DNA of 39,213 nt, taken from contig NC_068981.1 of assembly GCF_001194135.2 (NCBI RefSeq), positions 75,583,606 to 75,622,818 of the forward strand, written 5' to 3'. Made by a program: the position numbers and the translations under genes. The notes beneath the pieces were generated by a model that did not search any database, was not told the DNA's origin, and saw nothing but the letters and a program-made list of their open reading frames with translations. Of the stretch, positions 1 through 39,213 are shown piece after piece (the stretch's first letter is position 1; each line of letters starts with the position of its first letter). The DNA comes from Octopus bimaculoides (lineage: Eukaryota).

Positions 1-76
1 CAGTATATTACAAAAAAAAACGATGTAACCAATAATATTTGTGTTTTCGATACATTGTGGGTGCACACATATACAT

Positions 77-456
77 TGTTGTTGGCACTCCGTCGCTTAC
101 GACGTCGAGGTTTCCAGTTGATCCGATCACCAGAACAGCCTGCTCGTGAAATTAACGTGCAAGTGGCTGAGCACTCCACAGGCACGTGTACCCTTAACGT
201 AATTCTCAGGGATATTCAGCGTGACAGTGTGACAAGGCTGACCCTTTGAATTACAGGCACAACAGAAACAGGAAGTAAGAGCGAGAGAAAGTTGTGGTGA
301 AAGAGTACAGTAGGGTTCGCCACCATCCGCTGCCGGAGTCTCGTGGAGCTTTAGATGTTTTCGCTCAATAAACACTCACGACGCCCGGTCTGGGAATCGA
401 AACCGCGATCCTATGACTGCGAGTCCGCTTCCCTAACCACTGGGTCATTGCACCTC
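77..456 (-). mobile_element. Full-length tRNA-derived SINE (family A: head H1 + tail T1)
   Basis: Minus strand begins GGAGGTGCAATGACCCAGTGGTTAGGG...GGTTTCGATTCCCAGACCGGGCG (Pol III A and B boxes) and ends GACGGAGTGCCAACAACA. 13-bp direct repeat CACACATATACAT at 64-76 and 457-469 (TSD, low complexity). The 3' ~170 nt match the element at 9205-9509. Confidence 0.9.
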
Positions 457-2244
457 CACACATATACATACATGCACGCATACACACCCATAAACTCATA
501 GATACATTATATTGGAACGTGATATTTAGATCTGACAACTGGCTGTCATTTTCTCTTACACAATGTATAGTTATACATCGTTTAGAATTAGGTCATATCT
601 GATTACTAGGATCATTGACTTCCTAGGAATTATTTTAGTCGTGTTGATGCAAGAATGTATACGTTACATATCCAATGTAACCTTCCCTTAACCCGTTTAA
701 ATTTGGTAGGACGCAGTATAAAGGAGATGGCTTCTTGTAAATCGAGCGTTTACGTAGTGAGTTCACCGTTGACTCGATCTACACGATCTTTCAGCAAATA
801 CTATGGAATGTAGTGCTATTTGTAATATATCTTGTGCAATTATTTGAATTTTAAGTGCAAATTTGCCCGTGGATCACCTGTGTCAGATTTGCTTTCTCCT
901 ACAACATTATTTCCTATTTTAAGGATGAAACAGCGACATACATAACACTGCGGAGTTTCCATTAAAATCCTAGATGGTAGCCTGAATTTACGCTAAGAGA
1001 CTTGAACTTGCCGTTTAGAGCCAACAAATTGCTTGACAATAGAGACTTCTACGTGATATTCTTATTCTTACTATCTAATTGCAAATTGTCGAGATGAGCT
1101 ATCTAAAAGTTAAGAGATTTGGAATGGATCGGATAAAATACACTGCATAAGATAGGATATCATGCACTTGTAAGTTTATCCACTCGCCAAATTTTGGATT
1201 GATCAGCGTCATTTTAATTCATTTAGGAATATTTATGTGTGCATCATGTGAATATTACGTTTTTCTTGTGAACTTTCTATTAGTTACATTCCAGCTGCGT
1301 GTAAAGAAATCAACATCTCACATTAAAAAAAAAAATAAATAAATAAAACCGACAAATATTGAAAAGAAACTGAAGCAAAAGCACAGAAGTCCTTTCTTTG
1401 CCGAACCGAGTACTATTAATAAGTTGCCGACCAAATTTGGTTCAGATGTTTTTATCATTTAGTTAATTGATTGCCTTTTCAGAAGCGGCCCCTTTTGATG
1501 AATGTCAACTTTAAAAATGTACGTAGACGCTACAGCTCTCTATCATTAATTTAGTCACTCAGTATATGCTTTTACCACATTGCAGTCGAAGCTAATTATA
1601 TGTTAAGACCAACCTGGCAGATGCGAAAATTGAAATATCAGCTGAAATTTGAAACTTAAATTGTGAAACAACCATCCCTGACAAATCATCCTACCCTCAT
1701 ATCTATAGGAGCTTAATAGTTACCTACTGATTGTATTCTTATATTTTGTTCACTTTTAGTAGCTGAAGCTACTAACAGGATTTTTCTACACGCCATAACC
1801 CAACTGAAATTTGAACTCCTAATTATATTTTCATTACTTACTAGTCAAAGTTAACACATGAGAGTACCTCCTGACATCGGCTATAAATGACGAGACACTT
1901 CCGGTTTTCACTTCACATTCAGGTTTCATGAATTTCCCATTACTATTTTTCAACCTTAATCGAGCGTGCGTGCGCATACACATTAACTTGTAAACATACA
2001 TTCATGTATGATGGATACGAATTTGTTGTAAGTACGCACTCATCAACACCCACCTATGTATATGTATATATATATATATTATTTGGGTGGCTTTTCCGAG
2101 GAGAAGCTTAGAAATGAAAAGCAATTAGAATTCAAATAGAATTCTTCCAATATCACTTGTGTACTAATTCTGTATTGAAATTTGTTAAAGAATACCAAAC
2201 TAAAAGACTTGTAGGGGAGAACCCGTTGAATTAATCTCAGTATA

Positions 2245-2397
2245 GGCGCAAGCGTGGCTATGTGGTAGAACATGCTTCCCAATCACATGGTCCCGGGTTC
2301 AGTTCCACTGCGTGGCACTTTGGGCAAGTTTCTTCTACTTTTGCCAACCAAAGCCTTGTGAGTGGATTTGGTAGACGGAAACTGAAAGAAGCCCGTC

Positions 2398-2437
<40 letters not shown>

Positions 2438-2656
2438 GTGTTTGTGTCTGTGTTTGTACCCCACCATCGTTTGACAACCGATGTTGGTGTGTTTATGTCC
2501 CCGTAACTTAGCGGTTCGGCAAGAGGACGATAGTATAAGTACTAGGTTTACAAAGAATAAGTCCTGGGATCGATTTGTTCGACTAAAACCCCCTAAGTTG
2601 GTGCTGCAGCATGACCATATTCAAATGACTGACACAAATAAAAGATTAAAAGAATA
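2245..2656 (+). mobile_element. tRNA-derived CORE-like SINE with internal (TA)n (family D), near full length
   Basis: Head GGCGCAAGCGTGGCTATGTGGTAG...GGGTTCAGTTCC; CORE-like TGGCACTTTGGGCAAGTTTCTTCTAC; GACGGAAACTGAAAGAAGCCCGTCG(TA)n; A-rich end AAAAGATTAAAAGAATA. Homologous to copies at 13393, 30058 and 36757. Confidence 0.88.
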
Positions 2657-2749
2657 TAGCTAAAGCTTATTGCCAATGTGTATGTGTGTGTATTTAAAGT
2701 ATGTTTCGTTTTGGCATTCTTTAACAAATTTCAATACAAAGTAAGTAAT

Positions 2750-2945
2750 GATCCTTTCTACTATAGGCATAAGGCGTGAAATTTTGGGGGACGGGACTAG
2801 TCGATTACATTTACCCTGAGGTTTCACTAATATTTATTTAATTTATCGACCCCGAATGGATGAAAGGCAAAGTCGACCTTAGCGGAGTTGGAACTCAGAA
2901 CGTAGCAATGGGCAAAATACCGCTAAGCATTTTGTCCGGTGCCAC
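2750..2945 (-). mobile_element. Meta-domain-like tRNA SINE (family M), 5' end eroded
   Basis: Plus-strand ATTTATCGACCCCGAATGGATGAAAGGCAAAGTCGACC matches the 11101 copy. Possible 10-bp TSD AGTAAGTAAT at 2740-2749 and 2952-2961. Confidence 0.8.
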
Positions 2946-4046
2946 TGACAGAGTAAGTAATAATAGAAAATAACCCTCGATGATCGTGTGATTGTTATTT
3001 CGACATTTGCCATCGCTTAGGTTGGCATTAAACAATTCTTGTATCCACTATTCCGATATATAAATCGATGTATTCATTAATCCGATACATAAGGGAAAAT
3101 TTTTGCACAGTCTCTGCCGGTTTAATGATTGAATATTGAATATGAAATGCAATGAATGTAATGTAAAGTAATGTATGTATGTATGTATGTATGTATGTAT
3201 GTATGTATGTATGTATGTATGCATGTATGCATGTATGTATGTCAGCATATGGCGTATGGATGTATACTTTTCTTTTCTCTTCCCAATTTGAGATTTAGAT
3301 TTAGACTTTATTTATAACAACCAAACAATGCGAATTTTGATAACAAAATTTGACGCACGTATGCAATCTTTTGTGAAAATTTCTATTATGAATGTATGTG
3401 AGTGCGTGTGTGTGTATGTTAGTGTGTTTGTGTGTGTGTATACATGTATGTATAGAGCCACTTTCCAAACTAAAATGATCAGACCTAGTTTTCGATTCTC
3501 ATGCGCAACAATGTAGGTCAATGCTTTCTTCAAATCTGTGAAGTGTATTCAAACCTTTTATTTAAAACTAGCAAACAACGCAAACCGCATACCCATTCGA
3601 TAAATTATATTCCGTAAATTAAATTACTAGCCTCATAACACGTACTGTTTCGATTTCAAGATTATGCTAGGGGAACAAGTGTTAATGGAATACTCAGTGA
3701 GCATGTAGTTCCGTTAATTGAACTACCGGGATAAATATTAGAGAAACCGAAGAAGGATCCGCTTACATTTACTTCTATGTAGTGTACATATGTATGTAGA
3801 TATTAATAGGTACCCGGGATGCATGTTTTAAATACGCATACACATGTATTTACTTATGTATCTATGTATGTATGTGTGTGCGCGCGTGTGTATAAATGTA
3901 AAAATTCGATTCTATGTGAGAATAGAAACGCAGTGTACTGGTATGTTTATACAGACACGCCTACATATGTATGCGTAAACAAATACAAATGCATTTATAT
4001 ACTAACCACACATATATCCCCTCATATACACCTAACACTCCTTCTC

Positions 4047-4300
<254 letters not shown>

Positions 4301-6040
4301 TCTCTCCCCCTCTCTATCTCACTCTCTGTCTATCTCTCGTTGTGTTGTCATACACATGTGACTATGGATTTCTATAAATTTGCGTACAGTATGTGTGTTT
4401 CTTTCCACTCATATTAATATGAATATATTATATTCATATAACATATATGCATATGTAATGCATCATCTACATATGGGTTATATCAAGGATACTTAGTCTA
4501 TATGATTGAAAATATTCTAAAGTTTCCCAGATGTCACATGAAAACCTATCTTAATGTTTATGTCAATAGGTCATTTTCCGTTTTTAATCAAATTTCTTAC
4601 CTAAATGCGTATTGAAAATGTACGTACAGATATATTTATGTATGGCCGACTGGTTAAGAAGTGTTTCCATGAATATAAAGCCACGGGAATATAAAGCTAA
4701 CTGCATGACTTCTTGCGGTATGAGAGCCTCAGATCGAAACTTGCAAGCGAAATTGTACCGAATGAAAAATTCAGGATACCGTTGGATATATTGTGCGAAT
4801 AATTCAATGGAGCAGCTTTGTTATTGTTTTTACGTTGATTATTACTAGTGTCTACGATAAGCTTACACGTACCTTTGATACAGTCTGTGTTATAAAGTAA
4901 AGCACAGAGTAATAAAATCATTTATTTGAACAACTGGAATGGTCACGAAGGAAACTGACAAAGGATACGTTTATTTTTGTTTTATATGTGTACATTTTGA
5001 ACGAAAATATGGCCAATACACACACATATACATATACGTATATGCATGTATATATGTATGTATATGGGACATAAGTTTCTGTAATTCAATGCAATAATGT
5101 TCTCACTGATAATCCACTGCGATCGAACATGTAGGTATACTAGCAACACCTACTGCGAGGTTCCAAACAAGTATACAACTATAATAGTAAAATACAGTTA
5201 TAAACTTAAATATGAATTTGTATAAAACCGTTCATATTTATTATTCATATCTTCTATTCGTTTATAGCGGATAACTCAATCTGTCATTATTTAGATTTTC
5301 CTTTTTTGTGAGGTCATGAGGTCAAGAAGTTTACACCTTAGCGACAAGCTCTGACTGGTGATACAGTGAAATACCAAATTCGAACGAAGAAATAACATTC
5401 ACTGCATGGATTTAGCATTTATTCCATTTGCATATCCACACTCACGCATGGGCGCACATACATACACACAAAATGGAAAAGAAAAGAACTACGATATCCT
5501 TATGTCTCAATGTTGTTGGTTTATATACCTGGGCATCATCAGTTATATATTTCAATGTGAACATTATACACTTAATCCGCATATCATGGCTTGTGCTTAA
5601 TCGTTAACGGAAAATCGGAATGTATTGTTCCGTTTTATTGTTTGCAATACTAAGCAGAAACATTGAACTGAGTTTAGTTTGCAATATTTAACATATGACC
5701 TTCTAGATTGAATGACGTTCTGCTAGCATATGATGAGCTACTTTTGATTCTATTTTGAGGAAACATTGTTTGAAATTTATATAAATTTAATTTTAAAATG
5801 TTTCATTCGACTATATATCTCTATAATTCACATTTTAACGTGTCTGTATATTATCTATTTTTCGTTTTGCAAACACCAGTCCAGTTTTCTCCGAGCCACA
5901 CCGAGTGACAATCGATTAAGTTACTCACTGTATACAATTGGTTTTTAAATTTCAATTTATAAGACTAAGCATCAGATCAATAGCGAACGAAATTTACATC
6001 TGAATATAGAATTGTAATGGATTATAAACATTTCGAGAGG

Positions 6041-6188
6041 GTTTGACTAGTAATTTATTTTATCAATCCTTGAAGGATGAAAGACGAAGTTGCCTTTGGG
6101 GGCATTTGAATTCAGAACGTAAAGTGCCGGAAGAAATGTTTAATAGTATTTCTTCCGACGCTCAACGGTTCCACCAGTTCGCTGTCTT
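6041..6188 (-). mobile_element. Degenerate family M SINE fragment
   Basis: TTTATCAATCCTTGAAGGATGAAAGACGAAGTTG...ATTTGAATTCAGAACGTAAAG aligns with the 11101 copy. Confidence 0.7.
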
Positions 6189-6850
6189 CACAGAGAGTTG
6201 TAATAAAGCACATATTAGCGTTACGTTTCAGATTTAGCATAATACTTGTAATTGATATTTCAGTGGATTAAGCTAGGATTTCTTTCAAAATGTTTATGAG
6301 ATATATATGACAAATATGCAAAGAATACCTAATTGCTATTGTTTTTCTAATGTAAGAAAACTTCAAATCCCACTTTATATTTTAGCGTACAANNNNNNNN
6401 NNNNNNNNNNNNNNNNNNNNNNNNNNNNNNNNNNNNNNNNNNNNNNNNNNNNNNNNNNNNNNNNNNNNNNNNNNNNNNNNNNNNNNNNNNNNNNNNNNNN
6501 NNNNNNNNNNNNNNNNNNNNNNNNNNNNNNNNNNNNNNNNNNNNNNNNNNNNNNNNNNNNNNNNNNNNNNNNNNNNNNNNNNNNNNNNNNNNNNNNNNNN
6601 NNNNNNNNNNNNNNNNNNNNNNNNNNNNNNNNNNNNNNNNNNNNNNNNNNNNNNNAAGCAAGTTATTTACCACACAGCCACTCCTGATTGTAAATAAAAA
6701 TATATGATTAATAATTACATTAAAACGAAATAGAATATTACTGAAAATTATTTTCAAATATTTTCGTAGGAAATTTCTAAAACAATGTAAAATTTCAAAT
6801 TACCAAAGGTATACTTATTTGAACTGTAGAAAAATGTACCAGAATGCACC

Positions 6851-6888
<38 letters not shown>

Positions 6889-6909
6889 GACGCACACAAA
6901 TTATTAGTT

Positions 6910-7599
6910 TCATAGTATGTCTTCATCCTCAGAACTCCCACTTAAGGAATTTACGTAACGCAGTCTGGGAATGTTCTCACCGTCTCTATAGAAGTACATG
7001 TTTAGTGTGTCCTTGGTCAGCTTATCGAAATCATCTAAATTTATTAAAACGGAAGCTGTTGTGTTTTAGAACAATTTTCATTTGGCATCTGGCACAACTC
7101 CATCTGTATTAGCAAATTTCAAATACGTCCCTAAAATATATTTTTAATCCAGGCCATTATCTTCCTGTGAAGTTTGCCATTACTTAGGTTGGCATCGAGA
7201 AAATCCGGGAGTTCATTACTCGAATACATACTGGTACTTTATCGTAAATACTGCACCTTCTTTAAGTTATTCCCAATATATACCTACATAATTTCTAGGT
7301 ATATATTTTCTGCCATTGTGTATGGTAGATGACTTATATCACATTTTTACACGGTACTTTTCCTGGTTCAAATGGCATGTTTTATTAAAAATGTTATCAA
7401 AATATGTGTCAGTAAAATTCATGAAATTGTTGTCAGCTAATGAATTATCCTTTTAATTGTTAATATTACTGTTTATCATAAAGAAATTTTATAAATGTGC
7501 ATATTTGATTGACCCCTGTGTTGTTCATCTATTTGTGTTATCGGGATAGAAGAATCATGTTATGGACTTGTGAATGAACAAAGCCTATCATGGCAGGAT
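6910..7599 (-). pseudogene. Possible decayed coding exon, product unknown
   Basis: Acceptor TTATGTTTCTCATTTCAG then non-repetitive, protein-like frames (e.g. NELPDFLDANLSNGKLHRKIMAWIKNIF; final stop-free run NTTASVLINLDDFDKLTKDTLNMYFYRDGENIPRLRYVNSLSGSSEDEDIL*) interrupted by stops and frameshifts. No family recognised. Confidence 0.3.
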
Positions 7600-8765
7600 C
7601 TGAAATGAGAAACATAATTAAGTAATGTAATGCAATGTATTTATTTGAATTGAAAACCATAACCGGACATAACCAAGATATTTAATTCAGCGCTCTACTG
7701 ACTCTGATCTCCAAATAATATCAAAGTGTCAAGAATTTCGTCAGTACGAAGCAAATCATGTCGTTAAAAGAAAAAAATAAAGAGCAAAACGTTGTGGTGT
7801 GAAGGTTCAGTTTTTAGTATGGATACACAAATAGAATCCGAGAATTTAGAATGAACAATGTAGCAATATCTAACATTAAACTACTACTGTTACTACTGTC
7901 TATACATACAAAAACTAGTATCTCTTGTAGCCAAGATAAATCAATTATTCTTTACAACATATCACTATTATTCACTCGGCATTTTTGATAAATTTATTCA
8001 AAATTGCAAACGTTCTGTGGCACAAAAACATACACAGTTGCCTGCTTCAACACATGCCAACGCAACAACTGGAGCCAGTAGAGTGTCGGCCTAGCAGCGA
8101 AAAGGCCAGCAGTTCATAATCTGTGGCCAGCGTTGCGTTGCATCCATGTGCAAGACACCTCTTATTCATTAATGACCCAAGCTACCTTGCTGAATATAAT
8201 TACATTACTTAGATATGTTTTACTGCAGTAAAGAACAATATGGTTATATAGTTGACGAACGGTCCTGAGTTCAAAATCTTCTAACAGGAGTTACATGTTA
8301 CAATTTGTTGAGTTTACATAAATCATAACACTGAAGTAGATGTCCTTTTTTTATTAGCATTTTTTTTTTCATAGTAGTGTATTTAAGAACAGCAAAGCAT
8401 TTAGTCATACATCACAAATATTGTTTCGCTTGAGTATTTCCTTCTTTCTTTCTTTCTTTCGTGTCAAAAAATATTGTAGATAACAGAAATTAAAAAAATC
8501 TAAAAATAACAAGACATATCTTGGAAAATAAGTAATTTAAGGAATTTCGCAAAATTTTAATTTGTTTTTAACGAAGATTTACTTGCGCTGGCAAGTGTTT
8601 TGAATGAGACAGTAAGTTAAAACTAAAACGATTGCAGTGTGGAAGGCATATGTTAGCTTTTCAAAAAACACGAGAACTGTTAAATTTTCTTTAAAATTTT
8701 AGTCGCTCGAAACGTAGTTACGGACAATGATGTTGCATAAGCTTTAACATTTTTATATAATATTT

Positions 8766-8820
8766 ATGTTCTATTGCAAGTGGTATTTTCTATTGCAAGT
8801 GGTATGTTCTATTGCAAGTG
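8766..8820. repeat. 19-bp tandem repeat, about 2.9 copies
   Basis: ATGTTCTATTGCAAGTGGT / ATTTTCTATTGCAAGTGGT / ATGTTCTATTGCAAGTG. Confidence 0.9.
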
Positions 8821-9204
8821 CTTTAGTGAACAGGTTTTGTGTTTTTGTCTCAAGTTCGGTAGTTTCGTTTATGCCATGATACCTTTTAGTAAATATCTCG
8901 GTGACAACGTCCCATTTCCAATTACCAAACATTTGAATTTCTTCAAAATTCCAACAGAATTTCCTTCAAATTCTTAAAAATAAGAAATGGGCTATATATC
9001 TCGGAGATAACCTCTGAAATATAGGAATAATCAGTTAAGAAAATACTAAATAATAAAACAAAGAAATGTTTCTGTACATTCAAAACATCCTAGATTCTTT
9101 TGTTCAGTGGGCGATACTTGTTTTAATTCCCTCTTGGTCGTCACATGTCCAGAATCGCTCATTTTATTTACATGCATACGAACATGTGTTATGCATTTGT
9201 ATTG

Positions 9205-9509
9205 TGTGAGAATAGGGTATTCGCCTCACCATCGTAAGGTTCTGAGTTCGAAAAGCAGTGGCGCATTGTGTGCTTGAGGGAGACATTTAATTTCACTTTG
9301 CAGCAGGGAAATCAGCGGACAAAAACGAGTAGTACCTGTATTTCAAAGGGCCAGTCTTATCACATTCGATGTCACGCTGAACCTCCCTGAGAACTACGTT
9401 AAGGGCATGTTTGTGAAGTACTCAGCCACTTGCATGCTAATTTCAAGAGCAGGTTGTTCCGTTGATCGGATCAGCGGGAACTCTTGTCGTCGTAACCGAC
9501 GGAGTGCCA
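9205..9509 (+). mobile_element. tRNA-derived SINE (family B: CORE-like body + tail T1)
   Basis: Eroded head with B-box-like GAGTTCGAA, CORE-like TTGTGTGCTTGAGGGAGACATTT, and 3' region TTTCAAAGGGCCAG...GAGAACTACGTTAAGGG...GTTCCGTTGATCGGATC...GACGGAGTGCCA shared with the 77-456 element. Confidence 0.8.
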
Positions 9510-9925
9510 GTTTGTGCGAGAAAGAAACAAGGGAAGTATTTGTTGTACAGAATGTGCGCCCCTCGTTCGATTCCCGGTAGGAATCGTTTCAACATGACGC
9601 TCAATTTTTCTCTTTCTTGTCCCCTACACTTTGACATTCTCCTGATTAATAAGTAAAAGAACTATCTACGCTCATCACTATTTATCTTTTTTCCCTCTCT
9701 CTCTTTTAAATATTGTTGCATAGTTCAGTAAAACGAAAGAGATGTGTCTCCGTTCGAACTTTAATGGAAGGTATGTATGAAGGTAATGCCATGATGAACG
9801 TGGAGAATATAAAATTCTCAAAATAGCCATCTATACAAAAGTTGTCTTAATAGCAACAAATATAAATGAATTAACGAAGACTGAATGTTTTTTTTCCGGT
9901 CGCATGAAGGTTTATATATAAATAA

Positions 9926-10105
9926 TCTATTCTACAATAATCACAAGGCCTGATATTTTGAAGGAGTGGGCTTGTCGATTGCATAAACCCCAGTGTTCAA
10001 CTGGTACATAATTTATCAACCGGGAAAGAGGATGGAATTTGAACTTAGAATGTAAAGCCGAATAAATATTATGTCCGACGTGTTAACACTGTTGCCAGCT
10101 TCCCG

Positions 10106-10107
<2 letters not shown>
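9926..10107 (-). mobile_element. Degenerate family M SINE with internal deletion
   Basis: CACAAGGCC...GTCGATTGCATAAACCCCAGTGTTCAACTGGTAC...GGAATTTGAACTTAGAATGTAAAG...TGCCAGCTTCCCGCC colinear with the 11101 copy. Confidence 0.75.
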
Positions 10108-10143
<36 letters not shown>

Positions 10144-11100
10144 ACACACACATATATCGTTGCTATTATGTTAAATTGTCGTATGTCCAAATTGCATTTT
10201 TTTTTTGCAAGTATTGCTTGCAATAGCCAGTTCTTTTGGTCAAACTATCGTATCTTCATCTGGTTCAGATGCCAAGATATAAAAATTTGCCACAGTGTAG
10301 TACAACGGCGTTGCTATGGAATGGTGAAAAACAACGTTTTTGGACTAACGACACTTTTGCATAATAGCAACGATATATATATATATAGCTAGGTAGATTG
10401 ATAGAAATATATACAGTAAGAATGATTTCATCTATGTGTATTCTCTGTTAGGGTTATAATACTCATGCGATATTTTGATATCATCATTAATATTTGTGAT
10501 TACGACTAAGATGAGAATACCTTCAAGGAACGGTAGTATAATGTGAATATGGTGATGTCATAAATTCGGAAGTCGAAAACACTTCAAACAATTACGAGAA
10601 TTTACTGTTCTTGTAACAAATTACACATCACCTGAGGTAGTTCCTTCTCAGCCATATTGTTGATATTCATGTATATTCATAAGCATCCACACTACAATCC
10701 ATTATTACCTATATATATATACATATGTGTATGTGCGTGCGTGTGTGTGTATGGAGATGGAGAGCGAAAGAGAGAGAGAAAGAACGAGTGAGAAGTTGAT
10801 TACGCCTCGTCTAGTCAAGTAAGTGTGCAAATTGACTAATTAGGTCTAATTAGACCGAAAGATATCCATTGTATTCATCTTTTTGCTTTCAAGTCTAGAT
10901 TCACTCCTGTTTGCTTTGTCCATATTGAGCCAATATTTCGATCAACTGATCATATTTGAGTTTTCGTTCTAGATTTTAAGTATCGGCTTAAAACGAAGTT
11001 TTGTTTACTAATATTCTCAGTTGATCGTAGTTTCTCAGTACACTACCACAATATTTTCATTAATATACTTTTGGATATGTCATAAATACTTACTTAATAG

Positions 11101-11314
11101 TCTTTCCTACTCTAGGTACAAGGCCCGAAATTTTTGGGGAGGAGCCAGTCGATTAGATCGACCCCAGTACGCAACTGGTACTTAATTTATCGACCCCGAA
11201 AGAATGAAAGGCAAAGTCGACCTCGGCGGAATTTGAACTCAGAGCATAAAGACAGACGAAATACTGTTAAACATTTCGCCCAGCGTGCTAACGTTTCTGC
11301 CAGCTCTCCGCCTT
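11101..11314 (-). mobile_element. Meta-domain-like tRNA SINE (family M), best-preserved copy
   Basis: Minus strand AGGCGGAGAGCTGGCAGAAACGTTAGCACG...GAGTTCAAATTCC (B box) then GCCGAGGTCGACTTTGCCTTTCATTCTTTCGGGGTCGATAAATTAAGTACC, which resembles the MetaSINE central domain as I recall it (not database-checked). Confidence 0.85.
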
Positions 11315-12581
11315 CTACTTAACACATATTGGTTTCTAGTATAATTGATTTATGATAGAATCGGAACTTACTTCATTAAAAAATTATCACACAATGTTGA
11401 TAAAATATAAAAGTGGTGATCAATTACTAAAGATCTGAGTATTTAGCATCAATGTATTCCTCATTAATGTTTCCTGGACGCTATGCTTTCGTTTAACCCT
11501 GTGTAATTCACAATTGAGATTATGTATAAGTAGAGATATTCTAGAGATGAACACCCATAGTTGTTTAGACATAATATATCTTAGAGTATACTATTAAATA
11601 GTAGGATGTTTATTATATCAGAAAATTATATTGTACGTTGTTATTGGAACAATATGTAGTTGTTATTTCTAGCAGGTCGAGTGACCGGTCATAGAATCCT
11701 GATGGCTTGTGTACATATGGTGTCGTTTAGAGAAATTAGTTCGGCTAAGTAGAGAAATATTCAACAACTTACTTGAAGAGTGACTTGCCTAATAACAAAT
11801 TCAAAGTATTTTCTTTCGTTTAATCCTTTCAGACTTAGAGACGTGAGAGTCATTCATCTGAGTTAATTTGTATTATCCGGTTGTAGCGTTGTTTTTTCAC
11901 TTGGGTTAATGCATTTCGTTGAAGTTTCACCACGAATGGTCATGGAAAATGAATTAGTACCATATGTAAAGCGAATAACATTTATGGCCACAGCTCTTGA
12001 AGATAATTTAATCTCTAATTGCTGGATATATTACTTTCACCTTATGACCTGAGAACCTTCCAGTGAAATTACTTGATTAAATGAGTCCAACTTTTAAGAT
12101 TGGAAGTTCCTGCAAGCCACTATGTTTCGGCTAGTACTGATGGACTCCTCTCGAATCAATATCTATCAACGATGGTGTATCCCAATGTTATGTTTATGTC
12201 TTTAAAGCTCTTCAGGTTATACATTAACGAAATACCTAGTGTCAATTCTAACGCATACACGTATAGCGGATTCTGATGTTCTTTTTTTTTTTCTTCATTG
12301 TTTTCGTAGTTGTATAGAGGTTTACTTTGGTAAACACATCTGTATAAAATAACAGAATGCGATATTCTGGACTTTCACTACTTCTCTAGTCCAAATTTTC
12401 CCCTAAGATACATTGAATTTTGACTATTCAGACTGGATATCAAGGGAATACATCTTCCCTATGGCTTGAAATGGTTACTGAGATTTTCATTACTTCATTT
12501 TCTTTTCATCTATAAATACAACATAATATATTCTAGATCTATAATGCAAATATCTCCAGTATATGTTGGCATTAAAATATT

Positions 12582-12793
12582 GGTTTCAAATTTTGGCACA
12601 AGGCCAGCAAGTTTGAGGAGAAGGGCTGACTCGATAACATCGATGACAGTGATCAATCGGTACTTATTTTATCGATCCTGCAAGGGATGAAAGGGGGAGT
12701 CAACCTCGGCGGAATTTGAGAGCAGAACGTATGAAATCCCGCTAAGCATTTTGCCTGGCGTGCTAACGATTGTGCCAAATCGCCGCCTTAATC
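12582..12793 (-). mobile_element. Family M SINE with perfect 17-bp TSD
   Basis: GTTGGCATTAAAATATT at 12565-12581 and 12794-12810; body colinear with the 11101 copy. Confidence 0.9.
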
Positions 12794-12884
12794 GTTGGCA
12801 TTAAAATATTAATGAATATTATCCAATACAAATATGATAATAAAAAGAGAATAAAAGCTTTGAAGTTACGAAGCACGTGTGAAT

Positions 12885-13077
12885 TTAGTGGCAACCCTGT
12901 GAGTGAAAAGTGATTGATCTCTTGCTATTTTGCTTGGTAAACTTAATCCGTTTCAGATTAACACCACTGCCATTTAGCCCTTGGGTATTTTTAGCAGAAG
13001 GCACTCCGATATTAGCATTCAGGCTACGTTCCCGGTCAAACGTTAATGTAATTCCTTCCTCTAACATTCTTGAAGAT
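12885..13077 (-). CDS. Candidate terminal coding exon (phase 2 start), product unknown
   Basis: Acceptor TATTTTTCCAG with an in-frame stop just upstream, then 63 sense codons and a stop (SSRMLEEGITLTFDRERSLNANIGVPSAKNTQGLNGSGVNLKRIKFTKQNSKRSITFHSQGCH*). GC-richer than its flanks and non-repetitive. Confidence 0.4.
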
Positions 13078-13392
13078 CTGGAAAAATATTATGAGCCAGC
13101 TGTTTTCACTGACGATATCACGTAAAAGTTCATATTTAATATATTACACACACACACACACACACACAACTAAAATATAATACACCATATTAGCTAATAC
13201 TATAATATTTAGGGCCATTACATGCGTGAAAGATTGTATACAAATTCTTATACATATGATATTATCAAAAGACATAATATTCTAAAGAACGTAAATTCCA
13301 AATATTTCAGTTTTTAAGAAATGCACGTAATCAATCTTCCTAAGTACACACACTATATAAGTGACCGTAATTACCTCCCTTGTCTTTCACCC

Positions 13393-13785
13393 TTTTCTTG
13401 TTTCAGTCATTAGACTGCGGTTATGTTGGGGCACCGTCTTGAATATTTTAGTCGAAAGAATCGACCGCAGTACTTACATTTTAAGCCCGGTACTTATTCT
13501 ATCGGTCTCTTTTGCCGAACTGCCACGTGACGGGGATGTAAACACACCAACACCGGTGAAGAGAGGAACAACAACAGACACGAAAACACACACACATAAA
13601 TACATATATATACATGTATATATACGACGGGCTTCTTTCAGTTTCCGTCTAGCAAACCACTCACAAGTCTTTGGTCGGCCCGAGGCTATAGTAGAAGACA
13701 CTTCCCCAAGGTACTATGCAGTGGGACTGAACCCGGAACCATGTTGTTGAGAAGCAAGCTTCTTACTACAAAGCCACTCCTAGCC
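13393..13785 (-). mobile_element. Family D CORE-like SINE, near full length
   Basis: Reverse complement of the 2245 family: TATACGACGGGCTTCTTTCAGTTTCCGTC, CTATAGTAGAAGACACTT, GGGACTGAACCCGGAACCATG. Confidence 0.88.
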
Positions 13786-14034
13786 CTTAGCGAAGAAATA
13801 ACAATTTTAGACCAATATAGAAATACCTATTATGTGTCCGATTAAAACGGTTTGTTACATTTATGTGTATGTTTGTTTTTTTTGTGTGTGCGTGCGCGCG
13901 CGCGTGCATGCGCTTGTACATACATACATACATACATACATACATACATACATACATAGCCAGTTTTCTCTGTTACGACTCGCGAAATACAAAGTTCATT
14001 AGTAAATAATTAATTTAGGTTATATCTGAAAGCT

Positions 14035-14331
14035 GTGGAGGCGCGTGGCTTAGTGATTAGGGTGTCAGCATCATGATTGTAAGATTGTTGTTTCGATTTC
14101 TGGACCGGGCGACGCGTTGTGTTCTTGAGCAAAACACTTNNNNNNNNNNCGGGCGACGCGTTGTGTTCTTGAGCAAAACACTTCATTCCACGTTGCTCCA
14201 GTCCACTCAGCTGGCAAAAATGAGTAACGCTGCGATGGACTAGCGTCCCGTCCACCGGGGCAACACATACGCCATTGAAACTGGTCCCATGCATCTGGTT
14301 AGGCTTTAAAAGGGCGCATTTATTAATTTTT
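14035..14331 (+). mobile_element. tRNA-derived SINE (family C: head H1 + CORE-like body + tail T2)
   Basis: GTGGAGGCGCGTGGCTTAGTG...TTTCGATTTCTGGACCGGGCG...TTGTGTTCTTGAGCAAAACACTT...GCTGCGATGGACTAGCGTCCCGTCC. 15-bp TSD TTAT(A/G)TCTGAAAGCT at 14020-14034 and 14332-14346. Confidence 0.88.
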
Positions 14332-14496
14332 TTATGTCTGAAAGCTATAATTAACGATATACTTAACGATTTGCTGGCACTGTCAAACACACTACCTGTA
14401 CCAGAAACTGAGCCCGGTTGCATATTTTCCAGTTAACGAGGAATTTTATATATTCTGCTTACTTGTGTACGCCCACAAATACTTTTTCTGTTACAG

Positions 14497-14523
14497 GATT
14501 TCAAGCATGGCCAACATCCAAAT
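14497..14523 (+). other. Candidate 27-nt micro-exon
   Basis: ACTTTTTCTGTTACAG | GATTTCAAGCATGGCCAACATCCAAAT | GTAAGG; all three frames open; length divisible by 3. Confidence 0.25.
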
Positions 14524-15431
14524 GTAAGGTTACATTCTATATCGTTACTGACTGATTTGTTTTTCCTTTGAGCTTATAAGCAAGAACGATATATAGATTT
14601 CGATATAGAATTTTGTAGCGAATGAAAAGCATAATTGTCACAAATTCTGAATGTTTATAACCGTATTTTTTTGCCTTAATAAAAATAACAGTTCTTTTGT
14701 CTCGTTTTGTATACGTCTTTACTACATCCTCGTTTCATTTCTCATTGTTTACGCACGTTTATCTCTTGGTTTCTTCCAAAAACTTGGAATGTGTCTCCTT
14801 CCTGTAATCCAGGATCAAGTAAAACTATTTACTTTCAGCATATTTCATTGTTATACCTCACATTTTACTAAAGAGATACAATACTTTGTAGTATTGCAGT
14901 CCATTATATGGCATCTATTGTGTTGAGATATGTTGTATCATTGTGCTGTTATGGCTACATTTTATTACTGAAGTCTCTCATAAAATAAAATTGGTGCTGC
15001 TTGCCTAGATTATGGTTTGAATAGTTTTTCTTTTTTATACAAGCTTCTCTCATAACAACACGTCGCACTACCCACAATGACACTGTTTATGACACAAATA
15101 TCTCGACGAATATTGACGTAGGACCAACGTTAAAATACACAGTATAGGATGTAATAATTCTTTGACTAAAATGAACACAAGTAGATCCACGAGCTGCACA
15201 TGGTATAGTCATAGAACTTTTTATCATAATATTTTAATGTACACTGCTCAGAATATCACCCAAACTCATCAATGGATGCAAGTGCAAAGGAAGAGAACAC
15301 ATTTAAATATATAATACACATACATATATAATACACACAGATATATATATGAATAAATATATATACAGATATATATGAAATTCTATCCATACACATATAT
15401 ATATATAACTGTATATATATATATATATATA

Positions 15432-15783
15432 TGGTGGTTGTCTACTCCTTAAACAGAGTTTGACCACCTCCTGCACTTACACCTTAGCCCTTTCATGGCG
15501 TCTGATGTGGCTTTTTAAACCAGACAGTGTTTTGAAAAAAACACCCACACATATTGCACCTCTGATTTGCACTACCAATACCTGCAAGTAAGTTCTGCTC
15601 ATTGTGGATCCTAACATGTCTTTTAAGACCCCCATTGGATTTGCAAACCCTCTGGCACACACCACATTCAAACGTGTGCACAGACATATAATCAGAATAG
15701 CTGGGTGAGGTTTGTTTTCCATGGGTTCGCAGGTGAGATTTGAGGCCAGCCAAGGACAGACATGGTCTGTCACAGACTGTGCA
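15432..15783 (-). mobile_element. 3' end of an RTE-like LINE encoding three C2H2 zinc fingers (5' part lost in N gap)
   Basis: CTVCDRPCLSLAGLKSHLRTH, CGVCQRVCKSNGGLKRHVRIH and CNMCGCFF/KTLSGLKSHIRRH (each C-x2-C-x12-H-x3-H; the third needs removal of one base in the A7 run at 15535-15541). Stop at 15477-15479, ~45-nt 3' UTR with stem-loop GGTGGT...ACCACC (15433-15468), then (TA)n. Confidence 0.8.
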
Positions 15784-16546
15784 NNNNNNNNNNNNNNNNN
15801 NNNNNNNNNNNNNNNNNNNNNNNNNNNNNNNNNNNNNNNNNNNNNNNNNNNNNNNNNNNNNNNNNNNNNNNNNNNNNNNNNNNNNNNNNNNNNNNNNNNN
15901 NNNNNNNNNNNNNNNNNNNNNNNNNNNNNNNNNNNNNNNNNNNNNNNNNNNNNNNNNNNNNNNNNNNNNNNNNNNNNNNNNNNNNNNNNNNNNNNNNNNN
16001 NNNNNNNNNNNNNNNNNNNNNNNNNNNNNNNNNNNNNNNNNNNNNNNNNNNNNNNNNNNNNNNNNNNNNNNNNNNNNNNNNNNNNNNNNNNNNNNNNNNN
16101 NNTATATATATATATATATATATATATTCATATGGAATATACGATTTTACATATACAAACATATGTATATATATGTATACGCATATATATATATATATAC
16201 ATGTGTGTGTGTGTGTATGTGTGTGTATGCACACACACGCATACACACAAGCACAAGCAGAAATATACTCAGTCACACCAAAGAATAAGGAGTTCAAGTT
16301 TCGACAAACGTCTCTGCAATACATCATCGAATTTATAGTGCCTATACATAATTCTTTCTATACATTATTCTCTATACTTTCACTACATTCCTATTCTCAC
16401 GCACACACATAAAAGACATAGATATAAGCCCTTTTCTATTGAGAAAGTAGCACTGGTCAACTCTGATGAGGTCTAATGGGCGTACATTCATGTATGTGCA
16501 GTGTTGTCTCTTGCCTGTAACAACACTAGGACAGTTTTTCCTTTAC

Positions 16547-16657
16547 CTTGCAATTAATCTCGAGAAATTTATTCTTGACCTTTTGAAGTTATCTTTTAAT
16601 CTCTTTGCAATTTGCTGACAACTGCATTTCACGATCTTTGTTGCTGATTTCCAATTA
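16547..16657 (-). CDS. Candidate 111-nt symmetric (phase 2-2) exon
   Basis: ATACCAG | T AAT TGG ... GCA AG | GTAAAG; open frame NWKSATKIVKCSCQQIAKRLKDNFKRSRINFSRLIA; phase-compatible with the 13077 acceptor. Splice sites only moderate. Confidence 0.25.
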
Positions 16658-17334
16658 CTGGTATGTTAAAAACATGAATCTGTTGTCAACAGCATTCAAC
16701 ATACCACATATATAGTCATGTATATATGTGCAGTTCTCCCTATTGATTCACTTTTCTTCATTTTTTGTGTTGTTACATATATGAAGTTATGTATGTGTAT
16801 TGTTATCTATGTAAAAGACAAGTATATGTACATAATATGTATGATTTTATACGCATTCGTAAACTAGAGCCAAAGAAATTTTGTATGACACCACAAAATA
16901 CTAAAAAAACTGAAATATTCACACAATCCATACTACGATATAATAAAAGGATAAAAGAAAACTGTAACGCTATATCCCCCTCTTACATGTGCAAAATCTA
17001 TTTTCGACTATCATACCCACATTATCTAGAACACCCTAAATACTTTCACAATACGACATCTGAATCCACGCAACAACCAGCCAACCAGCCAGCCAACCTG
17101 CTGGCCAGCCATAATTCATCGAACAGTTTAACAGTAGCAAGTCTTATTATTACAGAAACCAATGAAAATTCAGCATGAATACGAAATCAATAATTTTACA
17201 CTGTTATTTTGGCAATTATCTCAACTTTGACATTTTCGAGTATGAGCTGCAGATGTTCGGCAGGATCAATTAAAGTTTGAACTTGTAAACATCGATTTCA
17301 CTCCAGCTTTTCTGTCCCATTGACCCTCCGTTTG

Positions 17335-17700
17335 AAGTTCTTTCCTCTGCTTTCCTGTTCTGTTCCTTTATTGCACTTCTTTCTTCCCTTCCCTCTCCTT
17401 TTACTCTAACTCACTATCTCTCTCTCAAATCTTTTTTTCTCAAATCCTTTTCTCGTTCTTATTTCTATTCTTCCGTTATTTTCTTAGTTTATTTTTATCC
17501 ATCTATTTTGTCTTCTTCCTTTCGTTTGACCTCTTAACTTGTCTGTTAGCAATTTATGCATTCAAACTTTTTCATTTCTTTCCTTTCTAACGAACATTTT
17601 CTTTTACTTTCTGTTTTGATTCGATTTTCCTTTGTTAGCCATCTTTTCTTGCTTCTTATTTTCGTTTTCACTCCGTCTCCTAACGCTATAGTTTACTAAC
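17335..17700. repeat. Long degenerate polypyrimidine tract
   Basis: About 370 nt strongly C/T-biased on the plus strand without a fixed unit. Confidence 0.7.
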
Positions 17701-17928
17701 CTTCGTGCGTCGTTTTCCCGTTAGTCTTTATGTATTTCACAATTTACCCTCTTATTCACCTCTCAAGGAAAAACGGAAAAATGAAAAACTGGTATAATAG
17801 CGTAGAAACAAAAATGAAGTAACAGCATCTTCATTAATTATTGAAATTTTGCATTACAGACTTTCAGATTTCATATTCAATTTTCAAGTATGAAATACAT
17901 GCAAACAGTACATGCATGCATACATACA

Positions 17929-17959
<31 letters not shown>

Positions 17960-18044
17960 GCAACTATATGTATGAGAATACATACATAAAACAAAACATA
18001 CAAATCTGCACACGTACATACATACATACATACATACATACATA

Positions 18045-18200
18045 CCCTGTTGCTGATGTTGAAATTGCAATGAAGGAGCTTTGAATCTAGGTTAGAAACC
18101 AGCTCTTTCTCTATTGGTAAGAAATCGTGAAATATACTAAACAATGACATACATCCATACATACATACATACATACATACATACATACATGCATACATGC
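18045..18200 (+). mobile_element. Probable short 3' fragment of a retroelement with (CATA)n tail, inside a (CATA)n tract
   Basis: About 100 nt of non-repetitive sequence (CCCTGTTGCTGATGTTGAAATTGCAATGAAGGAGC...) bracketed by (CATA)n on both sides. The retroelement call is inferred from the architecture. Confidence 0.4.
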
Positions 18201-18661
18201 ATTCATGCATACACAGTAGTTTCTGAAAGTGTAGAATATCGGTTTATACCTAAAGCATCAGTTGACAGGATCTCCTGGCTATCTTCCCTCTAATAATTGG
18301 ACATTACAAAAAAATTTTAAAGTGTCTACTGGTGTAAACACTTCAGGTACTCACTGGAAAAAAGAGAAAACAGTATGTAAATATTTCGAAGGGCAACATA
18401 TAAGTAAGAAGCAAGCCAAAGGAAGAATTTAGCACAATTTTAATATTCTTTATACTTGTTCCAGCATCATCCGGTTTCTAACCACTTTGCATGTAAATGA
18501 TTCCGAGCGAAAAGTGACACAATATGTGTAATTAAATATATTAGATATGCACTTCATCAGAGTAGAATGAAATCGTGCCTCTTTCCATTGTGCGAAGAAT
18601 ATTTCGCGTCAATTATAGCGGAAATAGACCGAACAAAGCACAAAAACGATAAGAAGAATGG

Positions 18662-18665
18662 ATGT

Positions 18666-18724
<59 letters not shown>

Positions 18725-18880
18725 CTAGTAGTAGAAGCAGCATTCATAAGATACTGGACAGTAATAATATGGCCGATGGAGAGAATATTACGGATCTCGA
18801 TGATGATGATGATGAGGAGGAGGCGGAGGAGGGGGAGGGGGATGAGGTGGAGGAGGAGGAGGAAGAGGAGAAGAAGAGTA
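18662..18880. repeat. (TAG)n, (GAT)n and (GAG)n trinucleotide tracts
   Basis: Directly visible. Confidence 0.9.
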
Positions 18881-19384
18881 TATGGGGGAAAATAATCAAG
18901 GATATATGCTGTTAAGGATCAAAGAATCTCTATCAGACGGAAGATCGAAACAGAAGCCTACGTGCTTAGCCCCTATGTTTTGAAGTTTGTTTCATATCAT
19001 AGACCATTACCATATACTAGAATTTTGTAACGGAGTCACGATGACAAGGATCGAGATTAAATGTTATGATATTAAGACTTAAGTTGATAAGGTATTAGGT
19101 AAACCTTTAGAACCAAACCTCAGCTTCTTTAAGAAACCCAAATGTCCTATTCTATTTGTTCGCACATGTAATCGAAATCTCATTGCAGTATCAACCGGAT
19201 TATGCCTCAAGTAAGCGAAAAATGCGCTTACCCACGCCACCCATGTAGGAAAAACAAGTTCTATCAACATACTAAGGATCTTAGTATGGGGTTTCCAAAA
19301 TTTTTAAGTTCTATATCAGTATAGTCAAGCATGTAATTTTGCCTTTACCTGCATCATTGTAACACGGAAAACACGGTGCTGCAG

Positions 19385-19632
19385 TTTCCTGTTGAACAGC
19401 CTGCATAGATGATTTCTTTTTATAGATCAAATGCATTAGCTGATTCCCTCCATAACACTGACATTACCTTAAGTATTACACGGCGTACGACTCGCCAGGT
19501 GTTGAAGTGGGCGGAGATCAACGTGAGATGAAGTATTTTGCTCAAGATCATAATGTACCAACCGGTCCAGGAATTGAAACCATAATCTTTCGATTGTAAG
19601 GGCAACACCTATTCACTAGGTCGCGCACTAAG
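19385..19632 (-). mobile_element. Degenerate family B-like SINE
   Basis: Minus strand ...GGTTTCAATTCCTGGACCGG...ATCTTGAGCAAAATACTTCATCTCACGTTG then an eroded T1-like tail containing GCAGGCTGTTC. Confidence 0.6.
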
Positions 19633-19794
19633 TTGCACACACACACACACACAGACACACATACACACACACACACACACACATGCACATACATAAACAC
19701 ACACATATATATGTATATGTATGCATATATATATATGATGATAAGAAGTATAATACATGTATATATGTAGACACACATACACATGTGTGTGTAT

Positions 19795-19870
19795 GTCGGT
19801 GTGTATGCGTGTGTGTGTCGGTGTGCATGTGTGTGTGTGTCGGTGTGTATGTGTGTGTGTGTCGGTGTGT
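19795..19870. repeat. About 22-bp higher-order (GT)n repeat punctuated by GTCGGTGTG, 4 units
   Basis: Directly visible. Confidence 0.8.
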
Positions 19871-20414
19871 ATGTGTGTGTGTATGTATATGTATATATAT
19901 AAACAGGGTAACATTTACTACTTCGGTTTGAAGTACACTGCTCTAACGATTTTACACTTGTATACATTTCATTTCCTTTTCATATGCTAAATTTTTCTTT
20001 TTTTTCCCCCTTATATTGATTCAGTTATATTCATTGAATTCACTCTTCTATATACAATAATACATACACGAATGCCACACTCACACACAGAAACACTCAC
20101 ACCCACAGACACCGACACATATCCACACACACGTACGCATGCGTGCGCGCACGCACACACACATTCGTTTACCCGCAGTCTTACATATAAGTTCGATAAA
20201 TTTTCGTTCAAACACTAATGCATGCACACATTCGTACACACATACAAACAAAGATGATCACATACGTATGTATATTTATAATTCACTCATGTCTACCCAT
20301 ATAGACACAATTATCCGCCTCATTTCATTTGTAATTCTTTTGCCAGTTTTGTAACAGACAGTATAGACGCTACCTTATTTGTTTACAAATACAGTAAATA
20401 ATTAAGTTAATATT

Positions 20415-20625
20415 GATTTCTAGCCTAGGTACAAAAGCACAGCATATGGGGAAGATTAAAATCGATTAAATTGACCTGGGTATTTGACTGATACATTTTT
20501 ATCGACCGTGGAGGGATTAAAGACAAAATCAATCCTCACAACATTTGAACTCTGAAAGCAAAGTGATATTACTAAACAGTAAAACGATATTAATAAAAAG
20601 TACTCTGACGAGTCTACCAAGCATT
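20415..20625 (-). mobile_element. Highly degenerate family M SINE
   Basis: CTAGGTACAAAAG...ATCGATTAAATTGACCTGGGTATTTGACTGATAC...TTTATCGACCGTGGAGGGATTAAAGACAAAATC...ATTTGAACTC colinear with the 11101 copy. Confidence 0.6.
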
Positions 20626-20670
20626 GGCATTTGTTGAATATTATTATGCCAGAAAGCAAAGCTTCTCACG

Positions 20671-20767
<97 letters not shown>

Positions 20768-21599
20768 TATATATATGTATATATAATATAATTATATATA
20801 TATATATTTCTGTGTGAGCTACGGTTTAGGAAACCAACCAACTAAAGGATAGTATCTATCCAATATACTGCTTGTAGTGTGTCCAATTATTCATATCCAA
20901 TTGCTGGTTATTGAGTGGCTGTCTCGTAATTGAGTGTTATATATTGGTGGGTGTAAAAAATGGTTTACCCTTAATATATACGGCAAATAAGAAAATGGAA
21001 AGGATACAAATACGACATACATCAGCCGGAAGACATTCTAGTATGGCTATTTATTCCAAAGTATTAGGAAGTATTAGAAGAATACATACACATGTAATAA
21101 CTATGTATTACACATACATGTACTAATATTACAGAATAGAGCAACAGCTCAGATTTACAGTAGTTTCTAGTCCTTACGGCCGTTTCTGCCAACAGGCAAC
21201 ATAATCCTCCATGCCATCTCCATCTCCTCAGTGTTCTGCAGGGATGGGCAGATAAAGTTTGGAGGATGAATGTGCCTCTAGGCTTCTTCAGAGGGTCTAA
21301 GTGGTTGGGAGGGTTAATACATATAAGAAACAGTTAACAATAGGTACAGTGTGTTTGTCTTTTTGAAAGGGCAGAAAAAGAATAGGAGCAAACATGAGGA
21401 TGTTAGTGAAGTACAACTTATTAAAGTTATTTGGATATAGGAAGGGAAATAAGCTGCAGACTTCCCGTGATATATTCCAAGATCCATGCTATTTCATCCA
21501 ATTGTGGACAGATGAATATAGTCGTTCTCAGGAGGCGTTTTTCAGGAAAGGTGAATTTAGGCAGTAGTTTGCATTATGTTTGTACTTGATGAACAAAAT

Positions 21600-21658
<59 letters not shown>

Positions 21659-21680
21659 ATAATAATAATAATAATAATAA
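21600..21680. repeat. (TAC)n(TAA)n compound microsatellite
   Basis: Directly visible. Confidence 0.95.
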
Positions 21681-21690
21681 AATTCTAACT

Positions 21691-21884
21691 GGGCCCCACC
21701 TGCAAGGTCATGCGCTGTTTATCTTCATATGAAATGACCATGTCGCACACATATGGTTGTGATGCATGTGCCTCTTGTACCCTTATCAGACCGGTAGTCA
21801 TGATGGGTATAATGGGTTTCGTATATTTTACCCCAGTGCCACTTTGATGGCTTGCACTGCTCTCTCACACAATAATAATAATAA
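21691..21884 (+). mobile_element. Probable 5'-truncated non-LTR retroelement 3' end with (AAT)n tail
   Basis: GC-richer 180-nt block ending CACTGCTCTCTCACAC(AAT)4, placed immediately after an (AAT)n tract; resembles an abundant octopus repeat as I recall it (unverified). Confidence 0.55.
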
Positions 21885-22385
21885 GGTAAAATAAATAAAT
21901 GTCAAATGATTTGGTGTGTGACTTTTAGCCCTTCATGTATATATCTTGTTCTTAGAAAAGGCAGGACAAAATTCGATAATGTCTTTCGGGATACTGTCTC
22001 TGAAAAAGGTCAGGTCAATCAAGATTGAAAAATCCTTTAGTGTGAAGTTTGAAAGATTATTTCTGAAATGAAGTTACACACGAAACAAAATTTAATACCA
22101 AGAGTGAAACATTAATACTGAGTTCAAACAACGTTCCCTTCGTATTCCATCATTCTAGGACCGCAACAATAAATGCACGTCAATTATTGGGTCAAATTAA
22201 TCGATTAGACTATATTAAGAAACGGGTGGCCTTCTATATATTGTTGATATCATTATTATAAATAATTTCACCGGAATATCTTTTACATGTGACTACAATT
22301 TATCTTAATTATTGATCTGTCTTTAATATGATATTAGCTTGTATTGCAAGATTTTGGAACTGCATTTACTTGTCTTATACACACG

Positions 22386-22391
22386 CGAATA

Positions 22392-22442
<51 letters not shown>

Positions 22443-22988
22443 CCCCCACACACACAACCCAAGCTTCTCCATATTCTATAATTATATTATAATTACATAT
22501 ATATTCTAATGCATATTTTTCAAAACCATATTTGGCAGCATTCCACAAGAAACTTTGTTCTTTCATCTATATCTTCTGGTTATGATATCTTCACTTTTTT
22601 TTATTTATTTCATTTAAAGATATATGCATTTCTCTATATCTATAATTTATTTTTCCTTTACGGATTATCTGTAATCTTGTCTTTTTCTATTTGTAATACT
22701 TCGCGTAATAACTTCCTTAAACTACTTCGCACTTCTATTCCTCCAGTCTCCTCTCATTTTGTATTCCGATTGACGTAGGTTATCAAAATCCTTGGATATG
22801 GTTTGTGCCCGTATGATGGCCTGTAAAAATAAACATGTACACTGCATTTGGTATATGCGTATGTGTGTGTGTTTATATGGGTTTTTTGGTAGGTATATGT
22901 GTATTATGTGCGTGTATATATATATATGTGTGTGTGTATACACATACATGCTTACACACACACACACACACACACGCACACACACACA

Positions 22989-23038
<50 letters not shown>

Positions 23039-23360
23039 NNNNNNNNNNNNNNNNNNNNNNNNNNNNNNNNNNNNNNNNNNNNNNNNNNNNNNNNNNNNNN
23101 NNNNNNNNNNNNNNNNNNNNNNNNNNNNNNNNNNNNNNNNNNNNNNNNNNNNNNNNNNNNNNNNNNNNNNNNNNNNNNNNNNNNNNNNNNNNNNNNNNNN
23201 NNNNNNNNNNNNNNNNNNNNNNNNNNNNNNNNNNNNNNNNNNNNNNNNNNNNNNNNNNNNNNNNNNNNNNNNNNNNNNNNNNNNNNNNNNNNNNNNNNNN
23301 NNNNNNNNNNNNNNNNNNNNNNNNNNNNNNNNNNNNNNNNNNNNNNNNNNNNNNNNNNNN

Positions 23361-23411
<51 letters not shown>

Positions 23412-23450
23412 TTATGTATGTATGTATGTATGTATGTATGTATGTATGTG
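22386..23450. repeat. (CA)n/(TG)n/(TATG)n microsatellite cluster spanning a gap
   Basis: Tracts at about 22395-22440, 22955-23038 and 23361-23450. Confidence 0.85.
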
Positions 23451-23489
23451 CATTGTTAGTGAATAATCGAAACTGTTGTGGCTCCTTAC

Positions 23490-23575
23490 CTTGAAATTGT
23501 CTCCCTGATTTCTATATTTTGCCATCTCTTCTTCTTCTAGCTTCTCTTCCTTTTTTTTTTCTCTCGGTATTTTAC
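23490..23575 (-). other. Candidate exon ending at a strong donor
   Basis: ...GAG ATG GCA AAA TAT AGA AAT CAG GGA GAC AAT TTC AAG | GTAAGG. Frame KIPREKKKEEKLEEEEMAKYRNQGDNFK is open; the upstream acceptor (ATTCACCTCAG) is weak. Confidence 0.25.
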
Positions 23576-23954
23576 TGAGGTGAATATTTCTGGTCTTTTA
23601 ATCATTTATCGATATATTTATTCAACTGGAGTCCCTTCCTGGCAGTCTTAACTCCTTCGTTTTTATAGTACTTTGAATTTGAAATTTATTACACACAAGT
23701 TTAAAATCCGCCCCATTCTGTGTAGGGTTCTTCATTGGGCCTTGAGCCCAATAATGACACTTCATGCATCGAGTACATATTAAATTTTATTAAACTTGAC
23801 CAATATTTCTCAAGCAATAAACAATTTTCGTCAAATCAATTATATAATATGTCAACTTGGAACTTATTGTTGAGCTTCATGATAAACAACATTTTCTGTC
23901 TTCCCATTCGGGAATCAGTAATTTTTTTTTATCTGTCTAGCCTCTTTCCTTCTT

Positions 23955-24006
<52 letters not shown>

Positions 24007-25958
24007 NNNNNNNNNNNNNNNNNNNNNNNNNNNNNNNNNNNNNNNNNNNNNNNNNNNNNNNNNNNNNNNNNNNNNNNNNNNNNNNNNNNNNNNNNNNNNN
24101 NNNNNNNNNNNNNNNNNNNNNNNNNNNNNNNNNNNNNNNNNNNNNNNNNNNNNNNNNNNNNNNNNNNNNNNNNNNNNNNNNNNNNNNNNNNNNNNNNNNN
24201 NNNNNNNNNNNNNNNNNNNNNNNNNNNNNNNNNNNNNNNNNNNNNNNNNNNNNNNNNNNNNNNNNNNNNNNNNNNNNNNNNNNNNNNNNNNNNNNNNNNN
24301 NNNNNNNNNNNNNNNNNNNNNNNNNNNNNNNNNNNNNNNNNNNNNCCATCACCACTACCACCACCACCACCACCACCACCACCACCACCACCACAACTAC
24401 AACCACCATCATCACTGTCGCTCCCGTCTCTATCACAACTACAGCTCATACTATTACTATCACCCCATTACCATCTTAACTGTTAATCTACTACCACCCC
24501 TTACCGTCTCTATGCCTACTATTACTCTCACCCCAGCAAGAAGGGTAGAAGTGTCATTGAATAGTGAGAGAGGGTGTCAAAGTGTGATACACTGACACAC
24601 AGAAATTCGTTTTGGCATTTATTGTTATAGATTTATTTTTATTTTGCTTACACATTACGAATGTGTTAAGTAAGCACGTATAACACCATTTCATTCTCTT
24701 CTGAAATCATCAGCCTGACATAACACGAGGTATATAAATTTAACTGTTTAAGATGTGAGACATTTATTATAGATGGAAAATACAGACTGGAAGAAATTCA
24801 TAGAATGTGTGATTTTCTTTTCTATTTGTTTCTTTGTTTTCTATTTACTTAATCATAATCTCCTCCCCTCCTCTTCCTCTTCTTCTTCTTTTGCGGGTCT
24901 TTCTTTGTCTTCCTTCTCTAGCCACCTTTTTATCTCTCCGTCTTCTTTTTCCCTTCCTTTATGGAATGTTTTCAACGGTTATCAAGGCAACTATCATAGA
25001 TAGGGAAGATTTTTCTATAGTTTCATTCACATATCGATATATCGCCTGATAAAGATGCATTACGTAGTTATTCGATACGTGCGTATTGAATGCATTCAGG
25101 ATATTAATTTTTGCTTTGTGATTATTCTGCGAAAAGTAACATGAATTAGACCGGATATAAGAAATAACGCAAGAGCCGAATCTAACACATCTTGAAAATG
25201 AAAATGTGAGTATCTGGAAACATTGAATATGTATTTAGAAAGTGCATATTACGAAACTAGCTGTAAAGTACTAATAAGAAAGTACAATAAATCTAAAATG
25301 AAATGACAACACTTGGATAAAGTTGTGTATTTAATGCAACATGTAAAAAAAAAACTATAGCTGTTCTTATATATACGCATATATATGAATAAGTATATAT
25401 GTACAGAGCGAGAGATCGAAAGAAAGAGAGAGAAAGAGAAAGAGAAAGAGAAAGAGAAAGAGAGAGTAAGAGAGAGTCAAGAATATGTGTACATGCATGC
25501 ACACATACTAGCAAGTATTCAGACACTCACACACACACACACACACACACACAACGACAAATGGTACACATAAATATTACTAATACTCGCTGCTGCTTGG
25601 TTAATTTGTTACCCCTGAATATCACATACTTAATTATATGGGATAGAGAAAGTCAGCCCCACTATTCTAGCGGTTATTAAGGTTATTATCACTTCTGTTA
25701 TTGCTATTTTGCTATCTCTTATTCTTACTACTTAAAATAACTTTTCTAACTGAATGTTGTCGGCATTTAGGTGTAGCACTTGGTGTGGAGAGAACCACAT
25801 GTTTCGATGTGTCTTCAATATATTTTTGCTCACGTCACGGGAAATTTTCGTTCTTTTATATACATACAAGTTAGGTTGTTTATTGGCAAGATGGCACGCC
25901 CAAATAGAAGCCTTAAAGCGTTTCACACACACACACACACTCAAAGAAAGAGAGAGAC

Positions 25959-25995
<37 letters not shown>

Positions 25996-27329
25996 AAAAA
26001 TAGATTATTAGATATGCAATAATATATAGCTATGCGTATCTAATATATGCAGCCTATTTGACGAGGTGTTAAACTGGAACCTCTTATTAACTACAACTCT
26101 ATTGAACAGCGAAGTTTCATTTTGCTGCTTTATATATCAAAAATATGGGTGGGTGTTTATACGTAGTCATTTGAGCTCGACTGTTCCTACAGGCTTGCGC
26201 AAATTCATTTCGGAGGTTTTGCTATTCTATTGAAAGAAGATTTCGATTCAGTTTCTTGAATGGATTGGATTCATCTTCTCCAATGGTTGATTGGTTCCGT
26301 TTAAAAGCTGGGTTTAAAAGCAAACGAGGCGCTAATTTATATGATATGTTAAACTACAAAATTCTAATAAATTAAAATTAAGTATAGATCGTGGGAAGTT
26401 TGTCTGATTTTGATAAACGCGGGGAAATTTCGGATATACTTCCGTTTTGTTTGCGATGCTTAGTAATATGTTTTGTTGAGTGTATTAAATTTTCGTAACA
26501 TTCATTTCTATACATAAAGCTCTTTTTCGTACGTTTGGATTTGGTTCTGTGAACTGTGCTTTTTGGTATTGAAAATATCGAATGAATATCTGATGATATA
26601 TGGGAATCTAAGAAAGAGGTAATGTAGATCGGTCTCCCATATGCATATACATAAGCAAAAACATACACACACACGTACACGCGCGAATACACACACTCAC
26701 ACACACACATATACATGTGTATGTACATACGAACATATATATACATATATACACATATTCGAATATTTATGTGTATGCGTATACATGTGAGTTTTCTCCG
26801 CTTGGAAGGAAGTTTTTTATGTACTATACTGTCAGTTTTTGAAAAGGTCGGCAAAATTTAGCACTCAATGCAGCGAAAGATAAACACAATATAATGAATA
26901 CAAGAGCTATATGTGAATTTCAAACTTTATATTGCTTCAGTAAGCTTTCAGTTTTAAATAACATGGCTCTTGTTGTATGAAGCTTTTCGGTTACTAGGTC
27001 ATTTACTGCATACAGAACTTCCTATCTGATCCTGAAAGTTGAAGTTTGTCATGTATTAATACTCTGGCCACAGCCTTTGGGTTGAAACACATAACAGAAT
27101 AAAGGACTATATATGCGTGTGCAAGCATATATATATTTAGGTCCATGTGTATATTAAAATCAGACGTCATTCGTGAGGACTTATGGCTTCGCAAAATGCA
27201 TGAAACTTTACTAATTAATTTAGGCACCCATGGTGTAGTCGATTGTTGGTTCAGCGGATCATCCAAGACTTGTGAGATGGAGAGGGAAAGAGAGTGAGGA
27301 AAGGAAGAACGAGCGTTGCACCAGCATTC

Positions 27330-27425
27330 GGCTGAAAAGACTAAGTTCCTTTCTCAACAGCATAACATGGCGCTGGGTCGAGGAGTTGAATCCTCAAATT
27401 TATGATCATGAATTGAACATTGTGA
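27330..27425 (-). mobile_element. Eroded SINE head fragment (family B/C-like)
   Basis: Minus strand GAGGATTCAACTCCTCGACCCAGCG...GTTATGCTGTTGAGAAAGGAACTT resembles the head/CORE junction at 14090-14140. Confidence 0.4.
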
Positions 27426-27429
27426 AATC

Positions 27430-27648
27430 TACGAGGAGATGCTGAAAAGTTCCTGGCTTTAAGGGTATCGCGAAAGGTCTGGCTGGAGGCCCAACCTTCC
27501 GTGTTCTTTTACAGAAATTAGAAAACTGAAAGACCGCTGCAATAAGTGTGTGAATATCAGAATGGAATACGTTGTCTAAAAATCATAATTAACTGATCCA
27601 CCTGCATATTCTTTTCCCAAAGCCAGAAACGTTTCAGTACCCACTCTA
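27430..27648 (+). mobile_element. Non-autonomous Tc1/mariner MITE retaining the transposase C-terminus
   Basis: TA-flanked TIRs CGAGGAGATGCTGAAAAGTTCCTGGCTTT / AAAGCCAGAAACGTTTCAGTACCCACTC. Interior translates VWLEAQPSVFFYR then (frameshift) IRKLKDRCNKCVNIRMEYVV*, matching the mariner end motif W..Q..FF..GI.KL..RW.KC....G.YVE. Confidence 0.8.
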
Positions 27649-29637
27649 TGTCAGTACACACATACATACATGCATGCATACATACATGCATGCATACATA
27701 CATACATACATACATACATACATGCATGCATGCATACATGCATACATACATACATACATACACGCATACATATAACTGAGCTAAATAGCGAGATATCGAA
27801 CTTTAATTTCTTTCCTGGTCAGATAAATACTTTTATGTTTATTTCTCAGCGAGTTCCACTTCCCTCTGACCTAGTTCTACTATTACTACAGTGGTCAGCC
27901 ATCCTCCTTCGCAACGAATGTGGTTTAGCTCAGGAGAAGTTAGCAATAGTGAATTTATTCTCTAACTTATGCAATCGACCGTCTATGGGATCGATTAATA
28001 AATGCGATTATTGTATTAGGGAAATCTGATTCTCCAAACTTATCAGAAACATGTGTAAGCTGCATCCATTAGCTTCTTGCTTCATGCGTGTGTACGTTTG
28101 TGCGTGTGTACATGCAAACGATATACTGAGTAATCGTTGGGAAGAAATCTATGGATGCGCCGTCCCACATTGCAGATATATTCTTATATTTTCTTCATGT
28201 GAGACCTAAGAAACTTAATATGAATTGGTTCGTGTTGTATACTATGTTAGTTATTAATATATCTTTCTGCAAATGCTAGAATGATGGGTGGAATATTCAA
28301 TGAACGAATTTTGCTGTGCAAATTAAAATTAATTGCTGTTTGATAAGCTCTCAGCTTTGTTAATAGCATGAAGCAAAACATATCACTTCCCATAACAAGA
28401 CACCCTATTCATAACTATAATCATACGTCGCAATGTGTAGACTTACGGCTGTATACATACGATACCCGTCTGCATGTTGCCCTTTCAGAGAATATAAAAA
28501 GTTCATTTTGGGAGAATAACAAAATTGATGATGAAATGAATACAGTTATGAGATATTAATACGATATAATACTTTATGAATAATGCAAACAATTTATTCC
28601 GTGAATTCGGATGAAAAATGAGCGTAAAATGATTTATGTGGCTGAAATGTATTACACTTACTTGGCGAAAATGGAATCAAAAACATATATCTTTTCATAT
28701 TACCTATTATGTCTTTGAAATTGCTTTCTAACTTCACATATATTACTATGCAAAAAACAATGTGTTTGTGTGTGTTTGTATTGAGTGTGTGTTGTGTGTG
28801 TGTGTTGTGTGTGTATGTGTGTGTGTGTGTGTGTGCATAAAACTCTATTTTACGATGCAAAAAACAATATATATATGATATGTGTGTCTCTGTGTTTGCG
28901 TGTGCGTGTATGTGTACTTATGTATGTATAACAAATATAAGACACACACACATATATATTATGCATGCGTTAGTGAGTTCGTAAATGTGTGTGCATGTGT
29001 GTGTGTATATAAATCTATTTAATGCCTGTTCTATATTGGAATACATCTTTTGAGCATTAGATAGACTACAAAACAATTTTACCATAAATTTATTGTAAAA
29101 CTGCTGTCTTTGAAGCTCTCCAAATCTAGTGGACATTGTATTGGAGCAATAGCAGACATTAGGCTGCCAGGAAGAAAAATGTGTCTCTTTCTGGGTAGAA
29201 CATTTCATGAAAGGGTTTCGCAAAAGGCACATTAAACATAACTTCCAGAAACTTCTTTCTGGTTTTCACATTCATTACGTCAAACTTTTCATATTTGATA
29301 CATTTGCTTCTCTGAATATCAACACTAACACTGAACCCTTGATGCATTTGGGTACAGATCATTCTGTTGCAGCCCTCATTCTGAGGATGACTTCCAGCTT
29401 TCCATTCACTAGTTTTAATACTTTGAAAAGACTTACTTGCTTGACTTACTTCTCTGACTAAGCAATAAATTACATATTCTCAGCTCCGCTTGATGTGGTG
29501 ATATTTGAATTTATCACATCATTTCATCAATATAATCATGTCTTATACCGTGTTCCTAACTAACCTGTTACCTGCATTGTTGAGCTGAATGTGTTCTGAG
29601 TATCATCATCATGTGATGACGACGAAGATTATGATGA

Positions 29638-29809
29638 TTATGAAGCGGAAGATAAGGATGCGGATAATGGTGATACGGAGATATCAGTATCGCGACTGTT
29701 GTGTTGAGAGAAAACTCCCAGGACGCGTTCGGCATGGCGAAAGTCAATGGTGAAGTGGTTGCTAAAAGGCTGCAGTGAGCCAAGAAATTTTAATGAATTA
29801 ATTTGCCAC
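29638..29809 (-). CDS. Candidate terminal coding exon (phase 2 start), product unknown
   Basis: Strong acceptor GGTTCTTTCTCTTCACTACAG; only the phase-2 frame stays open (WQINSLKFLGSLQPFSNHFTIDFRHAERVLGVFSQHNSRDTDISVSPLSASLSSAS*). The distal part overlaps a degenerate trinucleotide tract. Confidence 0.3.
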
Positions 29810-30057
29810 CTGTAGTGAAGAGAAAGAACCATTAGCTTAATGATCACTTCTACTTCAGGAAGGCAGTGGAAATATCTCCGAAATTTGTGTTAGGTAAAAT
29901 TAATTAAAAATAGAATATGGGAAATGCAATACTGTGTATGACTGATGTCAGCAGTAAAGTGATAATTCCAGGTACGACTAATCCTTATACTGATGGTTGT
30001 GATTATGCGATGCTTCTATTTAGCTAGGCATGTATTTGGCTTCTATTTAGCTTAAAT

Positions 30058-30150
30058 TTTTTGTCAGTCATGAGACTGCGGATATGCTGGGGCACGACTT
30101 TGACAAATTTCAGCCGAACGAATCGACTACAGTACTTATGCGGTAGTGGG

Positions 30151-30224
<74 letters not shown>

Positions 30225-30495
30225 ACACACACATACACACACGCACATATACACACGCACATACACACACGCACACGCACACACATACATACACACACGC
30301 ACACACATACATACATACATTATATGTGCATATACGAGACGTTTCTTTCAGTTTCCGTCTGCTAAACACTAACAGGGCTTTGGTCGGCCCGATGCTCTAC
30401 TAGAAGGCACTTGCCTAAGATGCCACGTAGTGTGAGTCAACCGGGAACTACGTGGTTGAGAAGCAAACATCTTACTACAAAGTCACGCCTACGCC
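30058..30495 (-). mobile_element. Family D SINE with expanded internal (CA)n-type microsatellite and internal deletion
   Basis: TTTCTTTCAGTTTCCGTC...GCTTTGGTCGGCCCGA...CTAGAAGGCACTTGCC and the 3' part CAGTCATGAGACTGCGG...GAATCGACTACAGTACTTAT. Confidence 0.8.
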
Positions 30496-30558
30496 TTCCC
30501 ATCACTGAAATAAGGATACAAAAATAAGCATGAGTTTGTTCGTAATCCATGAAGTTAA

Positions 30559-30603
<45 letters not shown>

Positions 30604-31122
30604 CTCTCTTTCTATAATTTCTCTCCCATGTTATCTCTGTCTTTATATATATGTCGGTGTGCATTTAAACACAAGCACACACACACACACACACATACAT
30701 ACATATGGAACTGTCAATACCGGCACATTTTTTTCCGTCTTCGCCCCCCCCCCCTCTCTCTNNNNNNNNNNNNNNNNNNNNNNNNNNNNNNNNNNNNNNN
30801 NNNNNNNNNNNNNNNNNNNNNNNNNNNNNNNNNNNNNNNNNNNNNNNNNNNNNNNNNNNNNNNNNNNNNNNNNNNNNNNNNNNNNNNNNNNNNNNNNNNN
30901 NNNNNNNNNNNNNNNNNNNNNNNNNNNNNNNNNNNNNNNNNNNNNNNNNNNNNNNNNNNNNNNNNNNNNNNNNNNNNNNNNNNNNNNNNNNNNNNNNNNN
31001 NNNNNNNNNNNNNNNNNNNNNNNNNNNNNNNNNNNNNNNNNNNNNNNNNNNNNNNNNNNNNNNNNNNNNNNNNNNNNNNNNNNNNNNNNNNNNNNNNNNN
31101 NNNNNNNNNNNNNNNNNNNNNN

Positions 31123-31183
<61 letters not shown>

Positions 31184-31374
31184 TACGCATATATATACAC
31201 ATACACAATTGTATATATCATGTTGCCTACTTGGACTTCACCATGTGAACATTCCCTTATCTAACTGTAAACGCATTGTAAGTTTAACCTTTTATTTCTG
31301 TGATTTTGCTGCTATCAAAGCTTTTGCTTTTCTTATAAACCTTCATAAATAGAAGCATTCATTAGAACATTCAC

Positions 31375-31440
<66 letters not shown>

Positions 31441-31447
31441 CGGTAGA

Positions 31448-31522
<75 letters not shown>
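31375..31522. repeat. (TAG)n microsatellite with embedded (CAG)n block
   Basis: Directly visible. Confidence 0.95.
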
Positions 31523-32249
31523 TGCAACCTCAACCTTGTGTTGATAATGTTGGCGAAAGCAATAATATTAATAGTAGGTGTATTAACAGATGTTGCTAAT
31601 ATAGTAGAAACAGTAATAAAAGTACCAGTAGTATGAATTGTTGTAGCTGGTGTGATAGTATTAGTAGTATCAACAGCAGTAATAGTAGGGATGGAAATGT
31701 TTGTCTGATCTTATTTCCCTTGTTCTGTTTTTCTCTTTCCTTATCGTTTCTATTTACATTGTTGGAGGCGGTGTTTGGGTTGAAGGCATTATACTGGTGT
31801 TGATGTTGATAGCGATGTCTAGTAATTCCTTACACATGTTCTAAAGAAAAGAAATGAAACATGTATTCACATTTTAAGTCCGAAATACATATGTACTTAA
31901 AAGCGGAGGCTAACCTCGCCTCATATATCATGACTGCTTTCTCCTTTCACCGATCTTTTTTTAGCAACGAAGCCAAATTCTACGTGGTAATTTTTGTTAT
32001 TAAAGATTTTGTCTTCTTGTTGTTGTTGTAGTTATCGTTGATGTTGTTGCTGTCATTTTTTATGATGGCCTCAAAAGATATTTCGTTTAAATATTTTCTA
32101 TTTCTTCCCTGCATCAAACATATAACAGTGTTTAATAAGCTAGGAAACGAATGTTGGGATTAACTATCAGTTACAGCGTCAATAGTAACACCATCACACC
32201 ATCTTCACACCAACATCCACCGCAGCGATCATCATGATCACAAACATTA

Positions 32250-32500
32250 CTAACGTCTGGTTCCTATCTGTCAACCACAACCAGCTTTCTTCACATCCAA
32301 CATCATCAGATTTTTCCATGAATTGGCCGTATAATTCATTCTCTGTTCAGCTATTTGTCATTTTCTACTTTCTGTCCTTGGATCCTCTCTCTGTCTTATT
32401 CGATATTTCTGGCCATAGATATTCTTTTTTGATCATACAAATAAATTTGTTAGATGCAAAGTATACCATAAGTGCTGCAACAGTGGGTTTTAGAACCAAA
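32250..32500 (-). mobile_element. Fragment resembling the post-RT region of R4/Dong-clade LINEs
   Basis: Translates ...MIKKEYLW...DRK*KMTNS*TENELYGQFMEKSDDVGCEESWLWLTD, matching the recalled pattern W.EK.LHGQF......D...SW.WL (the TGA sits where Trp is expected). Confidence 0.5.
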
Positions 32501-32532
32501 ATTATTGTCCCTGAAGACTGTCTTCATTAACT

Positions 32533-32578
32533 CGATTACCTCATTTACCGATTACCTCATTTACCGATTACCTCATTT
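32533..32578. repeat. 16-bp tandem repeat, 2.9 copies, at the mariner/LINE junction
   Basis: CGATTACCTCATTTAC x2 plus 14 nt. Confidence 0.95.
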
Positions 32579-33267
32579 GTTGACAAAGATGTGTATAGTC
32601 TCTCATTATAATGGTTAATGGCAACCGTTTTCAGATTTATGTTCGTTATCTTACTCCTAATGGCTTCTCTAAGCGTTTTGAGTGTCTCAATGTACTATGC
32701 ATTGTTCACATTACAAATACATTCCCGAAATGTAAGGAGAATGACACACTTGTCCTTCACAAACAGTCAAGCATTTCTTTACTCGTTGAAACGCTTTAAG
32801 CCTCGAAGAAGTGTGATGACAGTCTATAAGGAGAACCTTTGCTTCTGGATTATAAAAGTAGGATCACATGATCATCAAGTGTTCGGAAGAAACCTATCTT
32901 CATTGGCTTCAAACGCTTCCAGCAGAGCAGAGAATAATTTAACCCTTTCATCTAACAAGTCAGGTTTTAACATGTGAAGTTTCAACTCAGCACCTCATTT
33001 TCCACACCGAGTGTTATCTGTCATCATATGTAATACACTGTGACTAGAGATTACTTGTGCAATGAGCTTACGATCTCTCTGCTAGAATCTGCTGATACAC
33101 TTACTGGCGATTCATTTGAGTTGCAGAACATGATGATATTCCATTCCGTGCAATTTCTTTACTCATTTGTGTACATCGGATAACATCCCACATTTTCCCC
33201 TTCTAAACAACATGTAGTCTTCTGTGAAAAATTCAATAACAACATGTTGCTTATATTTGGGCGTCAT
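32570..33267 (-). pseudogene. Decayed mariner (DD34D-type) transposase, C-terminus missing
   Basis: MTPKYKQHVVIEFFTED (N-terminal QRAVIEFL motif); LHMLKPDLLDERVKLFSALLEAFEANEDRFL (after WVPRML); FYNPEAK (HYDPETK); CVILL...YIETLKTLREAIRSK...VAINHYNERLYTSLST (HHDNARPHTS). Many stops and frameshifts. Possible eroded TIR TATGTTGGCTGTCTTGAG ending at 33402. Confidence 0.85.
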
Positions 33268-33567
33268 TAATCACCTGTCGTGAACAAGAAGATGAATAAT
33301 TATAAAAGTATAGTTGCTATTCCAGCATTCGTAATTCGAACGGCCTAAGCCTGTCAGTACAACAATTAAACACCTCCACATGATCTCAAGACAGCCAACA
33401 TATGTTTTTGTTTACGTGTTTGTGTGTATGAGCGAGTGCGCTTGGGAATGTCCTTCAGTGTGTGTATAAATACACGCACACATGAGTATATATTTCATTT
33501 CAAAGATCCCACAGATATATGCGTGTGCGCGCGTCCATCTATCTATCTATCTATCTACCTATATACC

Positions 33568-33605
<38 letters not shown>

Positions 33606-34189
33606 NNNNNNNNNNNNNNNNNNNNNNNNNNNNNNNNNNNNNNNNNNNNNNNNNNNNNNNNNNNNNNNNNNNNNNNNNNNNNNNNNNNNNNNNNNNNNNN
33701 NNNNNNNNNNNNNNNNNNNNNNNNNNNNNNNNNNNNNNNNNNNNNNNNNNNNNNNNNNNNNNNNNNNNNNNNNNNNNNNNNNNNNNNNNNNNNNNNNNNN
33801 NNNNNNNNNNNNNNNNNNNNNNNNNNNNNNNNNNNNNNNNNNNNNNNNNNNNNNNNNNNNNNNNNNNNNNNNNNNNNNNNNNNNNNNNNNNNNNNNNNNN
33901 NNNNNNNNNNNNNNNNNNNNNNNNNNNNNNNNNNNNNNNNNNNNNNNNNNNNNNNNNNNNNNNNNNNNNNNNNNNNNNNNNNNNNNNNNNNNNNNNNNNN
34001 NNNNNNNNNNNNNNNNNNNNNNNNNNNNNNNNNNNNNNNNNNNNNNNNNNNNNNNNNNNNNNNNNNNNNNNNNNNNNNNNNNNNNNNNNNNNNNNNNNNN
34101 NNNNNNNNNNNNNNNNNNNNNNNNNNNNNNNNNNNNNNNNNNNNNNNNNNNNNNNNNNNNNNNNNNNNNNNNNNNNNNNNNNNNNNNNN

Positions 34190-34214
<25 letters not shown>

Positions 34215-34220
<6 letters not shown>

Positions 34221-34469
34221 TAACGAGGCTCACAACGCAATTGTATACAAAATCGATATACACTCTCATATCTGATTATAAGTCCATCAACAAGAGCACA
34301 CCTAACTACACACTCATATAGATACTCACTTCAGCTAAGTCAAATAAAACACAAAACCCAAGAACTGAATTTTTGTCTTCACCACATGAGCTTTGACTTT
34401 TGTTAGCGACTTTCTTGAATTCTGTAAATAAGAAAAATATTAATCACTAAGGAAAAGTCACGTACGTGC
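34215..34469 (-). repeat. Left arm of a 255-bp inverted repeat; contains a 92-nt exon-like cassette (34330-34421)
   Basis: Reverse complement aligns end to end with 35800-36054; TTTTTCTTATTTACAG | 92 nt | GTGAGT. Confidence 0.92.
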
Positions 34470-35799
34470 TGTGATATAACAGCGGAAAAATTACGTATGT
34501 GCGGTTATATAACGGTTATATTAACTTATTTAGCATTCAACTGTGTCAACAGTTAATAATCAAATAAGTTCCAGGTCGATTTGTTTAACTGAAACCCTTG
34601 AAGACAACACTGTAGCTTGGCGGCAACTAATCGACGTAAAGTGTTTAACGAGTAAAAAATGACGTTGTTATGATGTTCATGAAAGGGAGTAGTATTTCGT
34701 GTATGTATTGGAAAAAGCTTACCGCGAATCTATTCATGTAAGCAACAAACACCTTGTGTGAGGTGTTGGGACAGAAAGAAGAGTTTGCTGCTGCATACAG
34801 AAAATGACAGTAGTGTCATTTACCAATGCAATCGCAAGTGCATGATTGGCGTTCATGCATGCCTATCATATATGTATGTTGTGCATGTATGCTTGCTTGT
34901 ATGCATGTATATATATATATATATACTTTTACAGAGTTCAGTCTCTGGACTGCCGCAAATGGGAATAAACACCACGAGATTATGGTCAATCGTATCGATA
35001 CCATTTCATATGTTAAAGTCTGGCCATTATATTATCGAAAGCTACCAATTAAACCGCTAAGTCAGTGTCATAATCAAACTGATGTAAGCATGTACACAAA
35101 TATAGACTAAGTGTGTATACCTGTATATGTCGGTGCATATATATGCGAAGTCTCTCTCTCTCTCACTCCCCCCCCCACACATATATAGCTATCAGTCAAT
35201 CTATCTATATCCATGCCTATGTGTCTGTATGCATGGATGCATATGTATTGTACATATGTGAGCGTATATGTGTGTATGTACCGTTTCCTCCTCTGTAAAT
35301 CCTGTCAAAAAACGTTGGATGACAGGAAGCTAGTTAAAGGTTAGGTGACACACAGCAGGAATGAACACGAGACTATATAGTCCTGAAGCGAACGTCATAT
35401 GAACCCAGCCTCTTCTGTCTCTTTTTCTTCCTCACAATCCTTAGACATATATATATATATATATATAAATACATATATATATATATATGATATGTATGTA
35501 TGTATGTATGTATAAATAAGAAAAAGTGGCACAACAAGGCACCGATGTTTGCTGGAAATAGTCGATAACTGTACGACGCTATGTAAAGCATCAATGAATG
35601 TATAGAGGCAAAGATGTGTGCGGGCACCGAATATAAAAAAAAAATCGTCGTACGTCTAGGAATAACGCCGGATTAATTGATAACCTAGAATGGATAACCT
35701 AGTACTCGAGTTTCGGAATTTCCAGAATAAGTTTGTTATCGTAAATCTGGTTAGTCTTCTTTTGAACTAGATTCACGAAAGACAAAATTTAGAATATCC

Positions 35800-36054
35800 G
35801 CACGTATGTAACTTTTTCTTTGAAATTAATTTTTTTCTTATTTACAGAATTCAAGGAAATCATTAACAAAAGTCAAAGCTCATGTGGTGAAGCCAAAAAT
35901 TCACTTCTTAGGTTTTGTGGTCTATTTGACTCAGCTGAAGTGAGTATCTATGTGAGTGTGTAGTTTGGCGTGTTCTTGTTGATGGACTTACAATCATATA
36001 TGAGAGTGTATATCGTTTTAGTATACAAGTGTGGTGTAAGCCTCGTTAGCATAT
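35800..36054 (+). repeat. Right arm of the 255-bp inverted repeat
   Basis: Reverse complement of the left arm; exon portions differ at 10 of 92 positions. Confidence 0.92.
35848..35939 (+). CDS. Candidate 92-nt exon, product unknown
   Basis: TTTTTTTCTTATTTACAG | ... GCTGAA | GTGAGT. Two frames open: NSRKSLTKVKAHVVKPKIHFLGFVVYLTQL and FKEIINKSQSSCGEAKNSLLRFCGLFDSAE. Confidence 0.45.
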
Positions 36055-36156
36055 GTGTGTGTGCGTGTTTTTGTAAGTGTGAATGCCAGTATATTCGGCT
36101 GATACGCCTAGCTATAAAGAAAACCAAGTTCGGTGAAGAAGTTTTATACAAAAATT

Positions 36157-36331
36157 ATAAATATTATTGCAATACAATACTATTGTTTTCCAGCTAAATA
36201 AAGCACCGTAAATGGAGAATTATAAATAAGAAATAGTGGCACAACATTGGTGCCTTGTTGTGCCAATATTTCCTATTTATAACTCTATATTTAACTGGAA
36301 AATAATACTATTGTATTGCAATAACATTTAT
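36157..36331. repeat. About 175-bp foldback palindrome
   Basis: TTATTGCAATACAATACTATTGTTTTCCAG...TGGCACAACA [9-nt loop] TGTTGTGCCA...CTGGAAAATAATACTATTGTATTGCAATAA. Confidence 0.9.
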
Positions 36332-36358
36332 TTTCTTTTATATGTATGTACATATATA

Positions 36359-36546
36359 TGTAAACACACCAACATCGGCTATCGAACGATGCTAGTGAGA
36401 AGTCAGACCCAAATACACAAATACATACATACGTACACAAACACACACACACACACATATGCACGCACACACATACAGATACACACAGACACAGACAGGC
36501 ACAGATAGACAGACAAACAGACAGACAGACACACACACACACACAC

Positions 36547-36597
<51 letters not shown>
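36359..36597 (-). mobile_element. Family D SINE middle fragment plus expanded microsatellite, runs into gap
   Basis: GTAAACACACCAACATCGG is the reverse complement of the family's CCGATGTTGGTGTGTTTA(C/T) segment. Confidence 0.55.
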
Positions 36598-36756
36598 NNN
36601 NNNNNNNNNNNNNNNNNNNNNNNNNNNNNNNNNNNNNNNNNNNNNNNNNNNNNNNNNNNNNNNNNNNNNNNNNNNNNNNNNNNNNNNNNNNNNNNNNNNN
36701 NNNNNNNNNNNNNNNNNNNNNNNNNNNNNNNNNNNNNNNNNNNNNNNNNNNNNNNN

Positions 36757-37101
36757 TCCCACTGCGTGGCACCTTGGGCAAGTGTCATCTACTATAGCCT
36801 CGGGTCGGCCAAAGCCTTGTGAGTGGATTTGGTAGACGGAAACTGAAAGAAGCCGGTCGTATATATGTATATATATATATATGTATGTGCGTGCATATGT
36901 TTGTGTGTCTGTGTTTGTCCCCCCAACATCGCTTGACAAGCCATGGTCGTGTGTTTACGTCCCCGTAACGTTGCGGTTTGGCAAAAGCGACCGATAGAAT
37001 AAGTACTAGGTTTCCAAAGAATAAGTCCTGCGGTCGATTTGCTCGACTAAAGACGGTGCTCGAGCATGGAAGCAGTCACATCACTGAAACAAGTAAAAGA
37101 G
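36757..37101 (+). mobile_element. Family D SINE, head hidden in gap
   Basis: TCCCACTGCGTGGCACCTTGGGCAAGTG...GACGGAAACTGAAAGAAGCC...AATAAGTACTAGG...CTGAAACAAGTAAAAGAG. Confidence 0.88.
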
Positions 37102-37282
37102 TATATGTGCATACATACATATATACATACACACACACACACATATATATATACACACACACACATATATTTATATGTGTATGTATGCATGTATGTATGC
37201 ATGGAACATTAATTGCGCGCATACGTTTGATGATTTCTACGTGTGTGTGTGCTCGCGCGCTCATGTGTGTGTGTATGTGTGT

Positions 37283-37313
<31 letters not shown>

Positions 37314-37468
37314 CGTGCGTGATGGTTGATATGATATATTTGTTACAGATATACGAATTTTGCTTCCAGACAGACGTTTACGGCGTTTGCTTAATTTCTC
37401 GCTCGGAAAAACATCTTTTTGTGCGGTTTGTGTGTGTATGAGCATGTGTGTGTATGAGCATGTGTGTG

Positions 37469-37504
<36 letters not shown>

Positions 37505-38935
37505 TGTGCGTAACTCTGTGTGATATGTTTGTATGTAATATACATATGATTGCATGTGTCCGTCTGATTATATCAAGAACTGAACGCTAAATTGCAGCTA
37601 CAGTATTGAAAATATAGGGAGAGGTGGAATAATATATACCCAACCCCAGAAAGAAAGCAACATACGTACAAATAAATAAAAAAAATGATACAAGCACATA
37701 AAATAAAACAAAACACATATAAAGTAAAGAATGTGTTGAAAGTGAAAAGCGATGTATCACAAGATATGTATACAACAATATGTTTTTCCATTTGTTTGGC
37801 AAATACTATTATTCAGAAAGAACACCACTATTTGTTGAGATGGCGTCTAGTATTCAGCTGTCTTTTTTTCCCTCTCTTTTTGACCAGTTTGTCATTGTTT
37901 TTTTTTTTTTATTATATAAATTTTCAATAGACGTTGACGTTTTTTCTGTTATTGTTCTTTCTGGCATTGTAGATGATTTTCGTTGTTGTTGTTGTTGTTT
38001 TTGTAGTTAGTTTCCATGCTCTAGAGATGTGTTTATTTATTTATTATAGATGTTTTGTAGCGCGATGTAATTGTTGCTATATNNNNNNNNNNNNNNNNNN
38101 NNNNNNNNNNNNNNNNNNNNNNNNNNNNNNNNNNNNNNNNNNNNNNNNNNNNNNNNNNNNNNNNNNNNNNNNNNNNNNNNNNNNNNNNNNNNNNNNNNNN
38201 NNNNNNNNNNNNNNNNNNNNNNNNNNNNNNNNNNNNNNNNNNNNNNNNNNNNNNNNNNNNNNNNNNNNNNNNNNNNNNNNNNNNNNNNNNNNNNNNNNNN
38301 NNNNNNNNNNNNNNNNNNNNNNNNNNNNNNNNNNNNNNNNNNNNNNNNNNNNNNNNNNNNNNNNNNNNNNNNNNNNNNNNNNNNNNNNNNNNNNNNNNNN
38401 NNNNNNNNNNNNNNNNNNNNNNNNNNNNNNNNNNNNNNNNNNNNNNNNNNNNNNNNNNNNNNNNNNNNNNNNNNNNNNNNNNNNNNNNNNNNNNNNNNNN
38501 NNNNNNNNNNNNNNNNNNNNNNNNNNNNNNNNNNNNNNNNNNNNNNNNNNNNNNNNNNNNNNNNNNNNNNNNNNNNNNNNNNNNNNNNNNNNNNNNNNNN
38601 NNNNNNNNNNNNNNNNNNNNNNNNNNNNNNNNNNNNNNNNNNNNNTATATATATATATGTATGTTTGTCTGTATGCATGTATGTATAAATGCATCTCCCC
38701 CTCTATCTATCTATCTATCTATCTATCTATTTCTGTATGTGCCTCTTTGCCCCTTTCTCCTCTAGACATAAAGCTATACATCAGTCAGTTTAGATATCTG
38801 TTTCTACCAACTAACTGGATCACCTGTTTATCTGCTTACCAATCGTTTTGACTGTCGAAGTACTTATTCTATATAGCTAATTATCCATCCATATGTGAAA
38901 GGATAAAAATATATAAAACACAAAGTCACACGTAC

Positions 38936-38976
38936 CTTATTCTGTTGCTCACTGGAAGAGCAAAACTGTGTCTACT
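38936..38976 (-). CDS. Candidate 41-nt internal exon (phase 0 to phase 2)
   Basis: Long pyrimidine tract ACTTTCTTTCGCTTGCACCTCTTTCAG | AGT AGA CAC AGT TTT GCT CTT CCA GTG AGC AAC AGA ATA AG | GTACGT; only one frame open (SRHSFALPVSNRI). Confidence 0.45.
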
Positions 38977-39029
38977 CTGAAAGAGGTGCAAGCGAAAGAA
39001 AGTATGATAAACTTAGATAAAATAGGTAA

Positions 39030-39033
39030 GTAG

Positions 39034-39064
<31 letters not shown>

Positions 39065-39107
39065 GACAAAGAAATAGATAGATAGATAGATAGATAGATA
39101 GACAAAG

Positions 39108-39138
<31 letters not shown>

Positions 39139-39165
39139 CAAAGAGATAGATAGATAGATAGATAT
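39030..39165. repeat. (GATA)n with 36-bp higher-order period
   Basis: GACAAAGA interruptions at 39065, 39101 and 39137. Confidence 0.9.
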
Positions 39166-39213
39166 CTTTTCATTATAGCCACACAGGGCTAAATACAGAA
39201 AATGGACAAATTA

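What the first reader, a model, noticed from the sequence alone, without database searches (positions are those of the whole stretch)
34215..36054. Inverted duplication of an entire exon cassette: a possible built-in dsRNA/editing-complementary sequence
Seen: two 255-bp arms 1.33 kb apart in inverted orientation, each holding acceptor + 92-nt exon + GTGAGT donor with flanking intron-like sequence. It matches none of the SINE families here and has no evident TSD. Established: long imperfect duplexes are ADAR substrates, coleoid cephalopods recode mRNA extensively by A-to-I editing, and pairing over splice sites can block exon inclusion. Inference: a transcript crossing both arms would fold the exon and both splice sites into a ~250-bp stem, so one arm could act as an editing-complementary sequence or splicing switch for the other. 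Alternatives are divergent paralogous genes or a long-TIR foldback transposon.
Basis: partly seen in the sequence, partly recalled or inferred. Interest (0 to 1): 0.8.

Follow-up and report, generated by a model that had tools for sequence, protein, structure and literature searches.

The report
Old inverted repeat with exon look-alike
Two 255-base copies of the same sequence really do face each other 1.3 kb apart and would pair into a long RNA hairpin if transcribed, but nothing shows that the exon-like piece inside them is a real exon, so this looks like an ordinary drifting inverted repeat.

Summary
The arms are 34215-34469 and 35800-36054: 255 nt, no gaps, 88.6% complementary, with a 1330-nt spacer. 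They are the only copies in the window. Each carries a pyrimidine tract, AG, a 92-nt open stretch and GTGAGT. Folding of either strand pairs 232-237 of the 255 positions.

The exon reading has no independent support. Neither candidate frame matches any protein in three large searches. Pfam and Rfam find nothing. The "exon" (89.1% identity) is no better conserved than its flanks (85.4% and 89.6%). The apparent excess of synonymous changes in frame 0 is not significant (P about 0.07 over three frames), and that frame has a TAG in the left copy. The spacer holds no transposase remnant.

The left arm begins 25 nt from an assembly gap, so the outer limit and any target-site duplication cannot be judged.

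Best reading: a neutral relic of a DNA-level inverted duplication. It could be a local duplication, a long-TIR non-autonomous element, or two neighbouring repeat copies. If transcribed, it would passively give dsRNA, a well-known class of ADAR hyper-editing substrate. A dedicated editing or splicing switch is not excluded but has a low probability (about 0.06). Genome-wide copy number and RNA-seq would be decisive, and neither was available here.

The parts
34215..34469 (-). Left arm of the inverted repeat. Its exon-like sense is on the minus strand. With two 1-nt gaps the similarity extends to 34477.
   Evidence: 255 nt, 226 matches to the reverse complement of 35800-36054, E about 6e-93
35800..36054 (+). 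Right arm of the inverted repeat. Its exon-like sense is on the plus strand. The similarity extends inward to 35794.
34470..35799 (.). Spacer (the loop if transcribed), 1330 nt. It is unique in the window apart from microsatellites and a 39-nt fragment at 35511-35549. It has no protein-family signal.
   Evidence: six-frame Pfam scan: nothing but a noise hit at E 0.12
35848..35939 (+). 92-nt exon-like segment in the right arm. It is open in frame 0 (NSRKSLTKVKAHVVKPKIHFLGFVVYLTQL) and in frame 2 (FKEIINKSQSSCGEAKNSLLRFCGLFDSAE).
   Evidence: No homologue.
34330..34421 (-). 92-nt exon-like segment in the left arm. It has 10 differences from the right copy. Frame 0 carries a TAG (34335-34337); frame 2 is open.
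35826..35847 (+). Acceptor-like pyrimidine tract plus AG in the right arm. The mirror copy is at 34422-34443 on the minus strand.
   Evidence: There is no mismatch between the arms over 35832-35855.
35940..35945 (+). Donor-like GTGAGT in the right arm. The mirror copy is at 34324-34329 on the minus strand. A second GTGAGT at 35952-35957 exists only in the right arm.
34190..34218 (.). (TA)14 tract between the assembly gap (33606-34189) and the left arm. It hides the outer boundary of the repeat.
36055..36072 (.). (TG)5-like tract directly outside the right arm. It mirrors the (CA)n that lies left of the gap at 33570-33605.
34451..34513 (.). Tandem duplication of about 30 nt at the inner edge of the left arm (34451-34480 and 34484-34513, 25/30 identical). 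It is absent from the right arm.

Best explanation
This is a genuine, old inverted repeat in repeat-rich, apparently non-coding DNA. It arose by duplication at the DNA level and now drifts neutrally. The arms differ at 11.4% of sites, which is about 0.12 substitutions per site.

The exon-like cassette is a chance or dead look-alike that was copied along with its surroundings. It is not a working exon pair.

The origin cannot be settled from this window. My split is:
- about 0.35: a one-off local inverted duplication. The one well-defined (inner) junction lies at the self-complementary ATAT, which would suit a strand-switch.
- about 0.30: the two long terminal inverted repeats of one decayed non-autonomous cut-and-paste element, with core 34219-36050 (1.83 kb), sitting in a TA-rich microsatellite.
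- about 0.15: two neighbouring copies of a mid-copy interspersed repeat.

Shown: the repeat itself, its uniform divergence, the lack of any coding or transposase signal, and the predicted hairpin.

Inferred: its only molecular consequence is passive. Any RNA that reads through both arms folds into an imperfect duplex of about 255 bp, with perfect runs up to 33 bp. ADAR would hyper-edit such a duplex, or Dicer would cut it, as happens with thousands of other neighbouring inverted repeats.

The confidence of 0.8 is for 'neutral relic without a dedicated function', whatever its origin.
For: - Repeat real and unique in the window.
- Uniform divergence: identity is 85.4% (5' flank), 89.1% ('exon') and 89.6% (3' flank), with 17 transitions and 12 transversions. 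The exon has 10 differences, against about 3 expected if frame 0 were constrained at the apparent dN/dS of 0.12 (my arithmetic).
- No protein resembles either frame or any spacer ORF in 5.8 billion clusters or in 1.84 billion representatives read exhaustively.
- No Pfam hit, no Rfam hit and no tRNA-like head.
- The frame-0 synonymous excess is not significant: P = 0.038 for that frame and 0.070 over three frames in a simulation. That frame also has a stop codon in the left copy.
- Strong acceptor + ORF + GTRAGT cassettes also occur by chance. There are two others in this window.
- Hairpin prediction.
- Literature: in octopus and other animals most hyper-editing sits in non-coding neighbouring inverted repeats, and such dsRNA-forming loci are unusually common in octopus, at 4.4e-3 of loci (PMC5625713).
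- The same 3 kb holds other foldback structures: a 175-nt palindrome and a head-to-head SINE pair across the next gap.
Against: - Exon-like cassettes meeting my strict criteria are not common. There are five in the window, and three of them lie in the arms.
- Six of the ten exon differences are synonymous in frame 0, and four of them fall at consecutive codons. That is what a coding exon under selection would look like.
- Both splice-like motifs are intact in both copies.
- My control search showed that the protein database holds no translations of this genome's own repeats. I could not verify that it holds the annotated proteome of the source organism, so the negative protein result is weaker than its size suggests.
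- A non-coding (UTR or lncRNA) exon would escape all the protein tests.
- No RNA data were available.
Confidence: 0.8

Rival explanations
1. One arm holds a real exon, possibly unannotated, lineage-specific or non-coding. The other arm is an intronic inverted copy in the same pre-mRNA. Pairing buries the exon and both splice sites in a 255-bp duplex, which acts as an exon-sized editing-complementary sequence or as a splicing switch that editing can tune.
For: The stem is predicted with either strand. Both splice-like motifs are intact in both arms. The cassette is rarer than a random motif pair. Frame 0 has a weak excess of synonymous changes.
Against: There is no protein homologue for either frame. 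The exon is no better conserved than its flanks, and mismatches are spread evenly, so nothing suggests selection on the duplex or on the coding sequence. The synonymous excess is not significant. A 255-bp stem over a needed exon would be expected to block its inclusion, so such a duplication would normally be harmful (inference). Known editing-complementary sequences are short imperfect partners, not copies of a whole exon with both splice sites (own knowledge).
Confidence: 0.06
2. A hairpin-RNA (endo-siRNA) locus. Both arms are copies of a fragment (exon plus intron edges) of a gene that lies elsewhere. The transcribed hairpin is diced into siRNAs that silence that gene, as in Drosophila hpRNA loci.
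For: [quoted passage not shown] The predicted duplex is long, with perfect runs of up to 33 bp.
Against: No parent gene could be found: there is no protein with this peptide. The 1.33-kb loop and 11% mismatch are poor for dicing. The arms include intron-like flanks, so they were not made from an mRNA. Nothing is known here about transcription or small RNAs.
Confidence: 0.04
3. Two paralogous genes lying head to head. Each uses its own copy of the exon, and they share the 1.33-kb spacer as a bidirectional promoter region.
For: The two cassettes point away from each other, and frame 2 is open in both.
Against: The segment starts with an acceptor, so each gene would need an upstream exon inside the spacer, yet the spacer has no internal mirror symmetry and no coding signal. 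The similarity stops sharply 48 nt upstream and 115 nt downstream of the exon, which is far too short for a gene duplication. In frame 2, nine of the ten changes alter the amino acid (dN/dS 2.3). There is no protein match.
Confidence: 0.03
4. An assembly artefact. The 2.4-kb contig (34190-36597) is a chimera that joins two diverged repeat copies which are not neighbours in the real chromosome.
For: The contig is short and bounded by gaps on both sides, and the left arm starts 25 nt from the contig end. The scaffold shows other assembly flaws, such as an unmerged 26-nt overlap around the 10-N gap at 14140-14149. The arms share perfect runs of up to 29 nt at the DNA level, which could confuse a short-k graph.
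Against: Artefactual foldbacks are normally identical copies, whereas these arms differ at 29 sites. Each arm is joined to unique spacer sequence within one contig.
Confidence: 0.04

Closest known systems
Neighbouring inverted copies of non-coding repeats that form long dsRNA and are hyper-edited by ADAR (inverted Alu pairs in primates; repeat pairs in Octopus bimaculoides; PMC5625713)
   Same: Two reverse-complementary segments lie within a few kb of each other. The predicted duplex is long and nearly perfect. There is no coding signal. The region is rich in repeats.
   Different: The arms belong to no repeat family visible in this window. Transcription and editing were not tested.
Editing-site complementary sequences of recoding sites (for example the intronic partner of the GluA2 Q/R exon; own knowledge)
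   Same: A complementary partner lies about 1 kb from an exon-like segment, presumably in the same primary transcript.
   Different: Known examples are short imperfect partners kept by selection. Here the partner is a full copy of the segment with both splice-like sites, it is no better conserved than its flanks, and the exon itself is unproven.
Drosophila hairpin-RNA loci made of inverted gene fragments (for example Dsim-hp58; PMC10317233, PMC10292708)
   Same: Inverted duplication of an exon-sized fragment that could give a hairpin transcript.
   Different: No target gene is known. The loop is long (1.33 kb) and the arms are 11% mismatched. There are no small-RNA data.
Tc1-like DNA transposons with long terminal inverted repeats: Minos (about 1775 bp, 255-bp repeats, TA preference; PMC10992017) and ZB/Sleeping Beauty (1597 bp, 201-bp repeats, TA duplication; PMC7913693)
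   Same: The overall geometry matches: a 1.83-kb core, arms of about 251-255 bp, and TA/AT on both sides.
   Different: There is no transposase remnant, although the arms are only about 6% from their common ancestor. No CAGT-type terminus is present and there are no convincing paired binding-site repeats inside the arms. The TA flanks carry no information. Copy number is unknown.
RNA stems that hide splice sites, and inverted intronic repeats that drive exon skipping or back-splicing (own knowledge)
   Same: If the segment is an exon, the stem would cover both its splice sites.
   Different: In known cases the repeats flank the exon or a short stem covers one site. Here the exon itself would be one strand of the stem. 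There is no splicing evidence.

Membership tests
Neighbouring inverted-repeat dsRNA (ADAR hyper-editing substrate class) | Two reverse-complementary segments within a few kb | tested here: met
   255-nt arms, 88.6% complementary, 1330 nt apart
Neighbouring inverted-repeat dsRNA (ADAR hyper-editing substrate class) | Long, nearly perfect duplex in the folded transcript | tested here: met
   Duplex energy -338 / -348 kcal/mol. The MFE fold pairs 232-237 of the 255 positions. Perfect runs reach 33 bp.
Neighbouring inverted-repeat dsRNA (ADAR hyper-editing substrate class) | Both arms present in one transcript, with clustered A-to-G RNA/DNA mismatches | not testable with these tools
   No RNA-seq and no source genome were available
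Editing-site complementary sequence of a recoding site | The partner is a genuine coding exon | tested here: inconclusive
   The motifs and open frames are present, but there is no homologue in any protein search and no significant codon signal
Editing-site complementary sequence of a recoding site | The duplex is conserved beyond its neutral surroundings | tested here: not met
   Identity is 89.1% in the segment against 85.4% and 89.6% in the flanks. The 29 mismatches are evenly spread.
Tc1/mariner-type long-TIR DNA transposon | Terminal inverted repeats of about 200-250 bp around a body of 1-1.5 kb | tested here: met
   Geometry as in Minos and ZB.
Tc1/mariner-type long-TIR DNA transposon | TA target-site duplication at clean termini | tested here: inconclusive
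   ATAT lies on both sides, but the left flank is a (TA)14 tract that ends in an assembly gap
Tc1/mariner-type long-TIR DNA transposon | DDE transposase gene or its remnant between the repeats (autonomous members) | tested here: not met
   The six-frame Pfam scan is empty and the spacer ORFs have no homologue. Only a non-autonomous derivative remains possible.
Tc1/mariner-type long-TIR DNA transposon | Many dispersed copies with the same ends | not testable with these tools
   There are only two copies in the 39-kb window. The source genome was not available. Metagenome and viral scans were empty or gave chance hits.
SINE pair | tRNA-, 5S- or 7SL-like head with polymerase III boxes, and many copies | tested here: not met
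   No tRNA-like structure and no Rfam hit. Runs of T occur on both strands of the arm. The arm is unrelated to the three SINE-like families of the window.
Hairpin-RNA (endo-siRNA) locus | Arms homologous to a target gene elsewhere, and Dicer-dependent small RNAs | not testable with these tools
   No parent protein was found. No genome or small-RNA data.

The most novel reading that the evidence does not exclude
The right-arm cassette (35848-35939) is a real but unannotated exon, and the left arm is its inverted copy in the upstream intron. In the pre-mRNA the exon and both splice sites would then be locked into a 255-bp duplex, and ADAR editing of that duplex would set how often the exon is released and included. 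That would be a built-in, exon-sized editing-complementary sequence working as a splicing rheostat.
Probability: 0.05. Interest if true: 0.65.

Novelty: new member of a known kind. Interest (0 to 1): 0.2.

Why it matters
As it stands, this is one more nearby inverted repeat in a repeat-rich genome. It is a likely passive source of double-stranded RNA if the region is transcribed, and that class is already known to absorb most ADAR activity in animals, octopus included.

Its practical value is twofold. It is a caution for annotation: splice-like cassettes inside inverted repeats should not be called exons without RNA evidence. It is also a cheap candidate to check in existing RNA-seq data.

The finding would tell us something new about how editing and splicing can be coupled only if junction reads and site-specific editing were found.

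Tried and rejected
- **Protein homology of the cassette.** I searched both frames and both copies, all spacer and arm ORFs, and ran an exhaustive scan of 1.84 billion representatives. There were no hits at all.
- **Control query** with SINE-derived ORFs, a zinc-finger ORF and other long ORFs. Only the zinc-finger part hit, matching three LINE-like proteins, of which the one I traced came from an ocean metagenome. This shows the database does not hold translations of this genome's repeats, so the negatives say nothing about copy number. It also gave no clue to the organism.
- **Profile and structure scans.** Pfam on the peptides and on six-frame translations, Rfam on the whole window and ARAGORN all found nothing.
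- **A reverse-transcriptase reading** of the frame-0 peptide (the '...FLGF...' motif). I rejected it: there is no Pfam or protein hit, and no upstream reverse-transcriptase motifs.
- **Exact-DNA scans.** A 27-mer against JGI metagenomes and a 24-mer against viral contigs gave zero hits. An 18-mer gave seven chance hits in GC-rich contigs with no extended similarity.
- **Extension of the repeat across the left gap.** Only microsatellite similarity was found.
- **Paired internal binding-site repeats**, as in Sleeping-Beauty-type ends. Only a 13-nt direct repeat 48 nt apart was found.
- **dN/dS.** The uncorrected frame-0 result (0.12, P = 0.004) did not survive a simulation with the observed transition bias and three frames (P = 0.07). 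It also conflicts with the lack of overall conservation.
- **Organism.** I could not confirm that the window comes from a cephalopod. It fits the AT-rich, microsatellite-rich and SINE-rich sequence, but nothing tested it.

Full report
**Observation**

The repeat finder reports arms at 34215-34469 and 35800-36054: 255 nt, 89% complementary, 1330 nt apart. A local alignment shows 226 matches and 29 mismatches with no gap over the 255 nt. With two single-base gaps, a further 8 nt align at the inner ends, reaching 34477 and 35794. blastn gives E about 6e-93 and no further copy in the window, even with a 7-nt word. In a self-comparison of the whole window this is the most similar and the closest pair. 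The three SINE-like families present have three to four, two and three copies, at 70-80% identity.

On the plus strand there is a pyrimidine tract ending in AG at 35846-35847, then a 92-nt segment at 35848-35939, then GTGAGT at 35940-35945. The mirror image lies on the minus strand: segment 34421-34330, GTGAGT as ACTCAC at 34324-34329.

**Setting**

The window is a short-read-style scaffold with 35% G+C and nine runs of N. Five of those runs are bordered by dinucleotide microsatellites, and there are 95 dinucleotide tracts in 36.3 kb.

The repeat lies in a 2408-nt contig (34190-36597) between two gaps. The left arm starts only 25 nt from the contig end, after a (TA)14 tract. The right arm is followed by (TG)5. 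A (CA)18 tract sits on the far side of the left gap.

Two consequences follow:
- The outer limit of the repeat cannot be fixed. The mirror partner of 36055-36597 would fall inside the gap, and beyond the gap only microsatellite similarity is seen.
- The ATAT found on both sides of the core GCTAACGAGG...CCTCGTTAGC (34219-36050) cannot be read as a target-site duplication.

The 29 differences between the arms argue against a simple foldback artefact, which would give identical copies.

**Is the 92-nt segment an exon?**

Points in favour:
- Under strict criteria (at least 11 of 15 pyrimidines, YAG, an open frame of 50-250 nt, GTRAGT), the window holds only five such cassettes on both strands. Three of them lie in the arms, so there are two chance examples in about 72 kb of strand.
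- In frame 0, six of the ten differences between the copies are synonymous, four of them at consecutive codons. This gives dN/dS 0.12 and an uncorrected P of 0.004.

Points against:
- Frame 0 has a TAG in the left copy (34335-34337).
- A simulation that places ten substitutions with the observed transition bias gives six or more synonymous changes in frame 0 in 3.8% of trials, and in any of the three frames in 7.0% of trials.
- The segment is no better conserved (89.1%) than its 5' flank (85.4%) or 3' flank (89.6%). With real constraint at dN/dS 0.12, and the flank divergence taken as the neutral rate, about three differences would be expected. Ten are seen.
- The mismatch-free runs over the acceptor (24 nt) and the donor (19 nt) are matched by runs elsewhere in the arms (29, 18 and 17 nt; positions).
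- In frame 2, the only frame open in both copies, nine of the ten changes alter the amino acid (dN/dS 2.3).
- Neither frame of either copy resembles any protein. There were no hits at E up to 10 among 5.8 billion clusters, none for all arm and spacer ORFs, and none in an exhaustive HMMER scan of 1.84 billion representatives.
- Pfam and Rfam are empty.

One caveat applies. A control query built from this window's SINE-derived ORFs returned nothing. The database therefore does not hold translations of this genome's repeats, and I could not verify that it holds the annotated proteome of the source organism. A non-coding exon would also escape all these tests.

My estimate that the segment is a used exon is about 5-10%. 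This rests on a rough base-rate argument, comparing real exons per 255-nt window with chance cassettes, lowered by the negative protein searches (inference).

**Origin**

Three DNA-level routes fit the data.

(a) A one-off local inverted duplication. The only well-defined junction, the inner one, falls at ATAT. This sequence is its own reverse complement and would serve as microhomology for a strand switch (inference). A segment that included a compound (CA)n(TA)n tract would explain why both outer ends abut related microsatellites.

(b) One non-autonomous cut-and-paste element with long terminal inverted repeats.
- For: the geometry (a 1.83-kb core, arms of about 251-255 bp, TA-rich flanks) is that of Minos (about 1775 bp with 255-bp repeats; PMC10992017) and of ZB/Sleeping Beauty (1597 bp with 201-bp repeats and a TA duplication; PMC7913693).
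- Against an autonomous element: the arms are only about 6% from their common ancestor, yet six-frame Pfam scanning of 34190-36100 finds no transposase.
- Also against: no canonical terminus or paired internal binding-site repeats were seen.

(c) Two neighbouring copies of a mid-copy repeat. The literature says this is the commonest source of such structures (PMC5625713).
- Against: no other copy lies in the window. The arms have no polymerase III head and carry T-runs on both strands. They are also more alike than any other repeat pair here.

I put these at roughly 0.35, 0.30 and 0.15. Genome-wide copy number would settle it, and it could not be obtained. Exact-match scans of metagenome and viral collections were empty or gave only chance hits.

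**What it would do**

If one RNA covers both arms, they pair.
- Duplex energy is -338 kcal/mol for the plus-strand transcript (226 Watson-Crick pairs, 7 G-U, 22 mismatches, longest perfect run 33 bp).
- Duplex energy is -348 kcal/mol for the minus-strand transcript (226 Watson-Crick pairs, 10 G-U, 19 mismatches).
- The minimum-free-energy fold of 34190-36100 contains 232 arm-to-arm pairs on the plus strand and 237 on the minus strand. Its energy is -709 kcal/mol, against about -493 when the right arm is shuffled.

Such a duplex is the standard substrate for ADAR hyper-editing. In octopus, as in other animals, the great majority of editing lies in non-coding neighbouring inverted repeats, and loci able to form long dsRNA are unusually frequent, at 4.4e-3 of loci (PMC5625713).

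Nothing in the sequence suggests that the duplex is maintained by selection, so I read this effect as passive.

**Comparison with known systems**

It works like, and probably is, a member of the class of neighbouring inverted repeats that yield dsRNA.

It resembles an editing-complementary sequence only in having a complementary partner. The defining conservation of the duplex was tested and not met, and the exon is unproven.

It resembles Drosophila hairpin-RNA loci built from inverted exon fragments, for example Dsim-hp58 (PMC10317233). However, it has a long loop and 11% mismatch, and no target gene is known.

It shares its geometry with long-TIR Tc1-like transposons, but lacks a transposase remnant, and its ends cannot be judged.

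**Verdict**

The repeat is real. The 'exon cassette' label and the proposed editing or splicing function are unsupported, though not excluded (about 0.05-0.06). This is most likely an ordinary, neutrally drifting inverted repeat, and interest is low.

The same 3 kb contains two further foldback structures: a 175-nt palindrome and a head-to-head SINE pair across the next gap. This underlines how common such structures are here.

I could not test it.

Noticed in passing
window 36157-36331 (and 35511-35549): A near-palindrome of about 175-190 nt that folds into a single long hairpin (-73.3 kcal/mol, z-score -11 against shuffles), like a miniature inverted-repeat element. A 39-nt piece of it (90% identical) recurs inside the spacer of the inverted repeat.
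   Followed up: partly
window 36361-36597 and 36757-37103: An antisense fragment of SINE family A followed by (CA)n(TA)n runs into the gap at 36598-36756. A sense copy of the same SINE emerges from the other side with its head cut off. The gap therefore probably hides the junction of a head-to-head inverted SINE pair.
   Followed up: partly
window 2254-2653, 13383-13777, 30279-30497, 36757-37103: SINE family A is about 400 nt long. It has a tRNA-like head (B-box-like GGTTCCGGGTTCAGTCC), an internal (TA)n(TG)n compound microsatellite and a 3' part. Copies are 70-80% alike. Two further families lie at 83-263 / 9329-9509 and at 2746-2932 / 11095-11276 / 12595-12789.
   Followed up: partly
window 34451-34513: Tandem duplication of about 30 nt (25/30 identical) at the inner edge of the left arm only. 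It therefore probably arose after the inverted repeat formed.
   Followed up: yes
window 14140-14149: A 10-N gap flanked on both sides by the same 26 nt (CGACGCGTTGTGTTCTTGAGCAAAAC). This looks like an overlap the assembler failed to merge, so it is an assembly artefact.
   Followed up: no
window 15493-15773 (minus strand): An open frame with two C2H2 zinc fingers, cut by the gap at 15784. It is 43-48% identical to three proteins that carry reverse-transcriptase domains, one of them also an endonuclease domain; the one I traced comes from an ocean metagenome. It is most likely the N-terminal part of a LINE.
   Followed up: partly
window 15488-15587 (+) and 35992-36111 (-): The only two other segments in the window that meet the same strict exon-like criteria (pyrimidine tract, YAG, open frame, GTRAGT). 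The second overlaps the outer part of the right arm on the opposite strand.
   Followed up: no
window 22948-23453: (CA)n on the left of gap 23039-23360 and (TG)n on the right, a mirrored microsatellite pair around a gap. The (CA)n ... (TA)n / (TA)2(TG)5 tracts that flank the inverted repeat show a similar pattern. Mirrored compound microsatellites may be a recurrent feature here, or a cause of assembly breaks.
   Followed up: no
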